64,000 bases of DNA from Candidatus Poribacteria bacterium (GCA_963668035.1 OY764073.1:4814653-4878652); one strand, 5' to 3'; counted from the stretch's first letter, positions 1 through 64,000 are shown. A program made the numbers and translations. Notes: generated by a model from the sequence alone, not told the origin.

Positions 1-1
1 A

Positions 2-718
2 TGGTTCGTCACAGACTGCTATCTCGCGAACCGCCGTGTCCTTTCTTTCACTGCCAAATACGATATGATCCATCTGATTGCCGATCCGCCCGTTTTATAC
101 TTTCCTAAAGTTTTTCTATTTGATGCACCGCAACAGACTGCTATAACGGTCAGACGCAGTGATGGCGACCCTGTTGCATGTACCGTCGACATACCTGAAA
201 ACTTGGCACAGAATGGACTGCTACAGGTTAAGGATAGAACAAGCGAAAGTGAAACTTTACCCTGTACGTTTGTTCTGGATCCACGATCTGTTACTACTGC
301 TAAACGCATTGCGGGTATCATACATCTGAAAGACGAAAAATCTGGTATGACAGTTCCAGTTCGGTTCGGCACAGATATTATTCAAAGTCGCGCAGAGATT
401 CACATCGAAAGTCCCCAACAACTTTCAGGTCAATCGGATGGGATTCCATTGACGATCACCAATGTTGGTGAAACGGAGATGAAAATTTTCGAGGTGCAAT
501 TTAAGGCTGGCAAATTTTATTGCACACCGCATCTGAGTCCACATCAGCTCCTCACATCGGGTGAATCCCTTGAGTTGCTTTTAAAAGTTAGAAGGCAGTT
601 TAGATTTTTCCGTAGTACCGTGGTTAGAGATACCCTCGTTATTAGACTCAGCGATTCGCAGTTTCCAGATGGTCTTTTTGAAAAAGAAATTGCCGCTGAG
701 GTTCAAGGAATTTTCTAA
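2..718 (+). CDS. hypothetical protein, C-terminal part (gene probably starts upstream of the window)
   Basis: The frame is open from nt 2 through the first ATG (65) to TAA 716-718. The sequence is beta-rich and Ig-like in appearance, with no catalytic motif recognised. Confidence 0.45.
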   Translation, partial: WFVTDCYLANRRVLSFTAKYDMIHLIADPPVLYFPKVFLFDAPQQTAITVRRSDGDPVACTVDIPENLAQNGLLQVKDRTSESETLPCTFVLDPRSVTTAKRIAGIIHLKDEKSGMTVPVRFGTDIIQSRAEIHIESPQQLSGQSDGIPLTITNVGETEMKIFEVQFKAGKFYCTPHLSPHQLLTSGESLELLLKVRRQFRFFRSTVVRDTLVIRLSDSQFPDGLFEKEIAAEVQGIF

Positions 719-870
719 ATTTTGGGATTCAGTCCGCTCTCCCCAAGAAAACAAATTCCGATGTCCCGAGAAAAATCCACTCCTATAGCAGTTGGCTTTC
801 CCACAAGGCAAGGGCTGCCCAGATTTTCTTCTCATCCTGCCAAAATGTTCTTCCGCTTCAAATTTTTGCG

Positions 871-900
871 TTTACGCGAAATCGCGAAATGTGATATAAT
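871..900 (+). promoter_or_regulatory. candidate sigma70-type promoter (TTTACG-N18-TGaTATAAT, extended -10)
   Basis: Motif read directly in the ~350-nt non-coding gap upstream of the dioxygenase gene. Not validated. Confidence 0.3.
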
Positions 901-1068
901 ATATCATGATGCTGGTGTGGATACAAGTTGACTTAGACCTTCCCGCGTGCTCATTCTATCATCATTACTATAGAGAGTCACACCTTGCAGCCTATCTCCA
1001 CGAGCGACTATTTTCTCTGAACATTCAGACCGACTTTGGGAAAATTTCATACAATTAAGGAGAAGACA

Positions 1069-1920
1069 ATGGCAACACAAGAACAGATTGATTTTTTTCA
1101 GGAAAATGGGTACCTCAAGTTTGGAAAAGTTTTGGACAGCGATGGCGTGGAAGCGATGCGCGATGGATTAGATGCTGTTATTGAACTGGAACTCACTGAA
1201 GGGGACGACTCCTCACCGGAGTTTAAGTATGGACATGATAGAAAACAGGATCGTCTCAATCGGGGCGGTGGTCACCCGCGTGCGATTCATCAATACGTGA
1301 ACATGTGGAAACGGGATCCGTATTACGATGCCGCTATTCATCACCCGCTCATCGCTGGGACAGCACGCGCATTGCTGGACACACCCGAAGTGCGTCTCTG
1401 GCACGACCAAGTTATTTCCAAGCCACCACACGATAACGGACATTTCGGATTCCATCACGATTTTTTCTTTTGGCCTCTCAGCCCGCCGAATATTGTCAGC
1501 TGCTGGCTCGCTTTGGACGATGCAACGGTGGACAGCGGCTGCATGCACGTTATGCCGAAAAGCCATAAAGATAAACGGTTCTCGGTTGCAGCGAGAGCAG
1601 CATTAAATGCAGAATCCGCAAAAGCCCAGGAGGAAGGACGCGAACCGCCGCCGAACCCATGGACAGACAGACGGGATTTGGACATCAGTCACGGTGTTCC
1701 AGTAGAGTTGAAAGCCGGCGAATGTATGTTCCATCACTGTCTCAACTGGCACGGTACCCCGCCGAATGTTACGGCTCAGCAGCGTCGCGCGTTCGTAATG
1801 ATTTTCATGGCAAAGGATGTGTGCTATAATAATGCACAAGCACCGGGGCATATTCTCGTGCCGACAATTGAGGTTGCGGATGGGGAGCCGCTTGTTGGGG
1901 ATGGATTTCCGGTGGCGTAA
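1069..1920 (+). CDS. phytanoyl-CoA dioxygenase (PhyH) family Fe(II)/2-oxoglutarate oxygenase
   Basis: N-terminus QIDFFQENGYLKFG, iron-binding H-x-D in GFHHDFFFWP, and CWLALDDATVDSGCMHVMPKSHK. ATG 1069 is preferred over TTG 1036 because AAGGAG lies just upstream. Confidence 0.8.
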   Translation: MATQEQIDFFQENGYLKFGKVLDSDGVEAMRDGLDAVIELELTEGDDSSPEFKYGHDRKQDRLNRGGGHPRAIHQYVNMWKRDPYYDAAIHHPLIAGTARALLDTPEVRLWHDQVISKPPHDNGHFGFHHDFFFWPLSPPNIVSCWLALDDATVDSGCMHVMPKSHKDKRFSVAARAALNAESAKAQEEGREPPPNPWTDRRDLDISHGVPVELKAGECMFHHCLNWHGTPPNVTAQQRRAFVMIFMAKDVCYNNAQAPGHILVPTIEVADGEPLVGDGFPVA

Positions 1921-1936
1921 CGAGGTTGGGTAAAAA

Positions 1937-3184
1937 ATGAAAGATTCAACGTTTATTAGAAGAGTTGTTCTAAAAAACTATAAGAGTATCGCCGCGTGTG
2001 ATGTGCAATTGCAACCGTTGACATTCCTTGTAGGACGTAACGGTTCTGGCAAGAGCAATTTTCTGGATGCGTTGCGATTTGTGGCCGACGCTTTGAATTC
2101 AACGCTGGAGCACGCCATACGCGACCGAGGGGGCATCAACGATGTTCGCCGCCGTTCACACGGACACCCAAATCACTTTAGCATTCGTCTTGAATTTACT
2201 CTATCCGAGGGTTCTACAGGACACTACGCGTTTCGGATTAGGACTTGTTCACCTGGGGAATATGAAGTTCAGACAGAAGTGTGTAGCATTCGAAACGAGG
2301 CGTGCCTCACGTCAGAAGCATACTTCCGTGTTGAGAGTGGGACTGTAACCGACACAAGCGTGGAAGTCGCACCGGCAGCTGCGACAGATCGGCTCTATTT
2401 GGTCAATGCATCTGGGCTGCCTGAATTTCGGCCTGTCTACGAGGCACTTTCTCGGATGGGATTTTACAATCTCAACCCCGATAAAATTCGATCCCTCCAA
2501 GACCCAGACCCTAGAGATATGCTTCTTCGTGATGGCGGTAACCTTACGAGTGTCTTTGCCCAACTGTCACCGACTGTGAAGCGAGACATTGAGGAATATC
2601 TTGCAATAATTGTCCCGGGTGTTCGTGGCGTAGAAATTGAAAAGTTTGGGGGCAAGGAAACATTAGCGTTCAGGCAGAATGTAGCGGGTGCTAAACATCC
2701 TTGGCGATTTCTTGCAAACAATATGTCTGATGGCACACTTCGTGCGCTGGGAATTTTGGTAGTACTATTTCAGGGAAATCAGAAGGCAGAAGAGCGCGTA
2801 ACACTCGTCGGAATTGAAGAACCCGAGACAGCACTTCATCCAGGAGCGGTAGCAGTCCTCCTTGACGGCCTTCGGGATGCTGCCCACAGGACGCAGGTTA
2901 TCGTCACTACTCACAGTCCAGAGCTGCTTGATAACAAGCATCTGGATGTGGAGTCAATTCTTGCAGCTGAAGCAGATGATGGTAATACAGTGATCGCTCC
3001 AGTGGATGAGGCAAGCAGATCTGTGGTGCAAGATCGACTGTTTACGGTCGGGGAACTTTTACGCAGTAATCAATTGCAACCGGACCCAGCAGCTCTTCCT
3101 GCTGCAAAGGAGAAACAACTATCTCTGTCTGATTTTGATAAGCCGAAATCTACTAAAGCAAGGAATAAAGGAAAACACGAATGA
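1937..3184 (+). CDS. ABC/OLD-like AAA ATPase (AAA_21/AAA_15-type, SMC-like head)
   Basis: Walker A GRNGSGKSN, Walker B/D-loop LVGIEEPETALHP, and H-loop TTHSPELL. The stop overlaps the next start (ATGA at 3181-3184). Confidence 0.8.
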   Translation: MKDSTFIRRVVLKNYKSIAACDVQLQPLTFLVGRNGSGKSNFLDALRFVADALNSTLEHAIRDRGGINDVRRRSHGHPNHFSIRLEFTLSEGSTGHYAFRIRTCSPGEYEVQTEVCSIRNEACLTSEAYFRVESGTVTDTSVEVAPAAATDRLYLVNASGLPEFRPVYEALSRMGFYNLNPDKIRSLQDPDPRDMLLRDGGNLTSVFAQLSPTVKRDIEEYLAIIVPGVRGVEIEKFGGKETLAFRQNVAGAKHPWRFLANNMSDGTLRALGILVVLFQGNQKAEERVTLVGIEEPETALHPGAVAVLLDGLRDAAHRTQVIVTTHSPELLDNKHLDVESILAAEADDGNTVIAPVDEASRSVVQDRLFTVGELLRSNQLQPDPAALPAAKEKQLSLSDFDKPKSTKARNKGKHE

Positions 3185-3633
3185 CAGTCAAAATCGGTTG
3201 CATTGTCGAAGGGGAAAGCGAGGTGGCAACTGTCCCCCTTCTGATTCGCCGCATCGCTGCGGATCTTTATCCAGAATTGCCGATTGTTGTGCCACCACCT
3301 CTTTGTCGTCCCCGGAATAAGGTTGTTAAAGAGGATGAACTTGAAAGAGCAGTTGAATTCGTGGCGCGGCAGATTGGTGGGCAAGGTGCTATATTTATCA
3401 TCCTTGATAGCGACAAGGACTGCCCAGCAGAATTGGGACCGACTCTACTTCACCGGGCATCACAAGCCCGTAGCGATTTGCCGATTGCCGTTGTGATTGC
3501 TAAAAACGAGTTTGAGGCGTGGTTCCTTGCAGCAGCCGAGTCCCTTCTTGGACAAAGAGGTCTGGGCGATGATATTCACCCGCCGGCCGATCCAGAGGCG
3601 ATCCGCGGAGCAAAAGAATGGTTGAGCCATTGA
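3181..3633 (+). CDS. DUF4276-family (Toprim-signature) protein, N-terminal 150 aa up to an in-frame TGA
   Basis: IVEGESEV (conserved Glu), ILDSDKDCP (DxD) and KNEFEAWFLA. ATGA overlap with the ATPase gene. Ends at TGA 3631-3633. Confidence 0.65.
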   Translation: MTVKIGCIVEGESEVATVPLLIRRIAADLYPELPIVVPPPLCRPRNKVVKEDELERAVEFVARQIGGQGAIFIILDSDKDCPAELGPTLLHRASQARSDLPIAVVIAKNEFEAWFLAAAESLLGQRGLGDDIHPPADPEAIRGAKEWLSH

Positions 3634-3804
3634 ATGAAGGGCAGCAGAACGTATAGTGAGACACAAGATCAGCCCGCGCTCACAGCACTGTTTGATATAG
3701 AACAGGCGCGTCAATCGGATTCATTTGATAAATGCTACCGAGACATCGTTCGTCTGCTTGATGAATTGCGAAAAACAGATGAAGCAACCAGTGAAAATGT
3801 GTAA
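3634..3804 (+). pseudogene. same-frame continuation of the DUF4276 gene after the in-frame TGA (56 aa, MKGSRTYSETQDQ...SFDKCYRDIVRLL)
   Basis: Nt 3634 is in the same frame as 3181. The combined length of 207 aa matches a full-length DUF4276 protein. Ends at TAA 3802-3804. Confidence 0.5.
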
Positions 3805-3819
3805 AATGGAGGACTCAAT

Positions 3820-5223
3820 ATGGAAAACAGACCAAATGTCATCTTTGTTCTAACGGACGACCAAGGCCCATGGGCTGCGGGGTGCTGCGGCAACGATGAG
3901 GTACGCACACCTTATCTCGATCAATTGGCTTCTGAAGGCACCCGTTTCCCGAATTTCTTCTGCACAAGTCCTGTCTGCTCGCCGGCACGCGCGAGTCTGA
4001 TGACCGGACGGATCCCGTCTGCACACGGGGTACACGACTGGATCCGCGACGGAAATATGCCGCCAGATCCTGCCCGATATTTAGACGGTCTCACTTGCTA
4101 TACAGACGTTCTTGCAGAAAACGACTACACGGTGGGATTGAGTGGCAAATGGCACCTCGGCGATAGCTTAACACCACAACACGGGTTCAGTCACTGGTTC
4201 GCTCTGCTTACAGGAGGAAGTAAGTACAACGATGCGGATATGATTCGAGATGGACAGGTAGAGATGCAACCCGGCTACCTCACCGACGTGATTACCGATG
4301 ATGCGTTAGACTTTATCTCTGCGAACAAAGAGGGACCGTTCTATCTCAGCGTCAATTATAACGCACCACATACGCCGTTTACAGGTCACCCGCAAGACAT
4401 CGTTGACTCTTATGATGATTGTCCGTTCAAAACATGTCCGCAAGAGGCATTGCATCCGTGGGCGGTGCAAGGTGCAGCGGCCCACATGGGTAACCGTGAA
4501 TCGTTGAAAGGCTATTTCGCAGCGATAACAGCACTCGATTTAAACGTTGGGCGGATTCTGGATCGGCTTGTGGCGTTAGGTATCCGTGAAAATACGCTCG
4601 TTGTGTTTAGCAGCGATAACGGGTACTCCTGTGGACATCACGGATTTTGGCATAAAGGTAACGGCACGTTCCCACTGAATATGTATGAAAACTCTGTGAA
4701 AGTCCCGTTTATTGTCAGCCATCCGGGTAGTATTCCTGAGGGGCGCGTCAGTGAAGCGATGGTGAGCCAATACGATTTTATGCCGACACTCCTTGACTAT
4801 CTCGGTTTACCCGACCCGAACGACGATATGTCGCCCGGCAGAAGTTTTGTCCCAGCACTTTCTGGTGAGACGAACGACGCGAAAGATGAGATCGTCATTT
4901 ACGATGAGTACGGGCCCGTCCGTATGATCCGGACACAGGAATGGAAATATGTGCATAGGTATCCTTACGGTCCGCATGAATTATACGATTTGGTAAACGA
5001 CCCGGGTGAACGGAAAAATCTGATAGATGATAAATCTCAGCATGCGTGTATCGGTGACATGCGTCAACAGATGGGTGCATGGTTTGAGCGGTATGTGCTA
5101 CCGGAATTAGATGGTGCAAGATGCTCAGTTACGGGTGGTGGACAAGCCGCAAAAATTGAGAAAGGCCAGTGCGGTGAAGGTGCTTTCCATCCGCGGTATG
5201 CACCGCCCCGATGGAATGTTTAG
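3820..5223 (+). CDS. sulfatase (formylglycine-dependent arylsulfatase family)
   Basis: VIFVLTDDQG and the CSPARASLMTGR (C-x-P-x-R) FGly motif. GGAGG lies upstream of the ATG. Confidence 0.9.
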   Translation: MENRPNVIFVLTDDQGPWAAGCCGNDEVRTPYLDQLASEGTRFPNFFCTSPVCSPARASLMTGRIPSAHGVHDWIRDGNMPPDPARYLDGLTCYTDVLAENDYTVGLSGKWHLGDSLTPQHGFSHWFALLTGGSKYNDADMIRDGQVEMQPGYLTDVITDDALDFISANKEGPFYLSVNYNAPHTPFTGHPQDIVDSYDDCPFKTCPQEALHPWAVQGAAAHMGNRESLKGYFAAITALDLNVGRILDRLVALGIRENTLVVFSSDNGYSCGHHGFWHKGNGTFPLNMYENSVKVPFIVSHPGSIPEGRVSEAMVSQYDFMPTLLDYLGLPDPNDDMSPGRSFVPALSGETNDAKDEIVIYDEYGPVRMIRTQEWKYVHRYPYGPHELYDLVNDPGERKNLIDDKSQHACIGDMRQQMGAWFERYVLPELDGARCSVTGGGQAAKIEKGQCGEGAFHPRYAPPRWNV

Positions 5224-5266
5224 GTATAAGACTTACGCAGATTTTCTGCATGTTGGGGAGAATATT

Positions 5267-5839
5267 ATGACAGCGATTGCCGTGCAAACCCATCTGACAC
5301 CTGAGGAATACCTCGCGTGGGAACGCAAAGCACCGTTCAAAAATGAATATCTCAGTGGACAGATACTCGCGATGTCCGGTGCAAGTCTCGCGCATAATCT
5401 GATCACAGGCAATATATTTAATGGACTTTACAACCAATTGACAGAACGGGAGTGCCTCACCTTTAGCGGTGAAATGCGCGTGAAGGCGAATCCTATGACC
5501 TCTTACTTTTATCCGGATGTCGCCGTTGTCTGTGATGAACCCCGTTTTGAAGATGATGTGTTTGACACGCTCCTGAATCCAACTGTCGTTGTGGAGGTGC
5601 TTTCTCGCTCAACTGCGGTTTATGACAAAGGTGAAAAATTTGAGTCGTATAAGCAGATCGCGTCCTTGCAAGAATACATCCTTGTTTCACAAGAACGGGT
5701 AAACGTTGAACGCCATTTTCGCTTAGGGACGCAGTGGCGGGCGATCAAATTTCACGAACTTGCCGATATACTGCCGCTGGATTCAATTCGCTGTCAACTG
5801 CCCTTGAGTCACATCTATAGACGCGTCAAATTTACATAA
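5267..5839 (+). CDS. Uma2 (DUF820) family putative endonuclease
   Basis: EEYLAWE...EYLSGQILAMSGASLAHN, YPDVAVVC and VVEVLSRST...DKGEKFESY. ATG 5267 follows GGGGAG. The longer ORF from 5111 would overlap the sulfatase gene. Confidence 0.75.
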   Translation: MTAIAVQTHLTPEEYLAWERKAPFKNEYLSGQILAMSGASLAHNLITGNIFNGLYNQLTERECLTFSGEMRVKANPMTSYFYPDVAVVCDEPRFEDDVFDTLLNPTVVVEVLSRSTAVYDKGEKFESYKQIASLQEYILVSQERVNVERHFRLGTQWRAIKFHELADILPLDSIRCQLPLSHIYRRVKFT

Positions 5840-5957
5840 GCATCGGACACATAGTTTTTGGTTAACGTGAGTTTGATAAAAGCATATTGTAGCGCGATGC
5901 ACGTCGCATCTGGGCGGGTACGCCGCAAAACTTTCCAGTTTGTGCTACAAGGGTCGC

Positions 5958-5982
5958 ACTGAAAACTGATAACCGATAACCC
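5958..5982. repeat. solitary arm of the heptamer repeat family (ACTGAAAACTGATAACCGATAACCC)
   Basis: Same TGATAAC-type heptamer array as at 17434-17466, 21961-21990 and 61781-61811. No opposing arm was seen here. Confidence 0.6.
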
Positions 5983-6005
5983 TAAAGACTAAAGAAAGGA
6001 ACGTA

Positions 6006-6854
6006 ATGGCGAGAGCTTATGCCCCCGGCAATATTTCGTGTGTTTTCAAGGTTATTCCGCACGCCGACCCGGCGCGTATGCACTCGCTCGGCATGGGTTT
6101 CACTGTTAAAGAAGGTGTAGAAGTCAGCGTCTCTGAGCAAAACGAGACGGAAGTGCTATTCAATAACGAGCGCATCAATTTCCCGACGGTCGTTGCTGTT
6201 GTTAATAGACTTATTCAAAGCAGTATTGCTGTAGGCATAAAGGTCGTCATTACGTCGCCACTGCCCCTCGGTTGTGGTTTTGGGCTCAGCGGTGCCGCAG
6301 CACTTGCAACTGCTTACGCGCTCAACGAACGCCTGTCTTTACGCAAAGGTAGCGAGGCGCTCGCGATGATAGCACACATCGCAGAGGTTGAGAACCGGAC
6401 AGGATTGGGTGATGTCTGTTCGCAATATCACGGCGGTTGCCTTGTCAAATTGAAGGAAGGGGCTCCTTTAGTTGCGGATAGACTACCGATTGCAGAGCAG
6501 CCGATCTACTATCGCTACTTCGGACCGATTCGGACAAGCGAGGTGCTTGGAAACAGAGAACAGACGCTCCGTATCAATCGTGCAGCAGATGTTGCGTTGC
6601 GTACATTGCAAACGCTTACCAGTGCTAAGCCGAATGCAGATCTCTTTAGTGCCTGCTTCGCGGTCTCAAAACAGTTTTCGGTAGCGAGCGGTTTGCTGTG
6701 TGATTCACGGGTGATAGAGACGATTACGGCTATTGAGGCAGAAGGCGGCGTTGCGTCAATGATAATGTTAGGGAACGGTGTATTTAGCACACATTCTTTT
6801 GAAGATGCAGTGGAAACGAGACTTGTTCACAATCCAGCACGCTTAATTTTGTAA
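6006..6854 (+). CDS. GHMP-superfamily kinase, pantoate kinase-like (COG1829-type)
   Basis: AYAPGNISCVF, GCGFGLSGAAALATAYAL, AHIAEVENRTGLGDVCSQYHGG and ASMIMLGNGVFS resemble archaeal pantoate kinase as I recall it. Confidence 0.6.
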   Translation: MARAYAPGNISCVFKVIPHADPARMHSLGMGFTVKEGVEVSVSEQNETEVLFNNERINFPTVVAVVNRLIQSSIAVGIKVVITSPLPLGCGFGLSGAAALATAYALNERLSLRKGSEALAMIAHIAEVENRTGLGDVCSQYHGGCLVKLKEGAPLVADRLPIAEQPIYYRYFGPIRTSEVLGNREQTLRINRAADVALRTLQTLTSAKPNADLFSACFAVSKQFSVASGLLCDSRVIETITAIEAEGGVASMIMLGNGVFSTHSFEDAVETRLVHNPARLIL

Positions 6855-6884
6855 GACAAAAGAGCCGCTGAGCGGAGCGATAGA

Positions 6885-8783
6885 ATGAAAATAGGGCTTT
6901 TTTTATCACTTTTTATGGTATCTGTTGCCTTCGGTGCGGTTGAGATTGAGCATGTGGCGTTTGGATTCAACGAAGGTTACAAGACAGGCACATGGGCACC
7001 TCTGACTATCACTGTTCAAGGTCAAGAGACGTTTAGTGTTCCCGACCAGCGGATATTGGCAGTGGACGTTAGAAGTTTTTCCTCAAATACACCTATCCAG
7101 CGGTATGTCACTTCATTGGCTGGATCACAACGGAAAAATTTCTATATCTATTGCCCGAAAAATGCCACGGAACTTGTCATTGAACTGGGACCTGCCCCAC
7201 AGTCGGGGAACACAGTATCTCAAGCCAAAATGCGACGCGTGATGCAGGAGATCGCTTTACCGACACCCCTTGCCCGCAAAGACTTCCTTGTATTGGTGTT
7301 TGCACCGAGCGGTGATAAACTCAAACGGCTTATTGACAAAAAGCAGTTAGCGGCTCGTGATGACGCGCGGGTCCTTATGGCGTACCCAACGGCATTGCCC
7401 CGTGACTGGATAGGTTATAGTGCAGCGGATGTTCTCATTATTCGCGAGAAGGTCTTGACAGAGAGGCGTATCTCTAAAGCACAACAGACAGCGATGCTGG
7501 ATTGGGTACAGCGTGGCGGCACCCTTATTGTCTCTGGCGGTGGTAATTATAAATATCTGCGCGGCAGTTTTATAGAACCCTTTCTTCCGGTTAAATTGAA
7601 GGCACCGGTGCAAACAGAAACAATCCCGGCTGCTTTACACAAACAACTCGGTTTCGAGTCATTAGGCAGAAACAAGGTCAGGTTTGAACTTATCCCGTTT
7701 TCTCCGAAACCGGGATGTGAAACGTTAATCGGTACAACGGAGCAGATCTATGCAGCGAAGCGGAACTTTGGAGACGGTCAGATCGTTTGTCTTGCATTTG
7801 ATTACAATGCCCCGCCCTTTATAGAAAAGTCGGAACAACAGGGCGGTGAAACATTCTGGATCGGGTTGCTGAGTAGACACGGTAAATCTCCGCGGCATCT
7901 TGCGGACCGGCATGCACTCGCGCTCCAACATGAGGAGAGAATTTACCAGCAGTTTTCATCAACTTCTGTCAAAGGTGAACCGACTCAAGTGCCATTTATT
8001 AAACTGCTGGTTATAGCTTTACCTATATACTTGTTGAGTTTTGGTGGTTTCTTACTTTACTTTGGGAAGTCGAAGCGAAAGGCACGCACCTATTGGATAG
8101 GTGGACTGCTCCTCGTTTTACTCTCGTTGAGTACAATTGCAGGCGCAAGAAACGTATTACCGAACAGCGTTACGGCGAACCGTTTGTCAATTTTGTCAAT
8201 CTATCCGGATCGGAAGCGTGCGCACCTGCAAAGCTATGTCGCTCTCAGGGCTACGGCGCGTGCAGAAATATCTATTGACCTAATAAAAGGGAGTTTCATT
8301 CGCCATCAAGAAACGGAGAATCCTCAAAAGATTGGGACATTGATTCAGGATTCACGTATTCAACTACGAGAACTTCCGGTGGCACCGTGGCATCCTACCA
8401 CTTATATGCAAGAAACATTTTTGGATGTCCAAGAATTTCCGCGTATCCTTGAAAACGCATGGCACGTTACAGGTGAAGAGATGACTTACTTAGGGAATGT
8501 CACACTTGATACTGAATTAGCACCTGAATTTTCAACAGCAGGCCTCCGGCGGCGCGTAACACCTGCAATGCCACCTGCTAAAGACCTCCGTGGCACGCGA
8601 AAGTGGTTTGCACAAATTCTACGGCAGGAACAGGTGTTACGATACTTAGCTCCGGAGACACCTGTACACCTATCATCTTATCTGATCGGCTGGACTTCCG
8701 AAGGTTTTACGGACATGGCAGTATCTGGAAATGTTAGCATAAATAACGAAACTTTAGTGATTTTTCGTTTTAGACAGAGGTGA
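6885..8783 (+). CDS. hypothetical membrane-anchored protein
   Basis: Signal-like N-terminus and two hydrophobic helices (VIALPIYLLSFGGFLLYF, YWIGGLLLVLLSLSTIAG). No family was recognised. Confidence 0.5.
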   Translation: MKIGLFLSLFMVSVAFGAVEIEHVAFGFNEGYKTGTWAPLTITVQGQETFSVPDQRILAVDVRSFSSNTPIQRYVTSLAGSQRKNFYIYCPKNATELVIELGPAPQSGNTVSQAKMRRVMQEIALPTPLARKDFLVLVFAPSGDKLKRLIDKKQLAARDDARVLMAYPTALPRDWIGYSAADVLIIREKVLTERRISKAQQTAMLDWVQRGGTLIVSGGGNYKYLRGSFIEPFLPVKLKAPVQTETIPAALHKQLGFESLGRNKVRFELIPFSPKPGCETLIGTTEQIYAAKRNFGDGQIVCLAFDYNAPPFIEKSEQQGGETFWIGLLSRHGKSPRHLADRHALALQHEERIYQQFSSTSVKGEPTQVPFIKLLVIALPIYLLSFGGFLLYFGKSKRKARTYWIGGLLLVLLSLSTIAGARNVLPNSVTANRLSILSIYPDRKRAHLQSYVALRATARAEISIDLIKGSFIRHQETENPQKIGTLIQDSRIQLRELPVAPWHPTTYMQETFLDVQEFPRILENAWHVTGEEMTYLGNVTLDTELAPEFSTAGLRRRVTPAMPPAKDLRGTRKWFAQILRQEQVLRYLAPETPVHLSSYLIGWTSEGFTDMAVSGNVSINNETLVIFRFRQR

Positions 8784-8786
8784 AAC

Positions 8787-9710
8787 ATGGATGTGCTATC
8801 GCTCGGTATTTATGTCGTTGATGTGCTTGGACGGACGATAGACCAATTTCCTGAGAAGGGCAAATTAGCACTTTTTGAGGAGCTCGAAATCCATACGGGA
8901 GGCTGTGCGAACAACACAGCACTTGCGCTCGCGCGTTTGGGTATCTCTGCGGGTGCGATGGGTAAAATCGGCACTGATGCTTTCGGTGATCTGATTCTGC
9001 AAACACTTACAGACAACGGCGTTGATATAACCGGCATGCGACAAGATGCCGAGGCTCGCACCTCATTTACATTTGTCGCGATTGCCTCCGATGGCGAACG
9101 GACTTTCTATCACTACATTGGGGCGAACGGTGAACTCTGTGAAGCGGACCTTAATTGGGACCTCATTAAAACCACCAAAATTTTGCACATCGCCGGCGCG
9201 CTCGTCATGCCACGCTTTGACGGTACCCCGATGGCAAACGTCCTCCGAGAAGCAAAACAATTGGGAATAACCACCGCCCTCGATACAGCGTATGATGCGA
9301 CCGGAAAGTGGATGGAGACGTTAGAGCCGTGTTTGCACCATGTAGATATCTTTATGCCAAGCATCGTTGAAGCACAACATCTCACCGGTAGGTCTGAATG
9401 CCGTGAAATCGCACAATTTTTGCGGAACAACTACAATATCCAAACCATCGCCATTAAAATGGGCGAAAATGGCAGTTACGTTTCCACACCAGAAACAGAA
9501 CTTTTTGTGCCTGCCTATTCGGTCAATGTCGTTGATGCAACGGGTGCAGGGGACGCTTATGCTGCTGGATTCCTCGCCGGAACGATTATGGGTTGGGACT
9601 TGCAAGCGACCGCGGAATTGGCATCCGCGACGGGTGCAGCATGTGTCACGGCTATCGGCACGACTGCAGGCATCCAGAATCTTGAAGAGACTTTGAAAAT
9701 TAGTCAGTAG
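8787..9710 (+). CDS. PfkB-family carbohydrate kinase
   Basis: GGCANNTALALARLG and the C-terminal VVDATGAGDAYAAGFLAG motif. Confidence 0.85.
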   Translation: MDVLSLGIYVVDVLGRTIDQFPEKGKLALFEELEIHTGGCANNTALALARLGISAGAMGKIGTDAFGDLILQTLTDNGVDITGMRQDAEARTSFTFVAIASDGERTFYHYIGANGELCEADLNWDLIKTTKILHIAGALVMPRFDGTPMANVLREAKQLGITTALDTAYDATGKWMETLEPCLHHVDIFMPSIVEAQHLTGRSECREIAQFLRNNYNIQTIAIKMGENGSYVSTPETELFVPAYSVNVVDATGAGDAYAAGFLAGTIMGWDLQATAELASATGAACVTAIGTTAGIQNLEETLKISQ

Positions 9711-9730
9711 GGGCTGGGTTACCCAGCCCC
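9710..9730 (+). terminator. stem-loop after the kinase gene (GGGGCTGGG-TTA-CCCAGCCCC)
   Basis: Perfect 9-bp GC-rich hairpin overlapping the stop codon. No T-tract follows. Confidence 0.4.
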
Positions 9731-9772
9731 TACCATATATGCTACAAAAGTAAAACAGAGAACTATAAAACT

Positions 9773-10735
9773 ATGAATGACACACCAATTGTTCAAACAG
9801 AAAACCTATCCAAATGGTATGGTGAAGTTATGGGGGTGAACGACGTAACGCTCACACTCCATCCCGGCATCATCGGCCTCCTGGGTCCAAACGGCGCGGG
9901 CAAAACAAGTTTAATCAAACTTATGACAGGGCAACTGAAACCGAACCAAGGGAATATCCGCGTGCTAAACCAACCGGTATGGAATAACCCTGGGTTGACT
10001 CGGCGGGTAGGCTATTGTCCGGACATAGAATTGGCATATCAATTCATGAGTGGACTTGAGTTTATCACCTTTTTCGCCACGTTGAGTGGATACGATGCAC
10101 CAGAGGTGGAAGCCCGGAGCCTACACGTCTTGGAGACGGTGGACATGCTATCTGCCAAGGACCGACCTATCGGTTCTTATAGCAAAGGGATGCGGCAGCG
10201 TATCAAACTCGCGCAGGCGTTAGTCCATGATCCAGAACTCCTCTTTCTTGACGAACCGCTCACGGGTTTAGACCCGAACGGCAGACGGCATGTGATTGCG
10301 TTGCTGAAGGACCTTGCTGACAAAGGTATTAGCATCGTTGTTTCAAGTCATATCCTCTACGAGATTGAAGCACTTACAGAGACGATTCTGCTTATCCATC
10401 AAGGACGTATCCTTGCAGAGGGAACTATCTCCGACATCCGAGAGCTGATTGATGAACATCCGCATAAAGTCTACTTAAGCACCGATGAGCCGCGCCGTTT
10501 GGCACAAGTCTGTCTGCCGTTTCCAGACATCCTCAGCGTAACTTTTGTCAATAACGGTGACACTGTGAACGAAGCAGCGACAGACGCAGCGGGTGATATT
10601 ATTATCGAAACTGCCAAGCCTGATGCTTTCTATGCGCGGCTCCCTGAACTCCTCATCGAAAACGAATTGAATGTTTCCCAACTCTACTCTCCCGACGACA
10701 ATCTCTCCTCTGTGTTTAAATACTTGGTTGGATAG
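9773..10735 (+). CDS. ABC transporter ATP-binding protein
   Basis: Walker A GPNGAGKTS, signature YSKGMRQR, and Walker B LLFLDEP. Confidence 0.9.
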   Translation: MNDTPIVQTENLSKWYGEVMGVNDVTLTLHPGIIGLLGPNGAGKTSLIKLMTGQLKPNQGNIRVLNQPVWNNPGLTRRVGYCPDIELAYQFMSGLEFITFFATLSGYDAPEVEARSLHVLETVDMLSAKDRPIGSYSKGMRQRIKLAQALVHDPELLFLDEPLTGLDPNGRRHVIALLKDLADKGISIVVSSHILYEIEALTETILLIHQGRILAEGTISDIRELIDEHPHKVYLSTDEPRRLAQVCLPFPDILSVTFVNNGDTVNEAATDAAGDIIIETAKPDAFYARLPELLIENELNVSQLYSPDDNLSSVFKYLVG

Positions 10736-10969
10736 CTGCCGCCTCTCACGGAAGCGGCTGCTAACTGCCAAACCGCCCTATTCACACTATCCACAAAATT
10801 TTTCCTTCCGGATGCCCCATATTGTGCAACACAAAGCAAAAATTGCCCATTTTTGTGCAGGTTAGTCCGTCTATAAAGGTCAGTCATCTGATATATGGCA
10901 AAGTTTACAATTGGCATCATATTTGCTACTATCCTCAGCAACTGGAAAATCAGATGGGAGGTCAAACCG

Positions 10970-13534
10970 ATGAAAAAGACGCAATTTCAACACACGCCGG
11001 CAAGAAGTTTTACTTCACGCCGCACACATCTGCTTATTGTAACGCTTTTAACGGTGTTTGTAGTTTCACCCCTATTTTTACCGGATGCTTTCGCCCAAAA
11101 TTACGCGCAATGGGGTTTACCGGAAGGGGCTAAGGCGCGCCTCGGTAAAGGATACGCAGGTAGCTTACAGTTTTCCACCGATGGAAATCGCCTGATGGTA
11201 GAGAATACTGTTGGGATTTGGGTCTATGATGCACACAGCGGGGCAGAACTGGATTTAATCACAGGAGATGTATCAGACAGTATCGCTTTGAGTCCGGATG
11301 GTAGCATCGCTGCCGGTTGGGGTCAGGACGAGCAGGTAATCCTATGGCACACTTCCGACAGTAAAAATAGAGTGTCCCTTAAAGGGGATACATCAAAGGT
11401 TGACAGGATCGCCTTTAGTCCGGATGGTCAGACAGTTGCCGGGGGGACTTGGAACGACGAGGTAATGCTATGGAACGTCGACACTGGTGCCCGCAAGGCA
11501 ACGCTTCTCGGCCATACACACGGCATAAGTTCAATTGCCTTTAGTCCGGATGGTAGGACACTGGCAAGTGGCAGTTGGGACAAGACAATCCGCTTATGGG
11601 ATGTTACCACTCATACACATCAAGCTACGCTCACTGAACATACCAAAGCCGTCTCTAGGGTTGCGTTCAGTCCGGATGGCAATACCTTTGTGAGTTCCAG
11701 TTCCAACGAGGATAAAGTGATCCTATGGGATGCCGTCACTTGGCAACAAAAAGCAGCTTTTAATATCGATATCAACTGTTTCGCTGTCAGTCCGGACAGC
11801 AGCACCCTTGCGACTGGAAGTTGGCACGGCGGCGAATTGCTTCTATGGGATGTCGCGACGGGAAAACGTAGGATGGCACTTGTGGGACATCTGTCACGTA
11901 TTGGTTCCGTTACATTCAGTCCAGACGGTAAAACCCTCGCAAGTGAGGGTGATAGCGATTTCTATCTATGGGACATTGCCACTGGGGTGCGCAAATTAGC
12001 CATTACCGGGCACACAGAGAGCGTTTTCACAATTGCGTTCAGTCCGGATGGTAGGACGCTTGCAAGCGGGGGGTACGAAAAAATCCTTCTATGGGATACC
12101 CACACGGCTAAACAGGAGGCGATGCTGTTTGTCGGGGACTGGGCAAGTAACGCAAGTTTGACTTTCAGTCCGGATGGTAGGACACTTGCCAGTGAGGCGA
12201 GTGGACTGATTCATCTGTGGGACGTTAGAAACCGTGCACACAACGCAACTATCAAAAAATATGGCGGGGGCAGCGGTGGTTATATCAGATACGCTTCAAT
12301 CGCCTTCAGTCCGGATGGCAAATTCCTTGCCAGTAGTGAGACCGGCAGTAGGTCAGTGCATCTGTGGTATGCAGGACGCACCTATAAAACGGGACTTACT
12401 GGACATAAAGGTAGGGTCACTTCAGTAGCCTTCAGTCCCGATAGTCGAACACTTGCAAGTGGCAGTGAGGATAAAACAATCATTTTATGGGATGTTGCGA
12501 CTGATGCCAATAAAGCAACTTTCATTGGACATACGGATACCGTCTTGAATGTTGCATTTAGTCCTGATATGAGTCTCCTTGCGAGCAGTAGTCAAGACAG
12601 CATGATAATTCTATGGGATGTTGCCACCGGCGAACCGAAAACCACACTTGTTGCACAGACGACTTACGGTGTCAATGAAATCGCGTTTAGTCCGGATGGT
12701 CAAACGCTCGCGAGTTGTGGAGATCGGGACAATAATCCAGTCCAACTTTGGGATGTTGCCACCGGCGAACCGAAAGCTACCTTCTTCGCCCATCCTTACG
12801 GTGCCAGTGATATTGCCTTCAGTCCGGACGGTCAAACGCTTGCAAGCAGCAGTTGGGACGGCACAATACTCTTGTGGGATTTGGCACCAGAAACAGCTGT
12901 TGAGCCCCAACCCACACATCTTGTTGAGGATGCGAACCGTGACGGTACTGTAGACCTCCAAGATTTGGTTTTCGTCGCCGGGCAATTCGGACAGGCTGGA
13001 ACAGAGAACGCTGCGGATATTAATAGAGACGGTGTTGTTGACATAGCAGACCTTCTGCTGGTTGCCAGTGCCCTTGAGGTCGGCAACGGCGCGCCATCTG
13101 CGTATTCGAGATCGCTGGTATCGCTTACGGCTGATGAAGTAGAGCAGTGGTTAGCACATACACATCAGATTGATAACATAACACCGGTCTTCCAGAGAGG
13201 CATTGCCGTTCTTGAAACTCTCGTAGCTCTGCTGACCCCGAAAAAGACGGTGCTACTGCCCAACTACCCAAACCCGTTCAATCCAGAGACATGGATACCG
13301 TATCAGTTAGCAGAAACAGCAGACGTGACAATTCGCATCTATGCTGCAGGCGGAGAATTAGTTCGGACATTGGCATTAGGGAACCGACCCGCAGGGCTTT
13401 ATCAAAGTCGTAGCCGTTCCGCATATTGGGATGGTAAAAATGCGCTTGGTGAACCTGTCGCAAGTGGTATCTATTTCTGCACATTGTCGGCAGGTAAGTT
13501 CACAGCGACACGGCGGATGGTCATACGGAAATAA
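10970..13534 (+). CDS. secreted WD40-repeat protein with dockerin-like repeats and a C-terminal sorting-like (T9SS/FlgD-Ig-like) domain
   Basis: ATG 10970 follows GGGAGG. Signal-like N-terminus, more than 14 FSPDG...LWD WD40 units, DANRDGTVDLQDL/DINRDGVVDIADL, and LLPNYPNPFNPETWIPYQL...SGIYFCTL. Confidence 0.8.
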   Translation: MKKTQFQHTPARSFTSRRTHLLIVTLLTVFVVSPLFLPDAFAQNYAQWGLPEGAKARLGKGYAGSLQFSTDGNRLMVENTVGIWVYDAHSGAELDLITGDVSDSIALSPDGSIAAGWGQDEQVILWHTSDSKNRVSLKGDTSKVDRIAFSPDGQTVAGGTWNDEVMLWNVDTGARKATLLGHTHGISSIAFSPDGRTLASGSWDKTIRLWDVTTHTHQATLTEHTKAVSRVAFSPDGNTFVSSSSNEDKVILWDAVTWQQKAAFNIDINCFAVSPDSSTLATGSWHGGELLLWDVATGKRRMALVGHLSRIGSVTFSPDGKTLASEGDSDFYLWDIATGVRKLAITGHTESVFTIAFSPDGRTLASGGYEKILLWDTHTAKQEAMLFVGDWASNASLTFSPDGRTLASEASGLIHLWDVRNRAHNATIKKYGGGSGGYIRYASIAFSPDGKFLASSETGSRSVHLWYAGRTYKTGLTGHKGRVTSVAFSPDSRTLASGSEDKTIILWDVATDANKATFIGHTDTVLNVAFSPDMSLLASSSQDSMIILWDVATGEPKTTLVAQTTYGVNEIAFSPDGQTLASCGDRDNNPVQLWDVATGEPKATFFAHPYGASDIAFSPDGQTLASSSWDGTILLWDLAPETAVEPQPTHLVEDANRDGTVDLQDLVFVAGQFGQAGTENAADINRDGVVDIADLLLVASALEVGNGAPSAYSRSLVSLTADEVEQWLAHTHQIDNITPVFQRGIAVLETLVALLTPKKTVLLPNYPNPFNPETWIPYQLAETADVTIRIYAAGGELVRTLALGNRPAGLYQSRSRSAYWDGKNALGEPVASGIYFCTLSAGKFTATRRMVIRK

Positions 13535-13569
13535 GAAGAATAAGAACCGTTGAACAGGAGACCGAACCG

Positions 13570-16110
13570 ATGAAAACGATGCAATTTTCGATGTTAATGC
13601 TACTTCTGGTTTCTATCTTTGTCCCACTGAATGCGCCTGCTGAGGATTACACAGAGTGGGGTTTACCTGAGGGTGCTACAAGGAGACTCGGAAAAGGTTC
13701 GCTGTACGGTAATATAACCTTTTCACCTGACAGTACCCTACTTGCTGTTTCGACATCCATAGGGATTTGGCTGTACGATGGGTACACTGGCAAAGAACGC
13801 AACCTGTTGACAAGGCATACTGGAGACGTTTCAAGTGTGGCGTTCAGTCCGGATGGAAAGACGATCGTAAGTAGCAGTTCTGCGGAATTTTATCTGTGGG
13901 ATGTCGCGAGCGGTACACACAAAGTTACGCTCACAGGACACGATGCCGACATCTCAAGCGTAGCCTTCAGTCCTGATGGAAAAACAATCGCAACTGCCGG
14001 AGAGGAAAAGGAAGGTTTGCTCCGGCTCTGGGACGTTGCTACCGGCACGCTCAAAGCGACACTCACAGGACATACGGATGGTATTTTAAGTGTGGCGTTC
14101 AGTCCCGATGGAAAAACGATCGCGAGCGGTGGAGATTCGCGGGACAAGACGATCCGGCTTTGGGATGTTGCTACCGGCACGCTCAAAGCGACACTCATCG
14201 GGCACAGCAGCGAGGTTGAAAGTATCGCGTTTAGTCCAGATGGCAAAACACTTGCCAGTTGTGGCGGTTGGGGAGATGAGAAGGTGTGGCTATGGGATGT
14301 TAGCAGTGGTGAACGGAGAACGACCCTCATCGGACATGTAGACGGGGTCCGTAGTGTGGCGTTCAGTCCTGATGGCAAAACCCTTGCGAGCGGCAGTTGG
14401 GACGGCACGGTGTGTTTATGGGACGTTGCCAGTGCCGCGTATAAGACCACGCTTTTAGGACATCGGGAGCGTGTTCGCGCTGTGGCGTTCAGTCCTGATG
14501 GCAAAACCCTTGCAAGTGGCAGTTGGGATGGTACGGTGCAGCTGTGGGATACTGGAAGTTTCGCGCATCGCGCGACCATCGCTGATCACCCGACAGGTTT
14601 CCGAGGTATCGCGTTCGGTCCAGACAGTCAAACGCTTGTGAGCGGCAGTTGGGATCGCACCGTCCGACTATGGGATACCACTACTGGTCATAATAGAACG
14701 ACATTTATTGGTCACACAAGTCCGGTAGAATCGGTTGCTTTCAGTTCGGATGGTAGAACCGTTGCCAGTAGCGGTGGCTTCAGTGTCATCAACAGCTGGT
14801 TCGTAGATGATTATACGGTAAGGTTATGGGACGCTGTTACCGGCAGACATAAAATGACACTTATCGGCCATAAATACCGTATCAATGATACAGCGTTTAG
14901 TCCAGATGGTCGCATCCTTGCCAGCTGCGGCGGACGTGACGACAAAATGGTGTCTCTGTGGGATACTGTTACAGGCGACCACTTAGCAACCTTGGTAGGT
15001 CATAAAGAGGATATATATAGTGTCGCGTTTAGCCCGGATGGCAAAACCCTTGCAAGCGGTGGTGGCTCAGAAATACGTTTATGGGATGTTACCAATGGAC
15101 AGCAGAAAGTAATAGGGGTTGGGTTACCCAACCCCAACCATACGAACGCGGTCTTGACACTTGCGTTTAGTCCGGACGGAAAGACCCTTGCCAGCGGTGG
15201 CAGGGATCGGGATGTGCACTTGTGGGATGTTGCTACCGGCGCGCACAAAATCGCCCTTACAGGACATACCGACAGAATCAATAGTGTCGCTTTCAGTCCG
15301 GATGGTAAGACGCTTGCAAGTGGTGGTGGTTGGGATGACAGAACAGTGCGTTTATGGGACCCTATACGTGGGGAACTGAAAGCGACCCACACAGTGTATG
15401 CTGGGGCAATAATGAGTCTGGCGTTCAGTCCCGATGGCAGCACACTCGCTATTGCCAGTGATGGTGGGATAATACTCCTATGGAGTCTCGGTCCCACAGT
15501 GGCACCGCCGCCGTTGCAGGCAGATGTGAACGGTGACGGCATTGAAGATGTGCATGATTTGGTGCTTGTTGCCGAAAACTTCGGACAGACGGGTCCAAAC
15601 GCTGCGGATGTAAACGGCGATGGTGTTGTTGATATCGCAGACCTTATCGAAGTCGCGGCAGCACTCGGTAACGCGGCAGCCGCGCCATCTATTGCGATGC
15701 TTAACGCAAAAGATGTGCAACACTGGCTTACACAAGCCCGGCACCTAAACCGGATGGATATAACCGCACAAAGTGGTATCCATTTCCTTGAACAGTTATT
15801 GATAGCGTTAGTGCCGACAGAGACGGTACTGTTGCCGAATTATCCAAACCCATTCAACCCGGAGACGTGGATACCGTATCAGTTGGCAAAACCTGCGAAT
15901 GTCAGCATATCCATCTATGCCGCCGATGGAAAACTTATTCGGATGTTGGTGTTAGGGTATCAACCTGTGGGTATCTATGAATCTCGGAACAGCGCGGCGT
16001 ATTGGGATGGAAAAAATGAACTCGGTGAACCTGTCGCCAGCGGTGTCTACTTCTACACGTTAACCGCGGGGGATTTTACGGCGACGCGAAAAATGTTAAT
16101 CCGAAAGTAA
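13570..16110 (+). CDS. secreted WD40-repeat protein, tandem paralogue with dockerin-like repeats and the same C-terminal domain
   Basis: Signal peptide, repeated FSPDGKT.ASG...RLWDV units, DVNGDGIEDVHDL/DVNGDGVVDIADL, and LLPNYPNPFNPETWIPYQL...SGVYFYTL. Confidence 0.8.
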   Translation: MKTMQFSMLMLLLVSIFVPLNAPAEDYTEWGLPEGATRRLGKGSLYGNITFSPDSTLLAVSTSIGIWLYDGYTGKERNLLTRHTGDVSSVAFSPDGKTIVSSSSAEFYLWDVASGTHKVTLTGHDADISSVAFSPDGKTIATAGEEKEGLLRLWDVATGTLKATLTGHTDGILSVAFSPDGKTIASGGDSRDKTIRLWDVATGTLKATLIGHSSEVESIAFSPDGKTLASCGGWGDEKVWLWDVSSGERRTTLIGHVDGVRSVAFSPDGKTLASGSWDGTVCLWDVASAAYKTTLLGHRERVRAVAFSPDGKTLASGSWDGTVQLWDTGSFAHRATIADHPTGFRGIAFGPDSQTLVSGSWDRTVRLWDTTTGHNRTTFIGHTSPVESVAFSSDGRTVASSGGFSVINSWFVDDYTVRLWDAVTGRHKMTLIGHKYRINDTAFSPDGRILASCGGRDDKMVSLWDTVTGDHLATLVGHKEDIYSVAFSPDGKTLASGGGSEIRLWDVTNGQQKVIGVGLPNPNHTNAVLTLAFSPDGKTLASGGRDRDVHLWDVATGAHKIALTGHTDRINSVAFSPDGKTLASGGGWDDRTVRLWDPIRGELKATHTVYAGAIMSLAFSPDGSTLAIASDGGIILLWSLGPTVAPPPLQADVNGDGIEDVHDLVLVAENFGQTGPNAADVNGDGVVDIADLIEVAAALGNAAAAPSIAMLNAKDVQHWLTQARHLNRMDITAQSGIHFLEQLLIALVPTETVLLPNYPNPFNPETWIPYQLAKPANVSISIYAADGKLIRMLVLGYQPVGIYESRNSAAYWDGKNELGEPVASGVYFYTLTAGDFTATRKMLIRK

Positions 16111-16121
16111 TTTGCTTCGTA

Positions 16122-16142
16122 AGGCAGGTCCCTGTGGCCTGC

Positions 16143-16144
<2 letters not shown>
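16122..16144. terminator. hairpin between convergent genes (AGGCAGG-N9-CCTGCCT)
   Basis: 7-bp stem between the WD40 gene stop (16110) and the tgt stop (16143). Confidence 0.35.
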
Positions 16145-17466
<1,322 letters not shown>

Positions 17467-17472
17467 TATTCC

Positions 17473-19962
17473 TCAATGGATGATCTTCGCGTTGAGAACA
17501 GGACTATCCTGTACAAACGGTTTACCGTTGATGGTTGCTGCCCCCCGGAATTTGAACTGATAGGTCTTGTCTTCTAAAGAGCCCAGAACTTTCAGTGGCA
17601 CCTTGACCTCAGTTTCATTTACTGGAATAGTGACAGTTTCCGTGGTGAACCCGTCAGGTAAATCAAGGGGTGTCAGCGTGACCGTATCCGTAAAGCCGCC
17701 TTGTCGGACTATTGTTAGCGTGAGGATCGCCTCTTTTGTCACTGGCGTTTCGGTTTCCGCCTCAAGAGAAGACTCGGTATCTGTGGTCGGGTTTGCTGCA
17801 ATCGCTACTGTCTCCCCTTGTGGAACTGCAGTTGCGTCTGCCGCCGCAGCGACTGTTGCGGGAAAGACGATGCTAAAGCGCAAAGGTTCTACCGTCACAA
17901 TGAAGGGGGCTTCCAGAATCGTCAACGGAATAGCAGCGGTTGACTGACTAAAACCTGTCCTATCGATCGTCGCTGTGCCGATAACCGATATATAGTTGAT
18001 ACCCGGCACGGGCACAACAGAGAATTGCTCTCTGCGTTCAAAACTTCCGGCTCTCACCGAGAGAACCGCCGCGTCTTTACCTGCGGCAATCGTAACAGGT
18101 TGTGCGCTTACTCGAGGCGGTAAACCCACCACCGAGAGTGCGATGGGACCGGTGAAGTCGTCGCGCCGATTCGCTGTCACATGGAGGGTGGTTGTTTTAT
18201 TATGTGTGACGCTTGTGCTAATTTCGGCGAGTGTCAGCGTGTATGCCGGTGCGTCCATTACAGTCAATAGCATTGGTGTAGCGGTGCGCTGGACCTGACG
18301 ACTACCAACCGCACTCACACCGGCGATGGAGAACGGCATCAGACCGACGGGCGCGTCCCACGGGGCAGTTACTGTGAGTAAAGCCTTGTTTTGGCCAGTC
18401 TCAACAACAGCAGGACTTACCTGAAATGTTTTCGGTAGGGTCGGGCAGTGTAAGCGGATGGGTCCGCTGAGTCTATCCAGACGGTTAACGTTAACCTGCA
18501 TTGTGAAAGTGCCACCCCGACTGACGCGCGGGCTATCCAACCCGGACGGACGGTTCTGGCTGTCCAACACGACTGCACTCAACGTGAAGTCTGGTGCCAA
18601 CGGACGGATGTTTAAACGGTAGGCATACGCACCCCCGCCTTGGTCGTTCAGATCCCGAATGGCGACAGAATACTTTCCTGCTTCGGTGAAATTCCAGTCA
18701 ATGCGGGCATCAGTACCCCTGGCATCGTCGTTGACCATCAACACCTGTTCTTTCGCGGCATCGTCTTTTGGCATCTCTTGTTTCTGTGCGCCATAGAGCG
18801 TAAGGAGCGCATCCAGCTGCGAGGATAACCGAAGAGCTTCCACCTCAAAAACGAGAAGCTGCGGTGCTTTTATCTCAAACGAGAACCGATCGACATCACC
18901 TGCTTTGTCAATTTTACCGTTGATTGTTACAGGTGTGTTCACAGCGTTGGCTTTTCCGATCACATCGTTAGGTTCCGTTTCTCCCATTTCAGCCAAACTT
19001 CCGATGGAGAAGGCGTGTGGATTGCTTGTCAGCCCAGAAGGTGTCTTTACCCTGAGCGTCTGTTGACCCGGCGGCGTTTCGGCATCTATTGAGACCTGTA
19101 TAGCGTTCACAGTTTCAAGGTTCGCGCCGGTTACGGCAATCGTATTATCCGTGCCACGTCGCCCACCGAGCGGAAAAATTGTCTCAAGGTAGGGTAATTC
19201 ACCGACACTTAACCGATAGCGAAACCCGTTTCCACCTTTGTAGCGGATATCGCGGATATGGAGTGTGTATTTCCCCGCTTCAGGTGCTGTATAATTGAGG
19301 AGCGAATCCAATCCGTTGCCCTGCCCGCTCTTTGCGACTTCAGCCCCATTAGCGTCTTGGAGGACGAGGTACGAATCCAGAGGCGATCCAATCCGTTGCG
19401 CCATCACTTCACAGATAAGTTTCGCGTCTTTTTTAAGGTTAAAACTGAAACTGTCTTGATCATCAATAGATGTGATTTCACCATTTACGGTAATTGGCAG
19501 CTCCAGCCAATTTGACATTTCAGTCTCTTCGGCCGCTTCATTTTCATTTATTTCCGGTAGGTTACCGACAACGAAGTTTTGTGCGTTGGAAACACCATAA
19601 GGGGTAACAATACGCATCTGCTGGATACCTAACGGAGCATTCGGGTCAATCGTTAGAGAGGCGATCAACTGCATATCGGTAGGAATACGCCCAGAGATTC
19701 CAGCACCATTGAAGAGGACAGCTGCGTGCTGCGTTTGCTGCCTAATTTCCGCGGTAATACCGGTGCCACTGAACCACACGGCTGTCGCCGTGTCAAGATT
19801 CTTGCCTTTAAGGGTAACCTCTACATTCTGTCCCTGTTGCGCACCTTGCGGAGAGATAGTGGATAGTGCTGGCACAACTTGCGCGTGTGCGAGCCCAATT
19901 GACACAAGAAAGATTAACAGGGAGAGAAAGGACTGTTTGGTTGGAAGATGGAGAGAATACAA
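17473..19962 (-). CDS. secreted multi-domain protein with repeated pre-peptidase C-terminal (PPC)-like and Ig-like domains
   Basis: Signal peptide ...IGLAHAQ, and PPC-like DSFSFNLKKD...GSPLDSYLVLQDANG...YRLSV occurring twice. The maximal ORF starts at TTG 19980, but GAGGAGG there looks like the RBS for the TTG at 19962. Confidence 0.7.
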   Translation of the reverse strand: MYSLHLPTKQSFLSLLIFLVSIGLAHAQVVPALSTISPQGAQQGQNVEVTLKGKNLDTATAVWFSGTGITAEIRQQTQHAAVLFNGAGISGRIPTDMQLIASLTIDPNAPLGIQQMRIVTPYGVSNAQNFVVGNLPEINENEAAEETEMSNWLELPITVNGEITSIDDQDSFSFNLKKDAKLICEVMAQRIGSPLDSYLVLQDANGAEVAKSGQGNGLDSLLNYTAPEAGKYTLHIRDIRYKGGNGFRYRLSVGELPYLETIFPLGGRRGTDNTIAVTGANLETVNAIQVSIDAETPPGQQTLRVKTPSGLTSNPHAFSIGSLAEMGETEPNDVIGKANAVNTPVTINGKIDKAGDVDRFSFEIKAPQLLVFEVEALRLSSQLDALLTLYGAQKQEMPKDDAAKEQVLMVNDDARGTDARIDWNFTEAGKYSVAIRDLNDQGGGAYAYRLNIRPLAPDFTLSAVVLDSQNRPSGLDSPRVSRGGTFTMQVNVNRLDRLSGPIRLHCPTLPKTFQVSPAVVETGQNKALLTVTAPWDAPVGLMPFSIAGVSAVGSRQVQRTATPMLLTVMDAPAYTLTLAEISTSVTHNKTTTLHVTANRRDDFTGPIALSVVGLPPRVSAQPVTIAAGKDAAVLSVRAGSFERREQFSVVPVPGINYISVIGTATIDRTGFSQSTAAIPLTILEAPFIVTVEPLRFSIVFPATVAAAADATAVPQGETVAIAANPTTDTESSLEAETETPVTKEAILTLTIVRQGGFTDTVTLTPLDLPDGFTTETVTIPVNETEVKVPLKVLGSLEDKTYQFKFRGAATINGKPFVQDSPVLNAKIIH

Positions 19963-20141
19963 ACTAACTCGCCTCCTCAATTTCCGAAGCCGTAGTCCCC
20001 AAATCTAAAGGGTTGCGGGGTGCTTCATCAGGGGAACCTCGGTTGATAGTGAGGCGATTCTGCGGCGTAACCGCCCATAAGCGACGTGCATTATCGCCTC
20101 TGTGCTGAAGTCCTATTATTAACCTAAGTTGCCACCTATTG

Positions 20142-20216
20142 ATAGACATAGCACTCCTACGGAGTGCGGTCGCTTAGATACACCGTTTCTATAGACATAT
20201 CACCCCTACGGGGTGA
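20142..20216. repeat. two copies of a 26-nt motif, each containing a 7-bp hairpin (ATAGACATAGCACTCCTACGGAGTGC / ATAGACATATCACCCCTACGGGGTGA)
   Basis: Copies at 20142-20167 and 20191-20216 in a 355-nt non-coding spacer. The stems differ by compensatory changes. Confidence 0.6.
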
Positions 20217-20363
20217 GGAAAGTGCCTGACAAGTCTTGTGAAAACGTTAAAAACTTGTTGGTAGCAACTTGGGTTATTATTAAAGAGCAATCGGAGCTAT
20301 CAGCAAAAGGGTTTAGATGTACCAAACCGCTGTTGCTGATAGTTTCATTGCATGTCAGATCGT

Positions 20364-21809
20364 TTAGAAGATCCCAAGGATCGGTTCGCCTTTGACCAAT
20401 TCGCGGGGTTGATCTAAATGGTTGTAGACGATCGTATGCGGGTCAATACCGAGGGTATGGTAGACTGTCGCGAGGATGTCGCGTGGATGCACCGGGTTCT
20501 CAAGCGGTGTTGAGCCTGTTGCATCCGACTTCCCGTAAACCTGTCCACCTCGGACACCTGCACCTGCGATTAACCCTGTGTAGCAATAGGGCCAGTGGTC
20601 GCGTCCATCAGGTGCGTTGCTATTCCCGGAGGTACTAATGCCCATCCGTGGTGAGCGTCCGAATTCACCGATCGCCAAGACGAGTGTATCCTCTAACATT
20701 CCGCGTTGATCCAAATCTTCCAACAGCGTGGAGACGGCACTATCTAACTTCGGGCAGTGAAGATTTTTCAGTGGACCGAAGTTGGTTGCATGCGTATCCC
20801 ATGCGGTTGTGTTCGGATTGCCGTTTGCGACAGAGGGCCAGTTCACCTGAACGAATCGGGTGCCGGCTTCGACCAATCGTCGAGCAAGGAGTGTGCTCTG
20901 TCCGAAGGTGTGTCTACCGTAGCGATCGCGCACTTCATCGGGCTCTTGGGACAGATCGAAAGCGTTGCGTGCCCGCTGTGACAGGATAAGGTTGTACGCC
21001 TTCTCGTAATACTCGTTCAAGGCGTAGGAGTCCGCCACTTTATCAATTTCGGGCATACTGGCGTTAATCGTCTCAAGAAGATTTTTCCGGCGTTTCAAGC
21101 GCACCGGGGGTACTTCTGGACGCAAGCTTAAGTCGTCCAGGTTAATATCCTGATTCGGGTCTTGGAAGAGGAAGTATGGATCATAAGCTCTGCCAAGGAA
21201 TCCTGCGTTTCCACCTTTGCCGATGATATTACTCTCTTGCATCGGACGTGGGAGTTGCACTGCTGCGAGCATCGGCTCATCGGGTGGACGATAGTTCGAG
21301 ATATGCGCTGCGGCATTCGGGTGGTCAGCAGGTGAAGGCGGATCCAGCTGCCCTGAAGGGGCGACCTTGTCCGGGGTTTCGCCTGTAACCATCTGATACA
21401 TGGCGGCGGTGTGGTTGAAAAGTCCTGCCGGTGTGTAGCTGACCGAACGAATAAGGCAGGCTTTGTCCATCTGCTGCGCCAAAAGCGGCATCGTCTCAGA
21501 TAACTGAATTCCATCCACATTGGTAGGTATCGGTTTAAATTCGCCGCGAATATTCGAGGGTGCATCCGGTTTCGGATCCCAGATGTCAAGGTGGCTAGGC
21601 CCGCCTTGCAAGAAGAGCAGGATGACCGAGTTGGCTTTGCCCCATCCGGTGAGCGGCTTCGCAGGGTCAACTGCCGTATTCGCGTTGGCTTGGAGTGACA
21701 ATACTTGTGGCAGACTAATGCCGAGCATCGCCGCACCACCGACACGTAGAAATTCACGACGTGAGAACCCGTCACACAAGCGCCCGGGTAGTTGTGGTAA
21801 CGATAACAT
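20364..21809 (-). CDS. DUF1501 domain protein (sulfatase-fold, Tat signal)
   Basis: SRREFLRVGGAAMLG twin-arginine leader, GGPSHLDIWDPKP, AIGEFGRSPR and GRDHWP. Confidence 0.85.
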   Translation of the reverse strand: MLSLPQLPGRLCDGFSRREFLRVGGAAMLGISLPQVLSLQANANTAVDPAKPLTGWGKANSVILLFLQGGPSHLDIWDPKPDAPSNIRGEFKPIPTNVDGIQLSETMPLLAQQMDKACLIRSVSYTPAGLFNHTAAMYQMVTGETPDKVAPSGQLDPPSPADHPNAAAHISNYRPPDEPMLAAVQLPRPMQESNIIGKGGNAGFLGRAYDPYFLFQDPNQDINLDDLSLRPEVPPVRLKRRKNLLETINASMPEIDKVADSYALNEYYEKAYNLILSQRARNAFDLSQEPDEVRDRYGRHTFGQSTLLARRLVEAGTRFVQVNWPSVANGNPNTTAWDTHATNFGPLKNLHCPKLDSAVSTLLEDLDQRGMLEDTLVLAIGEFGRSPRMGISTSGNSNAPDGRDHWPYCYTGLIAGAGVRGGQVYGKSDATGSTPLENPVHPRDILATVYHTLGIDPHTIVYNHLDQPRELVKGEPILGIF

Positions 21810-21834
21810 CTATTGCGTCCTCCATTGTTTTGGA

Positions 21835-21990
21835 GTTGTCAGTTGTCAGTCGTCAGTTTTCAGTTAAGAGGTTTCTGATGCTTGACCATCTCTTGGTAAC
21901 CGTTGTTATCCATAAGCGTAACAAGCGTGAGAAAGAGATATTGGTGAATCAAAAACCAGACTGAAAACTGATAACCGATAACCGATAACC
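21835..21990. repeat. second full copy of the composite heptamer-arm repeat, inverted relative to 17311-17466
   Basis: Arms at 21835-21865 and 21961-21990. The reverse complement of the core aligns along its whole length with 17341-17440. Confidence 0.75.
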
Positions 21991-21992
21991 AT

Positions 21993-24497
21993 TTAGCGAT
22001 TGAATAAGAAAGCGGGACTGTTAATTAATGCCCACAACAAATCTTGCGCGCCTTCTTCTCTGGATTCAGCGTTCGCGATATGTTCAACCGCTACTGCATA
22101 TTCGTTCTTCTCTGGTAACCGAGAAAACGTTGCAAGATATAGGTCCTCAACGAGCACTCGGTCATCCTGATTCGTTTTGATAAGTTGTGCAATTCGCCCT
22201 TTTGGGTCAATGAGTGCCTCTGCGACTGTGGGTCCATTGATGAGGTTCATTGCATGGGCGAGACTGACTTCGGTTGTACGTTCACATTCGCACGAAGTTT
22301 CGCGTTCGGGTCTACCAAACAGTTTCAAAAATCCATCATCTTTGACCTTGCTGTCTGGCAATTGAACTGCGCGGAAGTTCTTGGGTACCTCTTGGAACCG
22401 CGGTCGACTCCCTGTTGCGACTCCGATAGCATCTAACAACTGTTCAGCCGTCAAGCGTCTTGCGACGGCGTGTGAGAAGTTAATTGTATCGGACTTGTTC
22501 CACTTGTTCGTCTTGATACTCTGTTGGTAGGTTCGCGAACGCGTGATCGTTTTCATCATAAGTCTTATGTCAAATCCACTGTCCACGAAATCCTTTGTCA
22601 ATGCTTCAAGCAGCTCAGGGTTGCTTGGTGGATTACTCGTCCGGATGTCGTCCACAGGTTCGATGATCCCGCGTCCCATGAAGTAGCTCCAGATACGGTT
22701 CACGCCTGCGCGTGCGAACATCGGATTTTCCTTGGAAGTAAGCCACTTTGCAAGCATCTTTTGTTTATCGTCGGTTTCTGCTGCAACTTCCCCGAATGGC
22801 ACAGCCGGTTCAACGACTGCTAAGGTTCGGGGGTGTTTCACAGGATCTGTAGTAAAGTTGGCATAGACGACCTCATCGCCTGGGAGCTGGCCTGGCTTCA
22901 CTTTGACATCCGCGAAGAACGCGCCCAGTTGATAGTACTGGTTTTGCGTCCATTTCTCGAACGGGTGGTCGTGGCATTTGTTGCATGAAAAACGGACCCC
23001 TAAGAACAGCTGCGTCGTGTTTTCTACTGCAGCCGTATATTCACGGGAAACACGGAAATAACTCGCTGCAGGATTCGCGTAGGTGCTTCCGGTCGCCGTA
23101 ATCAAGTCTCGCACAAACTGGTCGTACGGACGATTTTGTGCGATGGCTTGATGGATCCATTGTTGGAAAAGCCAGACACCGCGTTCACCGAGGAATTTAC
23201 GGTTGGACTGCAGCAGGTCTCCCCACTTATGCGTCCAATGGTCAACGAATTCGGGGGTTTCGACGAGGGTGTCAATCAGTTTTTCGCGTTTAGTTTTAGA
23301 GGCGGCGGTATCCGCGAGGAAGTTCCGCGCCTGTTCAGGGGTCGGTGGGAGGCCTGTCAGATCGAAATAGATGCGGCGTACAAACTCTTCATCTGTGCAG
23401 AGCTGAGAAGGTAGGATTTTCATCCGCTTCAATTTATTATGCACATGCGTATCAATATAATTATATTCAGGTGTTTCCACCCACTGGTACCCGCTTCTAT
23501 CGCCCATGACGATGATGCCGTTTGTACTATAAGCACCCTCATATCGCGTGAGGATAGCCGTTTCGCCGCGGCGCTCTGCCGTTACCACACCGTCGTCAGT
23601 GATCTTTGCGACTTCATTGACACTGCTCGTGAATTTCGCCTCACGGGTGACATCCCGCGTTGTGCCATCCGGATAGTGGGCGATCACCAAAAGCTGCTGC
23701 TGCATACCGGGCATAGCGAGTTCAGCGGCATCGGGTAGGACCTCTAACCTTTCGACGCGCTGCGTGGTTTTAACATCAGAGTTCGCTCCTTCCGCTATCC
23801 ATTGGTGGATGATCTCATAATCCCGCGAGCCCGGTACGATCACCTGTCCACCTTTGTGTGGCACTTCGGATGTCGGTTTAAGTAACATCAGGCTCTGCTC
23901 GGGAAAAGCCCTATTGAAGCGTCTGCCGGATATATCCTCAATCAAGAGTTCATAATCAAAATCGGGATCGTAACCACGGAGTGAAAGTTTGAATCCATTT
24001 TTACCTTTTGCTGCCCCGTGGCATGTGCCGTTGTTACAGCCGGCATGGCTCAGGAGCGGCATGACATCCCGGACGAAACTGACAGGGGGTGCCTCGATGC
24101 TCTTGACCTCTACGGGTAATTCCGCACGTACGCCGCTGACGGTAACCTCGATTTTCGTTGTGCCAACTGCCATCGGAAAGATATAACTATCTTCATGCAC
24201 CTTTACCCCGGCGTTAGCGGGTGTGAGTACTGCCCACGGCGTTACATCTACCCATTTCCCTTCTTTTGTCTTTCCTGACACGAGTACGCGTCTACCGTCC
24301 CGCGCATGTTCTAATGTTAGCGACTCCGGATGAACCCTCAACGCCTTCAAAGCGACACTTGCGAGCCACTCTTCCGCTGTCGGCACTTCGGCACTTGTTG
24401 GTCGCGCCATTTCACTTTGCGCCGCTAACTGCCACGCGAAGCATAAGGCGCATGCAACAAGGAGTGTAGTTACAAAGTTAAACCTGGGTTTCATCAA
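21993..24497 (-). CDS. DUF1549/DUF1553 (PSD1-type) domain protein with N-terminal Ig-like domain
   Basis: Signal peptide, CNNGTCHGAAKGKNGFKLSLRGYD (DUF1549) and FLGVRFSCNKCHDHPFEKW (DUF1553). This is the typical partner of DUF1501. Confidence 0.85.
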   Translation of the reverse strand: MMKPRFNFVTTLLVACALCFAWQLAAQSEMARPTSAEVPTAEEWLASVALKALRVHPESLTLEHARDGRRVLVSGKTKEGKWVDVTPWAVLTPANAGVKVHEDSYIFPMAVGTTKIEVTVSGVRAELPVEVKSIEAPPVSFVRDVMPLLSHAGCNNGTCHGAAKGKNGFKLSLRGYDPDFDYELLIEDISGRRFNRAFPEQSLMLLKPTSEVPHKGGQVIVPGSRDYEIIHQWIAEGANSDVKTTQRVERLEVLPDAAELAMPGMQQQLLVIAHYPDGTTRDVTREAKFTSSVNEVAKITDDGVVTAERRGETAILTRYEGAYSTNGIIVMGDRSGYQWVETPEYNYIDTHVHNKLKRMKILPSQLCTDEEFVRRIYFDLTGLPPTPEQARNFLADTAASKTKREKLIDTLVETPEFVDHWTHKWGDLLQSNRKFLGERGVWLFQQWIHQAIAQNRPYDQFVRDLITATGSTYANPAASYFRVSREYTAAVENTTQLFLGVRFSCNKCHDHPFEKWTQNQYYQLGAFFADVKVKPGQLPGDEVVYANFTTDPVKHPRTLAVVEPAVPFGEVAAETDDKQKMLAKWLTSKENPMFARAGVNRIWSYFMGRGIIEPVDDIRTSNPPSNPELLEALTKDFVDSGFDIRLMMKTITRSRTYQQSIKTNKWNKSDTINFSHAVARRLTAEQLLDAIGVATGSRPRFQEVPKNFRAVQLPDSKVKDDGFLKLFGRPERETSCECERTTEVSLAHAMNLINGPTVAEALIDPKGRIAQLIKTNQDDRVLVEDLYLATFSRLPEKNEYAVAVEHIANAESREEGAQDLLWALINSPAFLFNR

Positions 24498-24680
24498 AAA
24501 TTCGGCGTGGAACCCTCCGACTGTAATCGACGGAAGAGACGCCGTCCTCCTTTTTAATGGTTATCGGTACGGAAATCTGGCATGCAGATTCCCTTTCGGT
24601 TGCCTCTTTTACCACTGAATATAATGCGTATTTGATCGTTGAACCTTAATCTATCGTCTGCGTTGATTCTGTGTCAATAG

Positions 24681-25574
24681 TTACGAGATACCCCAAAGTA
24701 AGACAGAGTTATCTTCACTCGCGCTCGCGAGTAAACTACCATCAGGTACGTAAGCGACGTTCCTGACACTCCCCGTATGTCCTATGAGTGTGTCCTTCAG
24801 TCTGCCTCTCTTGACATCCCACAACCGCACTGTGCCGTCACTACTCGCACTTGCAAGCGTTGTGCCATCAGGTGAAAATGCGACACTCCAGACATAGCCT
24901 CTATGTCCCGTGAGTGTGTTTTCCGCTTCGCCAGTTACTGCGTCCCACAGGCGCACCGTACGGTCAGTGCTTCCACTGGCAAGCGTTTCGCCATTCGGCG
25001 TGTAGACAGCGGAATTGACAATATGTTTATGCCCCGTGAGGGCTGCTTTGTGCTGTCCAGTGGCGGCATCCCAAAGTAGGACGGTATCATCTCCACTGCC
25101 AGCTGCGATTGTCTTTCCATCAGGCGAATACGTAACGGATCTAATAGAGAACTGATCCACAGTGAGCGTGTTCTTGCTCTCCGCTGTGCTTGCGTCCCAC
25201 AGGCGCACCGTGCCATCCGGACTTCCACTGGCGATGGTGGTACCGTCAGGCGAAAACGCAACACTTCTAACAGCGTCTGTATGTCCGGTGAGCGTTGCTG
25301 TCGGAGCCCCGCTGGTTGCGTCCCACAGAATAACCGTGTTGTCAATACTCCCACTTGCGATGACGCTGCCATCGGGCGCGTAAGCGACACATCTGACGTA
25401 TTCCTTATGCTCTACGAGGAGATTGAGTCCTGTTGCACTCTCCACGTCGTAGACCCAAACGCCGATGTCGCAAGCGACTGCAAGCTGTGTACCGTCTGGT
25501 GAGAAGGCTATATCTCCAGTTAGATTCCCTTGATCGAGTCGAGCTTTGACTCCTTCAGGTAGATTCGATTGCAT
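24681..25574 (-). CDS. WD40-repeat protein (7 repeats, no signal peptide)
   Basis: Seven units of H...V.SVAFSPDG...ASGS.D.TVRLWD. The N-terminal LPEGVKARL motif is shared with the two large WD40 proteins. Confidence 0.85.
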   Translation of the reverse strand: MQSNLPEGVKARLDQGNLTGDIAFSPDGTQLAVACDIGVWVYDVESATGLNLLVEHKEYVRCVAYAPDGSVIASGSIDNTVILWDATSGAPTATLTGHTDAVRSVAFSPDGTTIASGSPDGTVRLWDASTAESKNTLTVDQFSIRSVTYSPDGKTIAAGSGDDTVLLWDAATGQHKAALTGHKHIVNSAVYTPNGETLASGSTDRTVRLWDAVTGEAENTLTGHRGYVWSVAFSPDGTTLASASSDGTVRLWDVKRGRLKDTLIGHTGSVRNVAYVPDGSLLASASEDNSVLLWGIS

Positions 25575-25635
25575 ATCTTTTTCGCTTGATTGCGGTACCC
25601 CTTTGACAGTGTATGAAAGTTAAAGTGTTATTGCA

Positions 25636-26454
25636 CTACTTCTGATTTTTCAGGTGTCCCCACACTATCGGCAGCTTACCACCGGCGGAAACATCTGCAT
25701 ATTCCGATTCACTTGCTAACCAGTTAATAACATTTTCTGTAAGTTTCTGTATCTGTTCAATATCCTTGTTGTTCTTATGAAAGTTCGGGAGTCGCCAGTT
25801 CATGTTGAAGACTTTACCGTCCCCGGCTTCCCAATACCCGAAAGCGGCAATCCTATCCGCGTAGTTAGTGCCTTGTTCGAAAGCGTGCGCGAGGGTTGTA
25901 AAATTCTTCCAAATCGTATCGAAATAGTCGCCACTTACTGGATATCCAGATGAGTTGACCTGAACCCAATCCTCGACTTTCGGTGTCTTCCCATCAACAT
26001 TCTTGAGTCCGTCTGTCAATCCGAGTTCCAGTGTCTCTTTGAGGACGATAATACCGACATTACTTCCATCGTCTGCAATGGGTCCAAATTTTCGTGGTTC
26101 TGCGTCCTCTAATCCCAATGGTGTCGCGTATCGGATAGCCGCGCCTGTCAGCAGCACTGCACCGCCGCTTTCAGCGTAGTCTAAGAACGCATTAATTTCT
26201 GCCCCGGATAATCCGCCCGGGTCGGTATCGCCATCATGCCACCAGACAACCCCGAACTGTTTGAATGTATCGCTTTTCAAGTCCGCTTTTGCGAGTCGTT
26301 TGGTCTTGAACGTCTTTTCAGCGAATTCCAATGCGGGTGTCGTAAAAGGACCCTTATCGCCGAGGTAGATAAATCCGACTTCTACCGCGGCATTGCCAAT
26401 AGTTATACCAAAGCAGAGAAGAAATGTCAAATAAAATACAATTTTCCGTTGCAT
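25636..26454 (-). CDS. hypothetical secreted protein
   Basis: Signal peptide MQRKIVFYLTFLLCFGITIGNA. No family was recognised. Confidence 0.5.
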   Translation of the reverse strand: MQRKIVFYLTFLLCFGITIGNAAVEVGFIYLGDKGPFTTPALEFAEKTFKTKRLAKADLKSDTFKQFGVVWWHDGDTDPGGLSGAEINAFLDYAESGGAVLLTGAAIRYATPLGLEDAEPRKFGPIADDGSNVGIIVLKETLELGLTDGLKNVDGKTPKVEDWVQVNSSGYPVSGDYFDTIWKNFTTLAHAFEQGTNYADRIAAFGYWEAGDGKVFNMNWRLPNFHKNNKDIEQIQKLTENVINWLASESEYADVSAGGKLPIVWGHLKNQK

Positions 26455-26578
26455 TTTTGCTCCTTATATGTTTACGCGAGGTAACGTGTGGACGTTTGCA
26501 TATTGATGGTCCATTTCAATAATACCATGCAATACCGTTTTTGTCAAAGTTTTTAGCAGAAAATTTATATCCGTTCGC

Positions 26579-27370
26579 CTATAACGGTAAATCTGTATTG
26601 TTTTGGCACTCGTGGAGTCGTTGATTTCCGATTTTCACGAAATTCGGTTCGATTTCAAATCCGATGAAATCCCGCTGATGTCGCTGACATACCACAGGAC
26701 AGGTACCTACACCGGCAAAAGGATCCAAAACAAGGTCCCCCGGTAAGGAACTCGCTAATACAATCCGTTCAATTAACCGCTCCGGTTTCTGAATTGTGTT
26801 CAGAGCCTCTCTACAGACTAACTCTTTTGACTTATATGTCAACTGTTTTATATCTCCCCAGACATTACCGGGGTTCTTTCCTTTTGCGTTAAACTTGGTT
26901 TTTCCGAATTTGCCGTTCGTTACGGATGGCACGTTTTCACACCGAAGTCGATGTTCCAACTCAACAAGTTGCGAGACTCTGATAGCATCCAAGTTATAGC
27001 ATTGTGGCTTTTTACCTTTGATGAAATAACAGATAATATCGTAGTTGTTCGTGTAATTGATGCGTCCTTGTGCCAGCCGACTCGGTTGATACCATACAAT
27101 CTTTGAACGGAGGTTTAAAAATGGACGATAATCAATAAAGTCGATACAATCGGGTTTGCCGAACAGATAAAGTGCACCGCCGTCTTTCAATTTGGGTGTG
27201 AACTTTTCGATGAGTGCAAGATTAAATTCCTGAATTGAGGGTATCTGGTCCCACGGTTCATCTGTTACGCCATACGGGCCATCACACACAATTAGATCTA
27301 CCGATGTATCTTGGACTTCATCCAATAGCGTAAACGTATCGCCACAATAGATATTGTTGTGTTCAAGCAT
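26579..27370 (-). CDS. beta-class DNA methyltransferase (N6-adenine or N4-cytosine), no cognate nuclease nearby
   Basis: Motif IV variant DLIVCDGPYG near the N-terminus and motif I VLDPFAGVGT near the C-terminus. Confidence 0.8.
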   Translation of the reverse strand: MLEHNNIYCGDTFTLLDEVQDTSVDLIVCDGPYGVTDEPWDQIPSIQEFNLALIEKFTPKLKDGGALYLFGKPDCIDFIDYRPFLNLRSKIVWYQPSRLAQGRINYTNNYDIICYFIKGKKPQCYNLDAIRVSQLVELEHRLRCENVPSVTNGKFGKTKFNAKGKNPGNVWGDIKQLTYKSKELVCREALNTIQKPERLIERIVLASSLPGDLVLDPFAGVGTCPVVCQRHQRDFIGFEIEPNFVKIGNQRLHECQNNTDLPL

Positions 27371-27381
27371 AATTTCGTTAT

Positions 27382-28833
27382 TTACATCGGTCCCACCCGC
27401 CGCGGGCCTATGTCCATAGCGAACATAGACGCGTCAAAACTCTGTTTTAGCAGCTCCATCTTGATGTCTTGCTTATCGGGTACATGCCAGAGATTGTCAA
27501 ACTCGTCCGGATCCGCAATTAAGTCGTAGAGTTCGCCCTCCTCGTGTCCGTGATAGACTACCAATTTATAACGTTGATTTCTATACATCGTTGCGAAAGA
27601 GTGGTCTCGGAGATCGACAGCATCGTAGTACTCACATCGGACGAAGTCCCGATGATGGTTGGCATCCGCTTCACCGCGAAGGATAGGTAGCAGCGATCGT
27701 CCGTGCATGCCTTCGGGTGGCGTTAATCCCGCTAACGCCAAAAGTGTCGGTGCTTTGTCAACGAGCTCAACGAGTGCGTTGCTTTTTAGACCCTTCACAA
27801 ACTGCCCTGGTTTCCATGCAAAAATCAACGGCACCCTGACCAAGCCTTCATAAAATCGGCACCCTTTCTGGATCAGTCCGTGGTCGCCGAGCGTTTCTCC
27901 GTGGTCAGAGGTAAAAATGATAACAGTATTTTCGCGTTGTCCTGTTTCCTCAAGCGTTTCGAGAATTCTGCCGAGCTGCTCATCAATAAGTTGAATCATT
28001 GCGTAATAGGCGGCTTTGAGCGTCCTGGCATCCGTTGACCCAACTGCCTCCGTCTCTTTACGCGGGGTCTGCGGTAGAATTGGACTACGGATATCCAGTT
28101 CATCTGGCGTGCGGACTTTAGACTGAAAATCGACTGCTTTTAGTCGGGTCTGCTGTTCAAGATCGCTGTTTCGGAAGAGCGGCTCTGGCATTTCCGAAGG
28201 AGCAAACCGTTCTCGGTGCGTCTGTGGCGGATTAAACGGCGGATGCGGATCGTAGATATTGACGCTTGCAAGCCACGGGCCATCGCGTTCTTCGCGAATG
28301 AACTCTATTGTCTTTTCTGCACACCACGTCGTCTGATGCAATTCTGCTGGTACACCTTCTGGATTTCGATTCAATTCACCTAAAATATAACCTTTTGCGC
28401 GTACCCAATCTGCGTAGTCGTGTCCGTGTTCCCAGTCGTCTCTGGGTGCGTGGCTGTATTGCCAATAGCGGTATCCGTCATCTGTCCGGGGTTCTATCCG
28501 GCGGTAAGCACTCGCAAGATGGAGTTTGCCAATCAATCCGCAATCATAGCCGATGTCTGCGAGGGTACGCGTCACAAGTGGATACGCGTTCGGAAAGAAA
28601 TCGTTTCCGTTGCGATTTGCGTGTGTCGCGCTCGGATACATACCTGTGAGAAAACTCGCCCGACTCGGTGTGCAAATAGGGCTTTGACAATAGGCATGCG
28701 TGAACGCAACCCCATCCTCTACGAGACTATCAATGTTTGGCGTTGACACGAACGGATTGCCCAACGCGCCGATTGTGTCGTAACGTTGTTGGTCCGTGCA
28801 AATCCAGAGTATATTGGGGGCGTTAGCAGCCAT
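27382..28833 (-). CDS. sulfatase (formylglycine-dependent)
   Basis: NILWICTDQQR, CTPSRASFLTGMYPS (C-x-P-x-R) and FTSDHGE. Confidence 0.9.
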   Translation of the reverse strand: MAANAPNILWICTDQQRYDTIGALGNPFVSTPNIDSLVEDGVAFTHAYCQSPICTPSRASFLTGMYPSATHANRNGNDFFPNAYPLVTRTLADIGYDCGLIGKLHLASAYRRIEPRTDDGYRYWQYSHAPRDDWEHGHDYADWVRAKGYILGELNRNPEGVPAELHQTTWCAEKTIEFIREERDGPWLASVNIYDPHPPFNPPQTHRERFAPSEMPEPLFRNSDLEQQTRLKAVDFQSKVRTPDELDIRSPILPQTPRKETEAVGSTDARTLKAAYYAMIQLIDEQLGRILETLEETGQRENTVIIFTSDHGETLGDHGLIQKGCRFYEGLVRVPLIFAWKPGQFVKGLKSNALVELVDKAPTLLALAGLTPPEGMHGRSLLPILRGEADANHHRDFVRCEYYDAVDLRDHSFATMYRNQRYKLVVYHGHEEGELYDLIADPDEFDNLWHVPDKQDIKMELLKQSFDASMFAMDIGPRRVGPM

Positions 28834-28886
28834 ACATCAGCCTCTGTGTTTCTGCGGATTACAGAAAAAAACTCTTGATGAACGCA

Positions 28887-30491
28887 CTATTTCGCTGTTG
28901 CACTAAACCCAGTCTCTTTAACGATGTTCGCGAGATCGTTCACGGTAGCGGTGTTTTTTCGGACCTTAATGACGGCTTGATCGGGGAGAGAAACTTCAAC
29001 ACTGATAACGCTCTGGTGATGTGTAAGTGCATCCTGCACTTTTGCGACACACGCCCCTCACGTCATGCCTGAGACGACCAGAGCCACCTCTTCGCTTCCT
29101 GCGGGTTCAATCGGCACAGACATAAAGGCGTTCAAGAGTTTACCGGAAGCGGTATCAAATATCCGAACCTTTCCGTCAAACCCGCCTGTGGCGAGCTGTT
29201 TGCCATCCGGGTGGAACGCGACTGCGAAAACCCCGACTGCATCGCCTTGCATTGAGGCGATCCGCGTCCCATTTGCTACGTTGTAGATACGCGCTTCGCC
29301 GCCCGCGCAGCCGGTAGCCAATTGACTGCCATCCGCCGAAAACGCAACACCTTCAATTGAACCGGATTGCGCTTCATAGGCGCGGATGAGATTAAAATCT
29401 GTATTGCCGACATCTCTCCGTATTTCACGGAAGATTTTGTAGAGCCGCGGTATCCGGTCTTCACCTGCACTTAAAACCTGGTCTGCAGTCGGGTGTCGTG
29501 CGATGGTATTGATTTCGCCGTAGCCTTTGTTGCTGGAGTTGATGTCATCAACAAAAGAGCCTGTGTCTACTTCGACCAATTTGAGGGCAGTATCACGGCC
29601 AGCACTCACGAAATGTGAGCCATCAACAGAAAAGATTGTCCCGAAAACCCAATCGCTGTGATTATCGAATTTAATAAGTTCTTTTTCATCTTCAACGGAT
29701 AGGACCCGGACTGTTTGATCGGAGCATCCGAAAGCGACACGACTGGCATCGGGTGAGAAGGAGAGTCCGTAAATCGTATCATAGCTGGAACGCATCGCTT
29801 TGATGAGGGTATTCGTTGCGGTATCCCAGAGTTGGACTTCACCAAATTGTGCGGCGGATCCGCCTGCTACGCCTAATATTTTTCCATCTGCCGTATAGAT
29901 TAGTGATTCGATGCGACGCGCTTTCCCAACCAATCGCGCTTTGGGTTCAAAATGGACTGTGTCATACAATAAAACTTCGCGGACACCTGACACTGCAAGC
30001 GTGCTGCCATCGGGTGAGTATGCCAGGGCAGTAACCAGCGGCGGGACGATGTAAGTAGGATAGTTTCCGTCTCCTATATCGTCGACTTCGGCGGGTGTGT
30101 CGTCGTTCGCGCCTTCAAGGATCCAACGCCGAAAGAGTTCGACCTCTTCTGGAGAGAGAGGTTCTTGATTTTGTGGCATCGCGGGTTCGTCCCCGGAGAT
30201 GAGTTCAATGAGGAGGCTTTCATCGGGTTTCCCTGGAAGGATCGCATCCCCTGCCATTCCGCCGCGCTTGAGATCCGCGTAATTCGTGACAATCAGGTCA
30301 CCGCTCGGTTCACCGGGGTGGTGGCAGCCTTGACAACTCCGTTTGAGAATTGGGACGATCTGTGAATGGTAGCTGACGGGTGCCGCTGCGCCGTGATTGT
30401 CTGCCGTTACAACAAGCGGGACCCATACGATAAGGAAACCGAGTAAGGACACTGCTAAATGGATCGTAAACTTTGATTGCGATATTTTCAT
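28887..30491 (-). CDS. candidate selenoprotein: planctomycete-type cytochrome c domain + beta-propeller + C-terminal HMA domain with UGA (Sec) at the first Cys of the GMTCxxC motif
   Basis: CQGCHH haem motif and WD40-like repeats. The ORF ends ...VALVVSGMT at TGA 29058-29060, then continues in frame with GACVAKVQDAL...ETGFSATAK to TAG 28887-28889. A SECIS-like hairpin follows the TGA. ATG 30491 is preferred as the start (signal-anchor MKISQSKF...). Confidence 0.75.
29019..29052 (-). promoter_or_regulatory. SECIS-like hairpin downstream of UGA 29060-29058
   Basis: The mRNA reads GUGUGU-CGCAA-AAGUGCA-GGA-UGCACUU-ACACAU: a 7-bp apical stem with a GGA loop, plus a 6-bp lower stem. The loop lies ~26 nt after the U of UGA. 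Confidence 0.6.
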
Positions 30492-30706
30492 GTTGTTAAG
30501 ACCCTCTACAAAAAGGTTATCGGGCTTACAAAGCCCTCCTACAATAGCAAACTCGCCAAAAGTGTCGTTGTTAGTATACTTTAGCAATAATTATATCACA
30601 ATTTCATGACGAAATTCAAGAAAATTAATCTGAATCAGGATTTACTGGGGAAAATTCGATCGAAAAATGGACAATTGAATGGCTTCGGCACACATTCTGT
30701 TTTTGG

Positions 30707-30735
30707 TTGACACGTTTTGAAAAATAAGGTATACT
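30707..30735 (+). promoter_or_regulatory. candidate sigma70 promoter TTGACA-N17-TATACT
   Basis: Near-consensus hexamers ~60 nt upstream of the yceI-like start. Confidence 0.5.
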
Positions 30736-30796
30736 TTTTTTGTCTGATAGACGTATATCTTTACTTAAACTTCACAATAAAAAAGGAGATTTTTCA

Positions 30797-31414
30797 ATGA
30801 AAACGAATTTAGGATGGAATTTACGTCCCTTCTATATTGCAAGTCTTGTGCTTTTATTCGTCATTGGCTTTGTTGGAATTACGCAACCTATGGGTATGGC
30901 GTTGTATGAAATTGATACTACGCATTCAATGATAATTTTTCGCGCAAAACATAATAACGTTAGCTACAATTACGGCAGATTCAACGAATTCACCGGTAGT
31001 ATCACGATAGGCTCAGATGTGAGGCCTCATTCTGAGAGCATGGTGGAATTTGAGGTCAAGGCAGCAAGTGTTGATACCGGCAACGAAAAACGCGATCAGC
31101 ATCTCAGAAGTTCTGACTTCTTCAGTGCGAAACAGTTTCCTGTAATTACCTTCAAAAGCACGGAAGTCAGCACGAAGGGAGGCGAAGAGGACGTGCTGGG
31201 GGTCACAGGCGACCTTGAGTTACACGGTGTTAAAAAATCGATCACGATAGATGTAGAAATCACGGGCAGAGCGAAAGGGAAGCAGGGTGAATCCCTTATC
31301 GGCTTTGAGACCACCTTTACGATTAAGCGGAGCGAATTCGGCATGACTTACGGCATTGGCCCCGTCAGCGATGACATCCAAATCACTGTCAGTGTTGAAG
31401 CGAAACATGAATAA
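30797..31414 (+). CDS. YceI-family polyisoprenoid-binding periplasmic protein
   Basis: YEIDTTHSMIIFRAKH, VDTGNEKRDQHLRSSDFF and GDLELHGVKKSITIDV. ATG 30797 follows AAGGAG. Confidence 0.85.
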   Translation: MKTNLGWNLRPFYIASLVLLFVIGFVGITQPMGMALYEIDTTHSMIIFRAKHNNVSYNYGRFNEFTGSITIGSDVRPHSESMVEFEVKAASVDTGNEKRDQHLRSSDFFSAKQFPVITFKSTEVSTKGGEEDVLGVTGDLELHGVKKSITIDVEITGRAKGKQGESLIGFETTFTIKRSEFGMTYGIGPVSDDIQITVSVEAKHE

Positions 31415-31426
31415 GCCAGTCTAACG

Positions 31427-32335
31427 ATGTTAATATTCAAACAACTTGTTTTGGGTTTACTCCTACCGGCTATCGTTAGCGGTGGAATCCTGATATATGC
31501 AAAATCGCGTGCTTCGAAAAAAAAGGACAAACGGACCGAAGCGGGAGAAGGTCTGCCTTTGGGCTGGCTCGTTGCTGTCGCATTGAGTGCTGGGTATATC
31601 GTTGGGTATATCGGTTTAGAAGGATTGCCGCCGTTTCCACCACGGGAAGGTGTACATTGGCTCTGCTATCTCGCGCTCATCGGGCTTATTTTAGGCACTT
31701 TTAGGCACTTCGCGCTGTGGGGACGTTTGGTTGTACAGGTAGCACTGTCGATTCTGATACCACGGCTCCTTTTGCATTCAACCTTTAAGTGGACGTGGGG
31801 ACCCGTTGAAGGCATTATCTGGTGGGTGTGCCTCGCCGCTGCCCTTTTTATTTTTTTCAATATCGTTCAACAGAGTTTTACGATTTTGCCCGCGGGTGGT
31901 TCGAGTCCGTTCGTCTATTTCGGTCTCTTCGGCGGCACCGCGCTAATCCTTGCGGTCTCTGGCAGTTTGCGGTTGGCACAACACGGCGGCGTTTTAGTCG
32001 CAATTTTCGCTGTGAGTTGGAGTATTACGCTTATTGGACAGCACGCTGATAACAGATGGCGCGTCCTTCCGATCGGTGCATCCCCGGTTGTGGCACTTTT
32101 ACTTGCTGGCATCTGGATGAACGGATATTTTTACGAAGAGGTCCCTGCGGCGAGTGCTATCCTGTTATTTCTCTCGTTATTCTTAGCACCTATCGGACGG
32201 ATAGCGGCGGTTCAACGACTCGGCGCGCGGCGTTCTACGATTGTCCAGATAGCAGCCATAGCTTTGCCTGTCGTTATCGCAATCAGTATTGCCGTTGCGC
32301 GTTCCGGCCTCTTTGGTGAAAGCACTGGCTACTAA
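31427..32335 (+). CDS. hypothetical polytopic membrane protein
   Basis: About 8 hydrophobic segments. No family was recognised. Confidence 0.55.
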   Translation: MLIFKQLVLGLLLPAIVSGGILIYAKSRASKKKDKRTEAGEGLPLGWLVAVALSAGYIVGYIGLEGLPPFPPREGVHWLCYLALIGLILGTFRHFALWGRLVVQVALSILIPRLLLHSTFKWTWGPVEGIIWWVCLAAALFIFFNIVQQSFTILPAGGSSPFVYFGLFGGTALILAVSGSLRLAQHGGVLVAIFAVSWSITLIGQHADNRWRVLPIGASPVVALLLAGIWMNGYFYEEVPAASAILLFLSLFLAPIGRIAAVQRLGARRSTIVQIAAIALPVVIAISIAVARSGLFGESTGY

Positions 32336-32417
32336 AGTGCGAACATAAAACTGGAAGCGTTTGTCTAAATATTGGGGTTATATTATTTATGGAGAGAACA
32401 ACGACCGGAGGAAAAAA

Positions 32418-35400
32418 ATGAATTTGATAGGTCATATAAATTTTGGTATAACTTGCAAGCCGAAACTTGCTGTCCAAAAACTTGCCATCGTAGGTCTGCT
32501 TGGTATCGTGTTGCTTATTAACGGCTGCGTTAAGATGGAGGCGACGCGGAAAGCGGATTGGGAAACACATTTCACGGATGTCCACTTCGTCAACCACAAA
32601 CAGGGGTGGATTGTCGGGGAGGGTGGCCTGATAATTCATACGGCAGATGGCGGAAAGACATGGAAACAACAAGAGGTCGATACAACAAGTCCAGGCTTTC
32701 GTATGCCTGATGCTTCATTGGACTTCAAAGCGGTTTATTTTACAAACGTGAACTACGGTTGGGCGGTCGGCGATGAAGGGTTAGTCGCAACAACGGACGA
32801 TGGTGGTAGGCATTGGACATTGCAAAAGAGCGGTTCCTCCGCTATGCTCTTGGATGTCTTTTTTGTGAACTCAAAAGAGGGTTGGATTGTTGGCGAAGAC
32901 TCGGATGTCCTCTATACCAAAAACGGCGGAAAAGCATGGCAACGCTACGAGTATGTTAGCGAATTTATGCTTAATGGGGTTTGGTTCGTTGATAAGTCAA
33001 ACGGATGGGTTGTGGGTACACACGATAGAATTTTCCACACGCAAACGGGTGGCAAAGCGTGGCGAGAACAGAGCAACCGTTTTGAAGGCGAACGCGACCG
33101 GATGATCAATGATAACAAGCAGGTCTTTTTCGTCAGCGATAATGAAGGGTGGATTGTCGGGAGTGACGGCTCTATCTTTCACACGACGACCGCGGGTGCG
33201 AACTGGGAACGTCAAGATAGTCGGATCCCGCTGATTAATGGACACGTCCGAGATACCATCAATAGCATCCATTTCACAGATGAAAACTACGGTATCGCCG
33301 TAGCGGATGTCGGTTTTATCACACGCACCGAAGATGGGGGCGACAATTGGCAATTGATGGAGAGTGGTACGGAAAACAATTTAACCGGAATCCAGTTCAC
33401 AACGCCTACAGAGGCCTGGGCAGTCGGATGGTACGGGACTATTTTACACACGACGGATGCGGGCGCGACATGGGAGATGACGAGCGGTACGACAGCGAAT
33501 GACCTTCAGAATGTCCAATTTACCGATGCCAACCGCGCGATCGCTGTTGGCAGACGCGGTACGATGGCGATGAGCAACGATGGCGGGCAAACGTGGAACG
33601 AGATTGAAACGGATATCTGGGACGGTATTTGGAACATCTATTTCGCAACCGACAAACACGGGTGGGCAGTCGGTGAGCGTGGACTTATCGTTCATACCGA
33701 CGATGGCGGTGCAACCTGGGAGCGTCAGCGCGGGCCTTCCGCCTTTCCGCTGCGTTCTGTGCATTTCGTGAGTCCTAAGGTCGGCTGGATCGTTGGGGAT
33801 CTCGGGACGATTATACACACGATGGATGGCGGCAACACGTGGCTGCCACAGACCGCCATAGGCGATTTTCTCTCTGTGATGCTCAAGGGCGTATTTTTTC
33901 TCGATGAAAAGCGGGGTTGGGCTATCGGGTGGCCCGGTGTTTGTCTTGCGACAGAAGATGGCGGTTTGACGTGGAACCAACAGACGACCGGCACCTTTAA
34001 TGAACTCTACGCTGTCTACTTCGCAAATCAGAATACCGGTTGGATTGTCGGGCAATTTGGCGAGATTTTATATACGAAAAACGGCGGTAAAAAATGGAAT
34101 TTCCAACGTAGCGGCACGCAAGAGAATCTGAATAAACTCTATTTTGCGGATACACAGCACGGTTTAATCGTTGGGGACAACGGCGTGATGCTTACGACCA
34201 TTAACGGCGGCAAAAAGTGGGAAATGCAGGAAAGTGGAACCGACAATGACCTTTACGGGTTAGCACTCTCGCCTGATGGCGTTGTCGCTGTCGGTAAAGG
34301 CGGGATTGCGATGCGGTATTCGGTAGACGAGGCAGAATTGCCCGCCAAATTACCGCCTGTCGCCGAAGAACCCGAAATCGTCGCTGCCGAAGAAGAGGCT
34401 CCGGTTGAACCCGTTGCTTACCATTGGGATATTATCCGTCAGGCGGCTTGGAGAACCGACTTTGCAGATACGCATTTTGTAGATACCCAAAACGGTTGGG
34501 CAGTCGGTTCGGGGGGTGTCATCGCGCATACCACAGACGGTGGAAAGACATGGCTCCCGCAACATAGCGGTGTCAGTGAAAATTTACGCGAAGTGGAATT
34601 CGTTGATGCGAAACACGGAAGAGTCCTCGGTGCTGGCACTTTACTCCAGACAGAAAACGGTGGTGAAACGTGGCAGCCGATTCTTCAAGCCACCAAGCAA
34701 AACCTTCCGCGTGTGAGCAGCATGCACTTCCTGAATGCCCAAGAGGGATGGCTCGGGGCGACAATAGGGCAGATACTGCACACGACTGATGGCGGTAAGA
34801 CGTGGGAAATTCAGAAAACCGGGACGACAATGGCAAACATTACCGACATCCATTTTATTAACAGTCAAGTTGGATGGGCTGTGACCCCTCAACGTCGAGA
34901 CGGGGGATTTATTCTCCACACTGTTGACGGGGGTGCCTACTGGAAAATTCAGGCAAAAACCAACCAGCCCGGTGTCGCCGTCCACTTTGCCGATGAAACG
35001 CATGGCTGGGTGATTCTCGGTAACGGGAACTCCTTATTGACTGAAGATGGCGGCGAAACGTGGAAATTGCAAATCACGTCACAAAGCACGCGTGGTTTGC
35101 GACGTGTTACTTTCCGTTCTCATACCAAGGCGTGGGGACTCGGGGGTGACGGTGCGTATATCACTGAGGACCAAGGGGTAAATTGGAAGCCAGTCTCTGT
35201 TGCCACAACAGCGGAGCTGCTCGCTATGAAAGAAACCGAAGCCCCTGCACCAGAAGCAGATAAATCGGAGACAGAGGGTGTAGAGGGCCCCACGTTACAG
35301 TATGACGAGACCCCGGAGGAAATACAAAATCGGCGGCGCGCAGAGCGGCAGCGTCCGGGCAATCTCGCCCCAGAAGGCACACTTCCACCGAATACCGAAC

Positions 35401-36494
35401 GCGCGAATCCGCCACCAGCACGGCAACAACAGCCGCCACCGCCCCCTGAACCTCGGAGACGGTTTAGACGCGGCGGACAGCGAGTCGCCAGTGTATATTT
35501 CCTTGATGCGGAACACGCTTGGGCAGTTGGTAGCGCGGGCAGTATCTATTACTCCGAAAATGGCGGTAAAACCTGGGAACGTCAACTCGGTGAACAGGAG
35601 CGCAACGACTTCCGCGAGGTGCTTTTCTACGATGATAAGAATGGTTGGATAGCGGGCAGCGGCGGCATGCTATTGGAAACCCAAGACGGTGGAGCGACCT
35701 GGAACAAACTTCCAAGTCAAACGCGCCAACGCCTCATCGGCATCCACTTTGCAAGTTTGGAACCGAAATGGGGTTGGGCAATGCAACAGGATGGGACTGT
35801 GTTGTATACCACGGATGGCAACATCTGGACAGCGGGAGACACGCCTGAACGTCCACCGTTTATGGAAGGCGATCCGCCGGGCAATTTCTCACTAAACGAC
35901 GTTGCTTTCGGTAAATTTTCTGAAGGCTGGGCGGTCGGTCGATTCGGAGACATCATCCACAACAAAGACGGGGGTCCGACGTGGACGCTGCAGCGGACGA
36001 CTGCGAATGACACGCTCAGAAGCACAGATATGAAATTCGCGCCCCTCGGTTGGGCAGTCGGGCAAGGCGGTGTCACCCAGCGAACCATTAACGGGGGTCA
36101 ATATTGGCGGATGCATGAAACCAAGACGACCTACGATCTCAACGCGGTCTCATTTATCACCAAGCGGAAAGGCTGGGCAGCGGGTGAGGCTGGCATCGTG
36201 CTCAAAACGACCGATGGTGGTTTTGCATGGCAACCTATATTGACGGGTGTTCCCAAAGACCTTCACGGCATCGTTGCGATCTCCGAGCAGGAGGTCTATG
36301 CGGTTGGTGACGAAGGAACGATTGTCCGCTCAACCGACAGCGGTGAAACGTGGGAACAGGAGCATACGGATATAGATAATAACTTGTATGTTATCACGCG
36401 TTCTAAAGACGGTAAAGCGTTGTGGGTCGTTGGACAGTGGGGTGTCGTGCTCCGTCGGAAGTTGGAGACGCAGGAGAAGATGTCAATGCGGTAA
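32418..36494 (+). CDS. giant multi-propeller BNR/Asp-box (Ycf48-like) repeat protein
   Basis: Dozens of T.DGG.TW Asp-box units spread over several propeller-sized blocks, plus a Pro/Arg-rich linker QQQPPPPPEPRRRFRRGG. ATG 32418 follows GGAGG. Confidence 0.75.
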   Translation: MNLIGHINFGITCKPKLAVQKLAIVGLLGIVLLINGCVKMEATRKADWETHFTDVHFVNHKQGWIVGEGGLIIHTADGGKTWKQQEVDTTSPGFRMPDASLDFKAVYFTNVNYGWAVGDEGLVATTDDGGRHWTLQKSGSSAMLLDVFFVNSKEGWIVGEDSDVLYTKNGGKAWQRYEYVSEFMLNGVWFVDKSNGWVVGTHDRIFHTQTGGKAWREQSNRFEGERDRMINDNKQVFFVSDNEGWIVGSDGSIFHTTTAGANWERQDSRIPLINGHVRDTINSIHFTDENYGIAVADVGFITRTEDGGDNWQLMESGTENNLTGIQFTTPTEAWAVGWYGTILHTTDAGATWEMTSGTTANDLQNVQFTDANRAIAVGRRGTMAMSNDGGQTWNEIETDIWDGIWNIYFATDKHGWAVGERGLIVHTDDGGATWERQRGPSAFPLRSVHFVSPKVGWIVGDLGTIIHTMDGGNTWLPQTAIGDFLSVMLKGVFFLDEKRGWAIGWPGVCLATEDGGLTWNQQTTGTFNELYAVYFANQNTGWIVGQFGEILYTKNGGKKWNFQRSGTQENLNKLYFADTQHGLIVGDNGVMLTTINGGKKWEMQESGTDNDLYGLALSPDGVVAVGKGGIAMRYSVDEAELPAKLPPVAEEPEIVAAEEEAPVEPVAYHWDIIRQAAWRTDFADTHFVDTQNGWAVGSGGVIAHTTDGGKTWLPQHSGVSENLREVEFVDAKHGRVLGAGTLLQTENGGETWQPILQATKQNLPRVSSMHFLNAQEGWLGATIGQILHTTDGGKTWEIQKTGTTMANITDIHFINSQVGWAVTPQRRDGGFILHTVDGGAYWKIQAKTNQPGVAVHFADETHGWVILGNGNSLLTEDGGETWKLQITSQSTRGLRRVTFRSHTKAWGLGGDGAYITEDQGVNWKPVSVATTAELLAMKETEAPAPEADKSETEGVEGPTLQYDETPEEIQNRRRAERQRPGNLAPEGTLPPNTERANPPPARQQQPPPPPEPRRRFRRGGQRVASVYFLDAEHAWAVGSAGSIYYSENGGKTWERQLGEQERNDFREVLFYDDKNGWIAGSGGMLLETQDGGATWNKLPSQTRQRLIGIHFASLEPKWGWAMQQDGTVLYTTDGNIWTAGDTPERPPFMEGDPPGNFSLNDVAFGKFSEGWAVGRFGDIIHNKDGGPTWTLQRTTANDTLRSTDMKFAPLGWAVGQGGVTQRTINGGQYWRMHETKTTYDLNAVSFITKRKGWAAGEAGIVLKTTDGGFAWQPILTGVPKDLHGIVAISEQEVYAVGDEGTIVRSTDSGETWEQEHTDIDNNLYVITRSKDGKALWVVGQWGVVLRRKLETQEKMSMR

Positions 36495-36557
36495 CATGGA
36501 GGCACTCATGGCATCTATTGCAGCAAGAACTTATCTGACATAGGAAGTTTTTAATAC

Positions 36558-37526
36558 ATGAAATCAAAATCCAGCAAAGCATTACTTATTTCAGTCCTGT
36601 TGCATCTCGGTGTTGGGGTGCTTGGGTTTTTCTATTGGTTTGGTACGGCTCCGATGAAAGAATCTGAGCGTATCGACGCGCTCTTTGTTCGGGAAGAAAA
36701 GCCGAAAGTTAGACGTGTAACGCCCCCGAAACGTGCGCAAATTGTGCAAAAAAGGACAAACACTGTGAGTCAGCAACGTCTCAAAATCCTTACGAGTAAC
36801 GCGCCTGTCAGCAGTCGCGGCGTGGTTTCCGCAGCCGAGCCTGCACCCTTTCAGCAGTTCGATAGCAACGATCTGAGCGAACCGATTGGTCCCACTGCAA
36901 CATCTGTCGAATTTGACAATGTGCCCCGTGTCCAAAAAGTGATTGAACGTCCTTTTGTAAAACCAGAGAAAGTCGAAACCCGCCACAAAAGTAGATTAGT
37001 GAAGTTCATTGAAGCACAAGAGGGACCCCAAAGGATCGTTTATTGTGTGGATTTGTCAACGAGTATGCAGAACCTACCGCCGCACAAACTCAAGAAGATT
37101 ATAGACCTCATGCGGGATTCGCTCACTTTCCTTGAGCCACACGATAATTTCAATATTGTTGCATTTAGTACGGAACTGATTGTCTATCAGACAGGCTTTA
37201 TACCTGTGACGGCGGAGGCTGTATCCGCATCGTCAGATTATCTTGCAGACATCCAATCCCACATCCATACAAAAGGCACCGATCACGATATGCTAACGAC
37301 ACTGACAGAAACCGCGAAGACGGATCCCACCCTTGTCGTTCTTTTTAGCGATGGAATTCCTACCACTATTGAGGGTCCGGATCTGACGCTCGTCGGTCAA
37401 TATGCCACAGGCAACGGACGCATTTTTGCTATGGGGATCGGGATGTCTCCCAATTTTCCCGGGGCAGTTATGTTGAAGCAGTTGGCGACGGTGAGTGAAG
37501 GCGATCTCTGGCTCGTTGATAGGTAG
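36558..37526 (+). CDS. membrane-anchored von Willebrand factor type A (vWA) domain protein
   Basis: N-terminal TM helix ALLISVLLHLGVGVLGFFYWF, MIDAS-like VYCVDLSTSM, and NIVAFST...VVLFSDG. Confidence 0.7.
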   Translation: MKSKSSKALLISVLLHLGVGVLGFFYWFGTAPMKESERIDALFVREEKPKVRRVTPPKRAQIVQKRTNTVSQQRLKILTSNAPVSSRGVVSAAEPAPFQQFDSNDLSEPIGPTATSVEFDNVPRVQKVIERPFVKPEKVETRHKSRLVKFIEAQEGPQRIVYCVDLSTSMQNLPPHKLKKIIDLMRDSLTFLEPHDNFNIVAFSTELIVYQTGFIPVTAEAVSASSDYLADIQSHIHTKGTDHDMLTTLTETAKTDPTLVVLFSDGIPTTIEGPDLTLVGQYATGNGRIFAMGIGMSPNFPGAVMLKQLATVSEGDLWLVDR

Positions 37527-37533
37527 GGCTAAC

Positions 37534-39318
37534 ATGCATGAATCCAGTCTCACCCGTGCTGAAAACATTGCCAAAGGGTTGTATCCACACCAAATAGAAG
37601 GGATCGCTTTTCTGCTCGGTCGTCGGCGCGCGCTCCTCGCTGATGATATGGGACTCGGCAAAACGCGTCAATCGGTAATTGCGATGGTTGAGGCGGAAGC
37701 AGAGGGTCTCTATCTTGTGATCTGTCCTGCTTCTGTCAAACGGAACTGGTCTCGCGAAATCCAGATTGTTTTCCCGGCAGCCGAACCTGTTATCGTTGGG
37801 CCCGCCCCGCTCCCAGCAACGGATTTCCGGGGCTGGGTTATCATCAACTATGAGATCCTTGGTAAGCATCTGGAGGACCTGCTGACATATCAATGGAAAG
37901 GCGTTGTTTTTGACGAGGCGCATTACCTGAAAAATCACCGGAGTCAACGGAGCCGGAACGCCGCTAAACTGGTAAAAGCGATCCAGCATGAACCCGTAGT
38001 CCACGCGTTAACTGGAACACCGATGACAAACCGTCCCCGCGACCTTTTCCCACTATTACAGTTGATGAACCACCCACTCGGTAAGAGTTTCCTCAGCTTT
38101 GCGAAACGCTATTGTGATGCGTATCAAGGGGATTTTGGCTTGGTGGCAGATGGTGCAAGCAATATTGAGGAATTAACCGTGCAGCTCCATGGGGTGATGT
38201 TACGGCGCACCAAAAACGAGGTATTAGATCTCCCACCTAAGGTGCGAACATGGTTGGACATTGAACTTCACCCTTACGCGATTCAACATTTCAACAACGC
38301 CGTCCGAGAATTCCTAACGAAGTTTGACGCGCCTGAACCCATAGATACAATAGGGAATCAGCCAGAAAACATGGAGCGGCGACAAGCAGTTGGTCGGTTA
38401 ACGACAGCGCGTCGAAAACTGGCATTTGCCAAATGCCGACACACAATCAAATTTGTGGAAAACGCCTTGGAACAGGGTGAAAAGGTGATTCTTTTTACGA
38501 CTTTCCTCAATACGCTGGAGCGTTTTCACAAACACTTCGGCGACCGCGCCGTTTATGTCTTTGGAGAGGTTCCGGCGGAAGAGCGGCAAAACCGTGTCGA
38601 TCGGTTTCAGAACGATGAAACCGTGAGGCTTTTCATTGCGAACATGCACGTCGCGGGTGTAGGCATCAACTTGACGGCTGGTCGGCAGGTTGTTTTTAAC
38701 GATTTAGATTGGGTGCCTGCGAACCACTGGCAGGCAGAGGATCGCGCCTATCGGATCGGCCAGACAGGAACGGTCAACGTCACCTATATGATCGCGCGTG
38801 GCACGGTGGACGAATTTGTGAAGACCGTATTAGAGACAAAAGCTGCGCTGATGGATGCGCTCGTTGAAGGTAAACTTCTGATACCTGGTGAAGATGGCGC
38901 GTTGCAACCGGATGTGCTCAGTGAACTCAAGCGGATGATGAATGCGCTCTCCGTACATGTTGATGAAGTTGAAGAGCCGCAGCTGCTGGATATGCTCCAA
39001 AAAGCGAGCGAGGCGTATCTTGAAGAAAACGCGTCACAGCTCCGTGAAGCAACACGTGCGCAGCTGCGTCCGTATTCCGAAGAAGCCATCCGCACCTTAG
39101 CACAAGTGCTCGCGGGGCCCGAGCGGAGTGTCTATCATGCCGAGAGTTCATCACAGAAAGGTAAGTTCTATACATTGGAGGTTGTCGGTACAGATATAAC
39201 GTGCGATTGTCCGGGCTTCACGCACCGTGGCAGTTGCCGACACGTCCGTCCCTTGAAATCCGCCCTCGTTGCGGACAAACCTTTGCCAGCGGCGTATCAA
39301 AAAGTTTTTCCAGATTAG
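37534..39318 (+). CDS. SNF2-family helicase/translocase with C-terminal SWIM zinc finger
   Basis: LYPHQIEGIAFLL, LADDMGLGKT, VFDEAHYLKN, QAEDRAYRIGQ, and SWIM CDCPGFTHRGSCRH. Confidence 0.85.
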   Translation: MHESSLTRAENIAKGLYPHQIEGIAFLLGRRRALLADDMGLGKTRQSVIAMVEAEAEGLYLVICPASVKRNWSREIQIVFPAAEPVIVGPAPLPATDFRGWVIINYEILGKHLEDLLTYQWKGVVFDEAHYLKNHRSQRSRNAAKLVKAIQHEPVVHALTGTPMTNRPRDLFPLLQLMNHPLGKSFLSFAKRYCDAYQGDFGLVADGASNIEELTVQLHGVMLRRTKNEVLDLPPKVRTWLDIELHPYAIQHFNNAVREFLTKFDAPEPIDTIGNQPENMERRQAVGRLTTARRKLAFAKCRHTIKFVENALEQGEKVILFTTFLNTLERFHKHFGDRAVYVFGEVPAEERQNRVDRFQNDETVRLFIANMHVAGVGINLTAGRQVVFNDLDWVPANHWQAEDRAYRIGQTGTVNVTYMIARGTVDEFVKTVLETKAALMDALVEGKLLIPGEDGALQPDVLSELKRMMNALSVHVDEVEEPQLLDMLQKASEAYLEENASQLREATRAQLRPYSEEAIRTLAQVLAGPERSVYHAESSSQKGKFYTLEVVGTDITCDCPGFTHRGSCRHVRPLKSALVADKPLPAAYQKVFPD

Positions 39319-39405
39319 ACTCGAACCTAACCTATCACGCGAATTCTCAAAATTGTCCGAACGGGCAACCAAGCAAGCAGCTACAGAAAATAGGAGTTGT
39401 TAAAA

Positions 39406-39819
39406 ATGGAACATACAACCTGTGTCGAACTTGCAAATTTAGCGGATCTGATCTTAGCAAAAGCGGGGGTTATCGATCCCAAAAAGGTGCGGCGGCTTAC
39501 CGTCGAAGACGCGCTCGTTGATACTGGAGCGACAGGACTCTGTTTACCTAAATCGCTCATAGAGGAGCTCGGACTCACACCGGTAGGGACATCTACGGCG
39601 GAAACCGCCAACGGCATCGTAGAGCGCACTATCTATTCAGAGGTGGAATATACTGTATTGGGACGCACCTATTCCATCCGGGTGACAGATCTTCCTGAAT
39701 ATGCGCCGGTCCTCCTCGGCCACATGATATTGGAAGCACTTGATCTTTGTCTTGACATCAAAAAAGGGCTCATCCACAATCCTAATCATGACGGTGCATG
39801 GACGGTTCGGATACTCTGA
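39406..39819 (+). CDS. retropepsin-like (clan AA) aspartic protease
   Basis: ALVDTGATGLCLP (D-T-G active-site motif). ATG 39406 lies 9 nt after TAGGAG. Confidence 0.7.
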   Translation: MEHTTCVELANLADLILAKAGVIDPKKVRRLTVEDALVDTGATGLCLPKSLIEELGLTPVGTSTAETANGIVERTIYSEVEYTVLGRTYSIRVTDLPEYAPVLLGHMILEALDLCLDIKKGLIHNPNHDGAWTVRIL

Positions 39820-39860
39820 GCGGTTATCAATTTGTTGTGTTTGGAAAATAACTATATCCT

Positions 39861-42800
39861 ATGCGACTTTTAGTATCAATCACTCTTATCTTTTCTATTG
39901 TTAGCGGTTTCGTATTCGCGGATTCGTGGTTGTGCGGCACACCGCTCCTCCATCAAGATCACCTCGCGCAACACCCGCCTGAAGCAGTGGTTGCCGCTGC
40001 CCCTGCCGCCCCCGTTCAAATCGGACACACAGAACGGTTTTTTATTCATATTCCAGAGACAGAGGTAACCGCCACCTGTATCGCTAAGAGCAAACATCTC
40101 TACGTGTATGTTGATAATTCGGTACGTGACATGATCACTGATGCCGAGGCTGTCGCAATTGCAAACGAATTTGACACACGCATTTATCCAAACGTCCGAA
40201 AATGGATGGGAACAGAATGGAAGCCCGGCATCGACAGAGACAATCACATAACGCTATTGATGCATGATGTCGGTATGAACGGCTCAGGACTTGAATACGG
40301 CGGTTATTTCGCACCCGTGGATCAGCTGCCTACAGCACCGAACAGCAACCGGCGTGAAATGCTGTATATGGACGTTTTCCAATTCAGAGAACGCTCCCGA
40401 CATACCTTTTATAGCAGCCTCGCGCATGAATTCGCACATCTCATCAATTGGTTTCAAAACGGTGGCACAACCGATCAGCGGTGGTTAGAGGAAGGCACAG
40501 CCTCTTTCGTGGAATGGGCAGTTTACGGCACAGTACATACTATTTTTGTTGACGGTTATCTCACCGAACCCAGAGTCTCGCTCGCTTATGCAAACACCAG
40601 GGATGTCTATTACGGGGGGGCTTTCATGCTCATGCTTTATCTCTATGAGCAGTACGGCGGTTCCGAACTCATCCGGGGAATCATAAGCACAGACACCCTC
40701 GGGACACAAGGGATTGACGCTGCCTTAGCGGGTAGTGGTCGCAGTGAACGCTTTCCCGAAGTCTTTCTGAACTGGGGACTCGCGAATTGGGTGAACGCAC
40801 AAGCAGAAAACAGAAAACTCGGTTATGCTGCCTTGCGTAATCGGAACGTGACAGCTGCAGTCCCACGCGTCTTAAATTATCCGAGCGCGGCGAATAATAT
40901 CCGTATCGACCAGTGGAGTCCCCACTATATCCGCTTTGAAAATCTGCCTGAGACCCTCGAGATAACAGTCGCCGGGACGGGGTCAGGCAACCTCTATGCA
41001 ACAACCCTTTACCTCCCTTCTAATAGACGCGCAGTTATTACACCGATCCCATTTGACACCCAAAATAGGGGGCACGTTCGATCCGAAAGACTTCAACGAG
41101 ACGGTGAGATCCTACTGATGGTGACAGCAGATGCAACGCAGACGTTCAATTATGTCGCTGTGGGTATGCGGACTGATTTTGAGATGGGCGCCCCCCGGGA
41201 ATGGAGCTCGGATACGCTGCCTGATGTTGTGACGCACGCCCTCGGCAATCGTGCCCAACCGAGTCTGTTTCCCATAGATCTCAAGCCGGGAACGCAGCTG
41301 GAACCGATGACGCAAATCCATCTCGCAAGCGACTATACCGATGTTATTATTAGGGACGCAGATGTTCCGTCCCTTTATGCAGTGAGCAATTGGGGACTCG
41401 AAATATTTTCGCTGGCTGACCCCACGAAACCTGTGCGTATCGGTGAGATCGCTACACCGGGGCAGGCACAATCTGTGGTCGTCGATGGTGATACCGCTTA
41501 TATTGCCGATGGAGATGCAGGAGTACACGTTATTGATATTGCCGTACCGACCGTCCCAAGCCTTGTCAAGACACTTGGAGGATTCACAGACGCACGCAAA
41601 GTCCAAATCGCCGATGAAAAGCTATATGTGCTTGGCAGGGAACGCGGGATGATGGTTTACAATCAAAACGATGTCCACAACATCCAAACACCGCGACCGC
41701 GAAGTTTCTTCCGCACCGGCGGTACGCCAATCAATATTGTTATCCATAAGGAGACTGTCTACTTGAGTGATGATAGACAGGGCGTGTACGTCCTCGAACC
41801 GAGTCCATTCGGCAATTTCGACTTCCGCAGTGTTGTGCCTATTCTCGCCGCCGCCTATGAGATTCAGGAGACAGCAGATGCTACGTATGCTTATGTCGCT
41901 TCGGGGAACCTCACCTTGGTGGATATGACAGATAGTCAAAACCCTGAAACAGATTTCCGCTTAAATACGCCAGGATTCGCAACCGGCATTCAACTCCGTA
42001 ACAATACAGTTTATCTCGCGGATCAACAAGCAGGACTGCTTATGATTAACGTCCATAACCCGCAGCAGCCACAGCGAATTGCCGCACAACCTACGTTCGG
42101 CAATGCAACCGATGTCGTCATCCGGGAGGATTTGGCTTATATCGCTGACCGAAAAGGCGGTATTCAGACAATCGATGTCAGGACCCCGGCATCACCGAAG
42201 TGGGTGCATCGCTACGCATTTGGTGGCACTGTTTACGGACTTGATGTTGTCGAGACAACGGCAGATGAACGGACGATCTATGTCGCAAACGGCGTCGGGG
42301 GATTGCGGACACTTGAATTTACGAGCCCTTACCACGGCACTTTGACCCGAAATCTATCGTTGCCTGCGGGGACGCTCACTTCTAATAAACACTTCGGAGC
42401 GACGCGCTGTACTAAAATTCGCGTACACGACGGATACGGTTTTGTTGCTGCCGAGACAGGTATGTTCGTTGTTGATCTCGCGCAAAATACAATTGTGACG
42501 TTTATACCGACAGCTGCACCTGTTTCAGATATTGCGTTGCACGAAGGCTACGCCTATCTTTGCGCTGAATCCCTAATTGTCGTCGATAGTCGGGTTCCTC
42601 AACAGAGCAAAATCGCCTTCAGACGTGATATAGATGGAAGTGCTTATCGCATTGGTGTTGACGCAGCTTCGCCTTCCTACGCTTATGTCGCTGCACTTGA
42701 AGGTGGGTTGCATATTTTTGACATTACAGACCCTTCAGTCCCGCGTCCCGTTGGAAATTACGCCACACGCGGAAATGCAACAGGAGTTACGCTTGCACCG

Positions 42801-43442
42801 AGGCGCGCGTATCTATTAGATAGCGGCATCGGCGTTGCTGTGCTTGATGTGTCTGATCCGCGCGAACCGAGATTGCATGATGTCTATGAAAATGAGGCAC
42901 TTCCGATTGATGCACAGGTCGGCGGAAACTATCTTTATCTATTGGATAGCGAAAACGTTCAGCTGATTGATACGCGCACGCTGACGGTTACCTCACGGTT
43001 TCGTGAACTCCAGTTTCCATCTGAACTAAAATTAACGGACACCGCCCTCTATATCGCAGATCTAAATCAACTCCGCATTTTTCGCGTGCATCCAGACGGC
43101 TACTCACTTGCCGTTGAGGAAACGATGCCATCTGATTGGATACCCGATAGCGTTAAATCTACCCCTACCAACCGTTTAAGCCAAAATTTCCCGAACCCCT
43201 TTAATCCAGAAACATGGATTCCGTATCAGCTCGCTTCAGATGTGAATGTGTCCCTCTATATTTACGATGCGCAAGGGCGGCGTATCTATTCTAAAGGGCT
43301 TGGCTATCGCAAAGCGGGTTCGCACACCGCACATTGGGATGGACGCAATGCTGCAGGTGAAACAGTCGCGAGTGGAGTCTATTTCTATGCCATTCAAGCA
43401 GGCGATTTCCACTCGACCCGAAAAATGCTCATCCGGCGATAA
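39861..43442 (+). CDS. secreted protein with N-terminal HExxH metallopeptidase-like domain, LVIVD-type beta-propeller repeats and C-terminal sorting-like domain
   Basis: SLAHEFAHLINW, about 12 repeated units of the type Y.A....GL.I.D.S.P..P, and NFPNPFNPETWIPYQL...SGVYFYAI. Confidence 0.7.
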   Translation: MRLLVSITLIFSIVSGFVFADSWLCGTPLLHQDHLAQHPPEAVVAAAPAAPVQIGHTERFFIHIPETEVTATCIAKSKHLYVYVDNSVRDMITDAEAVAIANEFDTRIYPNVRKWMGTEWKPGIDRDNHITLLMHDVGMNGSGLEYGGYFAPVDQLPTAPNSNRREMLYMDVFQFRERSRHTFYSSLAHEFAHLINWFQNGGTTDQRWLEEGTASFVEWAVYGTVHTIFVDGYLTEPRVSLAYANTRDVYYGGAFMLMLYLYEQYGGSELIRGIISTDTLGTQGIDAALAGSGRSERFPEVFLNWGLANWVNAQAENRKLGYAALRNRNVTAAVPRVLNYPSAANNIRIDQWSPHYIRFENLPETLEITVAGTGSGNLYATTLYLPSNRRAVITPIPFDTQNRGHVRSERLQRDGEILLMVTADATQTFNYVAVGMRTDFEMGAPREWSSDTLPDVVTHALGNRAQPSLFPIDLKPGTQLEPMTQIHLASDYTDVIIRDADVPSLYAVSNWGLEIFSLADPTKPVRIGEIATPGQAQSVVVDGDTAYIADGDAGVHVIDIAVPTVPSLVKTLGGFTDARKVQIADEKLYVLGRERGMMVYNQNDVHNIQTPRPRSFFRTGGTPINIVIHKETVYLSDDRQGVYVLEPSPFGNFDFRSVVPILAAAYEIQETADATYAYVASGNLTLVDMTDSQNPETDFRLNTPGFATGIQLRNNTVYLADQQAGLLMINVHNPQQPQRIAAQPTFGNATDVVIREDLAYIADRKGGIQTIDVRTPASPKWVHRYAFGGTVYGLDVVETTADERTIYVANGVGGLRTLEFTSPYHGTLTRNLSLPAGTLTSNKHFGATRCTKIRVHDGYGFVAAETGMFVVDLAQNTIVTFIPTAAPVSDIALHEGYAYLCAESLIVVDSRVPQQSKIAFRRDIDGSAYRIGVDAASPSYAYVAALEGGLHIFDITDPSVPRPVGNYATRGNATGVTLAPRRAYLLDSGIGVAVLDVSDPREPRLHDVYENEALPIDAQVGGNYLYLLDSENVQLIDTRTLTVTSRFRELQFPSELKLTDTALYIADLNQLRIFRVHPDGYSLAVEETMPSDWIPDSVKSTPTNRLSQNFPNPFNPETWIPYQLASDVNVSLYIYDAQGRRIYSKGLGYRKAGSHTAHWDGRNAAGETVASGVYFYAIQAGDFHSTRKMLIRR

Positions 43443-43580
43443 ACTTTCCAACCTTAGCCAAATATTTCTAAATTCGGGGCAAATAACAAAAATTTTGTAA
43501 CGCCAATCCGCAAAAGACGTTTAATAAAAAGATAATCCCTTCCAATCCCAATTAGAGAGATTTTCAAGGAGAATGATAAC

Positions 43581-45161
43581 ATGGCTAGGAACAGCGTAAC
43601 AGGGCGTTTCCGGGATATTGAGATACTCTTTAGTGTTGATGGTGACGCTACTATTATGAGTGTCCGAAATTTGGTTAACCAAGAACGACAAGTCCGTGTA
43701 ATGTATCAGAAACTTTTGATGAGTGGACTCGCCAATTGGATGCAGTTTCAGTTAACCGACACGCCCGTCTCGCGTCGCCTCCCTGCAGAAATTCTTGACG
43801 CATATCGCTTAACCTTTTTTGTTGATGATGCTGACCCCGTTTCTGCCCGCATTGAAAAAATATTAGCTGAATTGGAAGCCCTCAAACCTGAACAACCTGA
43901 GGAGAATGCTTCGGACCCCCTCCCTGAAGTGGCACCGCCTACATCTGAATCGCCAACAGAAATTCAGGACGACGTTCACAAACCTACCTTAGGGAGTCCA
44001 GCAGATATTGCGACCGCAGTGCCTCCGGCCCCTTTAGAACCCCAGAATCGTGAAAATGAAAGTTCCGTTTCAACACAACAGCTAAAAGAGCCGAAGCCAG
44101 AGATCCCAGAACCGATAAGAACAAGTATTGACGAGAACGAACAGGCACCGGAAAGCCAACCTGCTACGGCACCTATGGCATTGAAACTACCGCCAACGCA
44201 GGATGCCGTGTCTGTGTCGTCTATTATGGACTCTAATTTAGAATTTAAGATCGCAGTCCGGGCCCTGCCACCAAGCGCACGCGCGGCACAACAAAAAGCA
44301 CAAGCCTCTGCACAGCTTGATGCTGCAGCGCCTAAAACCAGGTCGACATCTCTAAAACGCGAAGGCGTTTTTGGACAACTGGCACGAGCGTTGCGCCTCC
44401 CGGGCGGTGGTAGACGCGGCAAAGTTTACTATCAGCAAAAAGGCGAAGCTATTCAGAATGTATTTCAAGACCAACTCGCTAAGTTGGAGCGGGATTACAA
44501 CGAGGGATATGGACTCAATCTCCTTGATTGGGATATGGACACGCTCACCGAGGCGGAGATCGCAATTTTGCTCATGAACCTCATGGTGAGCGAAGTCATC
44601 GCTTGGCGCAAGGAGACCGGACGCGCCACACCTGAAACAGAGCAGCTTGTCCAAACCCTCGATGAAGTAGATGAACGCCTCAGAAGGACACTCAAGCAGA
44701 CGCGCGGTGTCTCCGCACCCTCGCCGACATTGTTTCCAGACCTCGCCGCCGAAAGCGCACGCGATTTGGAGAAAATTCAGAATGAATGCGATGCTTATCT
44801 GCAACGCTTCACGGGTAAACTGATCCAACAAGAGAAAAGACACGCAGAGAAAATTGATGTGCTTATCTTTAAAAGATTCCTCATCCAATTTATCCGGGAT
44901 TTTCTCTTCGTTGAGGTAGCAGAGAGCACACGCGGGAGCGAGTTACCCGAACGCCTCCATTGGTTCCTCGACCTCGTTGATTCTGAAGTCATCCCGATTG
45001 AAGTCGGAGAAACGAAGGTTTCACCGAAGTATCATAAGGTCAAAGGCGTGCGGGCTTCTGAGTTGGCAACAGGGACAATCGTTGAAGTTGTCACAGCCGG
45101 ATTGCAGTCCAAAGATGGCAAACGCGTCAGTCAGATGGCTGTTGTCATTGAAACCGAGTAA
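43581..45161 (+). CDS. hypothetical protein with acidic/Pro-rich central region; C-terminus weakly GrpE-like
   Basis: AAGGAG RBS. Low-complexity segment PEQPEENASDPLPEVAPPTSESP. The tail EVIPIEVGETKVSPKYHKV...GTIVEVVTAGLQSKDGKRVSQMAVV resembles the GrpE beta-domain pattern, with low certainty. Confidence 0.45.
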   Translation: MARNSVTGRFRDIEILFSVDGDATIMSVRNLVNQERQVRVMYQKLLMSGLANWMQFQLTDTPVSRRLPAEILDAYRLTFFVDDADPVSARIEKILAELEALKPEQPEENASDPLPEVAPPTSESPTEIQDDVHKPTLGSPADIATAVPPAPLEPQNRENESSVSTQQLKEPKPEIPEPIRTSIDENEQAPESQPATAPMALKLPPTQDAVSVSSIMDSNLEFKIAVRALPPSARAAQQKAQASAQLDAAAPKTRSTSLKREGVFGQLARALRLPGGGRRGKVYYQQKGEAIQNVFQDQLAKLERDYNEGYGLNLLDWDMDTLTEAEIAILLMNLMVSEVIAWRKETGRATPETEQLVQTLDEVDERLRRTLKQTRGVSAPSPTLFPDLAAESARDLEKIQNECDAYLQRFTGKLIQQEKRHAEKIDVLIFKRFLIQFIRDFLFVEVAESTRGSELPERLHWFLDLVDSEVIPIEVGETKVSPKYHKVKGVRASELATGTIVEVVTAGLQSKDGKRVSQMAVVIETE

Positions 45162-45213
45162 AACCCGCAGCATAGTCTGTTAGACGTACTATATTTGGAT
45201 CGGAGTAAAACCG

Positions 45214-46233
45214 ATGGAGACGAGCCAACGCTTAATTCAAAAGATCGCACAGATACCGCAAGTGTCCCTCGGGCATTTTCCGACACCGCTGGAGGAATGC
45301 CCGCGACTTTCCGAAGTACTCGGCGGCCCGCGCATCTTTATGAAACGCGAAGATTGCTCAGGACTGGCTTTTGGCGGCAACAAAGTACGGCAGCTCACCT
45401 TCACCATCGGCGACGCTGTCGCGCAAGGTGCTGATACTATTGTACACGGTGCAGCTTCACAATCCAATCACTGCCGACAAGCCGCTGCTGCCTGCGGTAA
45501 ACTCGGACTCAACTGCTATTTGCGTCTCGCTCGAGACCATAAAAGTATCCTCCAAGGGAATCTGTTGTTAGATAATTTGGCTGGCGCGGATGTGGAGATT
45601 GTCGATGTCCCCTTCGGGCCCGAATTAGATGCTGTGAAGTACGAACTCGCCGAAAAACTGAAGGCGGACGGCATGAAACCTTATGTCGTCGCATCGCCGC
45701 GATCGACCGCCCTTGCCGCCGTGGCTTTTACAGGGTGTATCGCTGAAATCGCACAACAACAAAAGCAGTTGGGTATCGACGCAGATTGGATTTATACCGC
45801 TTCCGTCGGTGGGACACAAGCGGGACTTATCCTCGGCACTAAGACGCTTGGCATGAAGATGAAACCCTTCGGCATCGCGCCTATTGTTTGGGAAGGTAAA
45901 CTCGAACGGCTGCGCACCGCTGCAAACAGTGCCGCCGAACTTTTGGAATTGGATACGCGTATCACCGATGCAGATATTCAGAATACAGATGACTATATCG
46001 GGCAGGCTTACGGGTACCTCACCCCCGAATGTATTGACGCGCTCAAACGCGTTGCCAAAACAGAGGGAATCTTCCTCGATCCCGTCTATACTGCCAAAGC
46101 CATGGCTTGCCTCATTGACCATATCCAACAAGGTAAACTTGGACGCGACGACACTGTTATCTTCCTCCATACAGGCGGTACCCCTGCTCTCTTTGCATAT
46201 CCAGAAGAATTAGTTGCGGACTTGCACGCCTAA
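45214..46233 (+). CDS. PLP-dependent D-cysteine desulfhydrase / ACC deaminase family enzyme
   Basis: TPLEECPRLS, KREDCSGLAFGGNKVRQL (PLP lysine), and GAASQSNHCRQAAAAC. Confidence 0.8.
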   Translation: METSQRLIQKIAQIPQVSLGHFPTPLEECPRLSEVLGGPRIFMKREDCSGLAFGGNKVRQLTFTIGDAVAQGADTIVHGAASQSNHCRQAAAACGKLGLNCYLRLARDHKSILQGNLLLDNLAGADVEIVDVPFGPELDAVKYELAEKLKADGMKPYVVASPRSTALAAVAFTGCIAEIAQQQKQLGIDADWIYTASVGGTQAGLILGTKTLGMKMKPFGIAPIVWEGKLERLRTAANSAAELLELDTRITDADIQNTDDYIGQAYGYLTPECIDALKRVAKTEGIFLDPVYTAKAMACLIDHIQQGKLGRDDTVIFLHTGGTPALFAYPEELVADLHA

Positions 46234-46328
46234 TTAATACCCCTTTACGTTTTTCCTTGCCTTTTATCCAAAGTGTGCTATCATAATACGCATTGCTATC
46301 CTTAACCTTTTAACACAGGAACACACCG

Positions 46329-47552
46329 ATGCTATTTCGCTTTTCGCTCTACGGATTCCTGAAGAATCAACGTTACTATGAGCCTTTTCTATATCTGGCA
46401 TTTCTTGAAAAAGGGTTGTCTTATTTTATAATCGGCATCTTGATCGGTTTCCGGGAGGTTTGCACGAACTTATTTGAAATTCCCTCCGGCGCGGTCGCAG
46501 ATCTCTATGGCAGGCGACGCGCCATGATCTTTTCATTCTGTGCCTATATCGCCTCTTTCGTTATCTTCGCGACAAGCGAATCGCTGTTTCCGTTGTTCGC
46601 TGCCATGTTTTTCTACGGTTTAGGCGATGCATTCCGCAGCGGTACCCACAAAGCGATGATCTTCGATTGGCTGCGCATTCAAGGACGCTCGGATGAGAAG
46701 ACGAAGACGTACGGTTTCACGCGCTCTTGGTCGCAGATGGGGTCCGCTATTTCCGGTCTCATCGCAGGCGGCTTAGTTTTCTACCGTGGCAATTTTACGG
46801 ACATCTTCTGGTTCTCTGTTATCCCTTATACGATGAATATCGTTAACTTCTTCGGTTACCCTAAGCAATTAGATGGTGATAAGCAGAGCGAATTTTCACT
46901 CAAAGCGGTTGCACGTCTGCTCGGAACCGCGTCCAAACAGGCAGTGCAATTCCCGCCGCTCCGCCGCTTAGTTTTTGAAGGCATGGGTTTTGAGGGGATG
47001 TATAAAGCCAGTAAGGACTATCTCCAACCGATACTTAAACAGGCAGCGATCGCACTCCCGCTATTTTTGGCATTAGATGAATCGAAGCGGTCTGCGTTAC
47101 TCGTGGCGGGGGTTTACTTTGTGCTCTATTTCTTATCGTCGTTTGCGTCACGCAATTCGCATCGGATCTCAGATTGGCGGGGTGGCGACGAGGGCGCTGC
47201 CCGATTTATGTGGTGGGTAGATTTGGCACTTTTCGCACTGTTGGTTCCAGCGTTATGGTTGAATTGGTATCCTGCGATGATCCTGCTTTTTGTCGGATTG
47301 GCGATCCTTCAGAACTTCTGGCGACCCGGGTTAATTAGTCGTTTCAACGCGCAGTCCACACCGGAGATGAGTGCGACCATCCTCTCTATTGAGGCGCAAT
47401 CGAAATCGTTGGCGACAATTATTCTCGCACCGTTGCTCGGGTGGTTGGTGGATTCGGTCGGTAGTTTCTGGCCGATCGGTGTTGTCGGCACATGCATCGC
47501 CCTTGCGATCCTAATCGTATACCGCGGTGAATTGGAAGCTATGCCAGAATAG
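46329..47552 (+). CDS. MFS-type transporter
   Basis: About 12 hydrophobic segments and the loop motif GAVADLYGRRRAMIFS. Confidence 0.7.
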   Translation: MLFRFSLYGFLKNQRYYEPFLYLAFLEKGLSYFIIGILIGFREVCTNLFEIPSGAVADLYGRRRAMIFSFCAYIASFVIFATSESLFPLFAAMFFYGLGDAFRSGTHKAMIFDWLRIQGRSDEKTKTYGFTRSWSQMGSAISGLIAGGLVFYRGNFTDIFWFSVIPYTMNIVNFFGYPKQLDGDKQSEFSLKAVARLLGTASKQAVQFPPLRRLVFEGMGFEGMYKASKDYLQPILKQAAIALPLFLALDESKRSALLVAGVYFVLYFLSSFASRNSHRISDWRGGDEGAARFMWWVDLALFALLVPALWLNWYPAMILLFVGLAILQNFWRPGLISRFNAQSTPEMSATILSIEAQSKSLATIILAPLLGWLVDSVGSFWPIGVVGTCIALAILIVYRGELEAMPE

Positions 47553-47640
47553 AAGCAAATTATTTTGACAAAAGCCGCATCGGCTGCTATACTATTGGCA
47601 TAACGACATATAAGGAGAAAACATTGTAAAATAAAAGATA

Positions 47641-47660
47641 GCGCGGTCAGGCGACCGCGC
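47641..47660. terminator. bidirectional hairpin GCGCGGTC-AGGC-GACCGCGC between convergent genes
   Basis: Perfect 8-bp GC stem flanked by A/T-rich sequence. Confidence 0.5.
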
Positions 47661-47683
47661 CTGATAAAATCGAATGAACCTTT

Positions 47684-48367
47684 TTAGAACCGTTCGGTCT
47701 TAACCTCGCCCCATTTGGTCGCCAATTTTTCTTTCGCATCAACAGGGAAGGGAGTATCACGATTCAGATCGTCTTCCGGTTCACCCTCAAAATATCGGAA
47801 ATTATCGAGCCAAAAATCGACATCCGATTGGGCGATCGACAATCCGACCCACATATCTCTTTCAACATCCGCAGTGGCGTTGAAGGTGATATGATATTCC
47901 ATCCACTCCGGTCCTAATAAATTGATCGCACCGCCTTGATAGAAAGTCCAAGGATCGTGTTGCATCTGGACGCTAAGTGTCACTTCACGCGGTTTCTCGG
48001 AACGCGCCCAAAAAATCACGGTATACGTCTCACCGGCTTTCATTGAGGCATCCCTTTGCTTCACCTTTGCATGCCAAGCCGTCCCAGTTGCCTTATGCCC
48101 GACGACTTTCAGCGACTGTTTCCCGTGTTGTGGGTTTCTCTTGTCGATCTCCATTGTGTAGAGACCACCACGATCGCAACATGCACCGTCCTCTAAATCC
48201 CAGGCAGCTAAATCCTCTTCAAAACTGTGGTTTTCCAGAAGGAGTTCTCCTTCTTTCCACTTGCCCCAGTCCTGTGGTGTGCCTGCAAAGGCACTCAAAC
48301 CTACAAGCAGGGCAAGCAGCACGGCACTTATAATAATAGATTTTGTCACGTTAAATTGCTCCTTCAT
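47684..48367 (-). CDS. secreted carbohydrate-binding-module-like (CBM4/9-type jelly-roll) protein
   Basis: Signal peptide from M25 (MKEQFNVTKSIIISAVLLALLVGLSAFA), then LLENHSFEEDLAAWDL...WLDNFRYFEG. The start at 48367 avoids overlap with the upstream gene. Confidence 0.55.
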   Translation of the reverse strand: MKEQFNVTKSIIISAVLLALLVGLSAFAGTPQDWGKWKEGELLLENHSFEEDLAAWDLEDGACCDRGGLYTMEIDKRNPQHGKQSLKVVGHKATGTAWHAKVKQRDASMKAGETYTVIFWARSEKPREVTLSVQMQHDPWTFYQGGAINLLGPEWMEYHITFNATADVERDMWVGLSIAQSDVDFWLDNFRYFEGEPEDDLNRDTPFPVDAKEKLATKWGEVKTERF

Positions 48368-48371
48368 CGCT

Positions 48372-48740
48372 TTAATTGTCGCCTCGCATAAGGGATTCCA
48401 CTTCGGGCAGGACTTGTGCAACTGCTGCCTGATCAACATTGTCAGCCACGCTGCTGTAACCTGCTGTGTGAATCATCTCTACGAGGTTTTGTCCGAGTTG
48501 TTCAATTGTCCATGCCACTGAATCTGGCACGCTCGCTTTATCGAGAGATCGCTGATCGTTCTTCCCAGAGGGATCGTAGTGGTAGTGTGGATTCTTACGA
48601 AAGCAGTCGAAACGGAGGAGTTGGATATTTTCACCGTCCGTTTCGCCGTAAACACGCACAGAGGGGCCGCCATCTGCTCCGAAATTACGGTCATCAACGT
48701 GGAGTTCAACGCCTCCGACTTGGAACACTTTTTCAGTCAT
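48372..48740 (-). CDS. hypothetical protein (122 aa)
   Basis: ATG 48740 follows GGAGG. No family was recognised. Confidence 0.5.
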   Translation of the reverse strand: MTEKVFQVGGVELHVDDRNFGADGGPSVRVYGETDGENIQLLRFDCFRKNPHYHYDPSGKNDQRSLDKASVPDSVAWTIEQLGQNLVEMIHTAGYSSVADNVDQAAVAQVLPEVESLMRGDN

Positions 48741-48836
48741 CAATTTTTCCTCCAATTTACGAAAATGCAAACATATTATACATCAAAGTCAGAAATATGT
48801 CAATCAAAACTGTTTTTTGGCAAGGCGCGAAAAAAC

Positions 48837-48865
48837 TTGCAATTTTCGAATATTAATGGTAAAAT
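48837..48865 (+). promoter_or_regulatory. candidate sigma70 promoter TTGCAA-N17-TAAAAT
   Basis: Read ~55 nt upstream of the SelW-like start codon. Confidence 0.4.
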
Positions 48866-48919
48866 TTTAAGATAAAATGGTCGGATTGCGAATATTTTAA
48901 CGAGGAGGAATAATACCCC

Positions 48920-49150
48920 ATGGAAGTGAGAATTGAATACTGCACCGCTTGAAACTACAAACCCCGGGCAGCCAGTTTGGCAGATGCCTTAAAAGAAAAG
49001 TACGGTGCAGACGTTAAGACAGTTGATCTGATTCCAGGTAGTGGTGGGGCTTTTGAAGTCTCGCTAAACGGCACCCTGCTCTACTCGAAGTTAGAAACCG
49101 GACAGTTTCCAACAACGGAGCAGGTAACAACTGCGATAGACGCGGTATAG
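48920..49150 (+). CDS. SelW/SelT/SelH (Rdx) family selenoprotein, 76 aa, CxxU redox motif
   Basis: GAGGAGG RBS. MEVRIEYCTA-U(TGA 48950-48952)-NYKPRAASLADALKEKYG...LIPGSGGAFEVSLNGTLLYSKLETGQFP. A SECIS-like hairpin follows the TGA. Absent from the ORF track because the TGA splits it. Confidence 0.8.
48967..48988 (+). promoter_or_regulatory. SECIS-like hairpin downstream of UGA 48950
   Basis: GGCA-GCCA-GUU-UGGC-AGA-UGCC: two 4-bp stems, a 3-nt bulge and an apical GUU loop ~25 nt after the U of UGA. Confidence 0.55.
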
Positions 49151-49171
49151 TTTGAATCGCATCTTTGGAAG

Positions 49172-49211
49172 GGCGGCGGCTTTTATTGTAGTGCCTCCGC
49201 CTCTCTTTTTT
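49172..49211. terminator. hairpin plus T-run between the convergent SelW-like and lpxI genes
   Basis: GGCGGCGGC-N12-GCCTCCGCC (one mismatch) followed by TCTCTTTTTT. Confidence 0.45.
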
Positions 49212-49213
49212 AC

Positions 49214-50017
49214 TCATTCGACAGCAACGATTGCGATTTTCCATCGGTCTGCTTGCTGAATGAGTGCGTTGGCATCCATAACAAAAGTTCGCCGCGCTTC
49301 TACTGCCAACACACCCGCTTTAACTTCATGCAACATTGCTAATGTTTGCATGCCGACCGTCGGTACATCAATACGGAAATCGTGATCCTCGGCGGATGCT
49401 TTCGCAACAACCACACCCTTCTTTCCCAAGTTCCCGCCTCTTTTAATAGTAGCATCTGTCCCTTCAATCGCTTCAATCGCAAGGACGATCTGATTCTTAA
49501 CGACAACAGTCTGCCCAATATCCATATTTGCGATCTGGCGTGCAGTTGTGATACCGAGCTCTATATCTGCTTGTTGGCTTGAAGTCGGTGGGCGCGCTGT
49601 TAAAACGCCCGGTTGTGGAAGAAGATCCTGGAGGTAACGGTCTTGCGGAAGGATAGTGAGTCCCTTGGATTCAAGATAGTTGAGTACTGCATTGACAATT
49701 GCGGCGGGTTTTTCACGGCGGTTCTGAACTAAAATTTTAATCGTAGTCGTATCTATTTGGAACGGACGCAGCAGGATGTTTTTTTCAACCTTACCGATAA
49801 TCACGACCTCTCGGACACCGGCATCGAGAAGTGTTCGAGCGATCTTTTGAATCTGTCCGACCCCATAAGTATGAATTTCGGCGGTAATTCCGGCAAAGCG
49901 TTGTGCATCAGATTTTGTAATTTGGACGATAACAGGCTTCCGATCCTGGGCGACAGCGGCACGCGCCAATAGCACCGGCAACTCACCTGCCCCCGCAATA
50001 ATCCCTAACTTTTCCAT
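49214..50017 (-). CDS. lpxI: UDP-2,3-diacylglucosamine pyrophosphatase LpxI (DUF1009)
   Basis: MEKLGIIAGAGELPVLLA and the C-terminal FRIDVPTVGMQTL motif. Sits in lipid A gene context. Confidence 0.8.
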   Translation of the reverse strand: MEKLGIIAGAGELPVLLARAAVAQDRKPVIVQITKSDAQRFAGITAEIHTYGVGQIQKIARTLLDAGVREVVIIGKVEKNILLRPFQIDTTTIKILVQNRREKPAAIVNAVLNYLESKGLTILPQDRYLQDLLPQPGVLTARPPTSSQQADIELGITTARQIANMDIGQTVVVKNQIVLAIEAIEGTDATIKRGGNLGKKGVVVAKASAEDHDFRIDVPTVGMQTLAMLHEVKAGVLAVEARRTFVMDANALIQQADRWKIAIVAVE

Positions 50018-50066
50018 AATTTTATTCTGATGTTTTCATCAATCTTCGGACAGGAGCCCCCATGCT

Positions 50067-51095
50067 TTAGCTTGGGGAGGAATGTCCGCTCCTATAGTTA
50101 AAGTTAATGCGTGTGAGTGTTTTAAAATCAGATCGTTTCGCACCTGTTGTTAAGCGTTTGCCAGTTTCTAAACTATAAAGTGCAAACAAGCCTTTCGCAT
50201 TGACGCCAGATAGGCGTGTCAAACCATATTTGATATGTTTAACCAAAGTGTTTTTGATTAAACCTTGACCTAATACAGTTCCACCATATCTTGAACGTTT
50301 TCGTCCTTTTGATTCTTGTTCTCTGTGCAACGTTCTGCGTTTGATAGGTATAGGGGATATACAAAAAATATCAGTATTATCAGGTATCTCTGTTCCACCT
50401 ACAGTGTGATATGCCAGACACCAACTATCCACACAATGTGCGTCAAATATTTCTGATAGTTTCTTTGACGACTTCTTGAGACCGAGACGATCGCGTATCT
50501 CTTTGGTTTCGTATCCTTGTAGTGTCAGTAGTTTCCAACGCTTTTCTATCTCGGTATAGAACCATTGCTTACCGACTTCCAAAGGACTGAAAGATTGATT
50601 CCATTTATTCGCACGTTTAATTGTCCGTGCTTTAATGTCTTCTACACAGACGTGTGTGATAGGATAGAGTTTGGAAAGCCAGTCAAGAATACGCAACTTC
50701 CAATCCCACCTTGCACGTGTCCCCGCGGGCATACGTTCTTTGTTCGCAAGGCGGTTCGTTCTGTTTGGACGGTTCGGACACTTTCGGGAACGTCTGCCTC
50801 TACGCAACTCACGACGCTTTTCTACTTTCTTTCCTACCTTGTTGTGAGCATCCGCTTGCACATTCAAATAGGTATGTGACTCTGATTTGACAGTCCAGCC
50901 TTCTTTCTTACTACCGGGGTCTACACCTACACATATCTCTTGTGTCCATTCCGTCGTATCGTAGTTGAGTCTAATACAGAATATACCATTAGACCAATAG
51001 GGTGTTGCCAATCTTTTTTTGATTAGCATACCGGCTTTGTTCGGATGAGTTGGCATTAAGCGTTTACCGTCTTGACTCGTTACAGGAACAAACAT
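50067..51095 (-). CDS. isrB: IsrB-type OMEGA nuclease (IscB homologue lacking HNH; RRXRR/PLMP + split RuvC)
   Basis: PLMP-like GKRLMPTHPNKAGMLIKK, RuvC-I GVDPGSKKEGW, bridge helix KRRELRRGRRSRK, RuvC-II HVCVEDIKA, and RuvC-III FDAHCVDSW. There is no Cys/His HNH insert and no Zn ribbon. Confidence 0.8.
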   Translation of the reverse strand: MFVPVTSQDGKRLMPTHPNKAGMLIKKRLATPYWSNGIFCIRLNYDTTEWTQEICVGVDPGSKKEGWTVKSESHTYLNVQADAHNKVGKKVEKRRELRRGRRSRKCPNRPNRTNRLANKERMPAGTRARWDWKLRILDWLSKLYPITHVCVEDIKARTIKRANKWNQSFSPLEVGKQWFYTEIEKRWKLLTLQGYETKEIRDRLGLKKSSKKLSEIFDAHCVDSWCLAYHTVGGTEIPDNTDIFCISPIPIKRRTLHREQESKGRKRSRYGGTVLGQGLIKNTLVKHIKYGLTRLSGVNAKGLFALYSLETGKRLTTGAKRSDFKTLTRINFNYRSGHSSPS

Positions 51096-51296
51096 ACTTT
51101 GTAATCTCCCTTTCGGGTTATATATTGCCCCTTCCAGATCGCAGTATCAAAGTGGGATCAGACGAGGGGAGTATCCGAAACATAGTTGAGGCTGCCACGC
51201 CCAAGATACTGCGATATTTTACTGTAGAAAATAGTTTAACTTGTGGAGTGAACGTTTGGCATACGCTTCGCACAAGCCCCATGCTTTAGCTTGGGG
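51096..51296 (-). ncRNA. candidate omega-RNA scaffold of the IsrB element
   Basis: ORF-free leader on the isrB strand. Perfect 11-bp long-range pairing of 51138-51148 with 51205-51215, a CCC-GAAA-GGG tetraloop hairpin at 51108-51117, and the terminal palindrome at 51276-51296. The position matches the IscB/IsrB paradigm. Confidence 0.55.
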
Positions 51297-51330
51297 TTAT
51301 TGACCAGAAACCCAATATTTAAAAAGTCCG

Positions 51331-52155
51331 TTAACCCATTAGGGTGCGATTGGGCTGGCTAAATCCGATGCCACGTTTGGAGGTCTCAATAAATTCAAGA
51401 AGGTATTCAACTTCTGGAGTCGGTTCGAGTTCTTCCTTGACTCTCGCAACCGCATGTTTCAGAGGTATACCGGAACGGAACAAGATGCGGAACGCCTTTT
51501 TCAACGCTGCAAGCGTTTCAGGAGTCAGCTGAGACAACGGATTAATCCGCGATGTTCGGATGCCGATACGGTTGAGACTCCGTACACGTGCGGGTTGTCC
51601 TGCAGACAGCATAAAGGGTGGAATATCTTGGACAATCTTTGAGAACCCGCCCGCCATCGCCATTTTGCCGACACGCACATATTGGTGGAGCGCGGCATGC
51701 GCTCCCAACCGAACATCATCTTCAATCACAACATGCCCCGCAAGCGACACAAAATTTGCCATGATCGTCCTATTGCCGACGATAGTGTCATGTGCAAGAT
51801 TAACCCAATTCATCAGCAGATTGTTGTCGCCAACGATAGTTGATCCCTCCTCAAATGTTGATCTGGAGATAGAAACGTATTCGCGCAAAATATTGCGATC
51901 ACCGATCTTCACATAACTCCGCCAACCATCGTACTTCAAGTCTTTAGATTGATTCCCAATAGTAGCCCCGAAGAAAATCTCACATTCTTCACCAATCGTT
52001 GTCCATTTCTCGATCTGAACATGCGGACCTATTACGGTGCCACGCCCGATATGAACGTCTTCACCGATAAGGCTATAGGGGCCAACTTTGACGCCCTCTT
52101 CCAGGGTTGCTTTTGGAGAGATAATAGCCGTCGGATGAATATTAGTTTCTAACAT
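51331..52155 (-). CDS. lpxA: acyl-ACP--UDP-N-acetylglucosamine O-acyltransferase
   Basis: Left-handed beta-helix hexapeptide repeats (IHPTAIISPKATLEEGVKVGPYSLIG...) plus the LpxA C-terminal helical domain. Confidence 0.9.
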   Translation of the reverse strand: MLETNIHPTAIISPKATLEEGVKVGPYSLIGEDVHIGRGTVIGPHVQIEKWTTIGEECEIFFGATIGNQSKDLKYDGWRSYVKIGDRNILREYVSISRSTFEEGSTIVGDNNLLMNWVNLAHDTIVGNRTIMANFVSLAGHVVIEDDVRLGAHAALHQYVRVGKMAMAGGFSKIVQDIPPFMLSAGQPARVRSLNRIGIRTSRINPLSQLTPETLAALKKAFRILFRSGIPLKHAVARVKEELEPTPEVEYLLEFIETSKRGIGFSQPNRTLMG

Positions 52156-52172
52156 AGATAGTCCTCTCTAAT

Positions 52173-53459
52173 TCAGACAGATGCCAGGACGATGGATAGT
52201 TCAGCCTCAGTCGCAAGTTCGTCTCCTACATAAACCCGTCCTTCAATTCGCGCAAGCCTGCTGCGCAATTGGGCAACTTCTATTTCCAATCGCAGTTGAT
52301 CGCCAGGAATAACAGCGCGTCGGAACGTTGCTTTACTTATTGAACGGAAGTAACCGAGTTCACCCTCTTTACCGATATCCCGAAGCACAAGCCATGCAGC
52401 GAGTTGCGCCAAAGCTTCAATCTGTAGCACCCCCGGCATCACAGGCTGCGTCGGGAAGTGTCCTTCAAAGATCGGTTCGTTGTACGTCACGTTCTTGATA
52501 CCAACCGCCCGTTTTTTACTTTCATATTCGATGACTCTATCTACCATACACATCGGATGCCGGTGCGGTAACACTTCGTAGATCTCTGTTACCTCAATAG
52601 GTTCTTGAACCGGGGGCTGTTGAAGATACCCCGCCTCAGCGAGGGCTTGCACAAATTCAGCATGGAAGGTATGACCTGTCCGCATCGCCATAACGTGCGC
52701 CTTCGGGAGATGCCCAGCCAAATAAAGATCGCCAATCAGGTCTAAAACTTTATGGCGGACAAACTCATCGTCAAAGCGGAGCGGCGTGCTCGGTTCACCT
52801 GCTGCGTTGATAACCAGAACGTTATCATAACTGGCACCTTTTCCGATGCCGAGTGCTTGGAGGGCTTCGATCTCATTTTCAAAACAGAAGCTCCGCGCGG
52901 GTGCTATGTCACGGGCATACAATTCTGGCGTTATTTCAAATGTCGCTATTTGCGGAGTCGTTTGTGGGTGGGCGTAAACGAATGTCACTTCTAACGCATC
53001 AGCGGGCAATAAAACGAGTTGTCTGTCCCCTGACGAGAGTGAAAATGGCTCTGCCACCTCAATAAAATTCCGAGGTGCATCTTGTGAGATAAGTCCTACC
53101 GCTTGAATATTTTCCACGTAAGGCATCGCACTCCCGTCGAGACCCGGCGGCTCCTGAGCATCCAACGCTACGATCGCATTGTCAACACCGAGTCCCCCTA
53201 AAGCAGAAAGAACATGTTCCACGCTACTCACCGTTGTCCCATTACTGCGTAAGCTGGTGCAGCGTGGCAAAACGTCTGACCAGTTTTCCGGACATACCTT
53301 CACTTCCGGAGCGTCTGCTATATCCACACGCCGAAAGACGATACCGGAATCCACCGGTGCCGGTTTCAAGGTTAATGTCACAGGTTCCCCTAACATTAAC
53401 CCCTTTCCTGTAATTGTTATCTCGTTTTGAATTGTTTGCTGTGAATCTGCTTTTTCCAT
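52173..53459 (-). CDS. lpxC: bifunctional UDP-3-O-acyl-GlcNAc deacetylase / 3-hydroxyacyl-ACP dehydratase (LpxC-FabZ fusion)
   Basis: N-terminal LpxC (QQTIQNEITITGKGLMLGEPVTL, HTFHAEF) fused to FabZ (LPHRHPMCMVDRV, GHFPTQPVMPGVLQIEALAQ). Confidence 0.9.
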   Translation of the reverse strand: MEKADSQQTIQNEITITGKGLMLGEPVTLTLKPAPVDSGIVFRRVDIADAPEVKVCPENWSDVLPRCTSLRSNGTTVSSVEHVLSALGGLGVDNAIVALDAQEPPGLDGSAMPYVENIQAVGLISQDAPRNFIEVAEPFSLSSGDRQLVLLPADALEVTFVYAHPQTTPQIATFEITPELYARDIAPARSFCFENEIEALQALGIGKGASYDNVLVINAAGEPSTPLRFDDEFVRHKVLDLIGDLYLAGHLPKAHVMAMRTGHTFHAEFVQALAEAGYLQQPPVQEPIEVTEIYEVLPHRHPMCMVDRVIEYESKKRAVGIKNVTYNEPIFEGHFPTQPVMPGVLQIEALAQLAAWLVLRDIGKEGELGYFRSISKATFRRAVIPGDQLRLEIEVAQLRSRLARIEGRVYVGDELATEAELSIVLASV

Positions 53460-53506
53460 TTTTTACCTACTACGGAAGTGCATCCATCCTATATTGTAAA
53501 GCATAC

Positions 53507-54532
53507 CTAACGGTTACGAGAGGCACGCCGAATTTTTCGTATCATTCTATTATGCTCTGAAAGCGTTTTCGAAAAGTGATGTTTTCCTTCACCTATCGCC
53601 ACAAAATAGAGATACGCTGTTTCTTCGGGGCGCAGGGTCGCTATGATTGAATCAATCCCCGGATTGGCAATAGGTCCCGGTGGTAACCCCTTATGTTTGT
53701 ATGTATTATAAGGCGAGTCAACACGCAAATCTGTCCGCGTTAGGAGACGTTTCGGGTTTCCTAAAGCGTATAGCACCGTTGGGTCCGCCTGAAGCCGCCA
53801 CTTTCGTTTAAGCCTATTATGAAAAACGCTCGCGATCCGAGGCCGCTCCGATTTAACTTGCGCCTCCTTTTCGATCACCGAAGCAAGCGTTACAACTTCG
53901 TGCCGTGTGAGGCCTAATGCTCGCGCCTCTTCATCATAAGTTTCAGACCACCGCTGTTTAAATTCGTCAAGCATCATCTCAACTGCCTTTTCAGCCGTTG
54001 TCCCTTTCGCGAACTTATACGTATTCGGGAAAAGGTAACCCTCTACGGTCTTCCCTTCAAGCGCGTACTGTTTTAACAGAGAAGGCGATTCACAAGCTTC
54101 CCGAAATGCTGCAGCCGTGCCGAACCCTGTCGTCTCCCAAAGTTGAGCGACCGCCTCTGTTGTCAAACCCTCAGGAACTGTCAAACTAACCAGCGTAACC
54201 TGTCCTTTTTCAAATTCATCAGCGATCTCCCACAACGCCATATTCCGCCGCAACGCATAAACACCTGCCCGTAAACGTCTACCCGTTCCCCTATGTCGGA
54301 CCATGATATGAAACGCGTATTCGCTCCGAATTAACTTTTGTTCAGCGAGTCGCTTCGCAATTATGCGCGAACTACTGCCAATCGGCACCTCAAAATTAAC
54401 AATCTCCTCCGAAGCGGTAGGCGGTAACATTAGGAATACGCCGATAGATACACCGATAAGGCAGAACGTGCCGAGACCGCAGAATGTCAATAGGCTTATC
54501 TTAATTATTCGCTTTTTTTCTGTTGACTCCAT
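53507..54532 (-). CDS. mltG: endolytic murein transglycosylase MltG (YceG-like)
   Basis: N-terminal TM helix, LASVIEKEA, FHNRLKRKWRLQADPTVLYAL and YNTYKHKGLPPGPIANPG. Confidence 0.9.
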   Translation of the reverse strand: MESTEKKRIIKISLLTFCGLGTFCLIGVSIGVFLMLPPTASEEIVNFEVPIGSSSRIIAKRLAEQKLIRSEYAFHIMVRHRGTGRRLRAGVYALRRNMALWEIADEFEKGQVTLVSLTVPEGLTTEAVAQLWETTGFGTAAAFREACESPSLLKQYALEGKTVEGYLFPNTYKFAKGTTAEKAVEMMLDEFKQRWSETYDEEARALGLTRHEVVTLASVIEKEAQVKSERPRIASVFHNRLKRKWRLQADPTVLYALGNPKRLLTRTDLRVDSPYNTYKHKGLPPGPIANPGIDSIIATLRPEETAYLYFVAIGEGKHHFSKTLSEHNRMIRKIRRASRNR

Positions 54533-54568
54533 ATTGTTGAAGGCACGCCTCTACGTCCTAACCGAAAA

Positions 54569-55018
54569 TTAGGGATCATTAGTCGTGGCTGCTGTAGATG
54601 CACCCTCCCGATTCTGATTCAAATAGTCTGTGAGAATGATCACCGCCGCGACCTCGTCAACCATTTCTTTCTGTTCTTTTGCGTCTTTGTTAAGCTCTTG
54701 CAAGATCGCTTCAGCCTCGGCAGTCGTAAAGCGTTCGTCCTGAAATTCAATCGGGATGTTAATGACCCCCTCTAAACGTTGCGCAAACTTCTGAACTTTC
54801 TCCGCTTGTGGACCGATAGAACCGTCAAGTGAGATAGGTAACCCCATAATCACACGTTCCACCTTGTGGATAGAAATCAGGTCTGCGATAGCAATCAGAT
54901 CGACCTTCCGATTTTTCCGAGTCAGCGTGCAAAGCGGATGTGCTGCAACACCGAGTTCATCGCTGAGAGCAACCCCGATACGTATATCACCGATGTCTAA
55001 TCCGAGTAAAACTGACAT
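54569..55018 (-). CDS. ruvX: putative pre-16S rRNA nuclease / Holliday junction resolvase-like YqgF
   Basis: LGLDIGDIRIGVALSD and FQDERFTTAEAE. Confidence 0.9.
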   Translation of the reverse strand: MSVLLGLDIGDIRIGVALSDELGVAAHPLCTLTRKNRKVDLIAIADLISIHKVERVIMGLPISLDGSIGPQAEKVQKFAQRLEGVINIPIEFQDERFTTAEAEAILQELNKDAKEQKEMVDEVAAVIILTDYLNQNREGASTAATTNDP

Positions 55019-55053
55019 AACAGCTCCCCTGTTTATCGCCTATCTATACTGAA

Positions 55054-56835
55054 TCAGAAGCGACCTGAACGTAAGATAGACACTACCAATCCAAATCCGA
55101 AGAACGTCGCAGTTAAGTAACCCATAATACCGAGAAAGAACTTCCATTCCCAGAGTGCTACACCTTGTAGGATAATCGACGAACCGATAATCAGTGAGGC
55201 GATAATCACGCTAAAGGCAACGCGATTGATAACACGGTCAAACCCTTTGATAACCGCTTCAAGGCTCAGATGCTCCAACTCAAATTTAAGAGAACCACGC
55301 TGCAATTTTTGTAGGATACGCCGTAATTGGAGGGGCATATCGGATGCCAGTTCCGTGAGATCTTCCACAGAATCCACGAGCTGACGTTCCCAGCGTTTGG
55401 TGCCAACATTTTGGACGACGAATTGTGTGATATACGGTTGGCTGAATTTCAAAATATCAAAATCAGGGTTTAGTTTCATCACAACCGATTCCACCGTCGC
55501 TACCGTTTTGCCGAGCATTAAGAATGCCGGCGGTGTATGAATTTGATGCCGTAGGGAGGCGTTAAAAACTTCGTGAATCAGTTCGCCGAGACGCAACCGA
55601 CTCGGCGGCATATTGAAGTAGCGTTCTAAAAAGTCGTTCATTTCCGATTTCAACGCCGCTATATCCGTCTCATCGCCAAGGATCCCCATCCGAATGTAAC
55701 TCCTAACGACGGCATCTACATCTTTGGTCAGCACGGCACTGAGCCAATTGCAGATATGTCGCAACATATCGTCGCTGATCCTACCGACCATGCCAAAGTC
55801 TACTAAACCGATCTTGCTGTCCGCTAAAACGAAAACGTTCCCCGGATGCGGATCCGCGTGGAAAAATCCATCGTTCAGCACTTGTGAATAAAAGAGTTCC
55901 ACGAGCGTTTCAGCGAGTGCCCCCCGGTTGAATCCCATCTCGTCCAATCTGGCAGTCGCGTCAATCGGCACACCGTCAATGCGTTCCAAAGTCAAGACAC
56001 GCCGATTCGTGAATTCCCAATAAACTTTCGGAATCTTCACTTGCGGCGATTCCGAAAACCTTTGATGAAAGGCATCTGTATTTGCCGCTTCAATCGTAAA
56101 ATCGATCTCTTTCCGGACAGAACGCGAGAATTCACGGACAAGTTCAGTCGGTTTGAAAAGATGCATCTCCGGGTCCCGATTCTCAAGCTGTTCTGCTAAT
56201 TCCATCAAAAGATTCAGGTCGGTCTGAATAATCGCCGCGACGCGCGGACGTTGAACTTTAACGACTACCGGCTCGCCTGTTTTTAATGTTGCCGCATGCA
56301 CCTGTGCAATTGAAGCCGCTGCAAACGGATGTTGTTCGTAGGTTGGGAAAACCTCCTCAAGGGGTCGGTTAAATTCAGTCTCAATCGTAGCGCGAACCTC
56401 TGAAAAATCAAACGGTTGAGCTTGCCGCTGCAGCTTCTGAAACTCGGTAATCCATGCCAAAGCCTCCTCTTGCCCAACGAGTTCAGAGAGGATGTCTACC
56501 CGTGTACTAAGCACCTGTCCTAATTTAACAAATGTCGGTCCCAACTCTTCAAACGCAAGCCTTAACCGTTCTGGAACAGATAACACTGCCGCTGAAACAC
56601 TTTGATCTGAACCGCTTTTCTTGCTTCCGAAATGCCACCATTTCGAAGGTTTCTCGGAAGGCGCGGTCCCTCTCACCCTCGGTAACAACACCTTTTTGAA
56701 CCTAAAACGGGTCGTACGACCCCGCTCAAGAATTTGGGAGATAATGTGTCCAAAGCCGTGTCTTGCGAAAACACTCACAATCTCAGGCAAGCGCTTCGCG
56801 CTTTTAAGTTTACGGTTCAAATTCAGAATGCGCAT
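55054..56835 (-). CDS. ABC1/UbiB-family atypical kinase
   Basis: FVKLGQVLSTRVDIL, AAASIAQVHAA, HADPHPGNVFV, DFGMVG, and a C-terminal TM pair. Confidence 0.85.
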   Translation of the reverse strand: MRILNLNRKLKSAKRLPEIVSVFARHGFGHIISQILERGRTTRFRFKKVLLPRVRGTAPSEKPSKWWHFGSKKSGSDQSVSAAVLSVPERLRLAFEELGPTFVKLGQVLSTRVDILSELVGQEEALAWITEFQKLQRQAQPFDFSEVRATIETEFNRPLEEVFPTYEQHPFAAASIAQVHAATLKTGEPVVVKVQRPRVAAIIQTDLNLLMELAEQLENRDPEMHLFKPTELVREFSRSVRKEIDFTIEAANTDAFHQRFSESPQVKIPKVYWEFTNRRVLTLERIDGVPIDATARLDEMGFNRGALAETLVELFYSQVLNDGFFHADPHPGNVFVLADSKIGLVDFGMVGRISDDMLRHICNWLSAVLTKDVDAVVRSYIRMGILGDETDIAALKSEMNDFLERYFNMPPSRLRLGELIHEVFNASLRHQIHTPPAFLMLGKTVATVESVVMKLNPDFDILKFSQPYITQFVVQNVGTKRWERQLVDSVEDLTELASDMPLQLRRILQKLQRGSLKFELEHLSLEAVIKGFDRVINRVAFSVIIASLIIGSSIILQGVALWEWKFFLGIMGYLTATFFGFGLVVSILRSGRF

Positions 56836-57007
56836 GAAGTTTCGTCTCTTTATGAATTTTATGATTCCATTTTAAAAATTTTACACGAAAAGTTGTGTGT
56901 AGTCAAGGAAAATCTCACATAGACAAAAATTTCGATAGAAACTTGATAAATTGTCGTAATCTGTGCTATAATTTCAGAATAATAAAACCAAGAAAGGATG
57001 GCAAGCG

Positions 57008-57925
57008 GTGCAATTGGCTATCAAATTTGAAGACGATAACCCAATTTCCAATCATCGCCTCTATTATGGCGATAATCTCTCGATTCTTCAGGAATATATT
57101 TCTGATGAGAGTGTCAACCTGATTTACATCGATCCGCCGTTTAACACCGGCAGGCTTCAACAGCGCACACAAATTCAAGTTGAAGCGGATGCCCAAGGGG
57201 ACCGTGTCGGCTTCCAAGGCAAGACATACCGGATAACAAAAGGCGAAACGATACACTATTCCGATAAGTTCGAGAGTTTAGATGAATACTTGCAATTTTT
57301 ACGTCCCCGTTTTGAAGAGGCGTACCGAGTGCTACACCCGCACGGTAGCTTTTTTCTTCATATCGATTACCGGGCGGTGCATTATTGTAAGGTTAGGCTT
57401 GACGAGATTTTCGGCTTAGAATCGTTCATGAACGAGATTATCTGGGCTTATGATTACGGAGGGCGTGCCAAGTCATGGTGGTCCCCTAAACACGACAATA
57501 TCTTGTGGTACGCTAAAAATCCGAAGCACTATACCTTCAATTTTGAAGAGATGGATAGGATTCCGTATATGGCACCCGGTTTGGTCGGTAAAGAGAAGGC
57601 AGCACGCGGCAAAACGCCAACGGATGTTTGGTGGCATACCATCGTCAACACCAATGGAAAAGAAAAAACCGGGTATCCAACGCAAAAACCGCTTGGGATA
57701 CTTAATCGTATCGTCAAGGTGCATTCAGCACCAGGCGACACGCTTTTAGATTTTTTTGCCGGTAGCGGTACGCTTGGAGAAGCAGCAGCAAGCCAAAACC
57801 GTTCCGCTATTCTGGTTGATAACAATATCCCCGCAATCAGGTGTATCATGGATAGATTAGAGGCTTACGGTATTGAACTCACTAATGCTGATTACCAGAC
57901 ACTCGGCACGCACACAGTGGAATAG
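57008..57925 (+). CDS. beta-class DNA methyltransferase (N4/N6 type), no cognate nuclease nearby
   Basis: Motif IV NLIYIDPPFNTG and motif I LLDFFAGSGTLGEAA. GTG start at 57008. Confidence 0.8.
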   Translation: MQLAIKFEDDNPISNHRLYYGDNLSILQEYISDESVNLIYIDPPFNTGRLQQRTQIQVEADAQGDRVGFQGKTYRITKGETIHYSDKFESLDEYLQFLRPRFEEAYRVLHPHGSFFLHIDYRAVHYCKVRLDEIFGLESFMNEIIWAYDYGGRAKSWWSPKHDNILWYAKNPKHYTFNFEEMDRIPYMAPGLVGKEKAARGKTPTDVWWHTIVNTNGKEKTGYPTQKPLGILNRIVKVHSAPGDTLLDFFAGSGTLGEAAASQNRSAILVDNNIPAIRCIMDRLEAYGIELTNADYQTLGTHTVE

Positions 57926-57970
57926 ATTGGGGGAATAGATTGGGGGAATAGATTGGGGGAATAGATTGGG
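57921..57970. repeat. 13-bp perfect tandem repeat AATAGATTGGGGG x3.8
   Basis: Units at 57921, 57934 and 57947, plus a partial unit at 57960. The first unit contains the methyltransferase stop codon TAG. Confidence 0.9.
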
Positions 57971-58104
57971 TTGTGCATGCCATATTGACGCGAAAAAAAA
58001 CGCTTTTTGGCTATCTTTTTCAAAATAGATGTTTCTAAATTGATAACTGTAACAGATAAGAGGTTTGCTTGCTATGTAATGATAGATGTAGGGAGGTATA
58101 CATA

Positions 58105-58773
58105 ATGAAAGGAATTAAGGAAATTTCAGAACAGATTCGAGACGGAATAACCGAGTTTATAGAAGCAGCAGAGGGTAGCCAATCCGTTGTTGATAAAACT
58201 ATTCTTGATATGAAAAAGCGGCTTGCCGAGGCAAAGGATCTCATCGCTGGAGCGATTGCAGAAGGGCAGAGACTCAAACGCGCCTATCAAGACGCTAAGG
58301 ATACCGCTGAAATGTGGCATAAACGGGTAGACAACGCTTTGGAGAAGGGCGACCACGTCAGCGTAAGAGAAGCGCAGCAACGTAAACAACAGCAGCTACG
58401 CCGCGCAGACGACTATAAACGCCAGATGGACGCGCAAGAGGCAGTCGTTGCCCATCTCAAGGCTGCACTTCACGAATTTTATCATCAGTTCCGAGACGCA
58501 GCGGAACGCGCCGAAACCCTTTGTCAAAGTCAGAAACAGGCGGATACGCGTGCAAAACTCTATAAATTGCTGTCCGATGAAATCGGGAACGATGTCTCTA
58601 AAGTCTTCAAACAGGCGGCACAGCGGTTAAAAACGACGGAAACCAAAGCAGAAATGTGGGAACGTAAGAGTCGTTCCACGACAACCGAACCAGAAAAAGC
58701 GGGAGACACCTCTAATCTGGACCAAGCACTTGCAGACCTTAAAGCTGATGTCTTGAGCAGTGGTCAAAAATGA
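58105..58773 (+). CDS. PspA/IM30-family coiled-coil protein
   Basis: ATG 58105 follows GGGAGG. The heptad-rich sequence TAEMWHKRVDNALEKGDHVSVREAQQRK matches the PspA pattern. Confidence 0.65.
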   Translation: MKGIKEISEQIRDGITEFIEAAEGSQSVVDKTILDMKKRLAEAKDLIAGAIAEGQRLKRAYQDAKDTAEMWHKRVDNALEKGDHVSVREAQQRKQQQLRRADDYKRQMDAQEAVVAHLKAALHEFYHQFRDAAERAETLCQSQKQADTRAKLYKLLSDEIGNDVSKVFKQAAQRLKTTETKAEMWERKSRSTTTEPEKAGDTSNLDQALADLKADVLSSGQK

Positions 58774-59510
58774 TTAACCTCTTGGAGTTGACCAAATATT
58801 TCGGTAAGTTGTGCGCCGTTGATGCGCTGACATTGCAGGTAGAGGCAGGTGAGATTTTCGGGTTTCTCGGACCCAACGGCGCGGGGAAAACCACGACAAT
58901 CAATATGCTCACCGGCCTACTCCGCCCGACATCCGGCACCGCAACGCTTGGCGGCTACGACATTCAGCAGCAGAGTCTACAGGCAAAAGCGATCCTCGGA
59001 CTGATGCCCGATACACCGCAGCTCTATGAAGCACTCACCGGTAGGCAGTTCGTCCGTATGATCGCCGATCTGTATGAGGTGCCACCGAAACAGTCCGAAA
59101 ATGAGATGGGTAGCCTGCTTGAGCAACTTGAACTCGTTGATGCTGCTGACGATCAAATTAAAGGGTACTCCTACGGCATGCAGAAAAAGGTTTTGCTGAT
59201 CTCGCTTCTCGTGCATCACCCGAAAATCCTGTTCCTTGATGAACCTACCAGCGGGCTGGATCCGAGGAGCGCGCGCACTGTCCGGGAAATCTTGCGTGAA
59301 CGCTGTGAGCACGGCTGTACCGTCTTCATGACAACACACATCCTCGAAATCGCCGAACGGATCTGCGACCGCGTCGGTATTATCAGTAAAGGACGACTTA
59401 TCGCTGTCGGAACACTCGCGGAACTACAGCAGAGAAAGCGTGAGCACCATGCACACCAGCAGACAGAAACGCTGGAGGATATTTTTCTCGATCTAACCGC
59501 AGATGCCTAA
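58770..59510 (+). CDS. ABC transporter ATP-binding protein
   Basis: Walker A GPNGAGKTT, signature YSYGMQKK, and Walker B ILFLDEPTSGLD. ATGA overlap with the pspA-like gene. Confidence 0.9.
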   Translation: MINLLELTKYFGKLCAVDALTLQVEAGEIFGFLGPNGAGKTTTINMLTGLLRPTSGTATLGGYDIQQQSLQAKAILGLMPDTPQLYEALTGRQFVRMIADLYEVPPKQSENEMGSLLEQLELVDAADDQIKGYSYGMQKKVLLISLLVHHPKILFLDEPTSGLDPRSARTVREILRERCEHGCTVFMTTHILEIAERICDRVGIISKGRLIAVGTLAELQQRKREHHAHQQTETLEDIFLDLTADA

Positions 59511-59518
59511 AAATTGAC

Positions 59519-61138
59519 ATGCTAAAAAATATCAAGGTTCTACTAAAAGCCGATTATCAGGGATGGGTGAATAACTTTAAACACAGCGGAGAGACGTGGC
59601 GGAAAGGCGTTTTCAAAGGCATCTCTTATCTCATTCTCATCGTCGCATTGTCTATATTAGGCAACTCGCTTTTCAGCCATTTACGTCTCACTGACGCAGA
59701 GCCCGCGCTGCTATTGGGGGTCATTAACGGTTTTATGGCATTCGGGCTTATTGTCGTAGCCAAAGAGTTGATGGAGGGTTCACTGAGAATTCTGTATGAG
59801 GCACCGGACACCGCCATTTTACACGCTACACCGATCCGACCCATAACGATTTTCGGATATAAGTTCGTCCACCTGACGCTCACGCGCGTGCTGAGCATCC
59901 TCTGTTTTTTGGGACCCCCGTGGATCATGTTCGGGTTGATCTTTGAACTGCCGTGGCATTTTTATGTAGCACTGTTACCGACGTGCGTGTGCCTGCTCAT
60001 AATTATTGCAAGTTATATTACCATCAGCGTCATGTTGATTACGCGCTTCTTTTCGTCCGGAGGCCTCCTTGCAACACTCAAGGTACTCGGCATAGCCGTC
60101 AGCGTGACGGTCGGTTTTCTTTTACCGTTGACGCTATTTACAACGTTTGATTCGATACCGGTGAAGCAGTTTTTGCTCGATTGGATGGCCCCGGAAACAG
60201 AAGGCGCGAGTCCTAAATGGATCGGACAACTTCTATTGCTCTGGACGACTGAATCTACAATAGGGGTCCGATTGAAATGGATATTGGGCGGCATCGGCGG
60301 ATGTCTCGCCTCTGTAGGGGTGGCAATACTCGCCGCGCACCTGATGTATCAACGCGGTTGGGAAAATATCCGCCTATTGAAGGCTTCCAAGCGTAAACCC
60401 GTACGGCGCAACGGCGATTCTAAAGCAGCACCGCTAAAAGGCATTGTCGTGGCACTCGGACGCGGAAAGATAAAAGCCATGATGCTCAAAGATTTTCTGA
60501 TCTTTGTCAGGCATAGTGGACGGCTCATTGCGATTCTAATGCTTACGCTTTTTTTAGCCGTTCATATCGGGTTTTTGTTTATACAAGGCGGCAGTATGAG
60601 CACGGGTGAGGGGCTTACCGTGCAGATCGTGCTTTACAGCATCTTTATTACTTTCGGTATCAGTTGCAACGGGGTTCGGGATGAAGCGAAAACGTGGTGG
60701 GTGCTGAAATCTGCGCCTGTCACACCGCGATTGGTATTTACAAGTAAATTTCTGACATCACTTGTTTGCGCGTTGATTTATGCTGAGTTTTGGGCGTTGG
60801 TAGCGGTTTATCTGCTGCCAATACCAAGAGACAATTGGATGTCGGTGCTGCTGATACCTATCATGGTACTGCCCGCCGGATCTGCCTTGAACACAGCAGT
60901 CGGAACGCTGCCCTGGATGGCAGAACTCACGCAGCAACCGAAACCGGTTTCGCGGGTTGTTACCTTCGCCGTCACCTTCGTTGTTGATATAGGACTTGTG
61001 GTCGCACCAGTGATCGCGTGGCATACCGAAAGCACTGTCCTGCTTGTAGGATTGACAGTTATCCTCGCGGGTGTTTTCGTAGTGTCGTATAAGTGGGGGA
61101 TAGGCAACCTTCGCAAATTGTTAGTTGCACAGCTCTGA
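59519..61138 (+). CDS. polytopic membrane protein, putative ABC exporter permease
   Basis: At least 10 hydrophobic segments. Lies directly downstream of the ATPase gene. Confidence 0.6.
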   Translation: MLKNIKVLLKADYQGWVNNFKHSGETWRKGVFKGISYLILIVALSILGNSLFSHLRLTDAEPALLLGVINGFMAFGLIVVAKELMEGSLRILYEAPDTAILHATPIRPITIFGYKFVHLTLTRVLSILCFLGPPWIMFGLIFELPWHFYVALLPTCVCLLIIIASYITISVMLITRFFSSGGLLATLKVLGIAVSVTVGFLLPLTLFTTFDSIPVKQFLLDWMAPETEGASPKWIGQLLLLWTTESTIGVRLKWILGGIGGCLASVGVAILAAHLMYQRGWENIRLLKASKRKPVRRNGDSKAAPLKGIVVALGRGKIKAMMLKDFLIFVRHSGRLIAILMLTLFLAVHIGFLFIQGGSMSTGEGLTVQIVLYSIFITFGISCNGVRDEAKTWWVLKSAPVTPRLVFTSKFLTSLVCALIYAEFWALVAVYLLPIPRDNWMSVLLIPIMVLPAGSALNTAVGTLPWMAELTQQPKPVSRVVTFAVTFVVDIGLVVAPVIAWHTESTVLLVGLTVILAGVFVVSYKWGIGNLRKLLVAQL

Positions 61139-61148
61139 ACAAGGATTT

Positions 61149-61664
61149 ATGGTGGATTATAAAATGTTGATAGAATATGAGGGTATCACACCCAATGTGG
61201 ATCCGTCTGTCTTCGTCGCTCCGGGGGCGATGCTTATTGGCGATGTAACAATCGGTGAAGAAGCGAGCATCTGGTTTAATAGTGTGCTTCGCGGCGATTT
61301 AGAACCGATCCGCGTCGGGTGTCGCACCAACGTGCAGGACGGCTCCGTGCTCCATACAGACAAAGCGTTCCCGTGCCTTATCGGCGATGATATTACCATC
61401 GGACACGGTGCTATTCTTCACGGCTGCACGATCGCGAACGAAGCACTCATCGGCATGGGCGCGATCCTTTTAACAGGTTCAGTCATTGGAGAGCGTGCAA
61501 TTGTCGCCGCGGGTGCACTTATTCGTGAGGGACAGGAAATCCCACCAGGCAGCCTGGCAGTCGGGGTACCCGCAAAAGTGCTGCGTGACGTTACAAAAGC
61601 CGAACTGGAACGCGCCCGACGGGGCAAAGATGATTACGTCTTACGTGGCAAACTTATGCTTTAA
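61149..61664 (+). CDS. gamma-carbonic anhydrase-like hexapeptide-repeat protein
   Basis: PSVFVAPGAMLIGDVTIGEEASIWFNSVLRGD, VLHTD and GHGAILHGC. ATG 61149 follows AAGGA. Confidence 0.85.
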   Translation: MVDYKMLIEYEGITPNVDPSVFVAPGAMLIGDVTIGEEASIWFNSVLRGDLEPIRVGCRTNVQDGSVLHTDKAFPCLIGDDITIGHGAILHGCTIANEALIGMGAILLTGSVIGERAIVAAGALIREGQEIPPGSLAVGVPAKVLRDVTKAELERARRGKDDYVLRGKLML

Positions 61665-61665
61665 T

Positions 61666-61811
61666 GGTTGTCAGTTATCAGTCGTCAGTTAAAAGAGGGC
61701 TCTGATAGCGACAACATAGAATCTTAAAATGAGGAGGCGGTTGAGGTTTATCAGTTGGTTTGGCAGTTACCGAAAACTATACTGATAACTGATAACTGAT
61801 AACTGGCAACT
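61666..61811. repeat. third copy of the composite heptamer-arm repeat (divergent core)
   Basis: Arms at 61666-61691 (GGTTGTCAGTTATCAGTCGTCAGTTA) and 61781-61811 (ACTGATAACTGATAACTGATAACTGGCAACT). It fills the whole spacer between two genes. Confidence 0.7.
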
Positions 61812-61814
61812 ACT

Positions 61815-62852
61815 ATGAAACGAACATGTTTGATGATTGGTGGCAGTGGTATGGCAGGCGGCTGGATCCACAACTTCACCAATAACTTCAGTGATCGGAT
61901 TGAAATCATCGGATTAGCAGACGTGAATACCGACGTTCTCGACGCACAGGGTGAAGCGTTAGGACTCAGTACCTCACAACGCTTCACGGACTTTAACGAG
62001 GCATGTGCAGAAGTCAAGGCAGATTTTTGCGGCGTGGCGACCCCACCCCAATTCCACAGTCCCGCAGCGATCGCCGCGATGGAGAACGGAATGCCCGTTA
62101 TCTGTGAAAAACCGATCGCGGACACCTTAGATGCAGCAAAAGCGATGGTACGCACCGCCCAAAATACGGGTTTACCCTGCGCGATTATCCAAAACTATCG
62201 CTACGCGAACAATAAACAGGAATTGATCCGTATCCGTGACGAAGGCAGATTAGGCAGACTCCAGCATATTGTAGGCAGATACGCCTGCGACTATAGACGC
62301 TACCTCTCTTGGGGAAGAGATTGGCGGCACGATATGGATTTCGCGCTACTTTTTGAAGGCTCCGTACACCATCTGGATATGCTGCGGTTCCTCTCCGGCG
62401 GCGACTGTGAAACGCTAATCGGGTTTGGATGGAACCCCGAATGGTCGAGTTTCCAACACTACTCCAGCGGCTTCTATATGATGCGAATGGACAACGGGGT
62501 ACACACCTCTTATGAGGGGAACAGCTCCGCCGCAGGGATCATTAATTGTTGGAATTCTGAACACTACCGGGCGGAATTTGAGCAGGGTGCCGTCGAAATC
62601 GCAGGCGGAAACCAGATGACTATCCACCGAGTCGGCGGTGAAACGGAGATCTACGAGGCACCACCTATCCCTTATTATGCACATCAGCATCTGTTCGATG
62701 AATTCCTCAATTGGCTTGACGGCGGCGAACCGTCTGATACCCGGATTGAGGACAACATCAAAAGTTTCGTGCTTGTCATCGCCGCAATGGAGACGAGCGT
62801 TGATGGACAACCGAAGCAGATTGCGGATTACCTCAGTGATTTAGACCTTTAA
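61815..62852 (+). CDS. Gfo/Idh/MocA-family oxidoreductase
   Basis: N-terminal Rossmann fold CLMIGGSGMAGG and the VICEKPIA (EKP) motif. Confidence 0.8.
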   Translation: MKRTCLMIGGSGMAGGWIHNFTNNFSDRIEIIGLADVNTDVLDAQGEALGLSTSQRFTDFNEACAEVKADFCGVATPPQFHSPAAIAAMENGMPVICEKPIADTLDAAKAMVRTAQNTGLPCAIIQNYRYANNKQELIRIRDEGRLGRLQHIVGRYACDYRRYLSWGRDWRHDMDFALLFEGSVHHLDMLRFLSGGDCETLIGFGWNPEWSSFQHYSSGFYMMRMDNGVHTSYEGNSSAAGIINCWNSEHYRAEFEQGAVEIAGGNQMTIHRVGGETEIYEAPPIPYYAHQHLFDEFLNWLDGGEPSDTRIEDNIKSFVLVIAAMETSVDGQPKQIADYLSDLDL

Positions 62853-62884
62853 CATTTACGAGTTCGCACTCGCGAAGGGTACGT

Positions 62885-63187
62885 GTGACTATGCTCAGTC
62901 CAAACCCCGAAATACCAACCGTCCTTGAGGACATTCCGGAACCGGAACAACGCGCACTACTTGAGAAGGCAGCGGCATGGATTGTACGGCGCAGGTTGAC
63001 CGCGCCGGCAATTATCGCTTTAGAGACCTGCAAACCGCTGAACTTTTTGGGCAGTCAATTTTTGATTGCATTTAGTCCGTTTGTTCAAGCGATTTTCAAA
63101 GGCGAAGAATACCACAAATTCGCGCTCATCATAGAAAAAGACGCGAATGTTGAGCTCCTGATTGAATTGATTGAGACGCAGGCGTAA
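62885..63187 (+). CDS. hypothetical protein (about 100 aa)
   Basis: An ORF only. ATG 62891 is an alternative start. No motif was recognised. Confidence 0.4.
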   Translation: MTMLSPNPEIPTVLEDIPEPEQRALLEKAAAWIVRRRLTAPAIIALETCKPLNFLGSQFLIAFSPFVQAIFKGEEYHKFALIIEKDANVELLIELIETQA

Positions 63188-63202
63188 AGGAAAAGTAAAA
63201 AT

Positions 63203-64000
63203 ATGGCAGTAGAATTAAGAATGCTTCAGATGGATCAGACGATGACCAAAGGGAAAATCGGGAAATGGCTTGTCAAAGAAGGCGATACCGTTACAGAGGG
63301 ACAACCCTTGCTCGAGATTGAAACCGATAAAGTCGTCCATGAACAGGAATCCCCCACTGACGGTGTTATTGCGCAGTTGCTTGCTGAAGAAGGTGCCAAT
63401 GTCCCTGTCAACGCGCTCTTAGCAATTATCGGGGCCCCGGGCGAGACGGTCGCACGCGTTGAAGCGACAAGCGCGGTAGAAACGGTTGCCGACCCTGACA
63501 TAGAAGAGATTTCTAAACCCGAACCTCCTACAACAGGTGCCGAGCCGAAAGCCTCGCCAGCAGCACGCCAACTCGCCGAGAAACTCGCCATCGACCTGAC
63601 ACAGGTCAAACCCTCTGGCCCCGGCGGACGTATCCTTGAAAGCGATGTCCAGCGGTATATCGACTTGCGGGAACCCGCACCGACCGAAGCCGCGCGCCTT
63701 AAGGCATCTCCGCTTGCACGGCGATTGGCAAAAGAGCAGGGTGTTGATCTCACTGCAATCGCAGGTTCCGGTCCCGATGGTAGAATCGTCCGAGATGACG
63801 TATTACAAGTTTCCGCAAGCACAGCAGTGGAGACCCCCGCAGTTCAGCAGGCAGCGGAAGTCATCGCTATGGACGGCATCCGTGGAATTATCGCGGAACG
63901 GATGACGCTGAGTGTCCAGACGAACGCCAGCGTCACGCTCCATACCGAAGTTGATGCGACGGCACTTGTTGAACTCCGCGCCATGCTCAACGAGAAACTA
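63203..64000 (+). CDS. 2-oxoacid dehydrogenase E2 component (dihydrolipoamide acyltransferase), 5' part running off the window
   Basis: Translated by hand. Lipoyl domain GQPLLEIETDKVVHEQESPTDG, two E3-binding domains (ASPAARQLAEKLAIDLTQVKPSGPGGRI and ASPLARRLAKEQGVDLTAIAGSGPDGRI), and the start of the catalytic domain. No stop before nt 64000. Confidence 0.85.
   Translation, partial: MAVELRMLQMDQTMTKGKIGKWLVKEGDTVTEGQPLLEIETDKVVHEQESPTDGVIAQLLAEEGANVPVNALLAIIGAPGETVARVEATSAVETVADPDIEEISKPEPPTTGAEPKASPAARQLAEKLAIDLTQVKPSGPGGRILESDVQRYIDLREPAPTEAARLKASPLARRLAKEQGVDLTAIAGSGPDGRIVRDDVLQVSASTAVETPAVQQAAEVIAMDGIRGIIAERMTLSVQTNASVTLHTEVDATALVELRAMLNEKL

What the first reader, a model, noticed from the sequence alone, without database searches (positions are those of the whole stretch)
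51096..51330. Structured ORF-free leader upstream of isrB: candidate omega-RNA with guide at the element boundary
The 235 nt between the isrB ATG (51095) and the lpxA stop (51331) contain no credible ORF but show clear RNA-like structure on the isrB strand. There is a perfect 11-bp long-range pairing (51138-51148 ATCGCAGTATC with 51205-51215 GATACTGCGAT) enclosing a ~56-nt module. A CCC-GAAA-GGG (GNRA tetraloop) hairpin at 51108-51117 overlaps the AGGGAG ribosome-binding site. The imperfect palindrome at 51276-51296 sits at the distal end. In IscB/IsrB loci the omega-RNA scaffold lies exactly here, 5' of the ORF on the same strand and running into it. Its guide is read from the DNA just outside the element end. 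Under that paradigm the guide would be the minus-strand sequence of roughly 51297-51320, in the lpxA-proximal flank.
Basis: partly seen in the sequence, partly recalled or inferred. Interest (0 to 1): 0.8.

Follow-up and report, generated by a model that had tools for sequence, protein, structure and literature searches.

The report
IsrB guide RNA (omega-RNA) leader
The 235-base leader is the structured guide-RNA scaffold of a small mobile element carrying the RNA-guided nickase IsrB, inserted between lpxA and lpxI of a sponge-symbiont (Poribacteria) genome. This is a correct call of an already known kind of system, not a new one.

Summary

The downstream ORF (50067-51095, minus strand) is an IsrB. 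It hits only Pfam RRXRR, has no HNH domain, and matches DtIsrB (8DMB) at E=7e-35.

Across 80 Poribacteria copies, conservation starts abruptly at GTCA (window 51304). Everything 5' of that point differs in every copy. This is what an omega-RNA scaffold with a flank-encoded guide should look like.

It is 93% paired across 61 distinct leaders, against 31-46% when partners are slid. 34 pairs show compensatory changes.

Rfam HEARO matches full length but weakly: 19.6 bits here and up to 40.8 bits in relatives, against a threshold of 83.

A sister genome supplies an empty site. Insertion is precise, without target duplication, next to (G)ATGA, which matches the NTGA motif known for IsrB.

- The guide ends at 51304/51305; 51297-51303 is scaffold.
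- The "palindrome" is the transposon-end hairpin, repeated at 50058-77.
- Single-sequence folding energy is not significant (z=-0.47).

Verdict: new member of a known kind, modest interest. Side observation: about 60% of copies sit one base upstream of a host start codon.

The parts
50041..51304 (-). Whole non-autonomous IS200/IS605-type element (1,264 bp): omega-RNA end (right end, RE), isrB, hairpin end (left end, LE). There is a 1-nt ambiguity (G) at the junctions.
   Evidence: Conservation boundaries across 80 copies. Filled versus empty site comparison, L019 versus L157.
51305..51324 (-). Predicted guide segment (UUUUAAAUAUUGGGUUUCUG), encoded by host flank between the lpxA stop (51331-51333) and the element. 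G51304 would also match the donor joint. The length of 16-20 nt is by analogy to IscB/IsrB.
   Evidence: The 20 nt 5' of GTCA are unrelated in every copy. The sequence is unique in the window. The 20-nt guide length comes from DtIsrB (PMC9581776). Assignment as guide is inferred, not shown.
51096..51304 (-). Omega-RNA scaffold (209 nt up to the isrB ATG).
   Evidence: HEARO RF02033 full-length match at 51120-51304, 19.6 bits. nhmmer profile of 61 homologous leaders hits 51084-51304, E=7e-71, the only copy in the window. Covariation.
51227..51304 (-). Guide-adaptor region. S1 is 51298-51304 paired with 51227-51233, and has two mismatches in this copy. It encloses SL1 and SL2.
   Evidence: Helix 1: 84% paired, 4 pairs with changes on both sides.
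51277..51296 (-). SL1: CCCCAAGC-UAAA-GCAUGGGG. This is the transposon-end (RE) subterminal hairpin.
   Evidence: Helix 2: 5 of 7 pairs have compensatory changes. An exact second copy lies at 50058-50077.
51240..51276 (-). SL2: outer stem CUUGUG/CACAAG and inner stem AGCGU/ACGUU. Loop UGCCA (51257-51261) forms the adaptor pseudoknot with UGGCA (51193-51197).
   Evidence: Helices 3-5. Pseudoknot 84% paired, with an A-U to G-C switch in 31 versus 19 sequences.
51135..51224 (-). Long-range stem. CAG/CUG is 51222-51224 paired with 51135-51137. Together they enclose two hairpins.
   Evidence: Helices 6-7: 100% and 96.5% paired, 7 pairs with compensatory changes., I2.
51189..51202 (-). Hairpin with conserved GUGGCA loop, the partner of the SL2 loop in the adaptor pseudoknot.
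   Evidence: Helix 8 (3 covarying pairs).
51158..51178 (-). Hairpin UCGGAU-ACUCCCCUC-GUCUGA. Loop CCCCU (51165-51169) pairs with AGGGG (51128-51132), giving the nexus-type pseudoknot next to SL7.
   Evidence: Helix 9: 100% paired, 3 covarying pairs. Pseudoknot 97% paired, with an A-U to U-A switch in 42 versus 13 sequences.
51108..51117 (-). Terminal hairpin CCC-GAAA-GGG whose 3' arm is the isrB SD sequence. Equivalent to SL7 of DtIsrB omega-RNA.
   Evidence: Helix 11: 98.9% paired, 2 of 3 pairs covary. In DtIsrB, SL7 carries the SD (PMC9581776).
51088..51102 (-). Hairpin ACAAAG-UAU-GUUUGU that sequesters the isrB start codon. G.G at the closing pair in this copy; C-G in the consensus.
   Evidence: Helix 12: 90% paired. 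AAA/UUU changes to GAA/UUC by a synonymous Phe codon change.
50067..51095 (-). isrB: 342 aa, PLMP-type N-terminus (KRLMPTHP), split RuvC, no HNH.
   Evidence: Only Pfam hit is PF14239 RRXRR, E=8.7e-30. 8DMB DtIsrB E=6.8e-35 over residues 3-287, with the DPG, ED and H..D motifs aligned. 3,618 homologues found.
50048..50087 (-). LE-side extended hairpin GGACA-uuccu-CCCC..UAAA..GGGG-gcucc-UGUCC. The isrB stop codon (50067-50069) lies in its loop.
   Evidence: The outer stem covaries among copies (GGCA/TGCC, GTGT/ACAC, GATT/AATC, GGCT/AGCC).
50036..50040 (-). G-ATGA: target/transposon-adjacent motif (TAM) abutting the LE. In a donor joint it would follow the guide match.
   Evidence: ATGA in 69 of 74 copies, GTGA in 4, AGGA in 1; the preceding base is G in 70 of 74. 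Empty site. NTGA is the TAM of DtIsrB (PMC9581776).

Best explanation
The leader is the scaffold of an IsrB omega-RNA (HEARO-type guide RNA). It belongs to a 1,264-bp non-autonomous IS200/IS605-family element (50041-51304) inserted in the lpxC/fabZ-lpxA-lpxI operon, in the same orientation as the operon.

Proposed mechanism, by analogy to published IsrB/IscB work:
1. Transcription coming from lpxA reads through the last roughly 16-20 nt of host flank (51305-~51324, the guide) into the element's right end.
2. The scaffold folds into S1, SL1, SL2, a long central stem with two hairpins, two pseudoknots, and an SD-bearing terminal hairpin.
3. IsrB, translated from the same transcript, binds this RNA.
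4. If the element is excised by a TnpA supplied in trans, the rejoined site reads guide-match + (G)ATGA.
5. The IsrB-omega-RNA complex recognises that site and nicks it, which favours reinstatement of the element by recombination.

The SD hairpin and the start-codon hairpin probably also throttle isrB translation.

What is shown here: homology of the protein and the RNA, the element boundaries, covariation of the helices, precise insertion, and the adjacent ATGA motif.

What is inferred: transcription, RNA processing, binding, nicking and homing.
For: Protein:
- RRXRR is the only Pfam hit and there is no HNH.
- The best solved-structure match is DtIsrB 8DMB, E=6.8e-35. IscB structures match only the N-terminal part (residues ~3-157 at most), at E of 1e-8 to 1e-11.

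RNA:
- HEARO RF02033 aligns over model positions 1-211 at 51120-51304, with 19.6 bits.
- Homologous leaders reach 25-40.8 bits, with E down to 5.6e-5. Each match starts at the conservation boundary.

Boundary:
- Column identity jumps from about 30% to about 90% at GTCA.
- The 20 nt upstream differ in all distinct copies.

Structure:
- RNAalifold predicts 30 pairs, 21 of them with compensatory changes.
- In the manual 63-pair model, 92.9% of cells are paired, against 31-46% when partners are slid. 34 pairs show changes on both sides. The covariation score is 0.278 against at most 0.062 when slid, and 0 of 500 shuffles reach it.
- Each of the two pseudoknots has a compensatory switch.
- The architecture matches the published IsrB omega-RNA core, specifically the variant in which SL2 pairs with one hairpin loop and the other hairpin loop pairs with the single strand next to SL7 (PMC9581776, sections read).

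Mobility and TAM:
- L019 (filled) and L157 (empty) differ by exactly the element, with no duplication.
- 69 of 74 copies abut ATGA, which fits the NTGA TAM of DtIsrB.
- There are many intact copies per genome: 13 in OZ244616 among the best 80 loci. ORF lengths are 340-343 aa in 66 of 80 loci.

Transcription:
- lpxA lies upstream on the same strand.
- No promoter-like site was found on that strand near the leader.
- This agrees with the published reliance of IscB omega-RNAs on outside transcription (bioRxiv 10.1101/2023.03.14.532601).
Against: - There are no expression, binding or cleavage data for this element or any Poribacteria copy.
- The HEARO score is far below Rfam's gathering threshold (19.6 against 83).
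- MFE of the single sequence is no better than shuffles.
- S1 in this copy has two mismatches (U.U, C.U). About a third of the copies share them (columns 3/90 and 4/88).
- No tnpA lies in the element or within 3 kb of any of the 80 copies, so the source of mobility is unidentified.
- No empty site was found for this particular lpxA-lpxI insertion.
- The sequences are closely related (mean column identity 76%), so some of the apparent covariation reflects shared descent of subfamilies.
Confidence: 0.87

Rival explanations
1. The leader is only a cis-acting 5' UTR that controls isrB translation through SD and start-codon sequestration, with no guide function.
For: The SD hairpin and the start-codon hairpin both covary (helices 11 and 12). 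PMC9581776 itself suggests a role for SL7 in regulating expression.
Against: About 190 nt of additional covarying structure and two pseudoknots lie upstream of those hairpins. The leader shows HEARO homology. The conserved block ends exactly at the transposon end. IsrB proteins are known to need this RNA (PMC9581776). The two roles are not exclusive.
Confidence: 0.05
2. Conservation reflects DNA-level function as the transposon right end (a TnpA substrate), and the RNA structure is incidental.
For: SL1 is duplicated at the other end. SL1 is dispensable for DtIsrB nicking but is linked to transposition (PMC9581776).
Against: IS200/IS605 ends need only a subterminal hairpin plus a few flanking bases (established knowledge; PMC9581776, ref. 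10). Here, compensatory changes maintain long-range pairs and pseudoknots over 210 nt. This reading explains SL1 only.
Confidence: 0.03
3. This copy is a stranded, no longer functional relic: an intact-looking ORF and RNA, but no TnpA in the genome and no homing.
For: No tnpA is nearby. S1 is weakened in this copy. The same insertion is present in the only other assembly that carries an identical LpxI.
Against: The ORF is full length with the RuvC motifs aligned. Near-identical multi-copy families and a presence/absence polymorphism between sister genomes indicate recent mobility in the lineage.
Confidence: 0.15

Closest known systems
DtIsrB omega-RNA and the five other IsrB omega-RNAs characterised by Hirano et al. 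2022 (PMC9581776; PDB 8DMB)
   Same: - Position 5' of isrB on the same strand.
- A 5' guide taken from the flank.
- S1/SL1/SL2 guide-adaptor region, with SL1 being the transposon-end hairpin.
- Two pseudoknots, in the CsIsrB/K2IsrB/BbIsrB-type arrangement.
- A terminal hairpin carrying the SD.
- An NTGA-type TAM (ATGA here).
- Protein homologous at E=7e-35.
   Different: The scaffold is shorter, about 209 nt against 262 nt, and peripheral stem-loops (SL3/6/8-type) are not evident. The mapping of helices onto the S/SL nomenclature is my reading of the paper's text, not an alignment. Function is untested.
Rfam HEARO (RF02033), the IscB-associated omega-RNA
   Same: Full-length alignment to the model (positions 1-211), starting at the same GUCA...CCCC..UAAA..GGGG 5' motif, with the same genomic position relative to the nuclease gene.
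   Different: It scores 19.6 bits here and 25-40.8 bits in relatives, against a gathering score of 83. The associated protein lacks HNH (IsrB, not IscB). Meers et al. note that the Rfam model lacks 3' elements, and they used a 15-bit cutoff.
TnpB omega-RNA / reRNA of IS200/IS605 (ISDra2, ISGst)
   Same: It is a transposon-end-derived scaffold joined to a flank-encoded guide. It also shares the proposed role of cutting the donor joint to restore the element.
   Different: The TnpB RNA lies at the 3' end of tnpB with a 3' guide and a 5' TAM, and it is transcribed from inside the element. The fold and the protein family (Cas12 lineage) are unrelated.
Cas9 crRNA:tracrRNA
   Same: It has a 5' guide, a repeat:anti-repeat-like S1, and a nexus. 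IsrB and Cas9 share the RuvC/bridge-helix scaffold (PMC9581776).
   Different: It is a single transposon-encoded RNA with no CRISPR array. The RNA replaces the REC lobe, and the enzyme is a nickase.

Membership tests
IsrB/IscB omega-RNA (OMEGA guide RNA; Rfam HEARO RF02033) | Lies immediately 5' of an iscB/isrB ORF, on the same strand. | tested here: met
   Scaffold at 51096-51304 and isrB ATG at 51095, both on the minus strand.
IsrB/IscB omega-RNA (OMEGA guide RNA; Rfam HEARO RF02033) | Reaches Rfam's gathering score for HEARO. | tested here: not met
   19.6 bits against 83, E=0.45. No gathering-level hit anywhere in the window. Homologous leaders reach 25-40.8 bits, with E down to 5.6e-5. 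This is homology below the curated cutoff.
IsrB/IscB omega-RNA (OMEGA guide RNA; Rfam HEARO RF02033) | The constant scaffold begins at the transposon end, and the sequence 5' of it is locus-specific (the guide). | tested here: met
   Sharp conservation boundary at GTCA. Unrelated 20-mers lie upstream in 64 distinct copies. The empty site places the junction there.
IsrB/IscB omega-RNA (OMEGA guide RNA; Rfam HEARO RF02033) | Conserved multi-helix fold with adaptor and nexus pseudoknots, supported by covariation. | tested here: met
   63 pairs, 92.9% paired against 31-46% when slid, 34 pairs with compensatory changes. Pseudoknots 84% and 97% paired, with one compensatory switch each. Support for the pseudoknots is moderate.
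IsrB/IscB omega-RNA (OMEGA guide RNA; Rfam HEARO RF02033) | The terminal hairpin contains the nuclease gene's SD sequence. | tested here: met
   CCC-GAAA-GGG(AG) at 51108-51117; the pairs covary (helix 11); compared with PMC9581776.
IsrB/IscB omega-RNA (OMEGA guide RNA; Rfam HEARO RF02033) | The donor joint presents the guide match followed by the nuclease's TAM (NTGA/NTG for IsrB). | tested here: met
   ATGA abuts the other end in 69 of 74 copies. The L157 empty site reads flank-G-ATGA. TAM values are from PMC9581776. The TAM preference of this protein is not measured.
IsrB/IscB omega-RNA (OMEGA guide RNA; Rfam HEARO RF02033) | The RNA is expressed, bound by the nuclease, and directs guide-dependent nicking. 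| not testable with these tools
   No transcriptome or biochemical data were available.
IsrB protein | About 350 aa, with an N-terminal PLMP domain and a split RuvC with bridge helix, and no HNH. | tested here: met
   342 aa with KRLMPTHP at residues 11-18. Only RRXRR is found in Pfam. Aligned to DtIsrB over residues 3-287, with the DPG, ED and H..D motifs conserved.
IS200/IS605-family non-autonomous element | Subterminal hairpins on the same strand at both ends, with no terminal inverted repeats. | tested here: met
   The identical 20-nt hairpin occurs as a direct repeat at 51277-51296 and 50058-50077. It covaries across copies.
IS200/IS605-family non-autonomous element | Insertion next to a fixed 4-5-nt target, without target-site duplication. 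| tested here: met
   L019 versus L157; (G)ATGA in 69-70 of 74 copies.
IS200/IS605-family non-autonomous element | A Y1 (HUH) TnpA transposase is available. | tested here: inconclusive
   No second ORF lies in the element. No recurrent neighbouring gene occurs within 3 kb of the 80 copies. This is as reported for most IscB/IsrB elements. Supply of TnpA in trans elsewhere in the genome was not searched.

The most novel reading that the evidence does not exclude
This Poribacteria IsrB family may be specialised for landing one base upstream of host start codons. Its ATGA motif would be the host AUG plus A. Examples include rpsJ and leuC.

Two things would follow. Host promoters and 5' UTRs would supply the guide and drive the omega-RNA. 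Translation of the displaced host gene would have to be restored from the element's left end. One possibility is termination-reinitiation from the isrB stop codon, which sits in the LE hairpin loop about 27 nt before the host AUG.

The positional bias itself is measured. The functional coupling is speculation.
Probability: 0.2. Interest if true: 0.55.

Novelty: new member of a known kind. Interest (0 to 1): 0.3.

Why it matters
This result annotates a structured RNA that Rfam's curated threshold misses.

It fixes the exact boundaries, guide and TAM of a compact IsrB system: a 342-aa nickase, a scaffold of about 209 nt, and an ATGA motif. The family has expanded to many intact copies in genomes of uncultured sponge symbionts.

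Compact, apparently active OMEGA systems of this kind are candidates for nickase engineering.

The family also provides a well-populated natural alignment for studying omega-RNA structure.

It does not change understanding of how OMEGA systems work.

Tried and rejected
- Single-sequence folding gives no signal above shuffles, so it was dropped as evidence.
- I looked for an empty lpxA-lpxI site for this exact insertion.
  - 75 relatives of the lpxI locus were too diverged in the intergenic region to serve.
  - The only other contig with an identical LpxI carries the same insertion.
  - An empty-site-specific pattern in the JGI metagenomes gave 0 hits.
  - The empty site finally came from another copy: L019, upstream of rpsJ, compared with sister genome L157.
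- I looked for tnpA or any recurrent neighbour by clustering all ORFs of at least 90 aa in the 3-kb flanks of 80 loci. None was found.
- I looked for a promoter on the isrB strand upstream of the leader. None was found above chance.
- I looked for further omega-RNA copies or standalone scaffolds in the window. None was found.
- The 54-aa sense ORF in the leader was rejected as a gene because it is not conserved.
- I did not build a covariance model.
- The HEARO discovery paper and Altae-Tran 2021 are not held in the library. What I say about them is second-hand, via PMC9581776, PMC9755519 and the Meers preprint.

Full report
**Observation.**
- The 11-bp pairing 51138-51148 / 51205-51215 is perfect, with 56 nt between the arms.
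- CCCGAAAGGG lies at 51117-51108 on the minus strand and runs into AGGGAG, just upstream of the ATG at 51095.
- The palindrome CCCCAAGC-TAAA-GCATGGGG is at 51277-51296.
- A 54-aa ORF does exist in the leader. It is not conserved in 61 homologous leaders.
- Thermodynamic folding of the single sequence is no better than shuffled controls (z = -0.47). So the claim of "clear structure" could not be settled from this sequence alone.

**The gene.** ORF 50067-51095 (342 aa) hits only Pfam RRXRR (E=8.7e-30) and no HNH family.
- Its best match among solved structures is the IsrB of Desulfovirgula thermocuniculi (8DMB, E=6.8e-35, residues 3-287).
- The PLMP-type N-terminus and the DPG, ED and H..D RuvC motifs align with it.
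- IscB structures match only the N-terminal part (residues ~3-157 at most), at 1e-8 to 1e-11.
- The gene lies between lpxA (51331-52155) and lpxI (49214-50017), all on the minus strand.

**Relatives and boundaries.** The protein has 3,618 database homologues. The best 120 are at least 78% identical, and the few named by a source are from Candidatus Poribacteria.
- A genome scan returned 185 loci. The 80 kept are Poribacteria MAGs (one is titled only 'uncultured bacterium'), with up to 13 copies from one chromosome (OZ244616).
- Aligning 330 nt upstream of the ATG shows column identity jumping from about 30% to about 90% exactly at GTCAAT, which is window 51304.
- The 20 nt before that point are unrelated in the 64 distinct copies.
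- Downstream, conservation runs through an extended hairpin and ...CCGAAGAT(T), then 0-4 variable bases, then (G)ATGA. After that the sequences are unrelated.
- ATGA is present in 69 of 74 scorable copies, and G precedes it in 70.

**Homology to a known RNA.** Rfam HEARO (RF02033) aligns over its whole length to 51120-51304. It scores only 19.6 bits (E=0.45) against a gathering score of 83.
- In nine relatives, five leaders gave full-length HEARO matches of 25-40.8 bits, with E down to 5.6e-5. Each match starts at the conservation boundary.
- Nothing in the 64-kb window reaches any Rfam gathering score.
- Meers et al. used a 15-bit cutoff for the same purpose and noted that the Rfam model lacks 3' elements.

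**Structure.** RNAalifold on 61 distinct leaders (alignment A1) predicts 30 pairs.
- I wrote a 63-pair, 12-helix model and counted it on the MAFFT alignment, which was not fitted to any structure.
- 92.9% of cells are paired, against 31-46% when partners are slid by 1-3 columns.
- 34 pairs have changes on both sides.
- The covariation score is 0.278, against at most 0.062 when slid, and 0 of 500 shuffles reach it.
- Two pseudoknots each show one compensatory switch.
  - The SL2 loop UGCCA pairs with the GUGGCA hairpin loop, with A-U in 31 sequences and G-C in 19.
  - The hairpin loop CCCCU pairs with AGGGG just 5' of the SD hairpin, with A-U in 42 sequences and U-A in 13.
- This layout comprises S1, SL1 (the transposon-end hairpin), SL2, a long central stem with two hairpins, adaptor and nexus pseudoknots, and an SD-bearing terminal hairpin. 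It matches the IsrB omega-RNA core described by Hirano et al.
- It matches their variant in which SL2 pairs with one hairpin and the other hairpin pairs with the single strand next to SL7.
- The scaffold here is about 209 nt, against 262 nt in DtIsrB.
- A further hairpin (51088-51102) encloses the isrB start codon. It covaries through a synonymous Phe codon change (helix 12).

**Mobility, junction and TAM.** No empty lpxA-lpxI site could be found for this copy.
- For copy L019, which lies immediately upstream of rpsJ in OZ244616, the sister genome OZ250160 (L157, S10 protein 100% identical) has the uninterrupted site.
  - Empty: ...aaggaagcatgaG|ATGAAAAATC.
  - Filled: ...aaggaagcatga|GTCAAT...GAAGAGTG|ATGAAAAATC.
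- The insertion is therefore precise and has no target duplication, with one ambiguous G.
- The ambiguity does not matter at the RNA level. The transcript reads flank-G-UCAA and the donor joint reads flank-G-ATGA.
- So the guide match can run through the G, and the adjacent motif is ATGA. This fits the NTGA/NTG TAMs measured for IsrB orthologues.
- The intact site reads G-TCAA, which is not such a motif, so the filled locus should not be a target.
- In the window the element is 50041-51304, the motif is 50036-50039 (G at 50040), and the guide is 51305 to about 51320-51324 (UUUUAAAUAUUGGGUUUCUG).
- Geometry agrees with Meers et al., who state that the HEARO-like region upstream of iscB is bounded by the right end. 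There are 8 nt from the end to the hairpin on the omega-RNA side, and about 17-21 nt on the other side.

**How it most likely works.** Most of this is inferred from the family.
- The guide lies outside the element, so transcription must start outside it. lpxA is upstream on the same strand, and no promoter-like site lies on that strand near the leader.
- This matches the published orientation bias of iscB elements.
- The RNA would be bound by IsrB and would direct nicking of the rejoined site after TnpA-mediated excision, promoting restoration of the element.
- No tnpA lies in the element or within 3 kb of any of the 80 copies. The element is therefore non-autonomous, as is usual for this family, and the transposase source is unknown.
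- The SD and start-codon hairpins suggest that folding of the RNA, or its binding by IsrB, limits isrB translation. Hirano et al. raise the same idea for SL7.

**Rivals.**
- A purely cis-regulatory 5' UTR does not explain 190 nt of extra covarying structure or the HEARO homology.
- A purely DNA-level transposon end explains SL1 only.
- A stranded relic cannot be excluded for this particular copy. S1 carries two mismatches, and no transposase or empty site was found. However, the ORF is intact and the family is clearly recently mobile.

**Verdict.** This is a new, Rfam-subthreshold member of the known IsrB omega-RNA kind. It is useful as annotation and possibly as a compact nickase candidate, but it is not surprising to a specialist.

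**Side observation.** The most interesting by-product concerns where the copies sit.
- In 44 of 74 copies, the ATG of the terminal ATGA opens an ORF of at least 60 codons, against 9 in the +2 frame. The examples include rpsJ and leuC.
- An SD-like 4-mer lies 4-18 nt before the left junction in 34 of 79 copies, against 1 and 14 in two control windows.
- These elements therefore typically sit between a host gene's SD sequence and its start codon.

Noticed in passing
L001-L080 right junctions (e.g. L019:4057, L078:4058, L014:4060); window 50036-50040: In 44 of 74 copies the ATG of the terminal ATGA is the start of an ORF of at least 60 codons (9 in the +2 frame). Examples include rpsJ (L019) and leuC (L078). 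An SD-like 4-mer lies 4-18 nt before the left junction in 34 of 79 copies (1 and 14 in two control windows). The elements therefore sit between the SD sequence and the AUG of host genes. In the window copy the ATGA opens only a 5-codon ORF, 22 nt before the lpxI start.
   Followed up: partly
window 50048-50087 (minus strand): The left-end hairpin is longer than the 20-nt repeat: GGACA-(5 nt)-CCCC..UAAA..GGGG-(5 nt)-UGUCC. The outer stem covaries among copies. Its 5' arm encodes the last IsrB residues, and the TAA stop codon is in the loop, 27 nt before the ATGA. Possible roles are a TnpA substrate, a transcript 3' structure, or translational coupling to the downstream gene.
   Followed up: partly
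window 51088-51102 (minus strand): A hairpin ACAAA(C/G)-UAU-GUUUGU encloses the isrB AUG. Copies with ACGAAC have GUUCGU, which is a synonymous Phe codon change. It may correspond to SL8 of DtIsrB omega-RNA. I could not check this against the published sequence.
   Followed up: partly
L082-L084, L090-L092, L096, L099, L105, L114, L125, L134, L142: about 100 nt upstream of lpxI: Many Poribacteria carry a different conserved sequence of about 60-90 nt between lpxA and lpxI (...ctacggagaggcacgtcttatgcaaaacctacctaaacgaaccgcaaggtaata..ATG). It is absent from the window, and in several of these loci lpxA is not directly adjacent. It could be another small insert or a leader.
   Followed up: no
window 57919-57970: A perfect tandem repeat: 4 copies of the 13-nt unit GGAATAGATTGGG.
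   Followed up: no
window 14021-14301: A 132-nt unit repeated 2.1 times at 75% identity. This is probably a repeat-domain coding sequence.
   Followed up: no
window 50000-50600 versus flanks: The element is lower in G+C (0.385-0.45) than the neighbouring lpx genes (0.47-0.52), which is consistent with a mobile origin.
   Followed up: no
window 52173-53459 (minus strand): A single 428-aa ORF upstream of lpxA. In the matching contig L156, the gene immediately upstream of lpxA, at the corresponding position, runs off the locus end and is recorded as a 407-residue product with Pfam hits to both LpxC and FabA/FabZ. This points to a fused LpxC-FabZ protein.
   Followed up: no
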